IMG/VR virus record: IMGVR_UViG_3300028042_000003
Location: 42,166 to 106,165 of that record
Length of the DNA: 64,000 nt
Strand: one strand, 5' to 3'
From: a virus
Under the pieces are notes generated by a model. The model searched no databases, was not told the origin of the DNA, and saw only the letters and a program-made list of their open reading frames with translations. This document shows positions 1-64,000 of the stretch, one piece after another. The translations under genes were made by a program, and so were the position numbers. Each line of letters opens with the position of its first letter. The first letter of the stretch is position 1.

Positions 1-230
1 GGTTGAAAATTTGAGTTATGTATTCTCCATGTATTGGAAACTAATGTTGACGTGACATCTGAAGATAGTTGTGGGGTATCTACTAATATAGTGCACATAT
101 CTAATATTGCTTGTGGTTGCATATTATTGATATTCATTGCTACTTTTTTATTGTAAATATATAATTGAAAGTCGTCGGTGTAACACCAATCAGCATGTAA
201 CGCGTTGGTCATTATGTTATGAATGCTCAC
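1..230 (-). CDS. Partial late tail protein, possibly gp54/gp19 tail-tube-like; runs off the window edge
   Basis: Not in the ORF track. GTG at 230 with AAGGA RBS (236-240) and late promoter TATAAATA at 247-254. Reads MSIHNIMTNALHADWCYTDDFQLYIYNKK... open to position 1. Family guessed from context. Confidence 0.5.
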   Translation of the reverse strand, partial: MSIHNIMTNALHADWCYTDDFQLYIYNKKVAMNINNMQPQAILDMCTILVDTPQLSSDVTSTLVSNTWRIHNSNFQ

Positions 231-246
231 TACTATCCTTTTTTAC

Positions 247-254
247 TATTTATA
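247..254 (-). promoter_or_regulatory. T4-type late promoter TATAAATA
   Basis: TATTTATA on the + strand just upstream of the minus-strand ORF starting at 230. Confidence 0.7.
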
Positions 255-257
255 GTA

Positions 258-902
258 TCAAGTAGTGGGGGTTTCTACGTCCTTCTTTATAAGTTGGAAT
301 AATATATTTCTCTCAAACGGTAATAACTCATTTACATCTCTATTGCTGTAATGTAGAAACTTACCAAAAGAAAAATACTCGTGATAGATGCTACTAAGAG
401 AAGATTTACTCAATGAGTCTCTTGGGTTGACTGTTACTTCGATTTCACTTTGGCAGGTCTGAACTCGGCATTCTTCTTTATACATGATTGGCAATAATAT
501 TTTATTATTTGAATTCATAACATCTTGTAAATTGTTGTATTCACTAAGCGGCAGTTCGTCAGTATTGATTATAAATTCTTCTATAGTTTCAAACAAACCA
601 ATGGGTATTGATGTGTCTAACTCATCTTGAGAAAAAATAGGTATTTGAAATTCGTTTACTGCAGAACATTTTGGACATTCTACCCTAACATCCAACACAT
701 CAGAGACGGACATTTCTCTAAGTTTCAGCATTAGATATAATGCTTCTGGTTCGTTTTTTGGTGATGTGTTTGATATTATTGATAGAATTTCATATAATGT
801 GGAATCATCATCAGCAAGTAAAGTTTCCTTTTCTTGCTTTGTGTTGTATGGTTTTAGTTTTTTTACCTTGTCATGAAGATAATTCATAGGTAAGCTGAAC
901 AT
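258..902 (-). CDS. Baseplate hub assembly protein (T4 gp26/gp51-like)
   Basis: LMLKLREMSVSD...VECPKC zinc-ribbon pattern; C-terminal 'ELLPFERNILFQLI' resembles the gp51-type tail; baseplate context. Confidence 0.6.
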   Translation of the reverse strand: MFSLPMNYLHDKVKKLKPYNTKQEKETLLADDDSTLYEILSIISNTSPKNEPEALYLMLKLREMSVSDVLDVRVECPKCSAVNEFQIPIFSQDELDTSIPIGLFETIEEFIINTDELPLSEYNNLQDVMNSNNKILLPIMYKEECRVQTCQSEIEVTVNPRDSLSKSSLSSIYHEYFSFGKFLHYSNRDVNELLPFERNILFQLIKKDVETPTT

Positions 903-1673
903 TTATTTCACTAATTCTTCAAATATACCAGTCATTATGTCCACTTCTGTAGTGCCTTTTGATTTACAAGCATCACAAACATAATCCACTTCCATCTCAA
1001 ATTTTGCGTAACAATCTTTTAGTTCCGATATTAGTTCCGATACGTCCTTTAGGGGAGCATCGTCTAGGTAGTTGATAACACCAGTGATGTCTTTTTCTTC
1101 AATTTCAATTCTTGATGATAACTCAATGTCTTCGTTAGTTGTAATTCCATCATAATCTTCTGCGTTTGTTATTTCAACCACATTGGCATCATATGTTGAT
1201 TTTTTGGGAACAACAAAGTTGATTTTGTCACTAAATTTATGTGGAAGTTTTGCTGGGGTGTAGCTATATTTTGATGTGTCTGTTTTGATATGAACTAACG
1301 ATCCACATTTTTCACATTCTACATCGAAGTTTACTGTGCTACCAATCGATAATTCTTTTAGTTTCAATAATATAAGTTTTGTTTCATATTCATCAAACAA
1401 CAAATCTTCTGTGACTTGGTCGTAAATGAGCACTTCGAGAACAGCTTGAAAATCAACATCCTGAAGTCTTTCAACAAATTCAAAAACCTTTTTTGTTTTC
1501 TTTTTTGTTTTACCATTCCATGGAGAAAGTGTAACGTCGGTATTACCAACTCTAACAACACCCAAAGCATTTGGTTGTGTCATTTCTTTTGGTGTTTCTT
1601 TAGGTTTTTGTATACCTGCTTCTGATTTTCTCGCTGATTTCATTGCTTCTATTGTTTTTTCGTCTTCTGTCAT
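903..1673 (-). CDS. Baseplate hub assembly protein (T4 gp26/gp51-like)
   Basis: LLKLKELSIGS..VECEKC and YVCDAC CxxC pairs; paralog-like with the adjacent ORF. Confidence 0.6.
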   Translation of the reverse strand: MTEDEKTIEAMKSARKSEAGIQKPKETPKEMTQPNALGVVRVGNTDVTLSPWNGKTKKKTKKVFEFVERLQDVDFQAVLEVLIYDQVTEDLLFDEYETKLILLKLKELSIGSTVNFDVECEKCGSLVHIKTDTSKYSYTPAKLPHKFSDKINFVVPKKSTYDANVVEITNAEDYDGITTNEDIELSSRIEIEEKDITGVINYLDDAPLKDVSELISELKDCYAKFEMEVDYVCDACKSKGTTEVDIMTGIFEELVK

Positions 1674-1706
1674 TATTATTCCTTTTGTAATTATAACACG
1701 TTTACC

Positions 1707-2582
1707 TTAAACGGTTCTTAGTTTCCATTGTGCTTTTAGTGCCTTTGACATACGTCGTCTTTGGATGTATATGCTATTATCTAATATTTTATTATACATT
1801 TTTATTGTAAATTTCTTTGTCTTTGATGAAGTATTTCTTATAGATTTCCCAACTCTTGAAAGAACCTTTCCTTTTGTTGCTACTTCATCATATAAAATGC
1901 TACTAATTACTCCACCAACTACTCCACCAGCGATTGCTACGGGTAATGTACCAGTTAGTATCCCAGCAAAAGTACCAAGTCCAATACCAGCAGTCATAAG
2001 AGCTTCTTCTGGGTCTATACTCATTATAGCATCTATCCCCGAATCGATAGTATCTGAATTTGCTTCAGCTGTAGACCCACCTAAAGCAGCACCTAAAGCA
2101 GCACCAAGTGGCCCTCCTAATAACATACCAAACATTCCTCCACCTAGAGCACCAATCACACCAGCTCTAGACTCGTTCTGAACACTAGATTCTTTTATAA
2201 TGAGTTTTGGGTCAAGTTTAGCAAAAACAACACCAGCCATCGCATCACAAACATTATAGTAATCTTCTTTGAGAATCTTTTCTATTTCATTCCCTTGGTG
2301 TGGTAACATCAACTGGTGCTCCATAGATTTTATAAGACCTGATATGTTTTTTTGAAGTATCTTATTTTCACCAAGACTTTGGTATTTTTTGATAGATTCT
2401 AGTAAATTGGTATCTAACAATTTTATACTTTTCTTGAATATTTTTTGATCATCTTTAGCTACATATTTGGTGAGTTTACCTAAATTTTTTATAATTGTTT
2501 TTCGTTCTTTGATTATTTTATCAATACCGCTAGCATTAGCTTCATTCATATAACCAGTAAAACCATTGAAACTTCTTTCCAT
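1707..2582 (-). CDS. Late protein with glycine-zipper hydrophobic segments; putative virion/internal protein
   Basis: GVIGALGGGMFGMLLGGPLGAALGAALGG and GIGLGTFAGILTG..IAGGVVGGVI; basic C-terminus; late promoter at 2613-2620. Confidence 0.5.
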   Translation of the reverse strand: MERSFNGFTGYMNEANASGIDKIIKERKTIIKNLGKLTKYVAKDDQKIFKKSIKLLDTNLLESIKKYQSLGENKILQKNISGLIKSMEHQLMLPHQGNEIEKILKEDYYNVCDAMAGVVFAKLDPKLIIKESSVQNESRAGVIGALGGGMFGMLLGGPLGAALGAALGGSTAEANSDTIDSGIDAIMSIDPEEALMTAGIGLGTFAGILTGTLPVAIAGGVVGGVISSILYDEVATKGKVLSRVGKSIRNTSSKTKKFTIKMYNKILDNSIYIQRRRMSKALKAQWKLRTV

Positions 2583-2594
2583 TTTGTAATCCTT

Positions 2595-2620
2595 TATAAA
2601 TACAATATAACATATTTATA
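2595..2620. promoter_or_regulatory. Face-to-face pair of T4-type late promoters: + at 2595-2602, - at 2613-2620
   Basis: TATAAATA on + and TATTTATA on +, in the 60-bp gap between divergent late genes. Confidence 0.7.
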
Positions 2621-2642
2621 TAAAAAATAGAAGGAGTAACTT

Positions 2643-5600
2643 TTGGCAGGAATAGGAAAACAACTAGCTGGTGCGTACAAATCAATGAGAGAATCTGAGT
2701 ACCAAAAAGCAGAAGAAGATAAACTCTTAGGCAAACTTGGTGAAAAGAAATTACCGAAAACGGTACAACAAAGACAAAGACAATCTAGATGGGAAACAAA
2801 AGAATCAATAAAGGAAGTAAAAAACTCATTTGGTGATATAAACTTCCAAACTTTTTATGTAAATGCAGAAACTGGTGCAGAACGAGATAAACTAAAGCGT
2901 TTAAATGATGTGAATATCAATCTTGCTGAAGAAATAAATAAATCACTAGCTGAAATTGCGGATAATACTAAAGTATCAACCAAACAAAATACACAAATAA
3001 ATAAATCAAATAAAGACCAAAAAAAGCTAAACAAAAATTTAGAAACAATTATAAAGAATGCTGGGTGGGGAATAAATGGTTCATCGGGTAGAAAGGGCAA
3101 AAAAGGTAAAGCTGGAATTGCTGGTAGTATTGAAAAAATGATACACCACGCTGGACAGGTGGGTAAAGACGGAGCTCTTGGTGGAATGAATTGGATATCC
3201 GCAATGATTCTAAAATGGAAATTAGTATTTGCTCCTTTACTTCATGTAGGTGCTGCGGCTCTAAAAACTCTAGGTAAAACATTCTTATTCTTTGCTAAAA
3301 CTCCATTCAACATAGTTTATTCTGGTTGGAAGTTTGTTGTTGGTATAGGCTCACTGGGAAAAGCAGCGGTTGGTGGTTTGCTGGGATTAGCATCTATGTT
3401 AGGGAAACCTGGATTTGGTAAAGCATTATTAGGTTTTGTGAAAAGCCCCCTTAAATTTTTGGGTAGTTTGATGACTGGAAAAGTTAGTAAGTGGTCTGCA
3501 TTATTGATACTACCAGCAGCAAGAGCATTTGCGAACCTTTTGGGTGTGAAAGATGATCAAATCAAAGAGGTTATAATGTTCTTTAGAGATAATGTTCTCG
3601 GTGCAGCAGGTGATGCGTGGAATGGTATAACCCAATGGTGGTCAACTTACGCATCAAAGGTATCATGGGAAACTTTTGGTAACGAAGCACAACTGTTCTT
3701 TTCAGAGCTCAAAAAAGATCCACTCAAAGCTGTTTTTGGTGGTGCTGGTAAGTTATTTAAGGTATTAGCAAATATGACTGTTGATTTACTAAAAGTCGTA
3801 AAACAAGCAACATGGAATGATATACTAAAGCCAATCTTAATGAATGCTTTGGATTTCAATTTTGGGCCAACCGGAACAAATCTAGCTGAACTAATGATGG
3901 GAAAAGAAGACTTCAAAAAGTATAGCAAAACAAACTTTACACAAAGACACGTAGAAGATATGTTATTTCATGATTATGTGGCTGCGTTCAATATAGATTA
4001 TGATCTATGGAAAACAGCAGATTTAGCCCTAAAATCACATCCAGCCCCCGATCGAGCAAAAAGAGCTAGAGATCTAAAAAACAGATCTAAAAAATCTATG
4101 AGAAAGAATTTAAATTTAGCAATCAAACAATATAAAAAAACTTCACATGGTAGAAGAGCTGGGAGCTCCGGAACAAATACTATAAAAATACTAGAGCAAA
4201 TACTAGATATGGTGGAAAATAATACTCAAGCGTTAGCCACCTATACCGGCAATAATATAAATTATGTCACTAACGAAGGTAACCGAATGCACCGTTTAGC
4301 AAAAGAACGAGGAAACTCTTCAAGGTTGGATATGGGTACTGTGGCTAGACAATTAGATCAAAAAGCATATGATGTAGCTCTAGCAAAGAGAAAGAAAGAA
4401 GTAGATGCTTGGAAAGAAATATGGAAAAAAGAGAATTTGCTAATTAGTAAAATAAAAGCTCTAATGAACGCAACAGCTGAAGGCACCATTACTCCAGCCG
4501 GTGAAATACTATTAAAAAATCTTAGAGCTGAATTCAATAAAAGAACTGGAAGAACATGGTTATCACAAGACGAATATAAAGTAGAGAGAAAGGCTGTGGG
4601 TGCCTTTACACTTTTTGGAGAAGCGCTTATTTCTACGCGTAGCAATTCAAAAATTGATAACTCTATACTAAATACCGCAACAAACAAATATAATGAATTC
4701 AAAAAATCAGTAGATATAGATTATGCTTCACATTTAGGTAAGGCTAAAACAGCTATGGGCGCAATAACATCAATGGGCGTAAAAGACTTTGATGGTGGTA
4801 AAGGTGCTGTTCAGATAGTTACTCTAAATGGGAAAAATGGGGTAAAATATCCAGATGGATCCGTAAAATTAGGCGGACATAGAAATTGGAGAAATAACAA
4901 CCCAGGAAATTTAAAGTATGGAAGTTTCGCTAAATCACATGGAGCAGTAGGTTCAGATGGTGTATTTGCTATATGGACTTCACTAAAAGATGGATATAAA
5001 GCTCAAGCTGATTTACTTCAAAGTAGAAATTATAAAAATCTTACTTTACAACAAGCGATTCATAGATATGCGCCAAATAGCGAAAATGATACACAAGCTT
5101 ATATCAATTATTTGGTAAATAATACTGGAGTATCTCCTTATAAAGTAATGAGAACGTTTAGCGCGGCTGAAATGATGAATCTTGTAAAATGGATGTCTAA
5201 AAAGGAAGGTATGAAACCCGGAACTGTGCTAAATTCTAAACAAGCAGCATCAAAGAATCTTCAAATTGTTTCTGGATTGATGGGCGCTGTGAACCAAGCT
5301 AAAGATTACCTAAAAACTGGTACAGCTATGGCTTCAGGAAGTTCCATGAAATTGGCGGTAATGAAATTATTTGCGGGAACTGGCTTTTTGGCGGCTACAG
5401 CCAAAGCATTTGGTGGTACATGGTCTGGTATGTCCTCTGGTGTATCTGCTCAAGTTGGTAAAGATTGGGGTGGGTCTGGTTCTGTTGGTATAGCAAGAGC
5501 GATGGTAGGTAATGTAGGATATTCATGGGGTGGAAAAGGAAATGACGCTGGGTTGGATTGTTCAGGGTTTGTTCAAAAGGTTATGAAACAAGCGGGAATA

Positions 5601-6173
5601 CAAGATTTTCCAGGAGGCACCAAAACCCAATTGACTTATTTATTAAAAGCCGTAAGAGAAGGCAGGGCAGATGTTATCACTAACATTTCAGATCTAAAGG
5701 GTGGTGATATTATAATGTTTGATGGACACGTTGGGATAATGGGATCAAATAATACCTTGATACACTCATCGGGTGGAGAAGATTGTACTGGTCCAGCTGC
5801 TGCTGGTAAACCCGGATGTAGGGGAGTAATAGAAGTTCCAAGTGGACCTTATCTTTCAAAACGTTCACCAGTTGGGATGTTTAGGATGAAAGGTGTTACC
5901 ACTAGAGCCAATTCGAATACTACACAAAATTCTGTAGCCGCTACAATGGCTCTTATGGGATCAACAATAACAAAACCAATAGGATCAATGTATATCCCAG
6001 AACTAGGTGGTATTATCCCAAATGGTTCTTTGGAAATGCAAGTTATTCAAAATAGAAATCAAGTAATAGAGAGACAACTGGCGGCACTAAATAGTAATGT
6101 AGCTACCGTTATGAAAAAAACAAATATACCACAAAACGATAACCTAACTGGCATTATCGACATACCACAATAA
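2643..6173 (+). CDS. Tape-measure-like tail protein with C-terminal lysozyme-like and NlpC/P60 peptidoglycan hydrolase domains
   Basis: TTG start with AAGGAG RBS; helical/hydrophobic N-half; RNWRNNNPGNLKYG motif; GYSWGGKG..GLDCSGFVQKV...GHVGIM NlpC/P60 Cys-His motif. Confidence 0.75.
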   Translation: MAGIGKQLAGAYKSMRESEYQKAEEDKLLGKLGEKKLPKTVQQRQRQSRWETKESIKEVKNSFGDINFQTFYVNAETGAERDKLKRLNDVNINLAEEINKSLAEIADNTKVSTKQNTQINKSNKDQKKLNKNLETIIKNAGWGINGSSGRKGKKGKAGIAGSIEKMIHHAGQVGKDGALGGMNWISAMILKWKLVFAPLLHVGAAALKTLGKTFLFFAKTPFNIVYSGWKFVVGIGSLGKAAVGGLLGLASMLGKPGFGKALLGFVKSPLKFLGSLMTGKVSKWSALLILPAARAFANLLGVKDDQIKEVIMFFRDNVLGAAGDAWNGITQWWSTYASKVSWETFGNEAQLFFSELKKDPLKAVFGGAGKLFKVLANMTVDLLKVVKQATWNDILKPILMNALDFNFGPTGTNLAELMMGKEDFKKYSKTNFTQRHVEDMLFHDYVAAFNIDYDLWKTADLALKSHPAPDRAKRARDLKNRSKKSMRKNLNLAIKQYKKTSHGRRAGSSGTNTIKILEQILDMVENNTQALATYTGNNINYVTNEGNRMHRLAKERGNSSRLDMGTVARQLDQKAYDVALAKRKKEVDAWKEIWKKENLLISKIKALMNATAEGTITPAGEILLKNLRAEFNKRTGRTWLSQDEYKVERKAVGAFTLFGEALISTRSNSKIDNSILNTATNKYNEFKKSVDIDYASHLGKAKTAMGAITSMGVKDFDGGKGAVQIVTLNGKNGVKYPDGSVKLGGHRNWRNNNPGNLKYGSFAKSHGAVGSDGVFAIWTSLKDGYKAQADLLQSRNYKNLTLQQAIHRYAPNSENDTQAYINYLVNNTGVSPYKVMRTFSAAEMMNLVKWMSKKEGMKPGTVLNSKQAASKNLQIVSGLMGAVNQAKDYLKTGTAMASGSSMKLAVMKLFAGTGFLAATAKAFGGTWSGMSSGVSAQVGKDWGGSGSVGIARAMVGNVGYSWGGKGNDAGLDCSGFVQKVMKQAGIQDFPGGTKTQLTYLLKAVREGRADVITNISDLKGGDIIMFDGHVGIMGSNNTLIHSSGGEDCTGPAAAGKPGCRGVIEVPSGPYLSKRSPVGMFRMKGVTTRANSNTTQNSVAATMALMGSTITKPIGSMYIPELGGIIPNGSLEMQVIQNRNQVIERQLAALNSNVATVMKKTNIPQNDNLTGIIDIPQ

Positions 6174-6183
6174 AGGAATAAAA

Positions 6184-7539
6184 ATGGCAAAAAATGGAAT
6201 AGAACTATTCAATAGAGGTACACAAGGTTTAAACAAAGTAGTATCTGGAGCCCTTGAAAAACCAAAGGCGACACTAAAATATCCTCATGGATCATACCCA
6301 GCAGCTAAATACGTTGAAATATCTGTTTATTCTGGTGATCTTGCGGCAAGTATTCAAGGAATAACTGATGGAGTTTCCCAAATACAAGGGGCCCTTCAAG
6401 ATAAACTTGGCGAAATAGGTGGTGCTGTCATTAGTGGTAATGCTGCTAGTGTTGGATCCGCAGTATCAAATAGTGGTTCGGCAGCTATGGCACTTGGAAA
6501 TGGAATTGTTTCAATTATTGGTGGAGCAGCTTCAAGCTTTCAACAAACGGTTGGTGCGTTAGGTACTGGACATTTAGGGAACGGTAGTGTGGCAAATCAT
6601 GCTAAGACTATTGTTACTAGTATGTTTTTACCATTACCAAATGAAATACAAGAATCAATGAGTCACAGTTATGATGAAGAAGCTGGATGGTTTGGTACTG
6701 TAAAGCCTCATATACCCGGTGTAACAAAAGGGATAGATACCGTAGTAGATATGGCATCAATTATTTCAAAAATGTCTGGATCTAGAAGTATAACTTTTGA
6801 CAGAAATAGAGTTTCTATGTACACAGAATCGGCTTTTAGAAGTGTGAACCTATCTTGGAATTTAGTTCCAAACGACGCTGCAGAATCAAAAGCCATTCAT
6901 GATATTGTAAAAACACTAAAAAAATATTCTAGTCCAGCATCAGTATCTGGGAAAATACTTTTGAAAAGTCCACATTTCTTTAGGGTAAAATTTGGAAATA
7001 AACTTATGGACGAAGCTTTACAATTTTACGAAGTAGTTATAACAGATATAGGCATAGATTACTCACCTGGTGGTGGTATGGAAATGAATTACGATGATAC
7101 CCCTAAAACAGTTTCTTTATCAATTACATTCAAAGATAGAGAACCAAAACTTATGGAAGATTGGAGTAAGGCACCACCTAGAGCTAGTACTGGTTCTACA
7201 CCAAGTTGTACGAGTGGTTCCGCAACAACTGGCGCAACTGGACCTGGCAGTTCGGTGTCAACTCAAACAGCTGGGGCAGGTGGAGGAGCAAACTCCGCAG
7301 CTAATACTGGTATACCACAAGCTCCAGAACCAGAGATGTTGGATGAAGATTGGAGAAATGGAACCATTGATGCTGATGATATATCAGTTGATTGGGGAAA
7401 ATCAACAGTTGATGCGCCCAACACGCAAAATCAAGAAGGCCCTAGTGTAATAAATACTATAACAAAATCGCCAATAGATTTATCAGATAAACTACCAGCA
7501 GAGTCACCATACGCTGGTGATTTCAATTCATTCGCATAA
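6184..7539 (+). CDS. Baseplate tail-tube cap (T4 gp48-like)
   Basis: MFLPLPNEIQESMSHSY..., FRSVNLSWNLVPNDAAESKAIHDIVKTLKKY..P, VITDIGIDYSP motifs typical of the gp48 family. Confidence 0.75.
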   Translation: MAKNGIELFNRGTQGLNKVVSGALEKPKATLKYPHGSYPAAKYVEISVYSGDLAASIQGITDGVSQIQGALQDKLGEIGGAVISGNAASVGSAVSNSGSAAMALGNGIVSIIGGAASSFQQTVGALGTGHLGNGSVANHAKTIVTSMFLPLPNEIQESMSHSYDEEAGWFGTVKPHIPGVTKGIDTVVDMASIISKMSGSRSITFDRNRVSMYTESAFRSVNLSWNLVPNDAAESKAIHDIVKTLKKYSSPASVSGKILLKSPHFFRVKFGNKLMDEALQFYEVVITDIGIDYSPGGGMEMNYDDTPKTVSLSITFKDREPKLMEDWSKAPPRASTGSTPSCTSGSATTGATGPGSSVSTQTAGAGGGANSAANTGIPQAPEPEMLDEDWRNGTIDADDISVDWGKSTVDAPNTQNQEGPSVINTITKSPIDLSDKLPAESPYAGDFNSFA

Positions 7540-7549
7540 AGGAATAAAA

Positions 7550-8047
7550 ATGAAACAAACAATATACGACTTCGAACCAATAATAAACCAATTGGAAAAC
7601 GACAGAAAAGGCGAAATATATAAAGTAAGAGATTATTTTGAATTTTATCATACTGGTATCGAACAGTTACCTTTTACTAACGAAAGTTTATACTTTGCCA
7701 CCAATAGGTTCATGAATGAACGTTCTGAGGTAATAACAAACGCATTCTTTGAAGATCCAAATCTTAGTGATATTGTCCTAGCATTGAATAATGATGTATA
7801 TCTTTGGGATGCTCCTTTTGATAACGCAACACAAGAAATGATTGCTAATAACCAAATAGCAAATATTGAAGAAACACAAAAACAGGTTCTCTCGCCAGAA
7901 CAGAAAAAGTATTATCTAAGAAAAATAAACAAATCACTTGACGAACAAAATACTAAGCAAAGCATCATTGTATTGCCCAAATTTAAAAACCTAGCTAGAG
8001 TTCAGCGCCTAATGAAAAAGTATCTAAATAGTAGAAGGGTTTACTAA
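7550..8047 (+). CDS. Baseplate wedge protein (T4 gp53-like)
   Basis: Start reassigned to the ATG at 7550 (AAGGA RBS); ERSEVITNAFFEDPNLSDIVLALNND..WDAP LysM-like gp53 pattern. Confidence 0.65.
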   Translation: MKQTIYDFEPIINQLENDRKGEIYKVRDYFEFYHTGIEQLPFTNESLYFATNRFMNERSEVITNAFFEDPNLSDIVLALNNDVYLWDAPFDNATQEMIANNQIANIEETQKQVLSPEQKKYYLRKINKSLDEQNTKQSIIVLPKFKNLARVQRLMKKYLNSRRVY

Positions 8048-9189
8048 TGAGTTTAGGAGTCAACAAAAAATTATCAGAAGCTTGGGCTTGTAGAGATTAT
8101 TTTGTGGAGTATAATAATTGTGAGTTAGAAGAATCAGCTTTTGTTGATTTTGAAGCAGTTTATGGTGGTTCCAAGGTTCAAGCTAGTTTCATATTTTTGG
8201 ATAATGAGGGTTTTACATCCACTCTAAATGGATCTGGAGCAAACCCAACCGAAGGCGGAATCCTAAAAGTGGGGTATACTGATTGCTTAGGTTGTTCAAT
8301 TGATAACGAATTTTATATTTCCAAAATGACTCAACAAACGGATAAGAAAGACCAAAAACTAGTTCATTTGGAATTAGTAGATATGGCATCAAGGCGTATG
8401 GAAGGAACATTCAAGGGTAAGGGATACCCAGACACTAAATTCAATGATGCCATAAAACAACATCTTCAAACAATAAATGTGGATGGAATAACGGTTATTC
8501 CAAAAAAAGTAGAACAAAAAATAAACATGGTTGTGTCACAAGGTAAAAACTTTTTTGAGACACTCCAAGAAACATCATTAGAAAAGGGATATAAAGTAAT
8601 TGTTGACCGTGCTGCTTCGTATATAGCACCAAAAGAGGTCTTGAGTTTTGATGTTCTAAAAAATGATGGTGAAGTTTTCATATTTGATACAACTGATATT
8701 GCGGCAAACCGTATTGTACAATTCCAAGTAGGTGGGTTTAATAGTGATGTTTTATTACAAAATGTAAAATCGGAAGTTCACTCAGATCAAGACCAAACAG
8801 TGAACTCCAAAGACTCAAAAGATGGTATCAAACAAACAACCATAAAAGAAAAGGCTAAAGAATCAAAGAACGACAAAAATATAACTTCTGGCACTAAAGT
8901 ATCGGAAGGCATACACCAAGTAGGAACAAAATTGATTCTTAAACCTAACGAAGAAAAGAAATACTTCAATAGTCTAAAAGGCGCCCAAACTATGAGAATT
9001 TGGGTTCCGGGTAGAAACATAAATAGGATAGGTGTAAAGTGTGAAGTTAATCTACCAAGACCAAAGTTTTATTCAGGTAATGAATATGATAAGGTATTTA
9101 GTGGAGAATGGGAAACTTATTATGTAAGAGATAAGATAATTGGTTGGTACTTTATGCAAGAATTATATCTCAGAAGACCAGGAAAATAA
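8047..9189 (+). CDS. Baseplate hub protein (T4 gp27-like)
   Basis: Lies between gp53-like and gp5-like genes; C-terminal IWVPG..IGVKCEVNLP...FSGEW...VRDKI pattern. Confidence 0.55.
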   Translation: MSLGVNKKLSEAWACRDYFVEYNNCELEESAFVDFEAVYGGSKVQASFIFLDNEGFTSTLNGSGANPTEGGILKVGYTDCLGCSIDNEFYISKMTQQTDKKDQKLVHLELVDMASRRMEGTFKGKGYPDTKFNDAIKQHLQTINVDGITVIPKKVEQKINMVVSQGKNFFETLQETSLEKGYKVIVDRAASYIAPKEVLSFDVLKNDGEVFIFDTTDIAANRIVQFQVGGFNSDVLLQNVKSEVHSDQDQTVNSKDSKDGIKQTTIKEKAKESKNDKNITSGTKVSEGIHQVGTKLILKPNEEKKYFNSLKGAQTMRIWVPGRNINRIGVKCEVNLPRPKFYSGNEYDKVFSGEWETYYVRDKIIGWYFMQELYLRRPGK

Positions 9190-9211
9190 AAAGGAAAGTA
9201 AAGGAACGTAA

Positions 9212-11446
9212 ATGATAAAAGAATATGATGCTGTTGTAATAGATAACAAAGACCCAGAGGCTCGAAACAGAGTAAAAATAAGAGTTCAAGGTCATCACCA
9301 AACAGAGATGCCAGAGAGTGAACTCCCTTGGTGTTTGGTTCAACCCAGAATTGGTGCCAACTCAGGAAAGGGTCAAAAGGATACTCTAACTATTGGTCAG
9401 ATGTGTAAAGTACAAGCTTTGGATAAAGCAGAAACAGAATTCAAAGTAACGGGAGGATCAAACGCATTCCGAGACCCAAACAACACAAAGGGTAAACCTT
9501 ATTCTGTTATAGAAAATACTGAATTACAAAGTGTTCCGATACCAGATCTTGCGTCACTAGACCCAGAAAAACTGGCAAGAACTATTTTTGTGCCTCTGAT
9601 GGACAAACTTACAAAGAAAATAGTAGAACCTGTCAAACCATTTATTGGAACTTGTGGGACTGTGGACCCAAATGCAGATAAAGATGATGGTGGGTGTGGT
9701 GGTGGCCCTCCAGGTTGTGGTGGACCCGGAATACCAAAACCTGGTTCTGATGGATTATGTCATCAAAACGAGTATCAACAAAAGATTAGGTGTAGACCAA
9801 AAGCTTTAAATACAAATGGTGGAAAAATAGACTGTAAAAAATACAATTCTATTTGTGGAACAAAACCAATCACCTATAATATGAAATATGATTGGGAAAA
9901 AAGTATCCAAACCTTATCTGGTGGCGAAATGTGGATTCCATGTTTATCAGATGATATAGATGTTCAACCTGCTTGTAATAATCAGTGTTCTGGTTCTAGT
10001 TGTGATCCAAGCATAACCGCGGATACTAGTTCTGGCGTATGGGAAGCTAGTGGATCAAGTTGTAGCGGGATAGATTCTGGCTGTAAAAAACGACCCCTAG
10101 TTTGTGATGGTTTAGCTTTGTGTTTGCCTGAGAATACAAAATGTAGCAAAACATATCAAGATACTTCAGACCCTTCTGTACCGGGTGGAGTTACTAAATG
10201 TGGACTTCAAACAAATAAAATAAAACTTATTGGTCAGTCTAAACTTAGACTCAATCCAGATATACCTGGAAATACTGTTCAACCTCCTATCGTTGTTGAA
10301 TGTGAATACTTCTGTGGAAGTAATACCTGTCCAGATGCTATGGGTTGTCCAGGTGGACCTGATGCTCCGTTTGTTGCTAAAAAACTAATACCATCATATA
10401 AGTCGGTTACATTACCACCACCAAAACCAGAAAGTGGAATTAGAAAAACTCTTACAATCACTTTAGACGAAGTAAAACTAAAACAAACAGATACAATTAC
10501 TTATATAAAGTCAAATATTGTTAGTTTGCAATCAATTCATACACAAACTTTGGCTAAATTTGCTACAATCAAAAAATTACCAGAGATAATATTTGGTAAA
10601 ATAACAGCTGATCTTGGAAACTTACTAGCAGACCAAGCTGACAAATACATTGAAGAAATGTTTGGTGCTTTATCAAACCAAGCAGATAGAATTTTGGGAC
10701 AAGTGCAAGCATCCGCTATACGGTCAATAAACATTGCTGTAGCTGGAGCAGAGAAAGTTGTTGATAACGCTTTAGGTGCTTTAGGTGAGTTGGATATTGA
10801 CCTTGGAGGTGTAGAAAAGATACCAATTAAGATTATGGACCAAATTGTTGGTGGGTTTGGTCTTGGTGCTGTCCCAGGAGCCTTCTTCCACGAGGTTCTC
10901 AGAACTGACTTTATGGGACAAACAGAAAACAAAATTGTTACTCAATATGAAAACGGTATAGCTCAAGTAGTAGATACAAGTCGCGGAAACAAGTCTTGGA
11001 GTATTGGGACTAATGATGGAGCAAGAATTGAAATAGCAAGTAATGGAACTACTCTCATAAAAGCTCCTAATGATGTTCAAATTGCTACAGAATCGGGAAC
11101 TGTTTCAGTCACTGGCGCTAACCAAATAACAATTATTGATGGAAAAGCGACTATTCACTGTGACTCTTTTACTGTTGCTGCGAAAACAGTTGATATTTCA
11201 GCGGATGCTATAGCACTAAATGGAGATGTTGAAATCTCAGGAAAACTTGGTGTAGGTAAAGGAATTGAAGCACAAGAAAAAATATTTTCTAAAATTGATG
11301 TTGTAACGCAAAAATACTTAGCAAACCCAGCATTTCCAAACGATCCATCTAAAGAAACTCCAATATATGGCCAAAGCGTCTCATTATTTGGACACTTACA
11401 CCCAGTATCGGGTTCAGGTGGTAACGTAGGTCCAGCACACGGATAA
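9212..11446 (+). CDS. Baseplate central spike (T4 gp5-like) with OB fold, Cys-rich insert, beta-helix and HxH tip
   Basis: N-terminal VIDNKDPEARNRVKIRVQGHH..ELPWC OB-fold motif; beta-helix repeats near the C-terminus; ends FGHLHPVSGSGGNVGPAHG. Confidence 0.75.
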   Translation: MIKEYDAVVIDNKDPEARNRVKIRVQGHHQTEMPESELPWCLVQPRIGANSGKGQKDTLTIGQMCKVQALDKAETEFKVTGGSNAFRDPNNTKGKPYSVIENTELQSVPIPDLASLDPEKLARTIFVPLMDKLTKKIVEPVKPFIGTCGTVDPNADKDDGGCGGGPPGCGGPGIPKPGSDGLCHQNEYQQKIRCRPKALNTNGGKIDCKKYNSICGTKPITYNMKYDWEKSIQTLSGGEMWIPCLSDDIDVQPACNNQCSGSSCDPSITADTSSGVWEASGSSCSGIDSGCKKRPLVCDGLALCLPENTKCSKTYQDTSDPSVPGGVTKCGLQTNKIKLIGQSKLRLNPDIPGNTVQPPIVVECEYFCGSNTCPDAMGCPGGPDAPFVAKKLIPSYKSVTLPPPKPESGIRKTLTITLDEVKLKQTDTITYIKSNIVSLQSIHTQTLAKFATIKKLPEIIFGKITADLGNLLADQADKYIEEMFGALSNQADRILGQVQASAIRSINIAVAGAEKVVDNALGALGELDIDLGGVEKIPIKIMDQIVGGFGLGAVPGAFFHEVLRTDFMGQTENKIVTQYENGIAQVVDTSRGNKSWSIGTNDGARIEIASNGTTLIKAPNDVQIATESGTVSVTGANQITIIDGKATIHCDSFTVAAKTVDISADAIALNGDVEISGKLGVGKGIEAQEKIFSKIDVVTQKYLANPAFPNDPSKETPIYGQSVSLFGHLHPVSGSGGNVGPAHG

Positions 11447-11461
11447 CAAAAACTCTATTCT

Positions 11462-11469
11462 TATAAATA
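11462..11469 (+). promoter_or_regulatory. T4-type late promoter TATAAATA
   Basis: Exact match upstream of the gp25-like gene. Confidence 0.7.
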
Positions 11470-11485
11470 ACACAAAAGGATAGAG

Positions 11486-11917
11486 GTGTACACATATAAA
11501 GACATAAGTTCAGTTTTCAACCATGGAAAACTAGCAAGATACAAAGATGACTACGATTTGGAAGCTATAAAAAATAGCCTCCGAAATATTTTTGTTATTC
11601 AACAAAATGAAGTACCTGGAAAACCAAATTTTGGTAACCCAATTCAGCGTGATATATTTGATTTATTTGATAATCTAACTGAAGCTACTTTATATACTGC
11701 TATTGAAAATGCTATCGAAAAGTACGAACCAAGAGTAACACTCAAAGACCTCAAAATCACATTTGCGCCAGAATATAATAGAATTATTATTGATATTAGA
11801 TATGAGGCTATTATGGCTGATGCTACCATCACTGAGAACCTGCTAATACCATTTAGCCATAACAACTTCACTTATCTCAACGGACGTAAGATAGAAGAAT
11901 ATAGAATGCCAAACTAA
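11486..11917 (+). CDS. Baseplate wedge subunit (T4 gp25-like)
   Basis: AIKNSLRNIF...GEVP-like..PNFG...IENAIEKYEPRV gp25 signature; GTG start. Confidence 0.85.
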   Translation: MYTYKDISSVFNHGKLARYKDDYDLEAIKNSLRNIFVIQQNEVPGKPNFGNPIQRDIFDLFDNLTEATLYTAIENAIEKYEPRVTLKDLKITFAPEYNRIIIDIRYEAIMADATITENLLIPFSHNNFTYLNGRKIEEYRMPN

Positions 11918-11926
11918 GGAATAAAA

Positions 11927-14335
11927 ATGAGAAAAGAATTTAAGAATATAGAAGCGTCGTTGATACCATATGACCAAAATGAGATAGAAACCCTAATGAA
12001 ACAACTAATGTTCCAAAATGGAATGACAGATGTTATGTATGAAGGCTCAAATGTTTCTCAACTAGCTTCAGTAATAAGTTATGCCATCGCTTCGTTGAAT
12101 GTGAATACCGCAATCAATTTACAAGAAACCATATTGCCCTTAGCAACAAAAAGAATGAACATTCTTATGGGAGCAAGACAACTTGGGTACGAGCCAAGAG
12201 CGGTTACTTCTTACAAATATCAACTAGAAATCAAACCTATGTTTTATACTGGTCATGAGGTTCTTGTTTACGAGGTACCACTCTCTGAAGATCCTAGTGC
12301 ACAACTTATAGTAGACGTCCAAGATGATGTATTTCACTTTGGGTATAAGATAGAACCATACACAGAATTTAGAAATGGTGAAAGAAGCTACTGGTACACT
12401 GGTCCAGCTATTACAATCAACCCAGACAATGGTCCTGGTCAACCAAAAGGGTTTACTAACCTAGATGTTTTAGAATCAAGACAAAAAGACGGGCGAACTG
12501 ATATTATAGCAACTATAGAAGTAATTGAAGGTCAACTCACTAGATCACATCAAGATACTGAATTACAAGTACAAGCTATTGATTATATAGATGAAAAGAC
12601 AACTAAAACAAAGCAAGATTACCTAGTTCCTTATGTGAACGTTGAACAAAATGAAGGTATCCAAGCTTACTTGACATATATCGATAAAAATGGAATGACA
12701 AGAACTAGAGAACATTGGACAGTTTCAAAAAGTTTACTAGTTGACGAAACCTTGACTTATAACCAAAGAAAATTCGCAAGAATGGAAAACATTATCCTAG
12801 GTTACCCCGCTGTATTTTTTGAATTTGCTGGATTAGGTAATGGTATAAGATCTAAAACTCAAATTGAATTTGACATCTTACAAAGTTCAGGATCACTTGG
12901 TAGAGCCACAGAAAACTTTGAAGTAGTGGACAGTAGAGGTTCAGAAATTTTTGAAGTTATGGAATACTCTATGATTCAAGAAGGTAGACTAGCTGAATCT
13001 GATAAAAGTATCAAAGAAAATGCTATTGTATTTCATAACACTGGTAACCGTGCTGTCACTAGATCGGATTATACAAGTATTTCTAAAAAGCATGAAGCTG
13101 TAAAAGAAGCCGATGCGTGGGGCGGTGAAGAAGAAACTCCAAGACAAAAGGGTGAGATTTGGGTATCCGCAACTCCAAGAAAGCAATACAGAGAATATAA
13201 AGAAGAGTTCAATATAACTACTCAAACTTATACACTTCAAGTTGGAACATTGGATAAAAATGTAGATAACAACAAAGACGCCCTGCTATATATTCCAAAC
13301 GAAAACCAACCAGAAAAGAACTTCCAGAACTGGTATCTAACTGAACAAGACTGGAGTGGTTTTACTGATAAACATACAAGAATACATAATGATGGTCTTA
13401 GAGATTACTTAGATACATTCAAGATAATTTCTATGGGTCTAAATTATAGACATCCATTATATATTGATTTTGAGTATAATATAGAAGTAGTAAAATATGA
13501 TATTCACACAAACCCTGAAGTTACTAATAAACAAGTATTTGATACAATAAATAATTATTTTGTGAATACTTTAGAGCAATTTGAAGGTGATTACCTAAAC
13601 AGTAATCTACAAAGAGTAATTGACCAAGGGCTTGGTTTTGATACTGGTGTGAATTTTGAAACGAAACTATATGGTGTATTATGTGAAGAAATGATAGATC
13701 CTTATTATGTTGAACACCCTCAAGTTTATCCTGGGGCGGTTGTTGGTTCATCACCTATAAAGAAAGAAAGAATTATTATAAACTTAGCATGGCCATATGA
13801 GGATATACTCCCAGATGGTATCGATGAGAAAGTAGATTCGACACTACTTCCACGGATTGATACTGATATGTTTACATATGGTTCTACTACCGCAACAGCT
13901 AGTAATAAACTCCAAGTTGATTACATAAAAATGGAAGATATTGTCAACAGAACAGTTAGAGAAATTCCTATATACCTTGGTGCTAAAGTCAATGCAAACC
14001 AAGTAGGTGTTTATCGATTAGATGTAAAGAAAAATATTATAGAATTAGACCTAGACTTTGGTTTACCTGGAACTAACAAAAATAACCAAATGAAGATAAA
14101 GTTTTTTGGGCATCATCAATTTTACCCAACTGATCATCCTACACATGGGCTTCGCCAAGATCCACAGTTCCCAAATGACCCTACAAAAACAATAGGGCCA
14201 GACGAGATACCAGCTAGAGATTATAATAGATTCAAAATTGTTTATGCTAAAGCACCAAATGATGCACACACAATAAATGCTCCATTCACAAAGAATGTTA
14301 TCCCTAGACTCAAAAAAGTCAAGTTCAATTACTAA
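11927..14335 (+). CDS. Baseplate wedge subunit (T4 gp6-like)
   Basis: DVMYEGSNVSQLASVISY..., ARQLGYEPR, NRAVTRSDY, AWGGEE gp6 motifs. Confidence 0.85.
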   Translation: MRKEFKNIEASLIPYDQNEIETLMKQLMFQNGMTDVMYEGSNVSQLASVISYAIASLNVNTAINLQETILPLATKRMNILMGARQLGYEPRAVTSYKYQLEIKPMFYTGHEVLVYEVPLSEDPSAQLIVDVQDDVFHFGYKIEPYTEFRNGERSYWYTGPAITINPDNGPGQPKGFTNLDVLESRQKDGRTDIIATIEVIEGQLTRSHQDTELQVQAIDYIDEKTTKTKQDYLVPYVNVEQNEGIQAYLTYIDKNGMTRTREHWTVSKSLLVDETLTYNQRKFARMENIILGYPAVFFEFAGLGNGIRSKTQIEFDILQSSGSLGRATENFEVVDSRGSEIFEVMEYSMIQEGRLAESDKSIKENAIVFHNTGNRAVTRSDYTSISKKHEAVKEADAWGGEEETPRQKGEIWVSATPRKQYREYKEEFNITTQTYTLQVGTLDKNVDNNKDALLYIPNENQPEKNFQNWYLTEQDWSGFTDKHTRIHNDGLRDYLDTFKIISMGLNYRHPLYIDFEYNIEVVKYDIHTNPEVTNKQVFDTINNYFVNTLEQFEGDYLNSNLQRVIDQGLGFDTGVNFETKLYGVLCEEMIDPYYVEHPQVYPGAVVGSSPIKKERIIINLAWPYEDILPDGIDEKVDSTLLPRIDTDMFTYGSTTATASNKLQVDYIKMEDIVNRTVREIPIYLGAKVNANQVGVYRLDVKKNIIELDLDFGLPGTNKNNQMKIKFFGHHQFYPTDHPTHGLRQDPQFPNDPTKTIGPDEIPARDYNRFKIVYAKAPNDAHTINAPFTKNVIPRLKKVKFNY

Positions 14336-14344
14336 AGGCACAAA

Positions 14345-16153
14345 ATGATTTTAACGCATAGACAAAATTACTGTGAGATAGAAAAAACTAGGATTCTTAG
14401 AGCCCCAGTTTTCAAACATCATATTAGTAATATAAGTCCTTACAAAGTGTACGCAGATAATATTGAAATGTTTGATGCGTTTGCTGATACAGTCGCTAAC
14501 TTCTCTCCGATTTCAATGAACATTATAGATTATTGGAACAAATCAATGAGAACTCATGATACCTACGTTTGGGTTCCAATTGATGGATCTGAGAATATAG
14601 ACATCAATGACCCAGCATTTGGTTGGAGAGAGAGTGAAAACCATGGTCTAAAAAATATAAGTTTGGCGCAAAACCCACCAGGTATGGCACCTGATGGTAC
14701 TATGTTACCAGATGGATTTCCAGTTGCTACTGGTGATGGTAGACTTTTTGGAGAAGGTCGTAGATCTTACATTAGAGGCTCCAATGAAAGAGAAGATGGA
14801 ACGTGTTTAGATGAAAACCAAAGATTTTTTATCAATCCTATTATTGGTGTTCAAGATAAGTTAGCAATGACTTATCTAAATAACTTCTATTCTGTATATT
14901 TTGATGCTAGACAAGATCCAACACTAAGACATAGATTATTGACAATATCAAAAGAAGTCAAAGCTTTAGACCCTAAAATGTTTTTCAATAAACCTAACAA
15001 CCTTTTTACAGAAGAAAAAACTGTAGCGAATAAAACATTTATTATGAAAAAGGGTACAGACTTAGGTCTAAAGTATGCTCAAAAATCTGCTTATGATGCT
15101 GAGCTTCAAGGACCAATGTCTAGATTTTATATGAAATTGACAACACCTGCTCCACTAGAATATGCTATAAATAGTAATGTATTAGAAGATATTTTTGAGA
15201 AATTTGTAAAACCTCTAGCTCATCCAATAGGATTTGTATATGATTATAAATCAGTTTGTATGGTTTTGGGCGCTGAGGATATTGATCATCCAATGGTATC
15301 ACATGCGTTTGTATCAAAACGCATAGAGGTAAATTGTTTATGTCAAAGAGAACTTATTGAAGCTTCTGGAGTGGAGGATAATACTAAAGAAGAACATGAT
15401 ACTCCGGATGAAGAAACTGAATCTAAATATAAAATAGAGTGTGGTGGGCAACACCAACCAGTGCCAAAAGTTTTTGCGCTTTCTGAATCTGATTTAGTTC
15501 TAACACCAATTCCAGACCCAAATATTCCAGGTGCGACAATATCTGTAAAATATATGCAAGGTCTATGGGACGGTATTGCTGAGGATGCTTGGGGTACCGA
15601 AGATTCTAATGGTGTTATACAATTCAATATTCTAAAAGACATAAAAAAATCTATTGGAGAGTTTAGAAAGGGAATACACGAGTACACAAAATACATATTT
15701 GAAAATAATAACTATTTGATTGCTTGGGTTATACAATCTAAAGTTCAAGATGAAGCACCAAAAGTAATTATTGAATACTATAGAGTGGATTACGATACAC
15801 TTTCAGGATGGACAAAAATTGTTACTTTTGAAAACGATATTCATTGTAATATTGCTGATAACTTAGAGGCAACAAGAGAGTCTCAAATTACAGAAAAATT
15901 TTCAATAAAATGTGTAGCTTCTAAAAATGGTGACTTTATTATGGATCCAAATCCAACGGGACCAGACGCAGCAAACGCAAACGGACCAGACGTGTTAGCA
16001 CCAATACACTCAGGTGATGTTATTGGACAAGATGTTGATGGAAACGATGTTATCAAATACAGAGGGTTTATGACAAACCATATACTAGCTGGTCATAGAA
16101 GACCGTACGGTGGTAAAATAGTAGGTTGGTCAATTTTAGATGACTCAATATAA
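14345..16153 (+). CDS. Baseplate wedge subunit (T4 gp7-like)
   Basis: FIMKKGT...YAINS...FVKPLAHPIGF motif (gp7 HPxG); follows gp6. Confidence 0.6.
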   Translation: MILTHRQNYCEIEKTRILRAPVFKHHISNISPYKVYADNIEMFDAFADTVANFSPISMNIIDYWNKSMRTHDTYVWVPIDGSENIDINDPAFGWRESENHGLKNISLAQNPPGMAPDGTMLPDGFPVATGDGRLFGEGRRSYIRGSNEREDGTCLDENQRFFINPIIGVQDKLAMTYLNNFYSVYFDARQDPTLRHRLLTISKEVKALDPKMFFNKPNNLFTEEKTVANKTFIMKKGTDLGLKYAQKSAYDAELQGPMSRFYMKLTTPAPLEYAINSNVLEDIFEKFVKPLAHPIGFVYDYKSVCMVLGAEDIDHPMVSHAFVSKRIEVNCLCQRELIEASGVEDNTKEEHDTPDEETESKYKIECGGQHQPVPKVFALSESDLVLTPIPDPNIPGATISVKYMQGLWDGIAEDAWGTEDSNGVIQFNILKDIKKSIGEFRKGIHEYTKYIFENNNYLIAWVIQSKVQDEAPKVIIEYYRVDYDTLSGWTKIVTFENDIHCNIADNLEATRESQITEKFSIKCVASKNGDFIMDPNPTGPDAANANGPDVLAPIHSGDVIGQDVDGNDVIKYRGFMTNHILAGHRRPYGGKIVGWSILDDSI

Positions 16154-16170
16154 AAAAATAAGGAAAAATA

Positions 16171-17004
16171 ATGTTAGATAGAGTAAATAAAGTAAAAGGG
16201 TATTTCAAATATACCCTTAGAGACGCAAAAACAAGAGAAATTATTGAGACGTATGAAGCACCAAACCAAATTATGTCAGAGGTTCCTAAAATGTACTTTG
16301 AATTAGTATCTGGACTTGACACATTCTCTGGCAAAACTGTTGACACTATCACCCCGTTACAACCAGAAGACTTTAGGCTTTGTTCTATTGCTTTGGGTAA
16401 TAGAGGTGCTGAATTATTACTAGATGAAGATGGTGAAATAGTAAAAGACGAAAACAACGATAGAGTATATGTCGCAAAACCAATAAACCCACTTGATACC
16501 AAACTAAATGCTATGAAACGAGTAGACACCCACTTTGCTGGACAGGCATATCAAGCTACTTGGGAAAAACTAACAGAAAATGAGAGCATGAAACCAACTG
16601 GTGTTGTTGGTCAACCATATCCTGGGTGTAAAATTCTAACGGAAGGTATTATGAAGAGTGATGCAGTTCCACCTGAAGCTTTCAATAGCAAGGGAAAAAA
16701 TAGTACATCATCATACCACTCTGAGTCAGGAATGGATGTCAATACCACAGTAAAAGATGGAGTTATAACATTCTTATTTGAGTTACTAGAAAAAAGTGGG
16801 AATCATATAGACTGGAGTGAAGCGGCTTTATTTGTTAGACATAAACAAGACCCTGGGTTCTCTAACCACAACACTGCTCTAACTTTGACACCCGAAGGTG
16901 AATATAACCTCGGTACTATTTTTAGTATGAAAACTTTTAGACCAGTGCATAAGACTAGTGCTTGTGTTCTAGAATTAGAGTGGAAACTAGATTTTCGATT
17001 ATAA
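16171..17004 (+). CDS. Baseplate protein (gp8-like / tail-associated)
   Basis: Last gene of the wedge operon; IALGNRG..., WSEAALF, FSMKTFRPVHKT..LELEWKLDF. Confidence 0.45.
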   Translation: MLDRVNKVKGYFKYTLRDAKTREIIETYEAPNQIMSEVPKMYFELVSGLDTFSGKTVDTITPLQPEDFRLCSIALGNRGAELLLDEDGEIVKDENNDRVYVAKPINPLDTKLNAMKRVDTHFAGQAYQATWEKLTENESMKPTGVVGQPYPGCKILTEGIMKSDAVPPEAFNSKGKNSTSSYHSESGMDVNTTVKDGVITFLFELLEKSGNHIDWSEAALFVRHKQDPGFSNHNTALTLTPEGEYNLGTIFSMKTFRPVHKTSACVLELEWKLDFRL

Positions 17005-17811
17005 TAATTTAGCGTACCAGCCAATAAAAACATCTTTTTTGTTTTTTACTAATAAGTTATGATAGTTTTTGTTTTGATAAATACGTGACCCACCGTTTTT
17101 GTAACTTACCATAAGTTGTGGACGTGGCAGCCCAAATTTGGTGCATAATTGGTTGAAATTTCCAGTGGATAAGTATTTTAGGTTTCCCAACGAGTCATAA
17201 ATAATCACAGTTTTAGCATGGGCGTTTTTGGTTCCTTTGGGAGGGTTCTTCTCCAATCGCATAATAGCCTTATTCTTTATAATAAGTTTTGTGCTTTCTT
17301 TATGTTTCTTTCCATACATTGGATTGTTATGACCAACTTGACAGGGTTTATTATTTGAAATTTTATTTTTGGTGATGAATGCATTTATTGGTCCATGAGA
17401 TTCAATTATACCATTTTTGAAATCTACTTGTCTTTCTAGTGGTAACTTTTGTCTATAGTCTACCATAATCGGCGGTTTTCGTAGGGCTCTCGCCAACTTT
17501 ATTTTATTCTCTTCATACAAAATAGAACTAAAACATCTTCTATTTCCAGTTGGTGAAAAACTCATTATATGAAATGCTCTCAACATTTTTGTTTTATTAT
17601 TACCACTACAAATTTTTGTCAATAAGTAATGACATATAAAGTGTTCTTTGGCGGTTAGTAGCACTAAATTGCTTGGGTCTTTATCTAAATTTGGTGCTAT
17701 TGATTTTGGAATGATGTGGTGATTCTCATAATAAACACCATCACCTTTTACTCGGTTATCATGGACAGCTCGATTTATTATTTGGTTATATATTCTTCGA
17801 TATTTACTCAT
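16999..17811 (-). mobile_element. Free-standing HNH homing endonuclease with NUMOD3-like DNA-binding motif
   Basis: YYENHHIIPKSI..DPSNLVLLTAKEHFICHYLL; NNPMYGKKHKESTKLII; likely start at ATG 17811, just after the gp3-like stop. Confidence 0.85.
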
Positions 17812-17812
17812 T

Positions 17813-18352
17813 TCAACCTCTAAGCATTGGTACGTCTTTGGCGTATCTATGTTCATCTTCAATAGCATCTAGAGATCTTTGGTCGTGGTCGTAATACATT
17901 ACGGAAAACGTAAGGGTTAGTGTCTGCAGAGTATCTTCTGGATCATTTGGGGCTACTATAATCCCACCAAAGTCTTGTAATCTACATGAGTGGAACCAAA
18001 ACTTTTGTTGTGATTTACCCTTTCCATCTAGAAATTCTACCCATAATTCAAACTTTTTGAAGTGAGAGAACTTACCGTTTTCCACATTTAGCCCTTCTAG
18101 GAAATAATGATACACGTCTTTGTAGACCTTCCAGTCTTTGTCAATGCTTAGTTCAACCGTAAGATCTGTATAATTACAAGTGTCAGGTGCCATTGTAGTT
18201 GCTGCGCCAGATCTTGAGCCATTTCTTGGAACGTCCATACTAATTGATGGTATTTCTATAGCGTGTACATTCCACCATAAGTCTGGCAAATTTAGTGATC
18301 CAAATCTTATATTGGTGCTGGTACTATAACTATTATTACTTGATTGTTGCAT
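17813..18352 (-). CDS. Tail completion / tube terminator (T4 gp3-like)
   Basis: Start reassigned to ATG 18352 (AAGGA RBS; late promoter 18375-18382); AIEIPSISM...YTDLTVELSIDKDWKVYKDVYHYF pattern. Confidence 0.65.
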   Translation of the reverse strand: MQQSSNNSYSTSTNIRFGSLNLPDLWWNVHAIEIPSISMDVPRNGSRSGAATTMAPDTCNYTDLTVELSIDKDWKVYKDVYHYFLEGLNVENGKFSHFKKFELWVEFLDGKGKSQQKFWFHSCRLQDFGGIIVAPNDPEDTLQTLTLTFSVMYYDHDQRSLDAIEDEHRYAKDVPMLRG

Positions 18353-18374
18353 GTAGGTCCTTTTATCCTTTCTG

Positions 18375-18382
18375 TATTTATA
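18375..18382 (-). promoter_or_regulatory. T4-type late promoter TATAAATA
   Basis: TATTTATA on + upstream of the gp3-like gene. Confidence 0.7.
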
Positions 18383-18418
18383 ACACCAAACATTCACCTA
18401 ATGACGAAATAAGGAAAC

Positions 18419-18440
18419 TTTAAGGTGTTTTTTGTATAAT
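18419..18440 (+). promoter_or_regulatory. Short-class promoter TTTAAG-N10-TATAAT; other copies at 23306, 27383, ~29918, 33025, 57300, 61941
   Basis: TTTAAGGTGTTTTTTGTATAAT; the TAAG-to-TATAAT spacing is the same in all seven copies (the ~29918 copy reads CATAAAG), mostly upstream of replication/modification operons. Confidence 0.7.
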
Positions 18441-18459
18441 AATATACAAAGGAAAAACA

Positions 18460-19224
18460 GTGCAAAAATACTTATTAGAACCAGTACTTTCAAGTGAATT
18501 GATATTAGTTCGAAACGCCAAAAAACTCAAAGAAGATCCAAGTTTATTACATGAATCAAACCTAGATCGTATTGAAGAACTCCGTGAAGAATTTTATCAG
18601 TTAGACTTACTTTCAGTTGGGGGCCAAAAGGGTCTACAAAAACAAAAAAGACAAGTTAGAGACGAAATTACAGATCTCAGCTCTGAAACATTCACAGCAA
18701 GAAATAACAATCTGTTTGGGATGATGATTACAAATATGGCAGACAAAATTTTATCCAGACCTCAGTTCAGCAACTACACATACAAAGACGAAATGAAATC
18801 ACTAGCTTTACAACACATTCTAAGTTATTGCTGGAACTTTGACCCGTACAGAGTTTCTAAAATAACAAACCAACCTATCTCAGCATTCGCATATATCTCG
18901 ACGATCATTTTTAATGCTTGTATTGCTACTATCAATAAACAGAAGAAAGAGCAAGCCAAGAGTAAAGAAAGCTTTTTGGAACATCAAAAGTTGATACACA
19001 GAGATCCGAATTGTTCCACGTTTGGAGCAGACTTCGAAAATGCTAAAATGAAATACGACCTACCTAATCTTATACAAGATGACCTTCTAAAAGAAATCAA
19101 AAGCCACACCATTACAGAAGCTACAGAATTTTGGATTCCCGCGGACTATAAAATTACTGAGAAAGAAACAGACTTCGTATTGAAGTACGCATATAATCTT
19201 AGTATCAGACGACTAAAGGACTAA
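18460..19224 (+). CDS. gp55: Late-transcription sigma factor (T4 gp55-like)
   Basis: FGMMITNMADKILSRPQFSNYTYKDEM...NFDP...AFAYISTIIFNACI gp55 signature. Confidence 0.85.
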   Translation: MQKYLLEPVLSSELILVRNAKKLKEDPSLLHESNLDRIEELREEFYQLDLLSVGGQKGLQKQKRQVRDEITDLSSETFTARNNNLFGMMITNMADKILSRPQFSNYTYKDEMKSLALQHILSYCWNFDPYRVSKITNQPISAFAYISTIIFNACIATINKQKKEQAKSKESFLEHQKLIHRDPNCSTFGADFENAKMKYDLPNLIQDDLLKEIKSHTITEATEFWIPADYKITEKETDFVLKYAYNLSIRRLKD

Positions 19225-19225
19225 G

Positions 19226-19735
19226 ATGCATCAAATGTCTCAAAAGGAAATAAAAGACCTCAGAGAGTTATTGCTAAAAAGAAATAAAGGGAAGTGTCCA
19301 ATTTTGGACATTCCACTCCACCCAACAGACGCTGCTTTAGACCACGCCCACGAATCTTCAGAATGTAGTGAAACTGCAGAAGGTCAAATACGTGGAACGA
19401 TTCATAAGTTTGCTAACAGTTTAGAAGGCCAAATGCGTTCTAAATTTAGACGATCTGGTGTTGCTAAGTATATCAGTTTTGAAGATTTTCTTTTCAATCT
19501 TTATACTTATCTAATGGACTCAAGAGAATTATATCTTCATCCAAGTCATAAACCAAGACCAAGAAAGCTAATGAAGCAAAGCTATAACAAGCTAAAAAGA
19601 GAAATAACCAACTGGAACAGACTAGCGGCTAAGCCCATAAAGATGCCAGATTATCCTAAGTCAAAAAGACTTACTAAAAAACTAAAGGAACTTTATGAAA
19701 AATTCGCCATATACCCAGAATTTTATAGCAAATAA
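19226..19735 (+). CDS. Recombination endonuclease VII (T4 gp49-like)
   Basis: KCPIL...AALDHAH...GQIRGTIHKFANSLEG EndoVII motif. Confidence 0.8.
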   Translation: MHQMSQKEIKDLRELLLKRNKGKCPILDIPLHPTDAALDHAHESSECSETAEGQIRGTIHKFANSLEGQMRSKFRRSGVAKYISFEDFLFNLYTYLMDSRELYLHPSHKPRPRKLMKQSYNKLKREITNWNRLAAKPIKMPDYPKSKRLTKKLKELYEKFAIYPEFYSK

Positions 19736-19961
19736 CGAGTTAGAGATAGTAGAACTACTAAATGAGATATCCAAAATACCAGAAAAAAGTCTTTTGGATA
19801 AAATAGTAACTTACTGCGAAAAGTTTGACTTGGACCCACAAGATATAGGTGATGCGTTAGGTGACTCTGAACAATTCAAGATGATGTTGCATACAGAACT
19901 TGAACTAAATCATGTATTTCCAATGTCCAAAGAACCTACAATACAAATAGACGAGTGGTAG
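19695..19961 (+). CDS. Late-transcription coactivator (T4 gp33-like)
   Basis: LLDKIVTYCEKFDLDPQDIGDAL...LHTE pattern; located next to gp55. Confidence 0.65.
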   Translation: MKNSPYTQNFIANNELEIVELLNEISKIPEKSLLDKIVTYCEKFDLDPQDIGDALGDSEQFKMMLHTELELNHVFPMSKEPTIQIDEW

Positions 19962-19962
19962 G

Positions 19963-19996
19963 TTTAATGTTCGTGTAAGTTCTTTTATGTTATAAT
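19963..19996 (+). promoter_or_regulatory. Long-class early promoter, consensus TTTAATGTTCGTGTAAGGTATATTATGTTATAAT (34 bp); copies at 19963, 21920, 28869, 32651, 42413, 44387, 46808, 48422, 53254, 60476, 63403
   Basis: Eleven similar intergenic copies, each spanning exactly 34 bp to the end of TATAAT and followed by an AAGGA RBS. Confidence 0.85.
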
Positions 19997-20019
19997 AGTA
20001 CATAACAAAAGGAGAACAC

Positions 20020-22768
20020 ATGAACTTTACAAAAACAGAAGTCGAACAAATGAGAATCGAAATGACCGAAGCTATGAACAAAGTAGCTAAAAAATATGGA
20101 GCAGTAGCTTCTTTCGGAGGTATTCGATATGGTCTTGAAGTGACCAGTAAGGTAACAATTTCAAAAAAGACTGAAGATCAGTACGGCGAATTTACACTTA
20201 CAAAAGCAGCTAAAACACTCAAAGATAGATTACCAGTAATGGGTCTAAAAGCAGATGTTCTAAATGAACCGTTTACGTTCAAAGGCGATACAATAGTTAT
20301 CAAAGGATACAACACAAGAGCTAGAGCGTATCCAATTGAATATACTAAGAACGGACGGAATTATAAATGTTCTGTTAGTTACATGAAAGATATGGTTATA
20401 GAGAACAGACCAGAGTTGTTCCTATGAGACCTAAAATCGGAGATGTTTTTGCGATAGACAATAAAGACCCAATCACATACCATATATATTTTCAGGTAAC
20501 TAAATTACCAAGAGGTGCCGTGCATGGTAAGGTAATAAAAGTCCTAAAAATGAACCACAGCAAAGATGATGTAGGTAAAGAAGTAGTATTTCCGAAGTAC
20601 GCTGTGTTTGGTGAGTTATCTGAAAGGTGGTACAACACTATCAGATTACCTAAATCTAAATACCCGGAGTATTACTTATGAGACCTAAAATCGGAGATGT
20701 TTTTGAGGTAGAAGGTGATGCACCAACTGGTCCATTTCATATATATTTTCAGGTAACTAAATTACCAAGAGGACACGTCCATGGCAAGGCACTAAAAATA
20801 CTCAAAATGAACCACAATAACTATAAAGTAGGTGATATAGTGGCATGGCCGAAACGAGCTTTGTTTGGTGAACTAACACAAAGATGGTATGATGTAACTA
20901 GATTACCTAAATCTAAATACCCGGAGTATTACTTATGAGAATAAAACCTATGAAAATAACTAAAATTGGGTTATACAAAACTAGATCAGGAGATATAACA
21001 GAAATTGTCGATATTCGTGACGAACATCTTGGTATTTGGCCTATTATTGACAAAGGTGGTTTTTCATATACCAGATATGGTGGGGCTTCTTCAAATTATA
21101 ATTCACAAGATGATAAACCAGCAGAAGAACACCACCGAGATGTTGATTTGGTAGAATACATATCACAAGAAACCCATCCGGAGTATTACCTATGAAACTA
21201 AATCAAACAAAAATAAATAAATTTTATCTAATTACTAGTGAATTGACCCAATGGAACAATGCTGTTGTAAAAATCACCAAAGCTTCAGAACAAAATCGGA
21301 AGTCTGTTCAGTTGGACGTTATATCCACTTCACATGGACTAGTAGAACTAGGCCCAACTGTTATCAGTATAGATTCCGTCATTGGTGAGCATGGAATTTA
21401 CACAGAAATTACCCAAGAAAAAGACCCAGAAAGGTTCCTATGAGATACGAAGACCTAGATAAATTAGAGGTTGGTATGATGGTATCAGTTTCAGCTAAAG
21501 ATGGTTTATTCACTGAACATCCAATCGGCATCATAGCAAAACTACAACCCAATAAATCTTACCAAGTAGTGGTAGACTTCAAAATCAAAGGCGTACCTTT
21601 CAAAATAACAGAAATTGATAAGATTCTATCAAAAGAAGAATACCCGGAGTACCATCTATGAGCTGGAGAACACTAGGCACCAAAGTTGATATCAGTGATG
21701 CTAAAATAGACCATATTTACCGTATTTGGACTGACGGTGGACGGTTCCAAGAACTAATAAGAATTACCAAATTATCCACAGACATCAAAACTCAAGATAA
21801 AAACGTACTATGTGAAACACTAGCAGGAGAACCAGGTTATCACATGGAGTGGAATGTTTCTGCTACAGATGGTGAATTTTTCTATATTGGGAATAAAGAA
21901 ACCCATCCAGAGTATTATCTTTAATGTGTTTGTAAGGTATATTATGTTATAATAGTAAAAGGAATAAAAATGACCAAACAAGAACAAGAACAAGAACCAA
22001 AGTTCAAAGTAGGAGAGTTATGGAGACCATACCCAATAGAGCATTGGTCTTTACAAGCAGAAGGTCGAACAGAAGACTTCTGTAAGGGCAAAAAATTCAA
22101 ACAAGGCTTGACTTTAGAAATGGTGGGAACAATAAAAAACCAAGAACCCATCAAAATAACCACTGTCAGGAATGATCATATAGTAGCTAATGATGGTGGC
22201 TTTTCATGGGATATGCACTCACTAGGGGAGAAGCTAACAATAGAAGAATACCCGGAGTATTACCTATGACTCGTATAGTAAAAAACCTTCAGGAACTACG
22301 GAAGCTATTGGTACCAGAAGCTGTTGTTGAACACTACGAAAAGGGAACTTACCAGTTCCCTTCACTTTTCCAAATTGAAGATGGTAGGTTTCTTGGACAC
22401 CAACAACTATCAACAAAGGGTAAAATGCACTCATATGAACAACTCGCAGACTGGGGCTTTGATACCAGCGAGATAGACCAATTTTACAAAAAATATCCGG
22501 AGTATTTATTATGAATGAAACAGATGAAATAGAAAAGTTACATAAAAAAATGAATATAAACTCAATGTATGGAAGCTATGGAAGCTATAGGGATACGATA
22601 CCTACAAGCGCAGCAATAGCAATGGCTGTACATAGAGCTGGGCTTTACGCTGAGATTCAAACAATCAAAAAACATAACCCATTATCAAAAGAAGATAAAG
22701 AACGAATAGCAGAACTAAAGAACGAAGTAAAACACCACGAATTATATTATCCGGAGTATTACCTATGA
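20020..22768 (+). other. Array 1: ten small ORFs ending PExxL-stop (20020-20427, 20424-20681, 20678-20938, 20935-21195, 21192-21443, 21440-21661, 21658-21924, 21970-22269, 22266-22514, 22511-22768)
   Basis: C-termini RPELFL, YPEYYL, YPEYYL, HPEYYL, DPERFL, YPEYHL, HPEYYL, YPEYYL, YPEYLL, YPEYYL; mostly ATGA stop/start overlaps. Confidence 0.9.
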
Positions 22769-23301
22769 TGGTATTTTCACAGATGCATATGTCCATCGTA
22801 AATGTAGCATTCTCATTTAGTCACAATGAACTAACTCACATCAAAGATAACAGTATAGAGAGAGACCAATACCTTTTCAAATATAAGAGGTGGGAAACCA
22901 TGCCATCCATGGATTTCAAATTTTTACTTTTACAATTGACTTACAAATACCATGCTAATAAATTTGATTTATTCAAGCTTCTAAATGAAATAACACCAGA
23001 AGAACTACAAGAACTGAAACTAGAAAAACAAAAAATCATTTTATATACAAAAACACTTCAAGAAGATATGGATCTACTCAAAACAAAAGTAATAACTCCA
23101 GCTTTGGTGTCGAAATTATTCACTAATAAAGAAATTTCTATATTGGGGTTTTATTATTATATGTGGCATTTCAAAGTAGCAAAAAAACTATCAAGAATTC
23201 AAGAAAGGAAACTAAAACAAGTCCAGCTATTTTTCAAATTTCTACCCAAAATTGAAAACCATATAGCTACAATTTACGAACGAAACCAACGTCAGATATG
23301 A
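22765..23301 (+). CDS. Putative helicase loader (T4 gp59-like)
   Basis: Size and position near clamp-loader and helicase genes; weak resemblance only (KLFTNKEISILGFYY). Confidence 0.45.
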   Translation: MMVFSQMHMSIVNVAFSFSHNELTHIKDNSIERDQYLFKYKRWETMPSMDFKFLLLQLTYKYHANKFDLFKLLNEITPEELQELKLEKQKIILYTKTLQEDMDLLKTKVITPALVSKLFTNKEISILGFYYYMWHFKVAKKLSRIQERKLKQVQLFFKFLPKIENHIATIYERNQRQI

Positions 23302-23354
23302 AAACTTTAAGAATAAAAGTGTATAATTAGTAATAAGAAAACAAAGGAATAAAA

Positions 23355-24293
23355 ATGTTATCAGTAAACGAAAAAGAATTTATTTGGATTGAAAAATACA
23401 GACCAAAAAATATCGACGATATAGTCCTTCCAGAAGCAGTAAAGAATGATGTGAAAGCATGGATAAAACAAGGTGAGATTCCTAACCTTTTGTTATCAGG
23501 TAAGATTCCTGGGACAGGTAAGACTTCTTTATGTCATACAATTATTGAAGAACTCGGAGCAGATGCTTTATTCGTCAATGCCAGTCTTGAGAGTAATATT
23601 GACCTACTAAGAAATAGAATACTTGGGTTTGTATCCACCGCCAGCTTTGATGATAGACCTAAAATTGTAGTTCTAGATGAAGCAGATTTCTTGAACCCAA
23701 ATTCTACCCAACCTGCCTTACGTGGATTTATTGAAAAGTTCAGTAAAAACGCTAGATTTATATTGACTTGTAATTATAAAAATAAACTAATTGAACCTCT
23801 AAGAAATAGACTTATTGAAATTGATTATGACGAGATGTACCAAAATAACAAAGCAGATATGCTAAAACAAACGGCAAAAAGAACCATAGAGATTCTGAAA
23901 AACGAGGAAATCAAATACGAAATGGCTGATCTAAAGTGGTTGTTGCAACACTTCTATCCAAGTAACAGAAAGATCATCAACTCATTACAAGAATACAGTA
24001 ACACTGGTGCTCTTTTGATAAACAAAGATGAAGCAGACCAGGACTCCCTAGCAAGCTTGGTAATTGAAAACATCATGAAAAAAGACTTCAAAGGTCTAAA
24101 AGCAACTATAGAAAAAACTGCTGATAGTTCAAGTATCTTCAGAATGTTATATGACCAAATAGAAACGTTTCCACTTGCGGTAAGACCACAAATCATAGTA
24201 TGTATTGCTAAATACCAAAGCTACGACAGCATGGTAAGGGACCGTAATATCAATTCAGTTGCGTGTGCTACTGAAGTTATGAGCATCATATGA
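23355..24293 (+). CDS. gp44: Sliding-clamp loader large subunit (T4 gp44)
   Basis: WIEKYRPKNIDDIVLP, GKIPGTGKTS Walker A, VVLDEAD Walker B, RFILTCN. Confidence 0.92.
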   Translation: MLSVNEKEFIWIEKYRPKNIDDIVLPEAVKNDVKAWIKQGEIPNLLLSGKIPGTGKTSLCHTIIEELGADALFVNASLESNIDLLRNRILGFVSTASFDDRPKIVVLDEADFLNPNSTQPALRGFIEKFSKNARFILTCNYKNKLIEPLRNRLIEIDYDEMYQNNKADMLKQTAKRTIEILKNEEIKYEMADLKWLLQHFYPSNRKIINSLQEYSNTGALLINKDEADQDSLASLVIENIMKKDFKGLKATIEKTADSSSIFRMLYDQIETFPLAVRPQIIVCIAKYQSYDSMVRDRNINSVACATEVMSII

Positions 24294-24763
24294 GTTGGGT
24301 AGATTGGCCTGAGGACGAGGCTACACCCCAAGAGGAAAAAGTATCCACGGCCCCAAAAGGCTTGACTTCTTGGCAGGTAATGTCTAGTTTATTCAAACCT
24401 GAGATAAAACCTAACAAAGAAGAAATAGCTGGAATCAATAGTTTCTTTTTGTGTTCTTATTTGAGTAACAACAGACACTCTATGCCTATAGCATCAGCAT
24501 TGAACCTTTGGTATAACATTCCAGTTCCGGTGCAGTATAGATTTGCTAAAGATTATAGTGATATGGTAGGTATGGCAAAGAAGATAAAGTTCATTAGCTT
24601 CAGCAAGAAAAAACTACCAGAAGAAATGATAAAGATTATAGATAATATTAGTAAAATTTATAATATCAACAACCAAACTGCTATGGAATATTTCAACTTG
24701 ATGTCAGATGATGAAAGAAACAAGATGTATAACTTCTATGAACATGGAATTCAAAAGGGATAA
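24290..24763 (+). CDS. gp62: Clamp loader small subunit (T4 gp62-like)
   Basis: INSFFLCSYLS...LN...IPVPVQYRF...ISKIYNINNQTAMEY pattern, directly after gp44. Confidence 0.75.
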   Translation: MSWVDWPEDEATPQEEKVSTAPKGLTSWQVMSSLFKPEIKPNKEEIAGINSFFLCSYLSNNRHSMPIASALNLWYNIPVPVQYRFAKDYSDMVGMAKKIKFISFSKKKLPEEMIKIIDNISKIYNINNQTAMEYFNLMSDDERNKMYNFYEHGIQKG

Positions 24764-24765
24764 AA

Positions 24766-26112
24766 ATGGAACAAGAACAACCAGAACAAGATATAAAACA
24801 TATCCTAGAAACGGAAGTAATAACTAATCTTCTAAAAGACAAAAAGTATTTCACTACAGTAATACACCAATTAGAACCTGATACATTCACGGATCCAGGT
24901 TGTAGAACAACTTTTGAACACATCAAAGAGTATTACCTAGAATATACCAGTGTACCAAATCTAAAAGAGCTTCTTTTGACGTTCAAAGACGCCACAAAGG
25001 AAATAAAGCAACAAGTCAAACCTATTATTGTTCAAGCCCAAGGTGGCTCTAATATCAATTCTGATTTGTTAGTGGACCTTACAGAAAAATTTATCAAAAT
25101 GAGTAAATTTGCTAAGGCTATTATCAAAGGGGCAGATGCTTTAGGTTCACACGATGAAGAACTAATGACAGAATCATACGCCCTAGCAGAAGAAGCCATC
25201 AAAGTATCACTAAGTGAAGACCTGGGAGTAGGGTTAGATGAAATTGAAAAAGTATTCCTGGAGTTCAAAGACAAACCTGGTATCAAGTTGGATATTCCAA
25301 GCTTTGACCAAATGATAGGATCTGGATTTACACCCAAAACACTCCACGCGGTAATGGCTGCATCAGGTGTAGGTAAATCAGCAGCAATGGTAGCATTTGC
25401 TGTACAATGGTTACTTCAAGGTAGAGATGTGGTTATAGCATCACTTGAAATGTCAGAAGCCGAAATGTATAAAAGAATATACGCAAATCTTTATGATATT
25501 GACATTGCCACATTGGGAACTATAGACCAACAAGTAATCAAAGTAAAATTTGAAGCCATCAAAGGTAAAATTGGTAGACTAGTGGTAAAAGAATTTCCAA
25601 CGGGTGGATTGACACCCCTAGGGTTGGATAGTTTCTTGGATAAACTCAAGACAGAGAAAGACATGGAAAAGCCGATAGTAATGGTGGATTATTTAGGTAT
25701 TATGGCCAGTGACAGAATGAAGAGTTTAGATAATAGTTATGCTTACTTTGGTTCAATCGCAGAAGAACTAAGAGCGATAGCACAAAAAAGAGATATTGTT
25801 ATGTTCACTGCGTTACAACTGAACAGAGGGGCTATCAACAACTTAGAAGCAGATCAAAGTGCTCTAGCGGAGAGTATGCGCATACTTATGATCCTGGATA
25901 GTGCATTTATTATTGCTCAAACACCTCAAATGAAAGAAGAGGGCAAAATGAAGATCAATTTCGTTAAAAACAGAATGGCCGGAAAGACTTGGAGCTTCGA
26001 TATCTCCTTCGATTACCGTAAATTTCGATTTGTGGACACTTTCAGTGTAAATGGTGATAATGTCACCGCAGGTGAGAATGACTTTGCTTCTCAACTAGCT
26101 GGTTTGATGTAA
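24766..26112 (+). CDS. gp41: Replicative DNA helicase (T4 gp41, DnaB family)
   Basis: AASGVGKS Walker A, ASLEMSE, VMVDYLGIM, TALQLNRG, KNRM. Confidence 0.92.
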   Translation: MEQEQPEQDIKHILETEVITNLLKDKKYFTTVIHQLEPDTFTDPGCRTTFEHIKEYYLEYTSVPNLKELLLTFKDATKEIKQQVKPIIVQAQGGSNINSDLLVDLTEKFIKMSKFAKAIIKGADALGSHDEELMTESYALAEEAIKVSLSEDLGVGLDEIEKVFLEFKDKPGIKLDIPSFDQMIGSGFTPKTLHAVMAASGVGKSAAMVAFAVQWLLQGRDVVIASLEMSEAEMYKRIYANLYDIDIATLGTIDQQVIKVKFEAIKGKIGRLVVKEFPTGGLTPLGLDSFLDKLKTEKDMEKPIVMVDYLGIMASDRMKSLDNSYAYFGSIAEELRAIAQKRDIVMFTALQLNRGAINNLEADQSALAESMRILMILDSAFIIAQTPQMKEEGKMKINFVKNRMAGKTWSFDISFDYRKFRFVDTFSVNGDNVTAGENDFASQLAGLM

Positions 26113-26984
26113 TGAAAGAGATTCTTCATCCAGAAAAAGTTCACGACATTATTCTCAAAAGTGGAAAAATAAACTCAAATAAGGCGAAGCTTTATAAGCC
26201 TCATGATGACTGGTATTGGTGTGACACTATTTCTGAGTATGTATATTGCGTAAGAAACAATATAACGTCATTTCCGAAATGCAAAAATAAAGTATGTAAT
26301 GAAATTAGAACGTGGACTCGCTCAATAAAAACTGGGTATTCGAATACTTGTAGCTGGAAATGTGATTATGAGCATAAAAAGCAATCAACCAAAACCCAAG
26401 AAATTACAAAAGAAGACATACCAACATTATATAAATCAGACAATAAAATAGACCAAAGCAAAACATTGGCGTTTCATTTACCAAACAATCATTGGGCAAA
26501 AACATTTTCGGAGTGGGTTTACTGTATGAATAATAACGTATTATCACAACCGTCATGTTCGTGTGGTTCACCATTGAGATATCATGGCAGTAGTGGTTAT
26601 TCAAAAAAATTCTGTTCGTACGAGTGTTCAAATTCATCAAAAATTACAAAATCAAAAATGACAGCATCTCGACGAGCTAATGGTGGGTGGAGATCAGAAG
26701 ATGAAATAAGTGATTATAGTGTTTACACGTCTCTTATAGAATTCTTTACTTCAAAACAAAAAATATATAACCTACCAAATGTCGAAAATCGAGGGAAATG
26801 TGGCGTTGAAGGAGCATATCAACTAGACCACATAATTTCTAAAAAGGAGGGGTTCAAAAGAAGTATTCTTCCACATATCATAGGTGATATCAAAAATCTT
26901 CAAATTATTCCATGGGAACAAAACCAAAAGAAGCGAGATCAATGTTACTCAATTATTGAATACTGTAACCATATCGCAACCTAA
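26112..26984 (+). mobile_element. HNH homing endonuclease with two N-terminal Cys-rich repeats
   Basis: C-terminal YQLDHIISKKEGF...KNLQIIPWEQNQKK; repeats SEYVYCVRNNITSFPKC and SEWVYCMNNNVLSQPSC. Confidence 0.75.
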
Positions 26985-27373
26985 CGGTGAGTTCTAATAC
27001 GCTTACCACCAACAGTTTTACCTGATTTACGCTTCTTAGCCGCTTTTTTTCTATAGCGTTTATGTTTAGCTTTATTTTTCTTGTAATTTTGTTTAGCTTT
27101 CTTAGCTAGTTTACGCTTAGCTGATTTATTTACTTTTTTATTACGATTCATTTTTGATTTAGTCATCTTCATTTTTTTAGGTGATGCTTCGTCTAGGTCA
27201 TCTTCGGTATCGTACTTATCTTCAATAAATTCTAGGATGCTTTCCATTAGGTCGTCATATAGATCTGGTTCAATATCTTCAATGAGGCCAATGAGGTCTT
27301 CTTTTGTTATATCTTCAACTTCTTGATCTAGTATTTCTTGATCTATTTCTTCTAATAAATATGCTTTGAACAT
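26981..27373 (-). CDS. Prohead core/internal protein (T4 gp67/gp68-like): acidic N-half, very basic C-half
   Basis: MFKAYLLEE start resembles T4 capsid-targeting/gp21-cleavage sequences; late promoter TATAAATA at 27406-27413. Confidence 0.55.
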   Translation of the reverse strand: MFKAYLLEEIDQEILDQEVEDITKEDLIGLIEDIEPDLYDDLMESILEFIEDKYDTEDDLDEASPKKMKMTKSKMNRNKKVNKSAKRKLAKKAKQNYKKNKAKHKRYRKKAAKKRKSGKTVGGKRIRTHR

Positions 27374-27430
27374 TGTGATTCCTTTAAGGTTTATATGTTA
27401 TAATGTATTTATAAAACATAAAGGTATCAA

Positions 27431-27769
27431 ATGAAAACAGAAACACATAAAGAACAAATAACAGCTCCGGAAGTATCAGACACAGAAATTGTTGAAAATT
27501 TAGTATCAGAATACTACGCAAAACACCAAGAGTCTCCATTCAAAGACTTCCAAATGAAAGACGATGAACAAATGGCTGTGGATATGGATAGCGATTTCGA
27601 AGCTACAATACTTGCGGCATTTGGTGATGAGTCATCAAGAGTATTGGGTGATTATGTAGGTGACCTTATCAGAAATCTTATGGAAAACCTATCTGAAGAA
27701 GAACTTACAGAACTAAAAAAACTACAAGCCAAAGAAGATTGTGATTCAGACGAGTGTTGTAAAAACTAA
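27431..27769 (+). CDS. Hypothetical acidic protein
   Basis: ORF with promoter (27383) and RBS. Confidence 0.6.
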   Translation: MKTETHKEQITAPEVSDTEIVENLVSEYYAKHQESPFKDFQMKDDEQMAVDMDSDFEATILAAFGDESSRVLGDYVGDLIRNLMENLSEEELTELKKLQAKEDCDSDECCKN

Positions 27770-27778
27770 AGGACTATA

Positions 27779-27970
27779 ATGAAAATCCAAGAACAAAAAA
27801 TAAATGAACAAGTGGTTGATCTTACAGAAATCAATCGCCAACAAGCAGACTATATTATCGAATTGGAAATGGAACTGGCAGATCTAACAGATAAATGGAA
27901 GTACCTAAAAGAAGAAATGGAAGACATAACCAAAGAAACACAAATAAGAGAGGAAACAAATGCAATCTAA
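27779..27970 (+). CDS. Hypothetical coiled-coil protein
   Basis: AAGGA RBS; heptad pattern. Confidence 0.55.
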   Translation: MKIQEQKINEQVVDLTEINRQQADYIIELEMELADLTDKWKYLKEEMEDITKETQIREETNAI

Positions 27971-28259
27971 GCCAACAGAAATCAAAATTACTAAGCTAAT
28001 CACAAACCAAATCATCTTGGGCAAGACAATAGAAACAGAGACTCACATCACCATAACTGATCCATACATGATTATACCATCAGTGAGTGAACTTCAAATT
28101 TTCCCATATGATGAAGCTATCCTGGGTAAGAAATTAGAAGAAATCAAAGTACCAATTGATAACACTATTTACACTACAGAAGCACCACAAAAAATCAAAA
28201 CAATCTATCTAGAAGATAAAATGAATCTAGTAACGCCAGATAAAAAGATCATTCTGTGA
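27960..28259 (+). CDS. Hypothetical protein, possibly Sm-like fold conserved in T4-like phages
   Basis: IKITKLITNQIILG...ITITDPYMI beta-rich pattern. Confidence 0.5.
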   Translation: MQSKPTEIKITKLITNQIILGKTIETETHITITDPYMIIPSVSELQIFPYDEAILGKKLEEIKVPIDNTIYTTEAPQKIKTIYLEDKMNLVTPDKKIIL

Positions 28260-28873
28260 ATGTGACTCTATTACATCATACTCCACTTACCATTACAGAC
28301 CAAGCAATATCTAAGTGCTGGGACAAAGAATGTGACATAAACAACCCAAACGAAGAAAAAATCAATAGAGTTGTAAATAAATTCAAGCACCAATCAACAG
28401 TTGAGCACTTGTCTTACAACTTCGAGATCAAAGGGGTGAGTAGAGCGTTACTACAAGAATTAGCAAGACATAGAATTGCTTCTTACTCGGTGAAGTCTAC
28501 TAGATATACTCTCAAAGAACTCAAAAAAGAACTCACTTTCAATGACTTCAGTAATGACTTCCAGTATAAACGCTCTAGGGAATATGTGGTGTACACAGAA
28601 AACCAGGCCGTAGACGAAGCTATTTTCTATGCGTTAGCAGAACTCCAAGTACTTATCAAAGCTGGTATAAGTAATGACGTAGCTAAATACGCATTACCAG
28701 AGGCATATAAAACAGAACTTATTTGGACGGTCAACGCAAGATCACTGAAAAACTTTCTAAGCCTAAGAACAGATAAATCGGCTTTATGGGAAATAAGAAA
28801 TTTAGCGCATAAAGTGTATAGGACTATACCAGAAGATCATAAGTTTATTTTCACAAATGATGTAAAAATTTAA
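28256..28873 (+). CDS. thyX: FAD-dependent thymidylate synthase ThyX
   Basis: HQSTVEH, QELARHRIASYSVKSTRY, NARSLKNFLSLR. Confidence 0.95.
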   Translation: MNVTLLHHTPLTITDQAISKCWDKECDINNPNEEKINRVVNKFKHQSTVEHLSYNFEIKGVSRALLQELARHRIASYSVKSTRYTLKELKKELTFNDFSNDFQYKRSREYVVYTENQAVDEAIFYALAELQVLIKAGISNDVAKYALPEAYKTELIWTVNARSLKNFLSLRTDKSALWEIRNLAHKVYRTIPEDHKFIFTNDVKI

Positions 28874-28928
28874 TGTTCCTCTAAGGTATGTTATGTTATA
28901 ATAGTAAACAAAAATAAAAAGGCAACAA

Positions 28929-29699
28929 ATGAAATTATCAGTACCAACACCAACACTATTCCCAGAAGACAACTCAATACATGCAGAGCATCACTCATTA
29001 TTTTGGGAAAATAAACCCCATGAGATGTTACCACTAGGTGAAGAAGCACCAGGCTTTTTTGAAGAACAAAAACCATTTACGATTTTCAAACTATTCCTTG
29101 GCGACTTTGGAGAAAATGGAAACGGAATGCAGCGTATCATCAACAAACTACAATCAGCAAAACCAGAAGATGTACTTGAGTTTCATATTTCAAGCCATGG
29201 TGGATTTGTAGAAGAACTCCTTGAGCTTTATAACCTTTGTGACACTATGTTCCACGGTAAAGTAGTCACTTTCGTAAACTTTGGTTACTCAGCAGGTGGT
29301 TGGGCATTCCTAATTGGTAAAGAGAGAGTAGTATATGAACACAGTGACTTGATGTTCCACAGTTACTCAGGTGGTGCTTACGGTAAACGTGACGATATGA
29401 TAAACCATCTTGAGCACAGTGATAAAAGAATCAACACTTTCCTTCTTGGAACACTTGAACCTTACTTCACAAAGAAAGAAATTAAGAAAATGAATAAAGG
29501 TAAAGATTACTGGTTGAACAGTACACAAATGCTTGAGCGTGGAATTGCTACTCACATAATGCTAAAAGGGAAAATTGTCCCAGCAGATGAGTTCTTGAAT
29601 CCAAAGTCAGAAAAAGAAAAAGCTAAAGAAGCCAAAGCATTAGAAAAAGCAATAGCAAAAGCGAGAAAAGCAGCAGAAGCAGCAGCAAAGGTAAAATAA
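28929..29699 (+). CDS. ClpP-family serine protease
   Basis: FHISSHGG, GYSAGGWAFLIG (catalytic Ser), LMFHSYSGG (His), DYWLNSTQMLERGIAT. Confidence 0.8.
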   Translation: MKLSVPTPTLFPEDNSIHAEHHSLFWENKPHEMLPLGEEAPGFFEEQKPFTIFKLFLGDFGENGNGMQRIINKLQSAKPEDVLEFHISSHGGFVEELLELYNLCDTMFHGKVVTFVNFGYSAGGWAFLIGKERVVYEHSDLMFHSYSGGAYGKRDDMINHLEHSDKRINTFLLGTLEPYFTKKEIKKMNKGKDYWLNSTQMLERGIATHIMLKGKIVPADEFLNPKSEKEKAKEAKALEKAIAKARKAAEAAAKVK

Positions 29700-29911
29700 T
29701 GACCTACTCTCAAGAAGACCTCAGTAATTACCTAAGAGAAAAATACTTCAAAGATGACTACATGGGCTTCGGCCTGGAGTCTGGGTATTACACTCTTAGC
29801 GTAAACGGTAAAAAATATGAAATCAAAATAGAAACATTCCAGCAATACCAAGACCTCCAGGATTACGTAGAAACTGAATTCTTGAAAAAGTTCCCTGAAT
29901 TGTTTTTGTAA
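29699..29911 (+). CDS. Small PExxL-tailed protein (singleton)
   Basis: Ends KKFPELFL-stop and is followed by a promoter, not a coupled gene. Confidence 0.75.
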   Translation: MTYSQEDLSNYLREKYFKDDYMGFGLESGYYTLSVNGKKYEIKIETFQQYQDLQDYVETEFLKKFPELFL

Positions 29912-29954
29912 GAAAACATAAAGACTATTATGTTATAATATAAAAAGGAAACAA

Positions 29955-32639
29955 ATGAGATTATTTGAGGACAGCTGGACTGTCAAAGGCAAAACCTACA
30001 TCAGAGAATATTCTGAAGACCTAAAGAAATCAATCAAGCGTGAAACTCCCCACAAATCAGAATACTATGTTCAGGATACATTAGGAACCTATAAAGGTTT
30101 CCTTGATGGTAAGTCCCTTCGTAAAGTAGAAGGTTCAGCGTATAACATCAATGGAGCATATGGTGAAAAGTCAGCTAAATATGTAGCAATCCGAGATGAA
30201 TATTTCGGTAAAGAGCGATATAATAAAGCACCTAACACTTGGTATCTAGATATTGAAACTAAAGTGGGATATAACAGTACCGGATTCCCAAACGCAGAGG
30301 ATGCGGCAGAAGAGATATGTCTAATACAATTATGGGATACTAACACAAAAAAGGGTTATGTCATTGGTTTAGAAGAATGGTATAACAGAAAAGATTACAC
30401 CTACGACTTCGATTTGGAATATATCAAATGTACAGATGAACGAGACCTTATCGAAAAGTTTCTTGAGATGTTCAAAGAGCTAGATCCATTTATGATCTAC
30501 GCATGGAACGGTGATGGATTTGATTACCCTTACATTTTCAACAGACTAAAGAATCTTAAGATCAATACAAATAGACTAAGCAACTACGGTTCAGCTACAT
30601 TGAAAACTAAAAAACTAGATAATGGTCAGTTGGTTCATAGTGTTCAAAGTCAAGGACACCAGTTTATGGATATGATGGTTGTTTATAAGAAATTTGTTTA
30701 CTCTAATGTACCAAATTATTCCCTGGATACTATAGGTGAAATAGAAACTGGCGATAAAAAAATCAACCATGATAACTATTTGAAGTTTGATGATTTCCGT
30801 ATTGGTAAATACAAAATCCTTGGGAACGAATCCCAAGAACAAAAGAACAAGAAACTTCATAAAGCGGCCGTAGCTCTTGAAACACTAGATAAAGAAGACC
30901 CAAGAAGAACAAAGCTACAGACATATATTCAACAAAAAAGTTACAGTGACTTCGTTGATTATGGTGTAAGAGACTTTGTGCTACTAAAGGGCATACATGA
31001 TGCTCAGAACTTCACAATGCTTATGACCAACATGGCAGACCAGATGGGTTGTTTGTTGGGTGATGTACTTGGTACACTCAAAGCATGGGATTCTTATATC
31101 ACTAATTACATAAGTAAAGACAATCTAATTGCTCCACCAAAAGAGTCAAGTGATGAACAACCTAATGTAGTAGGTGGGTTCGTTAGAGCCTCAGAGATAG
31201 GTAAACATAGATGGATTCTTAGTTCGGATGTCAACTCTATGTATCCACTTTTAGGTATGGCTAGTTTCAATATGTCACCTGAGACATGGATACCATATGC
31301 AGAAAGACATCCTGATGTACAAATGATATCAGATATACTAAAAACTCAAGATGAAGATAAAATACTTGAAATTACCACAGAACAATGGGCTAAAATCAAA
31401 GCAATTGCACAAGAACATAATGTAGCCCTTGGAGTTGGTGGTGCAGTGTACAGAAAAGACACCCAGGGAGTAATTCCTCAGTTGGTAACAAAGATTTACG
31501 GTGGACGTAAACAAGCCAAAAAAGAACAATTTCAATGGGAACAAAAGTCAATTGACCTCAAAGAACAAGGTAAAGACCACAGCCAAGAAGATCATTTTGC
31601 CACGTTGAAAAATACAGAACAAATGACAGCTAAGATCCAAATAAACAGTTTGTATGGCGCCCTAGCGGCTAAGCATTTCAGTATGTACAACGAACAAATA
31701 GCACAATCTATTACTGGTTCAGGTAGATACTTTATCAAAATGTTAGCAAATGACGTAGAAGATAAATTACAATCAATGATAAAAAGTAAAGAACCATATA
31801 TCGTAGCGGGTGACACGGATTCAATTTACTTTCAAATTGCTCCATTTATTGACAAATATACACAAGGTAAGACAATTACCGAAAAGACAAAGTGGGCAGA
31901 TGCGTTCTACAAAAAGGTAATAGAACCAGTAGTTCAAAAAAGCATCCAAACACTAGCTGAGAATCTAAACGCTTTTGACCCTAGTTACATCGGGGCAGAG
32001 CGTGAGATTATAGCAGATGCTGGTATGTTTGTAGCTAAGAAAAAATATGCAGCAAGAGTGAGAGACCTAGAAGGTAAGATTTATCCAGAAAATGACCCTT
32101 ATATGAAAATACAAGGACTAGAAATCATCAAAGGTGGAACTGCCCCATTCTCAAAGAAGTATCTCAAAGAAGCTGTTCCAGTTATTCTAGATTCAGATGA
32201 AGATGGAATTAGAGAATGGTTCAATAATGTAAGATCTAAATTTCTCCAGGTTCCATTAGATGAGATATCAAATACAGCTGGAGTATCTAAAGTGTACAAT
32301 CCAGATTGGGGTAAAGTTATCAATGGACGTAAGGTATCTATCCCTTTCGGTTCTAGGATTTGTGTAACTACAAATAAATATCTAGAAGCCCAGGAACTAA
32401 CAGAGAACTACTCAAAAATAGAAGGCGGCGACAAGATAAAGGTGTTATTCCTAAGACAACCTAATGCATTATCATCTGAAGCATTCGCGTACAATGATGT
32501 TAGATTTGCTGAGATGTTCAAGAAAGATATAGACTATGACACCACGTTCCAGAAGTTTTTTGTATCTCCTTTACAAGGTATGCTAGATGCTATTGGAATT
32601 GACCTAAATAAAAATACAGAAGAAATTGATATTTGGTAA
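29955..32639 (+). CDS. gp43: Family B DNA polymerase (T4 gp43-like)
   Basis: YLDIET exonuclease I, AWNGDGFDYPY, SSDVNSMYP, KIQINSLYGAL, AGDTDS, KKKYA. Confidence 0.97.
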   Translation: MRLFEDSWTVKGKTYIREYSEDLKKSIKRETPHKSEYYVQDTLGTYKGFLDGKSLRKVEGSAYNINGAYGEKSAKYVAIRDEYFGKERYNKAPNTWYLDIETKVGYNSTGFPNAEDAAEEICLIQLWDTNTKKGYVIGLEEWYNRKDYTYDFDLEYIKCTDERDLIEKFLEMFKELDPFMIYAWNGDGFDYPYIFNRLKNLKINTNRLSNYGSATLKTKKLDNGQLVHSVQSQGHQFMDMMVVYKKFVYSNVPNYSLDTIGEIETGDKKINHDNYLKFDDFRIGKYKILGNESQEQKNKKLHKAAVALETLDKEDPRRTKLQTYIQQKSYSDFVDYGVRDFVLLKGIHDAQNFTMLMTNMADQMGCLLGDVLGTLKAWDSYITNYISKDNLIAPPKESSDEQPNVVGGFVRASEIGKHRWILSSDVNSMYPLLGMASFNMSPETWIPYAERHPDVQMISDILKTQDEDKILEITTEQWAKIKAIAQEHNVALGVGGAVYRKDTQGVIPQLVTKIYGGRKQAKKEQFQWEQKSIDLKEQGKDHSQEDHFATLKNTEQMTAKIQINSLYGALAAKHFSMYNEQIAQSITGSGRYFIKMLANDVEDKLQSMIKSKEPYIVAGDTDSIYFQIAPFIDKYTQGKTITEKTKWADAFYKKVIEPVVQKSIQTLAENLNAFDPSYIGAEREIIADAGMFVAKKKYAARVRDLEGKIYPENDPYMKIQGLEIIKGGTAPFSKKYLKEAVPVILDSDEDGIREWFNNVRSKFLQVPLDEISNTAGVSKVYNPDWGKVINGRKVSIPFGSRICVTTNKYLEAQELTENYSKIEGGDKIKVLFLRQPNALSSEAFAYNDVRFAEMFKKDIDYDTTFQKFFVSPLQGMLDAIGIDLNKNTEEIDIW

Positions 32640-32696
32640 TCTTTTGGTTGTTTAATGTTCCTCTAAGGTATATTATGTTATAATAGTGTATTATTA

Positions 32697-32725
32697 GAAG
32701 AACTAGGTAACTAGACAGACTTCAT
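32697..32725 (+). other. Conserved 5'-UTR stem-loop, copy 1 (copy 2 at 53300-53333)
   Basis: GAAG-AA-CTAG-GTAA-CTAG-ACAGA-CTTC-AT between the long-class promoter and the RBS. Confidence 0.6.
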
Positions 32726-32745
32726 TACATAAAAAAAGGAACAAA

Positions 32746-33018
32746 ATGGCAAAAATTCATAACCAAGCAAAATTAGAGAGCTCAGTAGTAAGATGTGATA
32801 CACTAGGTGGAAACATGATTGAGCGTAGAGCAGAACTAATGGTGCGAAAACTAGCGTTACTAGACGAAAATCAAGATGCGGTAATGGACTATATCTTTGG
32901 ACGTTCCAATGAAAACCCACTAGAAGAAATCACTGCAGCTATCAACGAAGACCAAGAAGAATACTTGGACACCTGCGCACAAATGACAATAGAAGTACTA
33001 GCATCTACTAGAGAATAA
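32746..33018 (+). CDS. Hypothetical early protein
   Basis: Long-class promoter, structured leader and AAGGA RBS. Confidence 0.65.
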   Translation: MAKIHNQAKLESSVVRCDTLGGNMIERRAELMVRKLALLDENQDAVMDYIFGRSNENPLEEITAAINEDQEEYLDTCAQMTIEVLASTRE

Positions 33019-33147
33019 GAAAAATTTAAGGTTTATTTGTTATAATAAATAGTAAACAGAAAGTAAACAGATAAGCATAAATGAAATAGTTTGAAAGCTC
33101 TAAGAGCGCTTATACTTCAAAAAGACCCACGTGGCAAAAGGAACAAA

Positions 33148-33738
33148 ATGAAAAAAATTATGTTAGTAGCTATCGCAGCAATGACAGTAGCTATCGCAGG
33201 CCCAGTAGTTGAAGCACAAATCATCGAACCAGCAGTTGTAGAGACAGAGGCACAAGCTCCATCTGATATGTACTTTGGTTTTGGTTATACGTTTGATTCA
33301 ATTATTACTGGTTCACAGTACCTAACGGGAACAACAGATTCAGCCAGCACATTCACACAAGTTGGATACAATTTCAATCCATACGTAGCAGTAGAAGGTA
33401 GATATTCTTTCGGTTTAGAAACTGGAATTGATACTCAAGCAGATGATACTTTTGCGGTATATGTAAAACCACAATACCCAATCTCAGCAGACCTAACAGT
33501 TTATGGATTACTTGGATACGCATGGTCAATCGCAGATGGTGATTACGTAGCAGGAATTGAATTTACTGGATTCGCTTATGGATTAGGTGCTAAATATGCA
33601 CTATTTACTGATGTTGACGTATTTGCGGACTACACAAATGTTTATTCTGAAGAAAAAACAATTGGTACTGTCGTAGGTGGTGTTGATGTTGATGAAGATT
33701 TATACTCTATAAATGTTGGTGTAACATACAAATTCTAA
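33148..33738 (+). CDS. Outer-membrane beta-barrel protein (8-stranded OmpA-TM/Ail/Lom-like)
   Basis: Start reassigned to ATG 33148 (AAGGA RBS); Sec signal MKKIMLVAIAAMTVAIA; alternating beta-strands GYNFNPYVAVEGRY, YGLLGYA, YGLGAKY; C-terminal VGVTYKF beta-signal. Confidence 0.85.
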   Translation: MKKIMLVAIAAMTVAIAGPVVEAQIIEPAVVETEAQAPSDMYFGFGYTFDSIITGSQYLTGTTDSASTFTQVGYNFNPYVAVEGRYSFGLETGIDTQADDTFAVYVKPQYPISADLTVYGLLGYAWSIADGDYVAGIEFTGFAYGLGAKYALFTDVDVFADYTNVYSEEKTIGTVVGGVDVDEDLYSINVGVTYKF

Positions 33739-33755
33739 AAATACCAAGTATTTTT

Positions 33756-33776
33756 AGGGCCCACTTGGTGGGCCTT
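33756..33776 (+). terminator. GC-rich hairpin, probable intrinsic terminator
   Basis: AG-GGCCCAC-TTG-GTGGGCC-TT directly after the OMP stop codon. Confidence 0.6.
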
Positions 33777-33798
33777 GTAAAGTATTTAAAGGAATAAA

Positions 33799-34038
33799 AT
33801 GTCACAAACAGATATGTCTGGCATGTTTCGGGATTGTTTTCAACTTGTAGGAGCGGATATGATAGAAGGTGTTTATACGTTTTCTGTTTCAGGTGAAACT
33901 ATAGAATTTAATCAGATAGAAATTGATAAACTAAAAATCCAAGACCCTTTGTTCACATTCAAAGATAAAGATATAAAAAACCTCAGGATAACAACTAACA
34001 ATCTAATGAAAGAACAATATCCCGAGTATTTACTCTAA
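33799..34038 (+). CDS. Small PExxL-tailed protein (singleton)
   Basis: Ends EQYPEYLL-stop; converges on a minus-strand gene, so nothing downstream is coupled. Confidence 0.75.
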   Translation: MSQTDMSGMFRDCFQLVGADMIEGVYTFSVSGETIEFNQIEIDKLKIQDPLFTFKDKDIKNLRITTNNLMKEQYPEYLL

Positions 34039-34511
34039 GCTTCAATAACTAACTTAGCGCCTGATTTTACAATAAATACACCATTCATTTCACCACCAGT
34101 TACGTCACTTGGGTGATTATTTCCTAGTTTCTTTAGGTAACCGGTACTATCCTCAATTCCCTTTTTCCAATATGTCGTAGCTGTTTCAGGATCACGTCCT
34201 ATGTTTTGATTAGCTGGATCGGTTGGATCACCTTTTAGTGATTGCCATACAAAATTGCTAGCACCATGTCTAACTATTGCTCCATCATAATAACTAGTTG
34301 TATCATCCCACGGAAGAATACCGTTTTGTTGAAGAGCCACTGACGACATCATCACTTTATTAAGCATCCAGTTGAAAGTTGCGTGACTTGGTTTCTCACC
34401 ATAATCAAAACCATGTGCAATTTTAGCATTTTTTGGTTTTTTTCTGTCTTGAGGTGTTGCTGGAGTTTTAGCCCAGATATCGGTTAGTTGTATAATGTAT
34501 TCGTTTGTCAT
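34035..34511 (-). CDS. Tail-fibre-associated protein
   Basis: KIAHGFDYGEKP..ATFNWMLN...GILPWDDTTSYYDGAIVRH pattern of tail-fibre N-terminal domains. Confidence 0.6.
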   Translation of the reverse strand: MTNEYIIQLTDIWAKTPATPQDRKKPKNAKIAHGFDYGEKPSHATFNWMLNKVMMSSVALQQNGILPWDDTTSYYDGAIVRHGASNFVWQSLKGDPTDPANQNIGRDPETATTYWKKGIEDSTGYLKKLGNNHPSDVTGGEMNGVFIVKSGAKLVIEA

Positions 34512-34520
34512 TTTATTTCC

Positions 34521-35330
34521 TTATGTTTTTTGTATGTAAACCAACGAGTAATAAGTTGGCATATTTAGCTTACCAGTTCCACCAGATGACGAAAGAGTTA
34601 CTGTATGGGTTCCCATATCTTCGGGTTTTACACTATGCGATCCAGTGTTCACCGTGTGTGTGTGGTCTGGAGCTTCATTTACTTCTTCTGTTTTAGCGCG
34701 TGTGTCTAATGCGTCAGGGTCTTTGTAGCCCTTTTTGTGTTCACAATGAAAGTTCATAAAGTCATTCCATCCATCATATGACAAACACTGATTACAAGTT
34801 GGGGCTGGTGGTGGGTCGTGTGGGTATACTAGATCAGTCCAATATTGGCAAGTTGATTTTGCCGCTAGTTTTACCGCTTTCTTCTCACGGATATCTGCAT
34901 GAGTATGATCCGCAATTATACCCGACGTCACATCATCTGGATTTACTGTGTGTGTGTGTTTTCCACCAGCCTCAAAACTTACAACGTGGCCATGATTTGT
35001 AACACCAGAAATGCTATGATTACCACCAGTTGTTTTTTGTTTAGATGATACGGTAGTTGCTTCTATAAACATATCTACTAGATTGGGTGTTCCGTGGCTT
35101 CCATTACACAAGACCCAACCTGGCGGTACACTATTACCATAAAACATCATTATCGATCCTTTTGTGGCTATAGTATTACCAATAACTTTAGAAACATCAA
35201 GTTCTACGTGTTCCGCAATTGGATTTAGGTTATGCAAACTACAATAGCTGTGATTTTTAGCGAAGCTTGTTGTTTGTTCTGAGCCAAGGATAATATTTCC
35301 CTTGGCATTTGGGTGTTTTGAAAAATTCAT
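34521..35330 (-). CDS. Tail-collar domain fibre protein with HxH motifs
   Basis: KGSIMMFYGNSVPPGWVLCNGSHGTPNL collar; HGH, HTH, HTH, HTHT; MPTYYSLVYIQK end. Confidence 0.8.
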   Translation of the reverse strand: MNFSKHPNAKGNIILGSEQTTSFAKNHSYCSLHNLNPIAEHVELDVSKVIGNTIATKGSIMMFYGNSVPPGWVLCNGSHGTPNLVDMFIEATTVSSKQKTTGGNHSISGVTNHGHVVSFEAGGKHTHTVNPDDVTSGIIADHTHADIREKKAVKLAAKSTCQYWTDLVYPHDPPPAPTCNQCLSYDGWNDFMNFHCEHKKGYKDPDALDTRAKTEEVNEAPDHTHTVNTGSHSVKPEDMGTHTVTLSSSGGTGKLNMPTYYSLVYIQKT

Positions 35331-35989
35331 TAGTTGACCTTTATAATATAAGCTAATTCATAGTAAGGAGGAAAATTTCCATTTGTTGGTTGTGCTGATG
35401 TTTTGCTAACCGTAACTGTGTGACCATGAGCATCTGACTTAGAAGAGACTTTTGCGCCTAGTGTCAATGAATGGTTATGTTTGCCGGATTCGCCTAGTGG
35501 TGCAGGAGAACCTTCGCCGTAGTTATAGTTATTTGGTCCCACATTTACGCTTCGCAGCTTTACACCATCAGGTGGACATTTGTAGGTTACATGCGTGTGT
35601 TTCCCCTCTGGTTCTGAGGTGATTGTTCCAAAACTAACTGTATGAGCATGATTGGTTGATTCCGTTGTATTTGCAACAACATGATTGTGGGTTGGTATTT
35701 GGCTATCTGAATGCCCACCAGTTTGCTTGTCCGTAGAAAATGTAGCACCAAGCACAAACTTTCCTCTAAGATCTGGAGTTCCTGGACTCCCATCACAAAA
35801 TTTCCAATCATTTGGAACAGAGTTCAAGTCACCCTTGAACATAACAATAGCACCAACTGGAATTTCTTCAGCTGGTTTTGCTTCATTTATGGGCACTTCT
35901 ATTTGAGCTGTGCTGTCGGAAAGATCTACTAATCTTATGCTTCCATTTTGGTGGTTGTCGTTTTGAACAGATAAGCCATTTTGTGACAT
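35330..35989 (-). CDS. Tail-collar domain fibre protein with HxH motifs
   Basis: PVGAIVMFKG..VPNDWKFCDGSPGTPDLRGKF; HNH, HAH, HTH, HNH, HGH; PPYYELAYIIK end. Confidence 0.8.
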   Translation of the reverse strand: MSQNGLSVQNDNHQNGSIRLVDLSDSTAQIEVPINEAKPAEEIPVGAIVMFKGDLNSVPNDWKFCDGSPGTPDLRGKFVLGATFSTDKQTGGHSDSQIPTHNHVVANTTESTNHAHTVSFGTITSEPEGKHTHVTYKCPPDGVKLRSVNVGPNNYNYGEGSPAPLGESGKHNHSLTLGAKVSSKSDAHGHTVTVSKTSAQPTNGNFPPYYELAYIIKVN

Positions 35990-36672
35990 TATGATACCCT
36001 CATTATAAAAAATATTTTTGTGTGTTTAGGAATATTTTTGTTTATTCCAATAACCCCACCACCAACTGTTTGGTCTGCATGTGTGTGTGTACTTTTTTCA
36101 GATGTTTTTTTCTCTGGAATTTTAAATACGTGACCATGGTTCCCACCTCCAGTAGTTTTTCCAGGGGTGAATCCTTGGTTTAATGTGATTCTCCCGCAAT
36201 CACATGGTCCACAAATATCACACGTTTGTCTATTATCGTCATATTTACCAACATGAGGTTGTGGGTGTGAGTGATCAAGCTGATATGCCGTGTATACTGT
36301 TTTTGGAATTAGTTTGTGTGTATGGCCAGCTGCTTTTGTTATTGTAGGTGTATGTGTATGATTTGGTATTGATAAATCTGTATACCCTCCAGTTTTACCT
36401 GCGTTGGCATCATTAGGAGTGGATATACATCTAATAAACTTTCTATTTAGATTAGGCGTTCCATTGTGACCATCACATAGAAACCAACCCTCTACTAAGG
36501 TGTTTATGTTACCATTGAATAACATAATCGTTCCAATGGGGAAATCATCGTTGTTGATAAGTTTATAAAGATCAACGTCATTATTGTGATCATTTGATGT
36601 GCCATTGGCGTTGTTCTTACCACTGTTGACTAGTTTTGTACTACCACCAGAAGCATTTTTGATTATAAGCAT
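35989..36672 (-). CDS. Tail-collar domain fibre protein with HxH motifs
   Basis: PIGTIMLFNG..LVEGWFLCDGHNGTPNLNRKF; HTH, HTH, HSH, HGH, HTH. Confidence 0.8.
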   Translation of the reverse strand: MLIIKNASGGSTKLVNSGKNNANGTSNDHNNDVDLYKLINNDDFPIGTIMLFNGNINTLVEGWFLCDGHNGTPNLNRKFIRCISTPNDANAGKTGGYTDLSIPNHTHTPTITKAAGHTHKLIPKTVYTAYQLDHSHPQPHVGKYDDNRQTCDICGPCDCGRITLNQGFTPGKTTGGGNHGHVFKIPEKKTSEKSTHTHADQTVGGGVIGINKNIPKHTKIFFIMRVS

Positions 36673-36689
36673 TTTCGTTCCTTTTGTAG

Positions 36690-36697
36690 TATTTATA
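36690..36697 (-). promoter_or_regulatory. T4-type late promoter TATAAATA; further minus-strand copies at 27406-27413, 38633-38640, 42400-42407
   Basis: Exact TATTTATA on + upstream of minus-strand structural/lysis genes. Confidence 0.7.
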
Positions 36698-36699
36698 AC

Positions 36700-37332
36700 C
36701 TACAAAGATGCTATATAAAAATAATGTCTCTTTCTAGCTTTGTAAGAATGTGTTCGTTTATTTACTATTTTAGTCATTTCGTCTACGTTTTTAGCTGCGT
36801 ACATTTTATGGCTATAATAAAATGCCATAGCAGAAAGTAATGCGCCTTCTACTGTATTCATATCGTTTGATAAATCAGTTGGAGTAATATTTTTTTTTAA
36901 AACCGTTGACATAACCTTGGCTGTGTGTTTATAATTAGCTCTGCCGGTAAGTTGAATATACCCTGCTCCTCTAAATGTCCACCCATCATTAGGTTTTTTA
37001 TTTCCTAATCTACCACCATATGCTTTATTGGCTATTTTTCTTTGGTTGGCTCTGTGACCTCTACATCTACCGTCTCTTCTTGAAGATTTTGGATTTCTTT
37101 TGTAGTATCCAAAAATAGCTCTTAGAGCTTTACAACTATAATTTAGGTTTTCACGTTTTGGTGTCAAAGATACACCAACTTCTTCTTTGAGTTGAGCTAA
37201 AAAAGCATTTACTTGAAATTTAGAAGTAAAATTGAATTTTTTAGAGTGTTTATTGAATGTATCTACAAATATCTCTACTTCATCTACACTTGAGTGTTTG
37301 AAAATATGTTGAATTTTATCATACGTTAGCAT
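36700..37332 (-). CDS. Endolysin, glycoside hydrolase family 19 (chitinase/lysozyme-like)
   Basis: AFLAQLKEE, ENLNYS, DGWTFRGAGYIQLTGRANY GH19 motifs. Confidence 0.88.
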   Translation of the reverse strand: MLTYDKIQHIFKHSSVDEVEIFVDTFNKHSKKFNFTSKFQVNAFLAQLKEEVGVSLTPKRENLNYSCKALRAIFGYYKRNPKSSRRDGRCRGHRANQRKIANKAYGGRLGNKKPNDGWTFRGAGYIQLTGRANYKHTAKVMSTVLKKNITPTDLSNDMNTVEGALLSAMAFYYSHKMYAAKNVDEMTKIVNKRTHSYKARKRHYFYIASL

Positions 37333-37492
37333 CTGTTTGTCCTCTTATGAATTTATTGAATTCTTGGTATTCTTCTATTTCTTTATTCAGGAATTCATTT
37401 GCGTTTTCAAGTTTTTTAATTTGTAACTTTAGTTCTTTTATAGTAATAATAAGTTTTTGAAAATTAGCTGGAGTTAGTTCTACTACTTTCAT
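37319..37492 (-). CDS. 57-aa coiled-coil protein not in the ORF track; possible C-terminal half of an o-spanin
   Basis: MKVVELTPANFQKLIITIKELKLQIKKLENANEFLNKEIEEYQEFNKFIRGQTDANV; ATG overlaps the upstream TGA. Confidence 0.55.
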   Translation of the reverse strand: MKVVELTPANFQKLIITIKELKLQIKKLENANEFLNKEIEEYQEFNKFIRGQTDANV

Positions 37493-37662
37493 CTTTCTAC
37501 CACCTTATATTCAATATCAAGTGGTTTTTGGTATGGTGATTTATCTACTCTAAAAGTTACTAATTCTGGAGCTTGAGTTTCTACATATCTTGTACAATTA
37601 GATAGTGATAGTGTGAGCGCCATTACTAAAATTAGTGTCAATGTTGATGTGTAATTTTTCAT
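37489..37662 (-). CDS. 57-aa lipoprotein not in the ORF track; o-spanin (Rz1-like)
   Basis: MKNYTSTLTLILVMALTLSLSNC lipobox; starts inside the 3' end of the i-spanin-like gene in another frame. Confidence 0.65.
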   Translation of the reverse strand: MKNYTSTLTLILVMALTLSLSNCTRYVETQAPELVTFRVDKSPYQKPLDIEYKVVER

Positions 37663-37849
37663 TTTCTTTTTTCACCTTTATTTTATTCTGGTTTTGTTCT
37701 TTAGTAAAATTCTCAGAATGTTCTTTAGAATCGAGGACACGTTTTTTAGTATCCTTGATAATTTTTTTAGTGTCTTGTAGTTCACCCATTGGTTCTATAT
37801 AATACTTATTCACTAAAAATGCCATAACTAATAAAATAAGCCATTTCAT
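37598..37849 (-). CDS. i-spanin (Rz-like)
   Basis: N-terminal TM MKWLILLVMAFLV followed by a charged helical region; overlaps a lipoprotein gene near the endolysin. Confidence 0.55.
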   Translation of the reverse strand: MKWLILLVMAFLVNKYYIEPMGELQDTKKIIKDTKKRVLDSKEHSENFTKEQNQNKIKVKKENEKLHINIDTNFSNGAHTITI

Positions 37850-38304
37850 GCTAGTCTTTTTGTTGCGGTTTTTACATAATAATCATATAATTCTTGTGGG
37901 TCAACATCAGCTGGTTTTAGCCCTTTGACATTTGGACATTCAAAATGTTGCATTATTGCTGTTACTAATTCAGAACAAAAGTATTTATTTTTCACATCAA
38001 AGTCTGGAATGTCTAATCCAACACTCATAGCTCCAACATAATCATAAGCATTTCCTCTAATTTCGTCAATAAAATCTACTGCCGTTTGGTTAAATTTAGG
38101 GTTGATATCTACATCTAAGTAATCCCAAGTGTCATGCAAAGGGTATTCTACCCTTCTTGTGCTTACTCCTTTGGTAGGGGTTGCCCCTACCCAAACAGTA
38201 CCAATTATGATTTCTACATGGTCATAATTAGATTTGGTCAACTTAGCGATTATTTGTGACATCCAATTTTTAGTTGAATGCTTAAAAGCTAATGTTACTT
38301 TCAT
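37846..38304 (-). CDS. Permuted papain-like NlpC/P60 (YiiX/YebB-like) protein
   Basis: YDHVEIII (His first), YDYVGA, KYFCSELV (Cys later). Confidence 0.75.
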   Translation of the reverse strand: MKVTLAFKHSTKNWMSQIIAKLTKSNYDHVEIIIGTVWVGATPTKGVSTRRVEYPLHDTWDYLDVDINPKFNQTAVDFIDEIRGNAYDYVGAMSVGLDIPDFDVKNKYFCSELVTAIMQHFECPNVKGLKPADVDPQELYDYYVKTATKRLA

Positions 38305-38585
38305 TTTGAGTCACTTTCTTTTACCTCTAAATTGTCAAGGCGTTCGTCAATTTTGGCCATTGCGTGTTCTAAGACTATATCAAGATCTTCACGGCTTAGT
38401 CTAAGTTCTCTACGAACTTCACATTTTGTTACCGCTTTCTCTTTTACTTCGTCCACCTCTTGCTTTACTTCATTGTGTTGCATTTGACTATAGCTTTGTA
38501 ATACAAAAACTACTGAAACTGCAAAGCCCATGAAGAATTTATTCCAATCAATATTTCCGTCTGGTTTTTTTAATATTTCTGGCAT
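38301..38585 (-). CDS. Single-TM membrane protein, holin/antiholin candidate
   Basis: TM FFMGFAVSVVFVLQSY plus coiled coil; first gene after the late promoter at 38633 in the lysis block. Confidence 0.4.
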   Translation of the reverse strand: MPEILKKPDGNIDWNKFFMGFAVSVVFVLQSYSQMQHNEVKQEVDEVKEKAVTKCEVRRELRLSREDLDIVLEHAMAKIDERLDNLEVKESDSK

Positions 38586-38661
38586 GTTTTTCCTTTTTTT
38601 TTAAGATCCACCACTAATTTTAGTGATTTACTTATTTATATTATAACCAAACATTACTGTT

Positions 38662-38973
38662 CTACTGTGCTGGTTCTTCTGGTTCTGGTTGGTCTTCTGG
38701 TTCTGGTTGATCTTCGGTTAGAGATACAGAATATGCAGCATCTAATGTGTCCATAATTTCAGCGGCGTATGCCTTTGCTTCGTCTATAGTTACATCAACC
38801 ACTGTATAGGTTGTATCAACCCATCTAAAACTTGTCGCTCCAATATTTATTTTTGTGTTCATTTTGATACAAAACATTGTCGCTATTTCTTCATTGAACC
38901 AAAACCTATTGTCGCTTGTAACTCTTCCTTTCACTAGTATAGTGTCTCTTAGCATTCTGTCTAGTTCTGTCAT
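38662..38973 (-). CDS. Hypothetical late protein with C-terminal EDQPEP repeat
   Basis: Ends EDQPEPEDQPEPEEPAQ, encoded by an 18-bp tandem repeat. Confidence 0.55.
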   Translation of the reverse strand: MTELDRMLRDTILVKGRVTSDNRFWFNEEIATMFCIKMNTKINIGATSFRWVDTTYTVVDVTIDEAKAYAAEIMDTLDAAYSVSLTEDQPEPEDQPEPEEPAQ

Positions 38974-39800
38974 TAGTTTATTTCCTTTATGTATATGGTT
39001 GCGTAATTTTGGTCACTTGCCCAAGTCTGTAATGCGCCTCTACTTCCTAATCCATTGCTGGTGGTGTTTATATCATGACTTTTGTTCACGAGAGTCCATC
39101 CACTATAGGTTCTAGCGGTTAGCTCTACTCGAAGTGTGTAATCTGCCGTCAGATTTAGATGTTTTGTGATATCTAAAACTTTACTAGAAACATAAGTTGC
39201 TATTGTAGACGCTTTATAAGACATTGATGCTCCACCATAACCTTCGTTTCCTAGGTTATACCAAGTTCCGTTTACTTCGATGTTTGTGTTGACATACAAC
39301 CCACCCCAGTCTTGTCCATCATGTCTAGTAGGAATATTTAGCCCTAGTTCTATTTTTTTCTTGTGATTTATTGTATAGGTGTTGCTTATCATTAGCTGAC
39401 GTGCCGCTTTATTGTTGAAAGATTTGTTTCCTTTATCCACATACACAAATGAATTACCAGCTACAAGATCTTCTCCTTTTGGGCCTTTGGCTCCTTTTGC
39501 TCCCTTAGGACCTTTATCTCCCTTTTCTCCCTTATAGATAACCCAAAAACCAGTTTGATTAGTATCAGCTTGGTCACCTGAATTAGCACCCTTTTCAAAA
39601 ACATACTGCTCTTTAGTATCCTTTACTAGTCTAATTTCAAAATCTTCTGGGTTGAGTATACCTTCTAGTTCTGTTATGTTAGCTACTGGTCTTCCTCGTT
39701 TGGAGCTATGGTTTAGCTCTTCGATTGCTATATTTATTTTTTTTCTTGCTGATTGTCCAGTTTCGCTATCTGGCATCAACAACTTTAGTGGTTTTGACAT
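38973..39800 (-). CDS. Fibre/spike protein with short collagen-like repeat
   Basis: KGEKGDKGPKGAKGAKGPKGE followed by a beta-rich C-terminal domain. Confidence 0.65.
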   Translation of the reverse strand: MSKPLKLLMPDSETGQSARKKINIAIEELNHSSKRGRPVANITELEGILNPEDFEIRLVKDTKEQYVFEKGANSGDQADTNQTGFWVIYKGEKGDKGPKGAKGAKGPKGEDLVAGNSFVYVDKGNKSFNNKAARQLMISNTYTINHKKKIELGLNIPTRHDGQDWGGLYVNTNIEVNGTWYNLGNEGYGGASMSYKASTIATYVSSKVLDITKHLNLTADYTLRVELTARTYSGWTLVNKSHDINTTSNGLGSRGALQTWASDQNYATIYIKEIN

Positions 39801-39811
39801 AGTTTTCCTTT

Positions 39812-40015
39812 TTAGTTATCTCTAAACATTTTACAGTCCGCTTTCCATGGACTGTTTTCTTTATATTTTGTTCCGGATGTTCCACCCACTGAGTTTCTAC
39901 ATTTAGATTTGTTTGTGGGTAACGCGCCTATACCAAAAATAGTATTATTAGCCAAAGATTGTCCTTCAGCTGATGGTAACGCAAACTCAATATTTCCCGT
40001 TTTTATGCCCAACAT
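39812..40015 (-). CDS. Small hypothetical late protein
   Basis: AAGGA RBS; in line with the late operon. Confidence 0.5.
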   Translation of the reverse strand: MLGIKTGNIEFALPSAEGQSLANNTIFGIGALPTNKSKCRNSVGGTSGTKYKENSPWKADCKMFRDN

Positions 40016-40024
40016 TTTTATTCC

Positions 40025-41194
40025 TTATGGTTTTATAATTGATTCCGCGAATTCAACTTCACAACTCATTACAAAACTACTCGTATTGTCAACAGTTGAA
40101 ATAATTTCTGGCTCTACTTGTGAATCATCGTATGTGTCAAGTGGATTTGTTACAAATGCATCACGTACTTTATACCAAACAGTAGGTTCGCCAGTTTGAT
40201 AATCTTCTGTTTGAACAAGATATTCTTTGTAAGGACAATAATATATAGATGCTGAATCAGCTTCAGATCCTTGGTATCCCATAATAATTTGTCCTCTTGA
40301 TTCTGAGTAAGTTTCTGGAGTCATACCACCAGTTACTTTTGGTGGAATAGTATTTGGTTGTGGTAACTTACTAAAATCGTATTGGAAAACATCAATATCG
40401 CCCATAGTCAAAACATATCCGTTTTGTTTATCTGATGGTATTCTTCTTCCATCATCAAATGCTTCAGCACCTGAACTCATAGTAGAACCAATAGTTGAAC
40501 TTATAAAAGCCGCTATTCTAGGAGAAACTAAAATCCATGGTTGACCTGATTTACCAGTTGCTTTGAACAAGCCTTCTCTCAGTTCGCCAATAGCACCAAA
40601 TATATTAGTAGATTCTGCGTATGTGGTAATATCAACTGTTCCCTTCCGAGTGGAAATTTGAAGTAACCATTCAACGAAATCGAAGTTTATTTTATCTGCT
40701 ACTCTTCTCATACCAGTATTCAAGAAGAAAGAAGCCAGTGATTTGTTAGGTCCATTCCATACTTCCCCACCTGACTTTTGAAAGGCACTAAAGTTTTCTT
40801 TGAATTCAGTTCCAAAAAGTTGTTGAATATCTGTAGCTGCTTCCGTAGTCATTTTTAGCTCAACTGATCTAATTTTAGTGTCTACAAGTTTTCTAGTTAT
40901 TACTTCATCTTGTTCTGAGTTTGCATCTAAAGACGAAATTTGTGTTTCATCTCTTTGAACAAGCCCAAAAACAAACCCAGAAGGGCCTTGAAGTGGTTGG
41001 TTATACCCAATCATTGCTGGTAAACTTAGACTAATTGCTGTTCTTGCTATCTTTATGAGTGGAGCTGTTTGTGCGATATCTGTGGTGTTTGTGTCACCCT
41101 CTGAACCTGGTGGTGTTGTTCCACCTCCGATTCCATCAAATCCTGCTTCCGCTTCTTGTAGATCTACGATGTTTTCTGATAAAATTCTTTCCAT
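40025..41194 (-). CDS. Capsid-fold protein (T4 gp23/gp24 family), paralog B
   Basis: QPLQGPSGFVFGL resembles gp23 QPMxGPTGxxF; IIMGYQGSEADSASIYYCPY resembles gp23 GY.G.....AGxFYCPY. Confidence 0.75.
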   Translation of the reverse strand: MERILSENIVDLQEAEAGFDGIGGGTTPPGSEGDTNTTDIAQTAPLIKIARTAISLSLPAMIGYNQPLQGPSGFVFGLVQRDETQISSLDANSEQDEVITRKLVDTKIRSVELKMTTEAATDIQQLFGTEFKENFSAFQKSGGEVWNGPNKSLASFFLNTGMRRVADKINFDFVEWLLQISTRKGTVDITTYAESTNIFGAIGELREGLFKATGKSGQPWILVSPRIAAFISSTIGSTMSSGAEAFDDGRRIPSDKQNGYVLTMGDIDVFQYDFSKLPQPNTIPPKVTGGMTPETYSESRGQIIMGYQGSEADSASIYYCPYKEYLVQTEDYQTGEPTVWYKVRDAFVTNPLDTYDDSQVEPEIISTVDNTSSFVMSCEVEFAESIIKP

Positions 41195-41208
41195 TTATGT
41201 TCCTTTTT

Positions 41209-42378
41209 TTATGGTTTGATTAGTTTGTCTGAGAATATAATATCAGCTTGCATAATGAATGAACTTTTATTGTTTCCTGGAATTGCTTGTGTGTTTGTTC
41301 CTAATTCCACCTCAGTGATACTAGAATCGTATGTGTCAAGTGGGTTTGTTTCCCATGTGTCTCGCACTTTATAAAATATTTTACTTTGACCATCGAAGTA
41401 GTCTTCACCACCTTGTACTATTGTTTCATTATATGGCATATAATAAACAGATGATGTGCCAGCGTTTCCTCTGTATCCCATATAAATTACACCTTTATCT
41501 TCAGAATCAGATGCTGTTCCGCCAGTTACATTGCCGTAAAAATCATGTTGAAAAACTTTTATGTCCCCTATTGTAGTGACATAACCATTTTCGACACCTT
41601 TTGGGTTTATTTTACCACTTGTGAATATATCGGCATCTGAGTGTTGAGCACCGTAATATGTGCTAAGGTAAGATCCAATTTTTGGAGAAACTAAGATCCA
41701 ATATTGACCTGATTTACCAGTCGCTTTGAACAAGCTTTCTCTTAGTTCAGCTATTACACCAATAATTTCTTCCATAGCCGACCAATTAGCTATAGTAGCT
41801 TTACCTTTTTTAGTTGCCACATCAGCAATCCAATCAGTAAAATCTTTATTGATTTTAGATACAATTCTTTGTCTAGCCATACTCAAGAAGAATCTTGCTA
41901 GTTCGCCATTAGGTCCATTCCATACTTCCCCACCCGTTTGGATAAAGTTGTCATAGTTTTCTGGAAAATCACTACCAAATAAGTTTTGGATGTCCTGGGC
42001 TGTTTCGTTTGTTATGTCTAAAATTACTTCTCGGACTTGAGTTTCTGCTAATTTTCTTATTACCACAACGTCATCAACATCAGTGGGTATTTGTGTTCTG
42101 TCTTTCTGTTGAAGACCAAAAACGTACCCAACACTAGAAACCATAGGCTGAACATATGAAATCATATACGGTAAGCTTACAGAAATAGCATTCTTAGTCA
42201 TGATAGTTTTAGGTGCAGTTTTCGCAATATCAGTGGTTACTGTTGCTTGTTGTGATGATGTTGTTGTAGGTGTAACATTTTGAGGTTGACCAGTTCTTGG
42301 GTTCAGAGATGGTTGTGCTATTTGGTCAAAACCTTCTGATTCTTGTATCTGGTGTTCAAAGAGTATTTTTTCGCTCAT
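41209..42378 (-). CDS. Capsid-fold protein (T4 gp23/gp24 family), paralog A
   Basis: VQPMVSSVGYVFGL; IYMGYRGNAGTSSVYYMPY; late promoter at 42400-42407. Confidence 0.75.
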   Translation of the reverse strand: MSEKILFEHQIQESEGFDQIAQPSLNPRTGQPQNVTPTTTSSQQATVTTDIAKTAPKTIMTKNAISVSLPYMISYVQPMVSSVGYVFGLQQKDRTQIPTDVDDVVVIRKLAETQVREVILDITNETAQDIQNLFGSDFPENYDNFIQTGGEVWNGPNGELARFFLSMARQRIVSKINKDFTDWIADVATKKGKATIANWSAMEEIIGVIAELRESLFKATGKSGQYWILVSPKIGSYLSTYYGAQHSDADIFTSGKINPKGVENGYVTTIGDIKVFQHDFYGNVTGGTASDSEDKGVIYMGYRGNAGTSSVYYMPYNETIVQGGEDYFDGQSKIFYKVRDTWETNPLDTYDSSITEVELGTNTQAIPGNNKSSFIMQADIIFSDKLIKP

Positions 42379-42990
42379 TGTATTCCTTATCTTTTTACTT
42401 ATTTATACTTCCTTTAATGTGTTTCAAAGGTATATTATGTTATAATAGTACATAAAAGGATAATAATGAAAGTTCAACTAAAACCAGAAATTTGTAGCGC
42501 ATGGGACGAATATGACTCAAGATGTGGTATGACCTCAGGTATTTGGTACGATATGAAAACTGTACCAAAAGATTTACCAGGTTTGGATGCTTTAGATAAC
42601 CCTGGAGTAGATGTTATTATCCAAAACCCAGAAACACCAGATGAAGCATGGTTTGAGTTATCAGATCTCATTGGTGAAGACGGCGAAATAAACCAAAAAA
42701 ATTATCCAGAATTATATATATAAAGGAACAAAATGAAAGTTCAACTAAAACCATTGATATGTGGAGATTGGCCACCTGGAGACACCAGGTATAATTTGAA
42801 ACCAGGTGTTCAGTATGATATGCACATAACAGAACCTGATTGGGATGGGGATAAGCACATTGCTGCGTTAGCAAATCCCAATAAAAATAGTTCAGAACAC
42901 GCCTATTTCAAACTAGAAGATCTTATAGGCCCAGGTGGATTGGAAGTATCTCAAAAAAATTATCCAGAATTATATCTATAAAGGAACAAG

Positions 42991-43440
42991 ATGATAAGAC
43001 CGACTCGTTTGAATTACAAATTTTTTAGATCATTACTATGGCACCAAAATAAACATCACAAGCATGGCGTTTTTGCGCATTCTTTGAAAGTAGTTTACTA
43101 CCTAATGACGGTAAATAGATATGATTTGGTACCTGCTGGTTTTTTACATGATATTGGTAAGCCATTTGTAGCTTACCAAAAAGACGAAGACAAAGCTTCA
43201 GGTGATTATAGCTTTACCAACCATGAGGAGATCAGTTACCGCCTGATAAAAAACTTCGCTAGTGACAAAACCTGCGAAATGGTAAGATATCACTACCACA
43301 TTAGAGCAATGCAAAAAGCAAAAGAACGTAATCAAATTGGCAAATACAACCGTTACAAAAGACAATACGATAAACTGTCAACAGAGACAAAAGCGGATCT
43401 TAGAGTATTCCTAGCAGCCGATGATTGTGGTAAATTATGA
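42991..43440 (+). CDS. HD-domain phosphohydrolase
   Basis: HHKHGVFAHSLKV...GFLHDIGKP...HEEISY...RYH...ADD. Confidence 0.8.
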   Translation: MIRPTRLNYKFFRSLLWHQNKHHKHGVFAHSLKVVYYLMTVNRYDLVPAGFLHDIGKPFVAYQKDEDKASGDYSFTNHEEISYRLIKNFASDKTCEMVRYHYHIRAMQKAKERNQIGKYNRYKRQYDKLSTETKADLRVFLAADDCGKL

Positions 43441-45032
43441 TTGCCAAACCAGAATTTGATATCAACAAAATCAATGCTGGTGATACCGTCAAATGGAAAG
43501 ACTTAGGTGGAACGATATGGAAATCTCAGGTTATTGAAGTCAATTTGAAGCTTGGTACTGTCACTGTTGATTATGTCAACAGTTCAATAATTCTGTTAGC
43601 TTATAGAATACTTGACTGGTACACTAAAGAATCTCATCCGGAGTATTACTTATGATAATAGGAAGAGAAAGAATAGAAATAAGAAAAGTAAGAATCAAAT
43701 CACTGAAGCAAATCATAATGGACTCCAAAGGATTGTTACATGACACCCAGGTTAGACAATCAACTATAGACCAGAGTTCATTAGTTTTTGTGCCAGAAAT
43801 GGAACATCTATGTGGAACTGTTATTGATACCAATAGCTTATTTACTATTGGTAGCATCAAAGCTTGGAAAATAGATGAGTGGATGATAGCAGAAGAAATC
43901 ACCCAAGAAGATTATCCGGAGTATTACCTATGATAAAAGCAGACCTAATACACAAACATTGGTATCACGTCAGGTTGGGTATAGGACCTGAGGTAGTACC
44001 ACTACAACACGCCAAAGCATACGGGCCACCTAATACTGCTTGGTTTATTGGACCTAAAAAAAGTGTTCATATAAGCAGAATAGTAAAACATCTCTCACCA
44101 GATGATTACCCAGAATATTATCTATAAAGGAAAATTATGTCAAGAAATCTTATACTAGAAAGAAATGTAGGAACTTATTACTCCGTCAATGATGAGCTTT
44201 ATATTTTAGAAACATTTTCAGATGACCCAAGCACAGTGGTAGGAAGTTTGAGCTATCCAGGTCGGTTATTCAAAATGCATACCGTTTACCCAATAGTGCT
44301 TAGGGTTAGCAAAAATGGAATTACTGCTAGTGGGGATACCGCGTTTGAAGAGAATAAAGAAACTCACCCAGAACATTACCTCTAGGTTTAATGTTCGTGT
44401 AAGGTATATTATGTTATAATAGTATAACAAGAAACAGAAGGAGAACATATGAAACAAGGAATAATAAATCAACAGAATTTAGTATTTATTGAGTCAGCTT
44501 GGTATAATACGGTAGGTTTTGTGTTAGCCCAAGATGCTATTACCAGAGAATACAAATGCTACACCCACAAATTAGGTGGTGACCGTAATGACGATTACAC
44601 AGAAGATCAAGATATCAATAAGATACTTGCACATGGGAGTTACTTTCCACTTGAAGCGGCGAAAGCAATTTTTGCTTATGACACCAATAAGGATTTCATT
44701 TACGAAAATCCAGAATTATATCTATAAAGGAAAATTATGAAACTAAGACTAAAATACAACAAAATACTAGACTCATACTACATTGAGGAAAACTATGGAT
44801 TCTTCTTTTGGTCGCATGTTCAAGGACCATCGTTTACAATCGAGCCAAGACCAAATAGCGATAAAAAGTTAGTGTTCCCAGATCTACCAAGACCGTCAAT
44901 GCCAACTTTTGATGGTGGGTGGTACTTCAAAAACTATGACATAGCTTTACAAGGAATGCGAGATATGCTAACAGAATGTGAAAAAGCCAACGCAAAAGCT
45001 AAAGCCCACAAAATTACCAAAATGGAGACAAA

Positions 45033-45527
45033 ATGCTAACAAATTTACTAAGAAATGTACCAGGCTCAATCACTTGGATGGTTGTAGTATCAATCTTGAT
45101 GTGGTTCTTTACTTTTCAACTGGGTATCGTTTTAGTTTTGGTCATAATGACCTTCCTTGTTTGGGGTGGAGCAATAGAAGGCCTTCACTTAAATGACGTA
45201 AATTATGGTCATTTTATGCTTCTCGTTTCACTGTCGGTAATTGGCGGTTGGTCTTATTACAAAATTGATACATTCGTAGAATATAACAAAATAGTATCTG
45301 TTCAAAAAGGAACAGATTATAATGTCACGTATGACATAAACTCAGATAACATTACCATAAGACTAGCTACTAAACATAAAATAGTAAAATCTATAACAGT
45401 AAGCAAAGACAACCTAGAAAGAATAAAAGACATCACAGATGGTAAGTTCACCCTAGAAAGAAGAAAGTACAGTACATGGTATTCCCAAAACCTCGGGTTC
45501 GAAACTACATTCAAAATGGATAAATAA
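45033..45527 (+). CDS. Membrane protein with three predicted TM segments
   Basis: Hydrophobic N-terminal ~80 aa. Confidence 0.6.
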   Translation: MLTNLLRNVPGSITWMVVVSILMWFFTFQLGIVLVLVIMTFLVWGGAIEGLHLNDVNYGHFMLLVSLSVIGGWSYYKIDTFVEYNKIVSVQKGTDYNVTYDINSDNITIRLATKHKIVKSITVSKDNLERIKDITDGKFTLERRKYSTWYSQNLGFETTFKMDK

Positions 45528-48482
45528 TGAACAATTACACCCAAGAAAAAACTAGACTTTTATTGGTAAATCAAATATCAATAAAAACATTAGCAGATCA
45601 CATCCAAAGTGGTGGATATCTAACAAGTCCATTTATGGAGCTTTTCAAAGATTATCTAAATGAGGTGTCTCCAGTGATGTTCCCTTTAGCTGTTCCACTT
45701 GGAATTATAGAAATCTTAGTGTTGAAATATCGTCTAAAAAATGTAAGACAAAAATACCCAGAAAGGTTCCTATGAAAATATTTGGCATAATAAAAAGAAC
45801 ACCTAAGTTCCTAAAAGACACCATCGGTGCATTCACAAAAGAGTGCATAAAGGACTTGTCAAAAGAAGAATACCTAGAGGTCAAAGAAGCTTTTGTAATA
45901 ACACAAGACCAATCACCTAGAGAACAAATAAGAGAAAGTTACAACTTCGGTTGGTTTGGTGAAAATTTAGCTACTGGAGTTATGCAGCTAATGATGTGGT
46001 TTTATGGGTACAAAGCTTGGAGATTTGAGAAAAAATACCCAGAGGAATTACTATGAAAATTGACATTCACTCTACTGACCACCAAAAGTTCAGAGAAATA
46101 GTTTTTGGTGGGTATACTATAAAAACTTACGAAGAAGCTAAGAATTTTGTCAAAGAACTCGAAGGAGACTCAGATGTACAAGAAAATGGATTGTATAATG
46201 CCCTAAGAAACCCAAAAGATAAAAAGATACTAACTTTTTTTCTTTTTATCTTTCTGAAACTAATGATTATCTTTTTAGTATATAAAATAAATAAATTCAG
46301 AAAAAAATACCCAGAGGAGTTATTATGAGAATAAATTTTATAGACCGTGAAAATCCAGAAATGAGTGATTTTTTCATTAGGACAGAAAACATCGCCCAGG
46401 ACATTCCAACAGAATCAAAAACTGGTCTTCTCGAAGTTTGGAAAAGTGAGAAGCTCCAGGAGTACAAAGAAAGAAACATCAAAATACGCGCTTTGGTTGC
46501 TCAAAATAAAGAAACCCTAAAAGAAATAAAAGAAGGGTTCAATGAATTCGTCAAGGAAGAATACCCGGAGATGTTCCTATGAACCTAAAAGCCCTAGAAA
46601 CTCAAATTGTTGATGTATTATCATCTACGCCAACCAATACAACAGGTAAAGCAATTGGTTCGATGTCGACTGAAGAGATAATCCAAGAGTTCAGAGTAGC
46701 TTGTGAGCAAAATCTTGATGTAACTAGGGAATTTATTCTAGTTTATGTGAATCTAAAAAACCCAGAAGCCCAAGAAATAATCCAAGTGGAGTACCCGGAG
46801 TATTTCCTATAACCTTCGTGTAAGGTTAGGTGTGTTATAATAAGTAAAAAAAAGGAGCACCAGTGAAAATAAAAGTAAATGACAGAATCAAAATAAAAGA
46901 TGGTGTTTACTATGTTGAAGATAAGGTTGGTATTGTCAATCATGTGTACAAAGACGAGATACGATGTGATTTTCTTTACACAAAAGGTGACACCCAAAAC
47001 CTAAGAGTAGATCGCAACGATATAGAAGAACATCTAAATAAAGAAACCCATCCAGAGTATTTCCTATGATAGAAGCTATTCAAGGAAACATTTACAGAGT
47101 CAAACTAAGAGAAAATGAACCAGAGGAAAGCTGGATGTTGTGTACAAAAACAGTCAAAACAAAGTATTATTTTGACATACTCAAAACAAATTGTGGTTGG
47201 GAAACTGTAAAGAAAATTTGGTACACAAGAAAAAACTTCAATGAAATTCATGATGTGATTGAAGTTTTCAATCCAACAGATTACCCAGAGTATTTTCTAT
47301 GAGACAAGTAAAAGTAGGAAACATCTATAAAAACCGCTGCGGTCAAGTAGTGAAAATAACCAAAACGAGTGATGAGTTAGCAGACGTGGATGTAATAAAA
47401 AGTAGTAAAAATTTAGACATGGAGCCATATAATTTTTGGATGGCTTCTGGTTCAAGGTGTGATTCAAGCTTATTAGAAATACCACTACACAAACAATCGG
47501 ATGATGATGTGCTAATAGACCAAGTACTAACAAAAGAAGATTATCCAGAATATTACTTATAAGGACTAAAATGGACGAATACAAAAAGAAAGAATTCAAA
47601 AGGTGGACCCAAGCTAAAGTCAACGATGTGGTTGTGTACAATTATGACCCAGAAGAAGACAACACAAACTACATCGGATTGATAAAAAATATCTCCCAAG
47701 AGGGTGTGTACATTGATGATCTTTATTGTATAGAAAATAAAGACGAAAATATAGAAGAACAAATTCTAATAAACGAAACAAATGTAGATATATTTATTTT
47801 GGTAAAGGTATTGTATAACCACAAACCTTTACTAGAAACCATCCAAGAAGATTACCCGGAGTTTTTCCTATGAGACCAGGCGAAGTGTACAGAAACAGAA
47901 GAGGAGACATCGTCCAAATTATGGCAGTAGATAACGATCTTGCGCATCTTGAAGTTATAAAATTCAAGAACCCCAATCAACCTGGACCAAAAAGGTATAA
48001 TTTTTGGTCAAAATCTGGGTCGAGATCATATGGAAGATATAATCACCCAAACGACATCATTGAGCGCCACCAAAAACAAGAGGATGTAATATTGATTATC
48101 TTATCAAAAGAAGATCATCCGGAGTATTACTTATGATAGATAACTTCAAAAAATGGCAAGACCTAAAAGTAGGGGACGTCGTTCTTTACCGATACGACCC
48201 AAAGGATTCAGATGTTTTGTTTATTGCTTGCATCACTGAAAAAACAGAAGAAAAGGTAGAGTTTTATGATATTCATTCGTTTTCTGAATATCTAGAGCCA
48301 GAACCAGAGGTGTTTGTAAACGCTGTGAATGAAGATCATTTTATTCTAGAAAGGGTACTCATGCAAGCACCTTCTATTTTATCGGTGGTAAAAACAAGAT
48401 TTCCGGAGTTATTCCTCTAGGTTTAATGTTCGTGTAAGGTATATTATGTTATAATAGTACATAACAAATAAAAAGGATACAA

Positions 48483-49901
48483 ATGAAAACACAAGAAACT
48501 AAAAATTTACCAATTGATAGAGGACCGTACGAGGAAACTTTTGTCAATATGATGAGTTCACCTAAATATGTACAACAACACTTTTATGCGTTCGTAATTG
48601 CTAAAATGCAAGTATCGATAAACAGAAGTGTTCCAACAGCAGGTGCTGGGTTTTATGATAATAACTATCAATTAGTTATAAATCCAGACTTTTTCAACCC
48701 ACTGCCACTTGAGCAAAGAATGGGTATTCTAATCCACGAAGTAGATCATATTATTTTACAACACCTTGGAAGAAAAGGTGAAAGAGATCATAAATTATTC
48801 AACGTGGCTTGTGATATTGCATTGAACCAAATGATACCAAAAGATTGGTTACCAGATGGTGCTTTATATCCAGAGACTTTCAAATTACCAGATGGTAATT
48901 TTTGGCCAAAAGATCTAACAGCTGAACAGTATTACCAATTAGCTAAAGACGAGAAAGATAAGCAAGAGAAAGAAAAAGACGACCAAGACACAGAAGAAAA
49001 ATGTGATAACTGTGGTGGTTCTGGAGAAGAGCCACAAGACGGTGACCAAGAAGGCGAAGAAGGCGAAGGTGAAGGCCAAGGCGAAGGTGAAGAAAAAGAA
49101 GGTAAAGAACCTTGTAAAGAATGTCAAGGTACAGGTGCTAAACCTGGAACTGGATTCCAACCATCAAATGGTAACCCTAACCTTACTGGACAAGAAGAAA
49201 TCACTATTGATTCACATGATATGTGGGATAAAATGTCAGACGAAGACCAAGAAATGGCTAAAGAGATGATGTCAAAAACATTAGAACAAGCTATGGAAAA
49301 GTCAAGAGGTAACGCTCCAAGTAACATTGAAATGATTATGGAATTATGGAGAAAGAAAGCTAAACTTAGTTGGAAACGTATTTTGAAAAAGTACCTTTCA
49401 AGTAAAAAGGGTCAACGTGTAGCAACAATCAAGAAGAGAAACAGACGTATTAGAACCCTTGGAGTCAAAGGTTCAAAAACAGCGTATGATACTCCAGAAG
49501 TAGTTGTTGGTCTTGATACCAGTGGTTCAATGAGCAACGAAGAAATTGCAGAAGCTTTAGTTGAGATCAACGAAGTATGTAAAATTTCAAACAGTAACTT
49601 GAAATTGGTTCAAATTGACACTACCATAAAAGGTCTAGAAGAGTATGACCCTAAAAAGAAAAACTTCAAAAGACGTGGTTGTGGTGGTACTTACATGGGC
49701 GCAATGGCTAAATTCTTGAAAGATGAAAAGATAAAGTATGATGTGCTAGTAATGATCTCAGATATGTACATTGAAGATGTATCAACAGATGAGAACTGGA
49801 AAGGTCTCAAAAAACCAACACTATGGTTGAACACAAGTGGCGCCGATGTTGAATGGGATGGTCTAAAAAACCACAAAATTTATAACATTAGTGATGCGTA
49901 A
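48483..49901 (+). CDS. VWA-domain protein with N-terminal metallopeptidase-like HExxH domain (MoxR partner)
   Basis: ILIHEVDHII...FNVACDIALNQ; VGLDTSGSMS MIDAS; GCGGT; SDMY. Confidence 0.85.
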   Translation: MKTQETKNLPIDRGPYEETFVNMMSSPKYVQQHFYAFVIAKMQVSINRSVPTAGAGFYDNNYQLVINPDFFNPLPLEQRMGILIHEVDHIILQHLGRKGERDHKLFNVACDIALNQMIPKDWLPDGALYPETFKLPDGNFWPKDLTAEQYYQLAKDEKDKQEKEKDDQDTEEKCDNCGGSGEEPQDGDQEGEEGEGEGQGEGEEKEGKEPCKECQGTGAKPGTGFQPSNGNPNLTGQEEITIDSHDMWDKMSDEDQEMAKEMMSKTLEQAMEKSRGNAPSNIEMIMELWRKKAKLSWKRILKKYLSSKKGQRVATIKKRNRRIRTLGVKGSKTAYDTPEVVVGLDTSGSMSNEEIAEALVEINEVCKISNSNLKLVQIDTTIKGLEEYDPKKKNFKRRGCGGTYMGAMAKFLKDEKIKYDVLVMISDMYIEDVSTDENWKGLKKPTLWLNTSGADVEWDGLKNHKIYNISDA

Positions 49902-52900
49902 TGAGAATCCAAGATAACCAGGTATACAAAACGATTGGTGGCAATATGGTAAAGGTCACCAAATCGGACAAACCAGGGGACTCTTTATGGCCGTTTAGTG
50001 GTACCATCAATGATGTATTCATTACCTGGAGCATTATGGGATGTGCAAGTGCTCAGATAAACTCTCCCAGCAGTACCCAAGAAGCTTATCCCCATAACCA
50101 TAATTTAGTAGAACACCTAAAACAAGAAGAATACCCGGAGTATTACTTATGATTGAAAATGCGCTAAATAGTCAGCTAAAACCTGGACTTTGGAAGATAG
50201 AGTGGGACGGAACTGTTGAACACTTCGAGCATATTGTTGAGTGTCGTTTGATATCAAACAGAAAAAGACTAAAAACACTGAAACAAGTAGCCGGTAAGCT
50301 AAATGAAGAATATTACAATAACTGGTCGTTATCAAGAAACATGGAGGCCCAAGCAACATATATTGGACCAATAGAAAATTACCCGGAGTATTACTTATGA
50401 GATTCACAAAAGATGATATTGGTACATTGGTAAAGGTCTATGATAATCTCCAGCATGAAACATACTATCCAATAATTGAAGGCTTTGATGATAGCGAGTT
50501 ACCAATGAACTTGTCAGTAAATGGTGAAGATTGGTTATCGTTCAACATAAATGGAAGATGGGGTGAATTTGAAATCACAAAAATCTACCCAAAAGAAAAA
50601 TATCCGGAGTATTACTTATGAGAAAAGAAAGACCAGAAAAATTTACAAAAGATGATATCAATTTAGTAGTTCAAGTAGAAGTTTACGACAACGACGAATT
50701 GAATCACTCTATAACGGCTGAGATAGTTGAGTTCAATATTGACAATGGTGAGAATCACCCATTACGGGTCAAAGATATCAATTCAGGTTCTGGGTTTATA
50801 CTAAAAGATGATGGTACATGGAAAAATGAATCAAGCAATTTATTCATTGAGATCACAAAAATATATCCAGAAGACAATTACCCGGAGTATTACTTATGAG
50901 ACAAAAACCAAAAAAAGGAGACTACATCAAAACACTAAATGGCATAGCTAAAGTTTATGAGGTTCATACCGCCAACGGAGCAAATCCCGTTTATGCGTAT
51001 GCAGTTAGATTCCTGGAGTTTCAAGACACCAGTGTAATACCTGCGTCTGCTATTCTTGAAGTTCTCAACTTAGATGATTACCCGGAGTTGGTGTTATGAG
51101 AATGTTCAAACCAGATGAAGTATATCTACTAAAGAATAACAAGATTGCTACCGTTGTAAATGTATTTTCTTATTCGGTAGACCTATTGATAGATGGAAAG
51201 ATTGTGATTTTTAGTAGTTACGGTGAAAATAAGATGGAAAATTACCGAAACCCAAACCTTGGGTTTGATTATGGTATTGTTGGCACAATCAACCTGGAAG
51301 AATTCCCGGAGTACCAATTATGATTGCTAATATTGGATGGATACTAGAATTCAAAAATGAGTTATGTGAAGTTATTGATATAGATTATTTCGAAACCGAT
51401 GAATATCTTATTAGAATAATCTCAGACAAAAGAGAATTTAGAGTAGGTGGATCTGAACTTAGACCACCTGACCCAATAAAATACCCGGAGACAAGTTTAT
51501 GACAGAAGAATTTATCGCTACATCAAATCACAGCAAAATACCAGCACCTATTTTGCTAAAGTTTTCTATTATTGGTATTGATGTTTATTCAAACCTGAAC
51601 ACCAAAGGAACAGTAGCTAATTTTTTTAGAAAAAAGGCTACATCAAAAGGTGAATACCCAGATGGTAATCATATTGGTTACATTCAATACGAAAACGTCA
51701 ATGACCTATACGAGATCTTTGCGGCAAGATACCCAGAGGAGACACTATGAATCCACCCATCCAAACTGACATCATAAGAGCAAATAGTCAGACCATAACA
51801 AGCATATCCCAACTTTATGTTGGTGTTTTGCTTTTAGAAAATAAAATGATCGCCGAGATAACAAAAATATCCAAAGATGGAATTGCTTTTGTGGTAGTCA
51901 ATGACGATTCAACAACCCCTTGGAGTCGAGGTCAAAACGGAACAATCAACACAGAACAATTCCAAGAAACTCTAAAGGCAGGTGACCATACGATGGTTAT
52001 AATAGGCAAAAAAGAAGATTACCCAGAGTTTTACCTATAAGGACAAAAATGAAAAAGAAAAAACTAAGATATGAAAGATACGCTAAGTTTATGGAACCAG
52101 AAGAATACAGAAGAATCAAACCTGGAGACATTATCCTTTATAGAGCTGATTTTATTCAATTATCCAAAGCTAAAGTTGCTTCGGTATGGGGTGGATGGGT
52201 TCTTATCAAAACAAACCATTGGCAAAAGCGTGTATATTTTAGCCAAATAGCAAAAGTTGTAACAAGACAATACCCAGAGGAATTACTATGAAACCAGAAC
52301 ACTACAGAGAGCATGACCTAAGACCTGATTCGGTTTCAATGAAAATTTTTAGGAACTTAGACTCATTAGATTGTATCGTAGCAGGTGGATACTGCTTATC
52401 TAAAGTTCAACGATTATACGGAAACCTTGCTTCTGAATATAATGATATTGATGTTTTTGTTCTAACGCAAGAAAGCTACAATGAAGTTCATAAAGTTCTT
52501 TCTAAGCTTGGTGTTTTAGATTATGATACCATATTAGCTGCTTCTTTTACTGTACAAGAGATAGGCCAAATGCGCCAAAGTGTTCAACTCATAAAACCAT
52601 TTAGGGATGTTTCTAGCTATGATGAGCTAATAGAAGACTTTGACTTGGATAATAGCAAATACTGGACTTATGCACCATGGAACAAAATTTACACAAAACA
52701 AGCAAACACTAGACTTCATGTTGTCACTCCAAATAAAAAAGTAAAATGGAATTATCACTTCTTAGAAAGAATGTTGAAATACCAAAACGAGAAGAAACTC
52801 CAACTGGATTTTGACCAGTATCCTCAGTTACTTGGTCTAATAAAGAGCACCAATAAAGAAAGATACAATATGGGTCCAACAGAATACAACCCAAAAGATC

Positions 52901-53229
52901 AAACAAAATACCACCTGGATAATGTATTATTAGAAATGATCAAAGAGGTTCTCAAAACAAGAAATCAAATCAGCAAGAAAATAGATAAAGAAACCCAAAT
53001 GGGAAAAGCTGGTTATATGCATCTCCAAAGAATTATGGAGCGATCACATGATATGCTAAGTTTATCTAGTGTTTCTATTTTCTTGTTTGATTACTGGGCC
53101 CAAGAGGAATGTCATACTGCTAAAGGGAATGATCTGGTTGTGGCACTTGGAGCAAAACTATCAAGCAAAAAATATTATCTAGCAAATCTAGGTAGGGTAA
53201 AAAGAACATACCCTGAATTATTATTATAA
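49901..53229 (+). other. Array 3: eleven consecutive ORFs ending PExxL-stop (49901, 50149, 50397, 50618, 50896, 51096, 51320, 51499, 51747, 52049, 52288)
   Basis: C-termini YPEYYL x4, YPELVL, FPEYQL, YPETSL, YPEETL, YPEFYL, YPEELL, YPELLL. Confidence 0.9.
52288..53229 (+). CDS. Nucleotidyltransferase-superfamily protein (CCA/poly(A)-polymerase head-like) carrying the PExxL tail
   Basis: IVAGGYCL...EYNDIDVFV (GG..DxD), VQLIK, IEDFDLDNSK. Confidence 0.65.
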   Translation: MKPEHYREHDLRPDSVSMKIFRNLDSLDCIVAGGYCLSKVQRLYGNLASEYNDIDVFVLTQESYNEVHKVLSKLGVLDYDTILAASFTVQEIGQMRQSVQLIKPFRDVSSYDELIEDFDLDNSKYWTYAPWNKIYTKQANTRLHVVTPNKKVKWNYHFLERMLKYQNEKKLQLDFDQYPQLLGLIKSTNKERYNMGPTEYNPKDQTKYHLDNVLLEMIKEVLKTRNQISKKIDKETQMGKAGYMHLQRIMERSHDMLSLSSVSIFLFDYWAQEECHTAKGNDLVVALGAKLSSKKYYLANLGRVKRTYPELLL

Positions 53230-53299
53230 AAAGAATTTCAATAAAAGGCTAGGTTTAATGTTCGTGTAAGGTACTTTATGTTATAATAGTACATAACAA

Positions 53300-53333
53300 G
53301 AAGAACTAGTAAGAGTTACTAGACAGACTTCAT
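53300..53333 (+). other. Conserved 5'-UTR stem-loop, copy 2
   Basis: GAAG-AA-CTAGTAA-GAG-TTACTAG-ACAGA-CTTC-AT upstream of the AAA ATPase RBS. Confidence 0.6.
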
Positions 53334-53350
53334 ACTAATAAAGGATAAAA

Positions 53351-54466
53351 ATGAAAATTTCAAAAATCAAAGTAGCTATGGATATAGCACAAGCAGCAAA
53401 TGATAACGTACACATGATTGGACCACATGGTATTGGTAAAACTGAATACGTGAAAGCGTGGGCAAAAGAAAAAGGTTATCACCTTGAGGTATTACAACTT
53501 CCAATTCTTGAGACATCAGATCTTATTGGTATGCCTGATATTACTGAAACAGAATTTGGAAAAGTTACTGTGTTCGCAAAGCCTGAATGGTTAGTTCGTA
53601 TGGACCAAGCAAACAAAGCTGGTAAGCACTGTGTAGTATTTATGGATGAACTTGGTCGTTCGAGTATGGAAATTAGACAAGCGTCTCTTCAAATTGTACT
53701 TGAGAAAAAAGTTTCAGAACATGCACTTCCAGAGTTAGATGGTATCCAGACATTATGTGTCGTTGCCGATAACCCAAGTGATACTTATGATACAGCTGAC
53801 TTTGATGCAGCACTTGAAGATAGATTCCAAACTTACCCAGATATCACAGCAGATATCAAAGACTGGTTGAAGTATGCCAGAGAAGTTGGTGTTGAAGCAG
53901 TAGTAACTGACTTCTTAGCAGAATACCCAGAAAACTTACACTTTGTTGATGAGTCAGATGGTGAAAAGGGTTCAAGCCCAAGAGCGTGGAAGAAACTCTC
54001 AGACGGTATGCAAAAATGTACAGATAAAGGGTTCATGAGAACACTTATCGTATCAAAAGTTGGTAAAACAGTAGGTTCAAGTTTCAATCACTTTTTCAAC
54101 AACTACATTGATATTGTAAAACCTGAAGATGTACTTGAGAATATCGGTAAAGCGTCTATCGCAACTGAGAAAGACCAAGAGAAAGCGGCTAAAAAACTTT
54201 CTAAGTTGACTAAAGGTATCGAGGTTATCTCAGCACAAGAGTTAGCACAGAAAATTATCGCTAATATCAAAGAAAACAAAGAAGGTTTCACAAACGAGAC
54301 AATGATTGTTTACTTGGCTTCTATAAACCTTGAGACTGCAGCAGCAATCCTAAAAGGTTGGAAAGATGGGGACAAAGAAGAAACTGAGTTTTACTACGGT
54401 GGATTCATAAAAGGACAGCCTAACAAATGGTTGATTCGTAAAATTACTTCTAAAGTAACACAGTAA
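53351..54466 (+). CDS. MoxR-like AAA+ ATPase
   Basis: GPHGIGKT Walker A, ETSDLIGMP, VFMDELGRS Walker B, ADNP, FDAALEDRF, SPRAW. Confidence 0.88.
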   Translation: MKISKIKVAMDIAQAANDNVHMIGPHGIGKTEYVKAWAKEKGYHLEVLQLPILETSDLIGMPDITETEFGKVTVFAKPEWLVRMDQANKAGKHCVVFMDELGRSSMEIRQASLQIVLEKKVSEHALPELDGIQTLCVVADNPSDTYDTADFDAALEDRFQTYPDITADIKDWLKYAREVGVEAVVTDFLAEYPENLHFVDESDGEKGSSPRAWKKLSDGMQKCTDKGFMRTLIVSKVGKTVGSSFNHFFNNYIDIVKPEDVLENIGKASIATEKDQEKAAKKLSKLTKGIEVISAQELAQKIIANIKENKEGFTNETMIVYLASINLETAAAILKGWKDGDKEETEFYYGGFIKGQPNKWLIRKITSKVTQ

Positions 54467-56469
54467 TGAAGTGGGGTATAAACCCACCGAGGTTCGCAGG
54501 TAGTCAAGTTTACTACCGGGACTTGGTGGTTTTTGCTGTGCAAGAAAATTCAGTTATAGGAGCAGAAAAGTTTGACCTTGACGGTTTTTCAAAACCAATG
54601 TCGACTTTAGATATTGAATTCAACCCTCTTTTGACAACAGAATTCAAAGAGATTCAACACCCAGTTGAAAACATCACAGATAATATCGTTCGGACTACTT
54701 GGTTGTTCAACAGTAAAGAAGAAGCATTTATTCAAAAGGTAGTCTTATTGGCTCATATCAAAGAGTACTTTTACAAAAAACAAATAGAAGATAAGAAATA
54801 CTTCGATACCAAAATACCTAAAGATATCAACACAAAGCTAGAAAAATTACAAGAAAAATACCCAGAGGTTATGTTATGATACACGCAAAAGTCAATACAG
54901 CACTTAGGTTATCAGAAATTTTAGGGTTGAATGTACGATATAATTCAGCTGAAAACCTTTATTTTATACAAAAACTAGATGAGTGTATAATTGTTCCAGC
55001 TGATAAACCTCAAGTGGGTGTTCTTAGATACCTAAAAGAACACCACCCAGAGGTAACACTATGATTCCAGAATCATTGAGCCCAAGAGACTATCAAATTG
55101 GTAAATGTTATCTAGCTAAATGGAAAGATAACAGAAAAGATCTTTGGATTTTTGCACCCATTGAAAAACATGACGTTTATATTACTTGCAAAGACATAAT
55201 AATTCTAAAGGGTGATACACCAATGGATGAATATGATATTTATTATGATACCAATAACGCATTTGAAATTGTAAAAGAAGTATCAAAAGAAACCCATCCG
55301 GAGTATTTCCTATGAAATTTGTCCTAATACAGCCAAAGGAATGGTTCGAGAAAAATGCATACGAAGACGAAGACGGAGATTATTGGGGATCAGAAAAACA
55401 GTATAAAGCATATAAAAAAGAACTAAATAAAGACTCCCATGATTCAGAAAAGTTACATAAATTATCTACCTACTTTTGCTTAGACAATACCCTTTTGGAC
55501 GACTGGTATGGTATTGTTGATATTACCAATGAGCAAAAGCAGTATTACGAATGGGCAGTAAAGAAAAAGCTCCCAAAATCTAAATACCCGGAGTATTACC
55601 TATGAAAAAACACGATATTATCAAACTATCAAGCCCAACTTTTGAGGGTGTTGGTATCGTCATTAGAGCCTCTGGCACTGCAATTAGTTGTCGAACATTA
55701 CACCAAATAACCGAACGAAGACCTACCGATAGATTTGTCTTCTCAACGGATGACGTAAATATCAAGTTTGAAATCCTACCTAAAAAAGATTACCCGGAGT
55801 ACCACCTATGAAAAAACACGAAGCACCAGAAAACCAACAGCATCTTTTCGATACTGAACTTTTCGCATACAGACGGAAGTCACCTACTTATGCTAAATTC
55901 ACCATAGAAGATATACGCGGCTTACCTGAAAATGGTTATGGTTCTGTTGTTACTCTTGTTGTATCAAAAAACGGTAACCGAAAGAAAACGCTTTATACTG
56001 TTCAGTTTGCTTGTGAGCTTACTGATTGGGGTTATAAGTTATTCAGTACCAAAAATAAGTGGAGCACCAGTTTAGGTGAACACTTCCAAAAAATGGAAGC
56101 TTCAAAAGAATACACCAATGATGCAAGAACCACCTCATCGTATAAAAAAGAACTACAAGAAAACAAAGACAGATTCCCGGAGTACTGGTTATGAGCATGA
56201 TAGACGTGACAGACATGAAATCACTACAAGATGGCTTACCGACGATAAAGGAAGGTGATGTGTTATCCATAATGTGGAATGATGGAAACCAAGAAATAAT
56301 CGCAGAAGTGATGGTATCATCCACAACTGGAATAAGAACAAAAGACCTAAGAGTTCTACAAGGTAAAAAAAGCTACAGTAAAATTGGAGCTAGAGGTTTC
56401 TATGAGAATCTTGATACACACTATTATAGATCAATCGATATAAAAAAATACCCGGAGTACATATTATGA
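54466..56469 (+). other. Array 4: seven consecutive ORFs ending PExxL-stop (54466, 54876, 55061, 55312, 55602, 55808, 56191)
   Basis: C-termini YPEVML, HPEVTL, HPEYFL, YPEYYL, YPEYHL, FPEYWL, YPEYIL. Confidence 0.9.
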
Positions 56470-56657
56470 TACAAATAAACAAAACTTACCAATACAATAA
56501 AAACGATTTACAATTTACCTTTAGAATTTTCTCGGAGGGGAAGCTGAGTTACCATATCATTACCGAAACTTTTGATTTGTATAAAGTCTCAAAAACAGAA
56601 ATGATAAATAACTTACAAAACAAATATATTCATTTATATAATAAGGAAACCAAATGA
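56466..56657 (+). CDS. Hypothetical protein (untagged)
   Basis: Coupled to the preceding gene by an ATGA overlap. Confidence 0.5.
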   Translation: MIQINKTYQYNKNDLQFTFRIFSEGKLSYHIITETFDLYKVSKTEMINNLQNKYIHLYNKETK

Positions 56658-57055
56658 AAATAAAAACAACAGACTTATGGAAACATATCGGAGAAATAAT
56701 CCTGGTTCCAGAAGACCAAAGATATGATATAGACGAAATGGATGAAGTGAACTTACCAAGAGGTACATACCAAATAGTAGAAGTACATGACTTTGGTGCG
56801 TTATTTTATGACATCGCGAATAATGTTTTAGTAGATGCCGATTATCTACAAGATACAAGTTTCACCTGGATCATAACACCACCAATGGAAAGACTTGAAC
56901 TTCTGGAAGATGCGTTGACTAAGCACATTCTTGGGTTATCGGCTGAGGGTTGGAAAGAAATAGAAAACCCAACTGAACACAGCCTAGACTTGACTCCGCT
57001 TTTAGCTAAACTCAAAACGGTTCAAATTATGAGAAAAAGTATCGAAGAGTTATAG
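56654..57055 (+). CDS. Hypothetical protein (untagged)
   Basis: AAGGA RBS; ORF within the operon. Confidence 0.6.
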   Translation: MKIKTTDLWKHIGEIILVPEDQRYDIDEMDEVNLPRGTYQIVEVHDFGALFYDIANNVLVDADYLQDTSFTWIITPPMERLELLEDALTKHILGLSAEGWKEIENPTEHSLDLTPLLAKLKTVQIMRKSIEEL

Positions 57056-57289
57056 ATGGCACTGCACAAAACAAACCAACCCAAAACCACTGAAATCGTT
57101 GTAACTTTTATTAGTAATGACGAAATGAAGAGATATGGGTGGGATGAGTACAGACATGATTTCCCTGAAATTGTCAATAGGAGACATTTCATTTATAGAA
57201 AGAATGGCACATTCCTTCCGGCGTACATGGTAAAGAAAGAATACACTCTAGAAGAAGGTCAGGAGAAGTTCCCTGAACTATTTCTGTAG
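57056..57289 (+). CDS. Small PExxL-tailed protein (singleton)
   Basis: Ends EKFPELFL-stop, followed by a promoter. Confidence 0.75.
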   Translation: MALHKTNQPKTTEIVVTFISNDEMKRYGWDEYRHDFPEIVNRRHFIYRKNGTFLPAYMVKKEYTLEEGQEKFPELFL

Positions 57290-57339
57290 TCAAGAAACAT
57301 TTAAGAATAAAATAGTATAATAATACATAAAGGAACAAA

Positions 57340-58113
57340 ATGGTAAACATAATGGAAATATTTGGCTCGATTCAGGGCGAAGGTGAGAGAACCGGATACC
57401 CTAGTATCTTTGTAAGAAGTGGATTGTGTAACTTCACGTGCGAAGGCTTCGGTGTAGAATATAAAGACCCCAAAACGGGCGAAAGGAAATTTGGGTGTGA
57501 TTCGTATTACTCAGTCAACCCTGGTTTCAAAAAAGATTGGTCTTCTTATGTAGATTATAAAGATTTAGTGAAAGATATACTCAAAGAGGTCCCAGATTAT
57601 GGTGATTTTAGTATGACAAAAGCTGATATCGTCTTTACCGGTGGTGAGCCAATGATACACTGGAATGATGAGGTATATCAAAGAACCTTAGCTTATTTCA
57701 TCAGTAGAGGACACCATGTCACTATTGAAACAAACGCAGCAATGGATATTGAATTTACAAGAGAGTACCAAAAGAAGATTCAGTTTTCGCAATCAGTGAA
57801 GCTCAGTAATTCAGGGGAAGCTAAACACAAAAGAATCAATATTGAAACACTCACAAAAATAGCAGAAAATGCTCCTTCTTCTTATTTGAAATTTGTTATA
57901 GCTAAAGATACATGGGACGTAGATTTCAAAGAAATCAAAGAAATTCTAGAAGATATTCCGGCTTATGTTCAAATTTGGCTTATGCCTTTAGGCGATACAA
58001 GAGAAACAATGGCATATAATCAAATGTTCACATTACAGAAATGTACAGAGTTAGGTTTCAACTATGCTCATAGAGTTCACATTACTTTATTTGATAACGA
58101 GGCTGGCGTATGA
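57340..58113 (+). CDS. queE: 7-carboxy-7-deazaguanine synthase QueE (radical SAM)
   Basis: EIFGSIQGEGERTGYPSIFVRSGLCNFTC..GCDS, VFTGGEP, TIETN, HRVHITLF. Confidence 0.9.
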   Translation: MVNIMEIFGSIQGEGERTGYPSIFVRSGLCNFTCEGFGVEYKDPKTGERKFGCDSYYSVNPGFKKDWSSYVDYKDLVKDILKEVPDYGDFSMTKADIVFTGGEPMIHWNDEVYQRTLAYFISRGHHVTIETNAAMDIEFTREYQKKIQFSQSVKLSNSGEAKHKRINIETLTKIAENAPSSYLKFVIAKDTWDVDFKEIKEILEDIPAYVQIWLMPLGDTRETMAYNQMFTLQKCTELGFNYAHRVHITLFDNEAGV

Positions 58114-59720
58114 CAAAGAACATGACTCTAAGATATATCCCTAGTGCATTCCAATCGGCTGGGTCTTTTCTTACTGTTCACAAATATTACCCAAAACTAG
58201 CAGAAGATATGCTACTTGGGTTGGCTAATCAACACAAAGATATTGATATTGGTGTTCTATACAATGCGTTCTCAGAGAAATCAGACGCACCAGAGTTCAA
58301 TGCTATTTGTCGTCCTTTGGGCATAAAACAATATGCTGATTCAGGTGGACTCCAGGTTATGTCAATAGGTGCAGAAATTACTCCAGAAATCAAAAAAGAG
58401 ATATTTCATACTCAAATGGATAACTGCGATTACGCAATGTCATTTGATGAAATACCAGTTGGTTCAACACAAGAGGGTGAAGGTCTAAGACAAATGGACA
58501 CAAGATTCTTTATTGATGAGTGGTTCAAAACAAAAGCTATAGAATCAGGTAAAAATATTGTAGAGCAAATCAAAGTATTCAAAAAAGATCCAACTTCAAA
58601 AGCAAAAATCTTATTTATTATACAGTCAAGGAATTTTAAAACAGCAAGAGAGTGGTCTTGGTTTATGTTCCAAGAAATCAAAAAAGAACCTGATTATGAG
58701 AAATATATAGGTGGGTTAGCACTTGGAAACACCGGAGCTGGTGGACTAAGAAATGTTATTGACTTTACACTTAGATTCCAAAACGAATTAGACTTTTTAC
58801 CACTAAGCTGGAGAAAGAAAGTTCACATCTTGGGTGCTGGTAGTGTCAGTAGATTACTTGGTGCTTTATGTGTCTCAGATGAATATTTCCTACCTGGAAC
58901 TACAATTACGTGTGACTCCACTACACAGACAAGAGGACCAGTTTTTGGAAACTTTTTACTTTACCACCCAGAAACAGAATCTATGGAAAGCATTAGTCCA
59001 AGCAGAGGAATCAATCCTGAGAGTCTAAAAATGTGTGAAGCTCAATGGAAATATGCTAAACCGTATTTTGATAAGCACAAAAATGAGTACAGTCTTATCC
59101 CAACTGATGTTGATGACTTTAGAAATCATTACACAGAATATGCGGATAATGGACTAAGAAAAAAAGTTGATTTTGTTGATCTAATGGGCAAGTCAGATGA
59201 GTGTGATTATGAATACAGTAAGCGTTCTAGAATGTCGAGGTTCTTTTGGGCGATGACAATGATGCATAGTTTCTTAGATTTTATAGAATCTATCAAAGAC
59301 CGTTCAGATAAATATAGAGCAGGTAACCATGCAGAGCAGGTAAAAATACTAAGATCTCTAAAGCGAAGTTTACCTCAAAAATTATACAAGCCAGCAGAGA
59401 AACTTATGGCACTAAGATCACATAATCAGTATATCCAATCAGAGAATTTAGCTGGAAGTGGGCATCCTTATACGACAATACTCCCTATAGAGTCTCAGAA
59501 CGACGTCATTGACGGGATATTAGAGTACAAAGGCACCAAGTATCAAACGGATTTATACCAAGGACAACTTCTTGGACGTGAATTAGAGTCACTTACAGCA
59601 GGAAAAGACGAGATGTTCCCAAAAGACACCAGAAGCAAAATACTTGTTTTATTACAAGGGCTAGTCTTAGATGTTCAAAAAACAGAAAAAATAACAAAGG
59701 TAGAATTAGATGAGTGGTAA
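58110..59720 (+). CDS. TGT-fold transglycosylase, DpdA-like DNA 7-deazaguanine insertion enzyme
   Basis: YADSGGLQV, MSFDEIP, FIIQ, GGLALG, HILGAG, TCDST match TGT-family motifs; lies between queE and folE. Confidence 0.75.
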   Translation: MTKNMTLRYIPSAFQSAGSFLTVHKYYPKLAEDMLLGLANQHKDIDIGVLYNAFSEKSDAPEFNAICRPLGIKQYADSGGLQVMSIGAEITPEIKKEIFHTQMDNCDYAMSFDEIPVGSTQEGEGLRQMDTRFFIDEWFKTKAIESGKNIVEQIKVFKKDPTSKAKILFIIQSRNFKTAREWSWFMFQEIKKEPDYEKYIGGLALGNTGAGGLRNVIDFTLRFQNELDFLPLSWRKKVHILGAGSVSRLLGALCVSDEYFLPGTTITCDSTTQTRGPVFGNFLLYHPETESMESISPSRGINPESLKMCEAQWKYAKPYFDKHKNEYSLIPTDVDDFRNHYTEYADNGLRKKVDFVDLMGKSDECDYEYSKRSRMSRFFWAMTMMHSFLDFIESIKDRSDKYRAGNHAEQVKILRSLKRSLPQKLYKPAEKLMALRSHNQYIQSENLAGSGHPYTTILPIESQNDVIDGILEYKGTKYQTDLYQGQLLGRELESLTAGKDEMFPKDTRSKILVLLQGLVLDVQKTEKITKVELDEW

Positions 59721-60480
59721 AAAATTTACGGACAGAGCACAAGCTCAAATGAAATATGTCAAAGAGGGTTACAACCCTAAAGACTTCGAAGAATACTATG
59801 ACGAATATCTCAAATGCCCAGCATTCAAGATCAACCAAAACGTAGAAGAAGTAGGCGGCATCAGTGAAGAAGCTCATTTTATTATGCGCACTATAGCCCA
59901 AGAAAAACTCAAAGAAGTTTTTGAAATTATGAAAATAGACCTAACAGATGATAACGTCACAGAAGATGAATCTTTTGGTAACATTGGAACACCAGGTAGA
60001 ATCATCAAAATGTGGACAGGTGCTGGATTACATGACGACCGCGAATTACTTTCAGGTAGATGGTCTAAAAAGCCAAGATTAGCTAAGTTTCCAAATACAC
60101 ATGATACTCATATTCCAATCACCAAAAGGGTAGATCTAACTGCCGTTTGTTCACATCACATGGCACCGTTTTCTACTACATTCAGAGAAGATGCTTATGC
60201 TGTCATTTCATATATCCCAGCTGATTTTGTGTTGGGTATATCTAAACTACAAAGACTTACTGATTGGATTTCACAACGTGGATGGTTGCAAGAAGAACTC
60301 AGCCAGAAAATTTATCAAGAGATAGCAGAAGTAGCAGAAACTGATTCTGTTTACGTCAAGCTTTATAACGTGGTTCATACTTGTGAATCTCTAAGAGGGG
60401 CAAAATCAAAAGATGGCGCGTTTACCTCAGAATACTACGGCGGGAAGTACAAAAAAGCAAAGGTTAGAGCACAGCTTTAA
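59710..60480 (+). CDS. folE: GTP cyclohydrolase I FolE
   Basis: TPGRIIKM, VCSHHMAPF, LGISKLQRL, RGWLQEEL, HTCESLRG. Confidence 0.92.
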   Translation: MSGKKFTDRAQAQMKYVKEGYNPKDFEEYYDEYLKCPAFKINQNVEEVGGISEEAHFIMRTIAQEKLKEVFEIMKIDLTDDNVTEDESFGNIGTPGRIIKMWTGAGLHDDRELLSGRWSKKPRLAKFPNTHDTHIPITKRVDLTAVCSHHMAPFSTTFREDAYAVISYIPADFVLGISKLQRLTDWISQRGWLQEELSQKIYQEIAEVAETDSVYVKLYNVVHTCESLRGAKSKDGAFTSEYYGGKYKKAKVRAQL

Positions 60481-60528
60481 TCTTCGTGTAAGGTATATTA
60501 TGTTATAATAATACATAAAAGGAACATA

Positions 60529-61041
60529 ATGTTAGTAAACACCAAAAAGCTAAACGTCTGGGGCCAAGAAGGATTTGACCTCACCGAAAAAGCTGAGAGA
60601 AAAATAACCGAAATGGTTTTTGGAACTATTGATCATGTCACTAAGGGTAACTCACCAGGTTATGACGTCCAAGCTATGGGCCTTAAGATAGAAGTAAAAT
60701 TCACAAACTCCAATACAATTTTTATTGAAACCTCAAGATTTGATGGAACCCCAAGTGGGCTTTCTGTCACTCAAGCAGACTATTACCTTGTTGTGCATAC
60801 TGGTTATTTCAATAAAAAAATAGGAAAGGTAAAACTTATCAAAACCTTGGACCTACATGACCTAAATAAATCTATGGTCTGCAAAGAAAAAGTTTATAAG
60901 CCGTGGGCACAAGGTTCGCCTGGAGCTAGAGGTTTCGTCATTGACCGAGAATTAAAAAACGATGGATGGGTTGGTAACATCAACTTCAACGAAGAACATA
61001 ACGCATTTGATCTTAGCAAATGGACATACAAAAAAGGATAG
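60529..61041 (+). CDS. PD-(D/E)xK restriction-like endonuclease
   Basis: PGYDV..KIEVK catalytic motif; IETS..GTPSGLSVTQADYY. Confidence 0.65.
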   Translation: MLVNTKKLNVWGQEGFDLTEKAERKITEMVFGTIDHVTKGNSPGYDVQAMGLKIEVKFTNSNTIFIETSRFDGTPSGLSVTQADYYLVVHTGYFNKKIGKVKLIKTLDLHDLNKSMVCKEKVYKPWAQGSPGARGFVIDRELKNDGWVGNINFNEEHNAFDLSKWTYKKG

Positions 61042-61044
61042 AAT

Positions 61045-61524
61045 ATGAAATTTGGAAAAAAAGAAGAAGTAATTATTACAGATACGGTAACACTAGGTGG
61101 ACTAGAATTTGTCAAGGTAGGTTCTTATAAAAAGAAAACATCAAGAAATAAAGGGTCTGGTAAATCAGAACGTATTTGTTTGGAACTCGATATTGGACAA
61201 GCAAACCTTGTTCAGAAAAAAGGAGTTTATACTTTTATCGAAACTTCAAAGGCTACTATTAGATATATTGGAAAATCTCTATCAGAAAGGGGTGTCAAAA
61301 GTAGATTAGACGCCCATCACAAATCCACAAACAACAAAGCAAACACAACGAAAAAATACACAGATTTCAGAAAATATCTTCATAATTGTGATGTGTATGT
61401 ACATATTCCAAAAAATACTTCGTATAAAGGCTTAGCTATTAATCCTTCATCTTCGATTGAAGAAGCTCTAATTGAAAAGTATAAACCTACAGCAAATACT
61501 ATAGAGTCTCTAAAAAACAAATAA
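61045..61524 (+). CDS. GIY-YIG nuclease
   Basis: GVYTF...RYIGKS...SRLDAH...IEEALIEKYKP. Confidence 0.75.
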   Translation: MKFGKKEEVIITDTVTLGGLEFVKVGSYKKKTSRNKGSGKSERICLELDIGQANLVQKKGVYTFIETSKATIRYIGKSLSERGVKSRLDAHHKSTNNKANTTKKYTDFRKYLHNCDVYVHIPKNTSYKGLAINPSSSIEEALIEKYKPTANTIESLKNK

Positions 61525-61532
61525 GGACAAAC

Positions 61533-61928
61533 ATGACGGACATGCATTACTCTAAAGACCGAGACTCGAGGGTCAAAGAAACCGGTGAGGTATTCACACC
61601 TCCTGAACTTGTCAACAAGATGCTAAATGAACTAGATTATGATTGGGAAAATAAACCCCAAAGAACGTTTCTTGACCCTACTTGTGGCTCGGGAAACTTT
61701 CTTGTTGAAATAGCCAAGCGAGGTATCCACCCAGAAAATATTTATGGCGTTGACCTAATGCAAGATAATATTGACACTACCAAATCACGTCTCTTGGACA
61801 TTCATCTTGCGAACGGGGTGTCGATAGAAGACATAGAGTTCCATCAAGAAAGAAACCTGGTACAAGGTGACGCATTGACGTATGATTACAGTTTTTGGGA
61901 AACACCAGAACTAGAAGAAATTTGGTAG
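61533..61928 (+). CDS. Short SAM-binding DNA-methyltransferase-like protein lacking the catalytic NPPY motif
   Basis: GEVFTP, FLDPTCGSGNFL, IYGVDL, VQGDAL, then ends ~15 aa later. Confidence 0.7.
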   Translation: MTDMHYSKDRDSRVKETGEVFTPPELVNKMLNELDYDWENKPQRTFLDPTCGSGNFLVEIAKRGIHPENIYGVDLMQDNIDTTKSRLLDIHLANGVSIEDIEFHQERNLVQGDALTYDYSFWETPELEEIW

Positions 61929-61982
61929 GCCTTAGGTGACTTTAAGAATATAATGTTATAATAACAAAACAAAAGGAATAAA

Positions 61983-62612
61983 ATGAAAACAATAATTGAT
62001 AAAAGCTTCAGCTTCTGTTATGGCCACAGAGTTCATAACCAAAGATTAGATACAAATTTTACAGAATCAGGTGATGCTTGTTTAGCTTGTAGACATCTAC
62101 ATGGACATGAGGGACTAATCAAAGTATTTCTTGAAGAAGAACCAGGTTCAACAAACCTCAAAGACACCGGAATGGTAACGGATTTCAAACACCTCGGGTG
62201 GTTCAAAAACTTCCTTGATGATACCCTAGACCATAAAATGATTCTGGATATCAAAGACCCACTTGTATCAGAAGAATTAGGTTGGTTGCTAAATCATGAA
62301 GCGCACCTTGATTTTAGTCTCCTACACAAAATGCCAGAGGGTTTTTGGGTTCCAGATATGACACAAATAACACAAGGGATAAAAACTTTACAAGATGGAT
62401 ATGGTGGCCCGTCAGTAGATTCTCCGAAAAGCAAAGCAATTCTTGAGAAATACGAAGGTATTATTTTAGTTGATTTTGTCCCTACATCAGAAAACTTATC
62501 AGCTTGGTTACTTAGCGTAGCACAAGAAAAAATGAAAGATCTCCCTGGAGTAAAGGTACAAGCAGTAGAATATTGGGAAACACCAAAAAGTCACTGTAGA
62601 GTAGAGGCGTAA
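61983..62612 (+). CDS. queD: 6-carboxytetrahydropterin synthase QueD
   Basis: FCYGHRV...CRHLHGH, GMVTDFKHL, LDH, PTSENL, WETPKS. Confidence 0.9.
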   Translation: MKTIIDKSFSFCYGHRVHNQRLDTNFTESGDACLACRHLHGHEGLIKVFLEEEPGSTNLKDTGMVTDFKHLGWFKNFLDDTLDHKMILDIKDPLVSEELGWLLNHEAHLDFSLLHKMPEGFWVPDMTQITQGIKTLQDGYGGPSVDSPKSKAILEKYEGIILVDFVPTSENLSAWLLSVAQEKMKDLPGVKVQAVEYWETPKSHCRVEA

Positions 62613-62613
62613 T

Positions 62614-63072
62614 ATGGATACAGATATGCAACACGTCACCTGGCAAGAATACAACGATGATATTTATAACCTCAAACAACAAATAGAAACTCAAGATAAA
62701 CCTCACCTGGTGACTCTTTACAGAGGTGGTCTTCCAATGGGTACACACCTGAGCAATATACTTGATATTCCATTGAGTATCATTGACTTTCAAAGTTATC
62801 ATGGTGAGGTAACTGAAGCTAAGATTATAAAAAATGCAGGTATTTCTGCTGAGAATACATTAGTGCTAGTAGATGATATATTTGATAAAGGGCTAACGAT
62901 AGCTAAATCAGTTCATTTATTACGAGAACTTTACCCAAATAATAAACTCAAGATTTATACATTATATAATAATAACCATATGAGTCATTTACACGATAAT
63001 TATGCTTTTGAAGTGATATCGTTGAACCGAAGCAATGGTTTGTGGATATCGTTTCCTTGGGAAAGCGTATGA
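62614..63072 (+). CDS. Type I phosphoribosyltransferase (Gpt/XPRT-like)
   Basis: LYRGGLPMG, VLVDDIFDKGLTI PRPP-binding loop, WISFPWE. Confidence 0.85.
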   Translation: MDTDMQHVTWQEYNDDIYNLKQQIETQDKPHLVTLYRGGLPMGTHLSNILDIPLSIIDFQSYHGEVTEAKIIKNAGISAENTLVLVDDIFDKGLTIAKSVHLLRELYPNNKLKIYTLYNNNHMSHLHDNYAFEVISLNRSNGLWISFPWESV

Positions 63073-63407
63073 GAAGAGAAGATGCCATGGCTGAGGACGT
63101 GAAAAACCGTCCTTTGGAACCTGCAGAAACTGTACAAGAAGGACATAACAAGATGCTTGTTATTGCCATTGATATTGATGGATGCGCACTAGAACATCCA
63201 GAAAGGGTCAATCGGTTATTCTATAAGAAAAACACAAGTATTATTCTACACACAGCAAGACCTGAGATTATGCGTAACGTAACAATCAAAGAACTCCAAG
63301 AATTAGGTATTCAATACGATACTCTAAAGATGGATAAACTCAAAGCATCTTATTACATTGATGATAAAAATGCCAACTTTGATTTAGAATTTATGGACCT
63401 AATTTAA
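63069..63407 (+). CDS. HAD-superfamily phosphatase-like protein
   Basis: IAIDIDG, LHTARP, YYIDDK; probable start at ATG 63069 overlapping the PRTase stop. Confidence 0.65.
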   Translation: MRREDAMAEDVKNRPLEPAETVQEGHNKMLVIAIDIDGCALEHPERVNRLFYKKNTSIILHTARPEIMRNVTIKELQELGIQYDTLKMDKLKASYYIDDKNANFDLEFMDLI

Positions 63408-63438
63408 CCTTCGTGTAAGGTTGATTATGTTATAATAG

Positions 63439-63974
63439 TAAAAGGATAAAATATGAAAAAAACAACATTAGCACTAGTATTGCTAGCATCAATTACACTA
63501 CAAGCTCAAACAGTTTATACCTGCGTGGTTGGACATAGTTATAGGTTCGAGGGAGAAGAACTCGTATATAATTTTCCACCAAACTCCGAGGATGTAAAAT
63601 TCCAAGTTCAACTAACCATCGAATTGCCCCACGTGCGTGCTATTAGATATCGCATTTCCAACCAAACGATTTCATATGAGGTCAATACTGAGGTACCAGA
63701 AAATAACCCTTATGAGGAACCCAATATTATTATGGGCGTGAACGAACCTATGACAAACCACGTAGAAGTGATTAAGTTGAATACCATCACTGGGTTTATG
63801 TCTATCAATAATTTGTGGACAAAAAAAACATTACTTGGGGATAGAATCGACATAACCAAAGACGAATACCAATGTGAGAAACACTAAAAGGATAAAATAT
63901 GAAAAAAACAACATTAGCACTAGTATTGCTAGCATCAATTACACTACAAGCTCAAACAGTTTATACCTGCGTGG
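63439..63974 (+). repeat. 90-bp exact direct repeat (63439-63528 and 63885-63974) covering the RBS and signal peptide
   Basis: TAAAAGGATAAAATATGAAAAAAACAACATTAGC...ACCTGCGTGG identical in both copies, offset 446 bp. Confidence 0.9.
63453..63887 (+). CDS. Secreted protein with Sec signal peptide
   Basis: MKKTTLALVLLASITLQA signal; Cys near both ends of the mature chain; long-class promoter upstream. Confidence 0.7.
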   Translation: MKKTTLALVLLASITLQAQTVYTCVVGHSYRFEGEELVYNFPPNSEDVKFQVQLTIELPHVRAIRYRISNQTISYEVNTEVPENNPYEEPNIIMGVNEPMTNHVEVIKLNTITGFMSINNLWTKKTLLGDRIDITKDEYQCEKH

Positions 63975-64000
63975 AGATTGGTGCGGGAGATCTTGTCAAT
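63899..64000 (+). CDS. Partial secreted protein sharing the same leader; runs off the window edge
   Basis: MKKTTLALVLLASITLQAQTVYTCVEIGAGDLVN... Confidence 0.65.
   Translation, partial: MKKTTLALVLLASITLQAQTVYTCVEIGAGDLVN

Follow-up and report, generated by a model that had tools for sequence, protein, structure and literature searches.

In phage T4, the late co-activator gp33 and the late sigma factor gp55 bind the gp45 sliding clamp through a C-terminal LDFL motif (review PMC9690074). When the T4 proteins were read directly, gp43 was found to end in ..SLDFLFG, gp33 in ..TLDFLL and gp55 in ..SLDFLYEAND. In animals, the interaction of DNMT1 with PCNA through a PIP-box couples maintenance methylation to replication. 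One published claim has a T4 DNA-modifying enzyme, alpha-glucosyltransferase, binding gp45 (ref. 20 of preprint 10.64898/2025.12.06.692756), and the interaction was not reproduced in that preprint. The phage transglycosylases DpdA1-4 have also been described (Hutinet 2019, PMC6884629; Hutinet 2023, PMC10516641); in the 2023 paper modification is proposed only as post-replicative and the word "clamp" is absent, and our literature search found no publication that links DpdA to the clamp.

The window analysed here is a stretch of 64,000 nucleotides from the 125-kb genome of an uncultured T4-like phage (IMG/VR record IMGVR_UViG_3300028042_000003, positions 42,166 to 106,165). Tryptophan is the final residue in 5 of 198 non-overlapping ORFs, and four of these have an acidic Φ-D/E-x-W tail: a gp33-like protein, the family-B DNA polymerase, a DpdA-like enzyme and a methyltransferase-like (MTase-like) protein. 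The first-pass annotation had given their C-termini as IQIDEW, EEIDIW, VELDEW and ELEEIW, and had stated that the gp55-like sigma factor lacks the motif; all four tails read as described, on the + strand, and the sigma factor ends in ..LSIRRLKD. In the MTase-like tail (L-E-E-I-W) the hydrophobic residue lies one position further from the Trp than in the other three. The fifth Trp-ending protein, a non-acidic protein of the structural block, ends in ..FHWSKW, and when all 955 ORFs of at least 30 aa were scanned again, no additional convincing acidic-Trp tail appeared. These proteins and tails are as follows:

18460..19224, + strand: gp55-like late sigma factor, tail-less (phrog_19643/phrog_234)
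19695..19961, + strand: gp33-like late-transcription co-activator candidate, 88 aa, ending ..TIQIDEW
29955..32639, + strand: family B DNA polymerase, T4-type (gp43-like), 894 aa, ending ..NTEEIDIW (PF00136/PF03104; phrog_262, E 1.8e-184)
32619..32636, + strand: polymerase tail EEIDIW, taken as reference for the putative clamp-docking peptide, at the position of T4 gp43 ..KASLDFLFG (NC_000866)
58110..59720, + strand: DpdA-like (TGT-fold) DNA transglycosylase, 536 aa, ending ..KVELDEW, assigned by fold and motifs
59700..59717, + strand: DpdA tail VELDEW
61533..61928, + strand: mini "half-methyltransferase" (mini-MTase), 131 aa, ending ..PELEEIW
61908..61925, + strand: mini-MTase tail ELEEIW

The polymerase tail, comprising the last 4-6 residues, occupies the position of SLDFLF in T4 gp43 and aligns with the polymerase ends of Vibrio phage phiKT1024 (..ESLDDW) and Campylobacter phage CP220 (..ETLEEW). 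Φ-D/E-x-W closes the polymerase in these two phages and in about 27 cluster representatives (35-52% identity). No close representative whose C-terminus is intact departs from this pattern; more distant T4-like polymerases bear the tail L-D/E-x-F-F. The tails of our phage do not match the T4 consensus S/T-L-D-F-L-F/Y/L and have only the Φ-D core in common with it; by sequence Φ-D/E-x-W is a variant, not the canonical motif. The phage has a complete T4-type replisome, with genes for gp43, gp44/62, a gp45-family clamp, gp32, helicase, primase and the gp55-like sigma factor. The clamp, which the first-pass reading of the tails calls for, is encoded outside the window, and in the PDB it best matches RB69 gp45 1b77/1b8h (E 6.5e-4) and T4 gp45 1czd. 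We take 1b8h to be the RB69 clamp crystallised with the gp43 C-terminal peptide. The clamp and its loader are encoded at:

23355..24763, + strand: gp44/gp62 clamp-loader genes (phrog_168, E 8.6e-88; phrog_225)
L001:7117-7806, genome 113117-113809, outside the window: gp45-family clamp (phrog_223)

The DpdA-like gene lies among genes of the 7-deazaguanine pathway, flanked by QueE and FolE and with QueD nearby:

57340..58113, + strand: QueE-like radical SAM enzyme (PF04055; 50% identity to the CP220 homolog)
59710..60480, + strand: FolE, GTP cyclohydrolase I (PF01227, E 3.9e-25), whose start overlaps the DpdA tail codons
61983..62612, + strand: QueD, PTPS family (PF01242, E 4e-23)
L001:3718-4479: QueC-like gene

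The AF2 model of the DpdA-like protein (pLDDT 91.6) has TGT structures as its top Foldseek matches (E 5e-7, probability 1.00), and bacterial DpdA 7ui4 follows at rank 6 (probability 1.00). D77-S-G-G-L-Q82, D113 and D269 do not vary across 42 sequences, and a profile alignment pairs DSGGLQ with the TGT motif DSGGFQ. A Pfam search at E up to 0.01 returned no family, the TGT model PF01702 included, and the sole family match was phrog_10773, which has no assigned function in PHROG. Because sequence divergence is high, membership in the DpdA/TGT group rests on fold and motifs, and these now back the TGT/DpdA-like label of the first-pass annotation; the nearest known type is the KVP40-type DpdA2. 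The terminal Trp is kept, after a variable linker, in 15/15 full-length relatives (39-100% identity): W536 is invariant and D534 is present in 14/15, whereas positions 526-532 are only 20-40% conserved. Residues 530-536 have pLDDT <50 in the otherwise confident model. On a syntenic 58-kb contig with the same 7-deazaguanine gene order, DpdA is the only Trp-ending protein among 39 genes. The DpdA homologs of KVP40, and arguably also of pf16, lack such a tail although their polymerases have one, so a tether would not be required throughout the DpdA family.

The match of the 131-aa protein to PF02384 (E 3e-8) is confined to positions 21-95 of the 311-position profile. The protein contains SAM-binding motifs X (GEVFTP), I (FLDPTCGSGNFL), II and III, and stops 16 residues past motif III (GDAL); it lacks catalytic motif IV (D/N/S)-P-P-(Y/F/W) as well as a target-recognition domain and the complete seven-strand fold. 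Its AF2 model, otherwise confident, consists of three beta-strands and a disordered tail (residues 129-131, pLDDT <50). Structurally it is closest to the SAM-binding cores of methyltransferases of 150-1200 residues, of which it covers only part. Of the "MTase-like" label, the SAM-binding half of the fold stands and the catalytic half does not. We rejected assignment as an N6-adenine (gamma-class) methyltransferase of PF02384, since the catalytic half is missing and only three strands are present. Among 120 homologs, 64 have acidic-Trp ends and 21 end in F. Cyanophage T4-GC 34 proteins (P-SSM2 PSSM2_037 and homologs, annotated as hypothetical) are also homologous (36-38% identity): they too carry the GDALxYDYxF block and, after it, a short tail, but these tails are of the ..GLEAFF type, matching their own polymerases, and do not end in Trp.

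The 88-aa protein is small and acidic, and its gene follows those for the gp55-like sigma factor and endonuclease VII. A weak phiKT1024 homolog (E 2e-4) is encoded directly 3' of gp55 and ends in ..EKQEEW; in CP220, the ORF after gp55 ends in ..FSDDF and the W tail is found on the polymerase only. The PF16805 HMM detected T4 gp33 (E 6e-28); with an E cut-off of 10 it had no match in this genome. In the Atlas comparison, the protein had a feature score of 0.91, with 98/100 matches in the PF16805 set, and TM 0.64/0.69 to PF16805 clusters. Metagenomic homologs keep I-D/T-x-W in 4/4 cases, and in one of these the Trp is the penultimate residue. By position, size, tail and Atlas similarity, the protein is a candidate gp33-like co-activator. 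In T4 the peptide is common to gp33 and gp55, whereas here the gp33-like protein has the tail and the gp55-like sigma factor does not.

The first-pass annotation had proposed asking whether DpdA-like and gp43 homologs conserve the terminal motif in a correlated way, and the comparison gave a positive answer. Besides retention of the Trp in DpdA relatives, genomes with an F-type polymerase tail encode DpdA and mini-MTase homologs bearing matching F-type tails. DpdA and polymerase tails agreed across 15 genomes (permutation P = 5e-6; 8e-5 without this phage), as in the DpdA/polymerase pairs ANVMDFFS/TNLMDFV, PSLDDLFE/TTLDELFE and STLDDFFS/ASLDSFFD. Across 8 genomes the mini-MTase tails likewise tracked those of their own polymerases (exact permutation P 3.5e-4), and one of the 8 is an independent W-W genome (QIDEDEW/AYMDEW). 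In phiKT1024, 8 acidic-W termini were seen against 0.4 expected; its Dam methylase (PF02086) ends in ..PNDEW and its TAGT glycosyltransferase (PF20691) in ..PNDDW, both with N at position -3 in place of a hydrophobic residue. The Trp dialect and its cross-dialect co-variation are what is new here.

In a single prediction of the clamp trimer with DpdA residues 497-536, the clamp-tail ipSAE was 0.48, compared with 0.00-0.02 for the controls, and the partner pLDDT was about 50. The tool graded this result "weak support", as it does any pass at ≤0.60; in its calibration the 0.48 mark was reached by 51/78 solved complexes and 2/108 mismatched pairs. The predicted interface involves only DpdA residues 528-536, placed against one clamp subunit. 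The predicted clamp contacts (residues 29-36, 107-115, 187-189, 206-213 and 224-230) fall between the two domains of that subunit and at its C-terminus.

Four such ends could be a product of coincidence, of the AT-rich acidic composition of the proteome or of a recombination scar copied between genes, given a short motif, defined post hoc, and a terminal Trp that is by itself unremarkable (5 seen, about 2.7 expected). With the rate of identical patterns inside proteins of the same proteome as the null, however, the full motif is 15-30-fold enriched at termini. A terminal W with at least two acidic residues in the previous four was seen 4 times against 0.27 expected (Poisson P 1.9e-4), and the same pattern with a hydrophobic residue 4 times against 0.13 (P 1.1e-5), although these P values are optimistic because the pattern was defined after the data were seen. 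Cross-genome conservation is a stronger argument: the DpdA tail is invariant down to 39% identity next to a variable linker, and the co-variation holds in unrelated genomes. The four tails also differ in nucleotide sequence and are not copies of each other. Three of the tails precede intergenic DNA, and the DpdA tail alone runs into the next gene, with the FolE ATG inside its GAT-GAG, so the common peptide is not accounted for by overlapping reading frames. Coincidence, composition or a scar is already disfavoured, and we regard it as extremely improbable.

A second C-terminal tag, [Y/H/F]-P-E-x-x-L, is widespread in the genome (about 59 genes), which also encodes a ClpP-like/prohead protease. 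Both would fit a view of the Trp tail as a tag for degradation or sorting, recognised by a protease or a MoxR/VWA pair and unrelated to the clamp. Yet all four carriers of the Trp tail are DNA-transaction proteins, no early small protein carries it, and homologs switch to the T4-type L-D-x-F-F where the polymerase does, a switch that a degron model does not predict; a tag of this kind is very unlikely. Alternatively, the tail may dock on another replisome hub, such as the helicase, the clamp loader or the single-strand-binding protein gp32, and not on the clamp ring. Co-variation with the polymerase tail is evidence of a common partner, not of its identity, the complex test was weak, and the gp55-like sigma factor is tail-less though T4 gp55 is a clamp client. 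Against another hub stand the positional equivalence of the polymerase tail to that of T4/RB69 gp43, a clamp of the same family as RB69 gp45, the tail on the gp33-type co-activator, as in T4, and predicted contacts that are interdomain and C-terminal on one clamp subunit, with near-zero controls. We consider such a hub an unlikely partner.

The comparison across genomes supports the first-pass reading of Φ-D/E-x-W-COOH as the putative clamp hook of this lineage. We think it likely that the tail docks the four proteins on the gp45-type clamp and that base exchange follows the fork. In the mechanism we propose, Φ (L/I/M/V)-D/E-x-W-COOH on a flexible linker would be a Trp dialect of the T4-family clamp-interaction peptide, through which the polymerase, the gp33-like co-activator, the DpdA2-like transglycosylase and the SAM-binding half-methyltransferase would dock on the trimeric clamp. 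The putative transglycosylase would swap DNA guanine for 7-deazaguanine supplied by the neighbouring FolE/QueD/QueE/QueC genes. Clamps remaining on newly made DNA would concentrate it on fresh duplex, so that base exchange would follow the fork. DNA modification is thereby probably tied physically to replication; we infer both the binding of the tails to the clamp and any gain in modification efficiency.

Among known systems, DpdA2 of the KVP40/nt-1/VH7D-type vibriophages is nearest to the transglycosylase, with which it has in common the TGT fold, the DSGGxQ catalytic motif and the FolE/QueD/QueE/QueC neighbourhood. The protein described here differs in being about 80-120 aa longer, in being missed by the Pfam TGT model and in its clamp-type tail, which is absent from KVP40 DpdA2. 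The reported T4 alpha-glucosyltransferase-gp45 interaction would similarly have a T4-type DNA-modifying enzyme working on the clamp during replication, but the T4 enzyme, as read from its sequence, has no clamp-type tail, whereas the enzymes here have an explicit, co-varying one. DNMT1-PCNA resembles our proposal in that a DNA-modifying enzyme is brought to new DNA via the peptide motif of replicative clamp clients; the proteins and the motif are unrelated, the reaction here would be base exchange and not methylation, and our evidence is computational. There is also a parallel with the gp43, gp33 and gp55 peptides of T4/RB69: in both cases a flexible, extreme C-terminal hydrophobic-acidic-aromatic peptide is found on the polymerase and on the late co-activator, or its candidate here, and the phage encodes both a gp45-family clamp and a gp44/62 loader. 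The peptide here is Φ-D/E-x-W-COOH with a single final Trp instead of S/T-L-D-F-L-F/Y/L, the late sigma factor is tail-less, and the proposed client list includes DNA-modification proteins.

Exactly five of the 198 proteins in a greedy ORF set of the genome, which lies on a single viral contig of 125,228 bp (GC 35.5%; 111 genes in the window), have a C-terminal Trp, and in four of these the Trp closes an acidic tail. The four ORF ends read as the first-pass annotation had described them:

19695-19961, plus strand, 88-aa gp33-like ORF, tail ..TIQIDEW
29955-32639, plus strand, DNA polymerase, tail ..TEEIDIW
58110-59720, plus strand, 536-aa DpdA-like ORF, tail ..KVELDEW
61533-61928, plus strand, 131-aa mini-MTase ORF, tail ..PELEEIW

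The fifth Trp-ending protein (..FHWSKW) is encoded in the structural block, and extending the scan to every ORF of at least 30 aa (955 in total) gave no further convincing acidic-Trp terminus. Against a null given by the frequency of the same patterns at internal proteome positions, four acidic-Trp termini were seen versus 0.13-0.27 expected, with P between 1e-5 and 2e-4, values that are optimistic because the motif was defined post hoc, from data in view. The nucleotide sequences of the four tails are not copies of one another, and the DpdA tail is alone in overlapping the start codon of a downstream gene. A promoter-like block (TTTAATGTTC ... TATGTTATAATAG) is common to the regions right after three of the stop codons, and these tail-bearing genes therefore end transcription units:

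19962-20015, promoter-like block after the 88-aa stop codon
32650-32700, promoter-like block after the polymerase stop codon
61935-61980, promoter-like block after the mini-MTase stop codon

A separate C-terminal tag, [Y/H/F]-P-E-x-x-L, ends about 59-70 small ORFs (window 20020-57289 and elsewhere) and is present too in the 58-kb relative L049.

With its T4-type family B polymerase (phrog_262, E 1.8e-184), the genome encodes a whole T4-type replisome and late-transcription set. Inside the window are a gp44/62 loader, a DnaB-like helicase, a gp55-like sigma and endonuclease VII; just beyond it, in the remainder of the genome (L001), are gp32, primase, FEN/RNase H and a gp45-family clamp. This clamp (L001:7117-7806), which the first-pass annotation had expected elsewhere in the genome, has RB69 gp45 (1b77/1b8h, E 6.5e-4) and T4 gp45 as its best PDB matches. 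The T4 tails, read from NC_000866, are ..KASLDFLFG for gp43, ..SPSLDFLYEAND for gp55 and ..NTLDFLL for gp33, and it is via this C-terminal motif that gp33 and gp55 bind gp45 (review PMC9690074). At the position equivalent to the T4 gp43 tail, the polymerase here carries E-I-D-I-W, and its nearest cultured relatives end in ..ESLDDW (Vibrio phage phiKT1024) and ..ETLEEW (Campylobacter phage CP220). Among the 150 best-matching entries of a cluster-representative library (1.84 billion proteins), Φ-D/E-x-W (Φ being Leu, Ile, Met or Val) closes every close polymerase representative with an intact C-terminus (about 27; 35-52% identity), and the more distant T4-like polymerases end in L-D/E/S-x-F-F, which indicates that the whole polymerase clade has swapped an F-rich tail for a Trp tail. 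The FEN/RNase H (L001:15356-16138) ends in ..LPEEEIPF, resembling ..EEIW with P-F replacing W, and the gp32-like SSB (L001:7849-8865) ends in ..DELDDLLDEFDL; judged by their sequences, these acidic-aromatic tails are possible additional docking peptides.

The 536-aa protein has no Pfam match, and the DpdA-family sequence profile reached the PDB at best with E 0.95, to a tRNA-guanine transglycosylase (TGT), so that a fold search was needed. Its AlphaFold model (pLDDT 91.6, pTM 0.90) matches TGTs with probability 1.00, the bacterial DNA preQ0 insertase DpdA (7ui4) standing at rank 6, and a D77-S-G-G-L-Q motif, invariant among 42 homologs, aligns with the catalytic DSGGFQ of TGT; the proposed TGT/DpdA-like identity is thereby borne out. 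The gene lies between QueE and FolE, with QueD close by and a QueC-like gene at L001:3718-4479. By sequence the protein is nearest to the KVP40-type proteins, named DpdA2 by Hutinet et al. (PMC10516641). Against cultured phages, the locus gave blastn similarity limited to FolE of Campylobacter phages, and the DpdA-like query had no match in phiKT1024 or CP220, the DpdA of the latter belonging to the unrelated DpdA3 subfamily (PMC10516641). A 159-aa ORF (61045-61524) between a 170-aa ORF and the mini-MTase gives a weak GIY-YIG match (E 2e-3) and may be a homing endonuclease within the modification cluster.

The C-terminus reads [L/I/M/V]-D-x-W in every one of the 15 DpdA-like relatives that are full-length (39-100% identity), with Trp536 unchanged throughout and Asp534 kept in 14 of 15; positions 526-532 are only 20-40% conserved. 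The 58-kb metagenomic relative, which is syntenic, has no Trp-ending protein among its 39 genes apart from DpdA. Both the DpdA-like and the mini-MTase tails have pLDDT <50 within otherwise confident models.

A partner shared with the polymerase predicts that, where a phage has another polymerase tail, the homologs of these proteins carry that other tail too; this was observed. In the cyanophage BUCT-ZZ01 the polymerase ends in ..STLDDFFS and DpdA in ..ASLDSFFD. Polymerase/DpdA pairs from IMG/VR read ANVMDFFS/TNLMDFV, PSLDDLFE/TTLDELFE, YSIDDFF/VDISSFF, ATLDDLF/ASLPEDF, SSLEDLFG/STLEGLF and NTLDF/NILDL; alignment-based scans were the source of these relatives, the single DpdA and polymerase sequences having retrieved no close relative from the IMG/VR viral contigs. 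The long contigs G003, G007-G009, G011, G012, G019, G023 and G024, in which a T4-type polymerase was not detectable, contributed no pairs. Across 15 genomes the DpdA tail is closer to its own polymerase's tail than to those of other genomes (permutation P 5e-6; 8e-5 without this phage), so that the terminal motif is conserved in DpdA-like and gp43 homologs in the correlated way that the earlier reading had predicted. The mini-MTase behaves likewise (n=8 genomes, exact permutation P 3.5e-4), its polymerase/mini-MTase pairs being TLESFFG/GLEAFF and SLESFFT/GLEGFFV in cyanophages, QIDEDEW/AYMDEW in an independent Trp-dialect genome, and FQSLFEF/WNQLFEI and FKSLFDFGE/WNDLFEE in two 'SLFEF' genomes. 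Kinship among the genomes cannot create this similarity, because the compared proteins are non-homologous; it only lowers the effective sample size. BUCT-ZZ01 also has, between FolE and DpdA, a 447-aa ORF (L042:27-1370) with a weak glycosyltransferase-group-1 match and a polymerase-like end, ..GSLEDFFND, which from its sequence may be another tethered DNA-modifying enzyme.

The 88-aa ORF is located after the gp55-like sigma, which, as had been noted, has no such tail. The label gp33-like is favored by this location, by a weak homolog immediately after gp55 in phiKT1024 and by the ESM Atlas, which groups the protein with PF16805 'late-transcription coactivator' clusters (score 0.91; TM 0.64/0.69), but PF16805 itself, whose HMM recovers T4 gp33 (E 6e-28), has no match in this genome, the 88-aa protein included, and phmmer against the PDB gave nothing meaningful. 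I-D/T-x-W is kept in 4/4 homologs, terminal or one residue from the end. In CP220 the polymerase is the only ORF with a Trp tail (..TLEEW); the 84-aa ORF after its gp55-like sigma (L020:7569-7823, phrog_19223) ends in ..FSDDF, and two presumed clamp clients thus differ in terminal aromatic within one genome.

The MTase-like label holds in part. Of the methyltransferase motifs, the 131-aa protein has X, I, II and III, and its chain ends 16 residues past the last of these. Three beta-strands are all that the model shows, and the structures closest to it are SAM-binding cores of far larger methyltransferases. The protein is an incomplete enzyme, a conserved half-methyltransferase that stands alone. 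D-Y-S-F was rejected as a degenerate motif IV by its spacing, 3-6 residues past motif III and ahead of any beta-4 strand, and identity with DpdM, the preQ1 methyltransferase, was rejected because DpdM is a DUF3109 metalloprotein. Derivation from a longer gene that the adjoining GIY-YIG ORF interrupts, with the protein as its N-terminal half, was rejected as well, because family members of ~130 aa stand alone in hundreds of clusters, and QueD comes next here. Its homologs have an acidic-W end in 64/120 and an F end in 21/120. The family has a very wide distribution among viral contigs (IMG/VR loci L140-L219), nearly all members having a short aromatic C-terminal peptide (..NSLFE, ..GNNLFEV, ..ENLFDFG, ..DQFFENKK), and on these sequences looks like a candidate clamp client as a whole.

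Other modification enzymes carry such tails. In phiKT1024 (OM249648), whose polymerase gene is interrupted by a small ORF, there are eight acidic-W C-termini versus 0.4 expected: the polymerase, the ORF at the gp33 position, a D12-class Dam methyltransferase (..ELPNDEW), a TET-associated glycosyltransferase (TAGT; ..LQPNDDW), a SLOG-family (SLOG/YAcAr) protein and a 377-aa protein of unassigned family (..LSDLDDW) are among the carriers. KVP40 DpdA2 (L040:1498-2877) ends in ..FPAFKEQE, no clamp-type tail, in a phage whose polymerase ends in ..TLESFFG, and pf16 DpdA is arguably without a tail, so that tethering would be optional in the family. DpdA2 phages are reported to replace <0.1% of guanine (Hutinet 2023, PMC10516641), and, as a conjecture, the missing tail may be linked to this low modification.

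Complex prediction with the clamp trimer and DpdA residues 497-536 gave an ipSAE of 0.48 (median, three runs) versus 0.02 for the best of three controls, a weak pass (<=0.60) with partner pLDDT about 50, at a mark reached by 51/78 solved complexes and 2/108 mismatched pairs. Only DpdA residues 528-536 are predicted to contact the clamp; they reach a single subunit, at its C-terminus and in the region between its two domains, the usual client site on sliding clamps. Clade-wide conservation and co-variation support the original reading of the acidic-Trp tail as the predicted clamp-binding peptide of this lineage. On balance, we lean towards a broader view in which T4-like phages generally use the clamp as a DNA-hypermodification tool-belt, DpdA, Dam, TAGT-type glycosyltransferases and the mini SAM-binding protein each having gained the polymerase's docking peptide, which would co-evolve with the clamp in lineage dialects (L-D-x-F-F, x-S-L-F-E-F, Φ-D-x-W).

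Hutinet et al. 2023 (PMC10516641) conclude that phages install 7-deazaguanine after replication, which raises the question of how a base-exchange enzyme locates and processes new DNA ahead of host nucleases. The proposed docking tail offers a concrete, testable answer: DpdA would be recruited by it to clamps remaining on nascent DNA. Such tethering, if real, would explain how base exchange keeps up with replication and possibly why tail-less DpdA2 modifies so little guanine. The Trp dialect would provide an orthogonal clamp/peptide pair for studying specificity co-evolution, and a C-terminus matching the genome's own polymerase would be a simple rule for new clamp clients in uncultured phages. 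Cultured relatives open to testing are Synechococcus phage BUCT-ZZ01 (tailed DpdA), phiKT1024 (W-tailed Dam and TAGT) and CP220-type phages (W-tailed polymerase). Our searches of the portion of the literature available to us found no paper tying DpdA to a sliding clamp, and PMC10516641 nowhere mentions a 'clamp'. Alpha-glucosyltransferase on gp45 is a proposed case of a T4 DNA-modifying enzyme on the clamp; the interaction was not reproduced (preprint 10.64898/2025.12.06.692756), and T4 alpha-gt, unlike the enzymes here, has no clamp-type tail. The proposed clamp-docked DpdA would be a bacterial-virus analogue of DNMT1 on PCNA.
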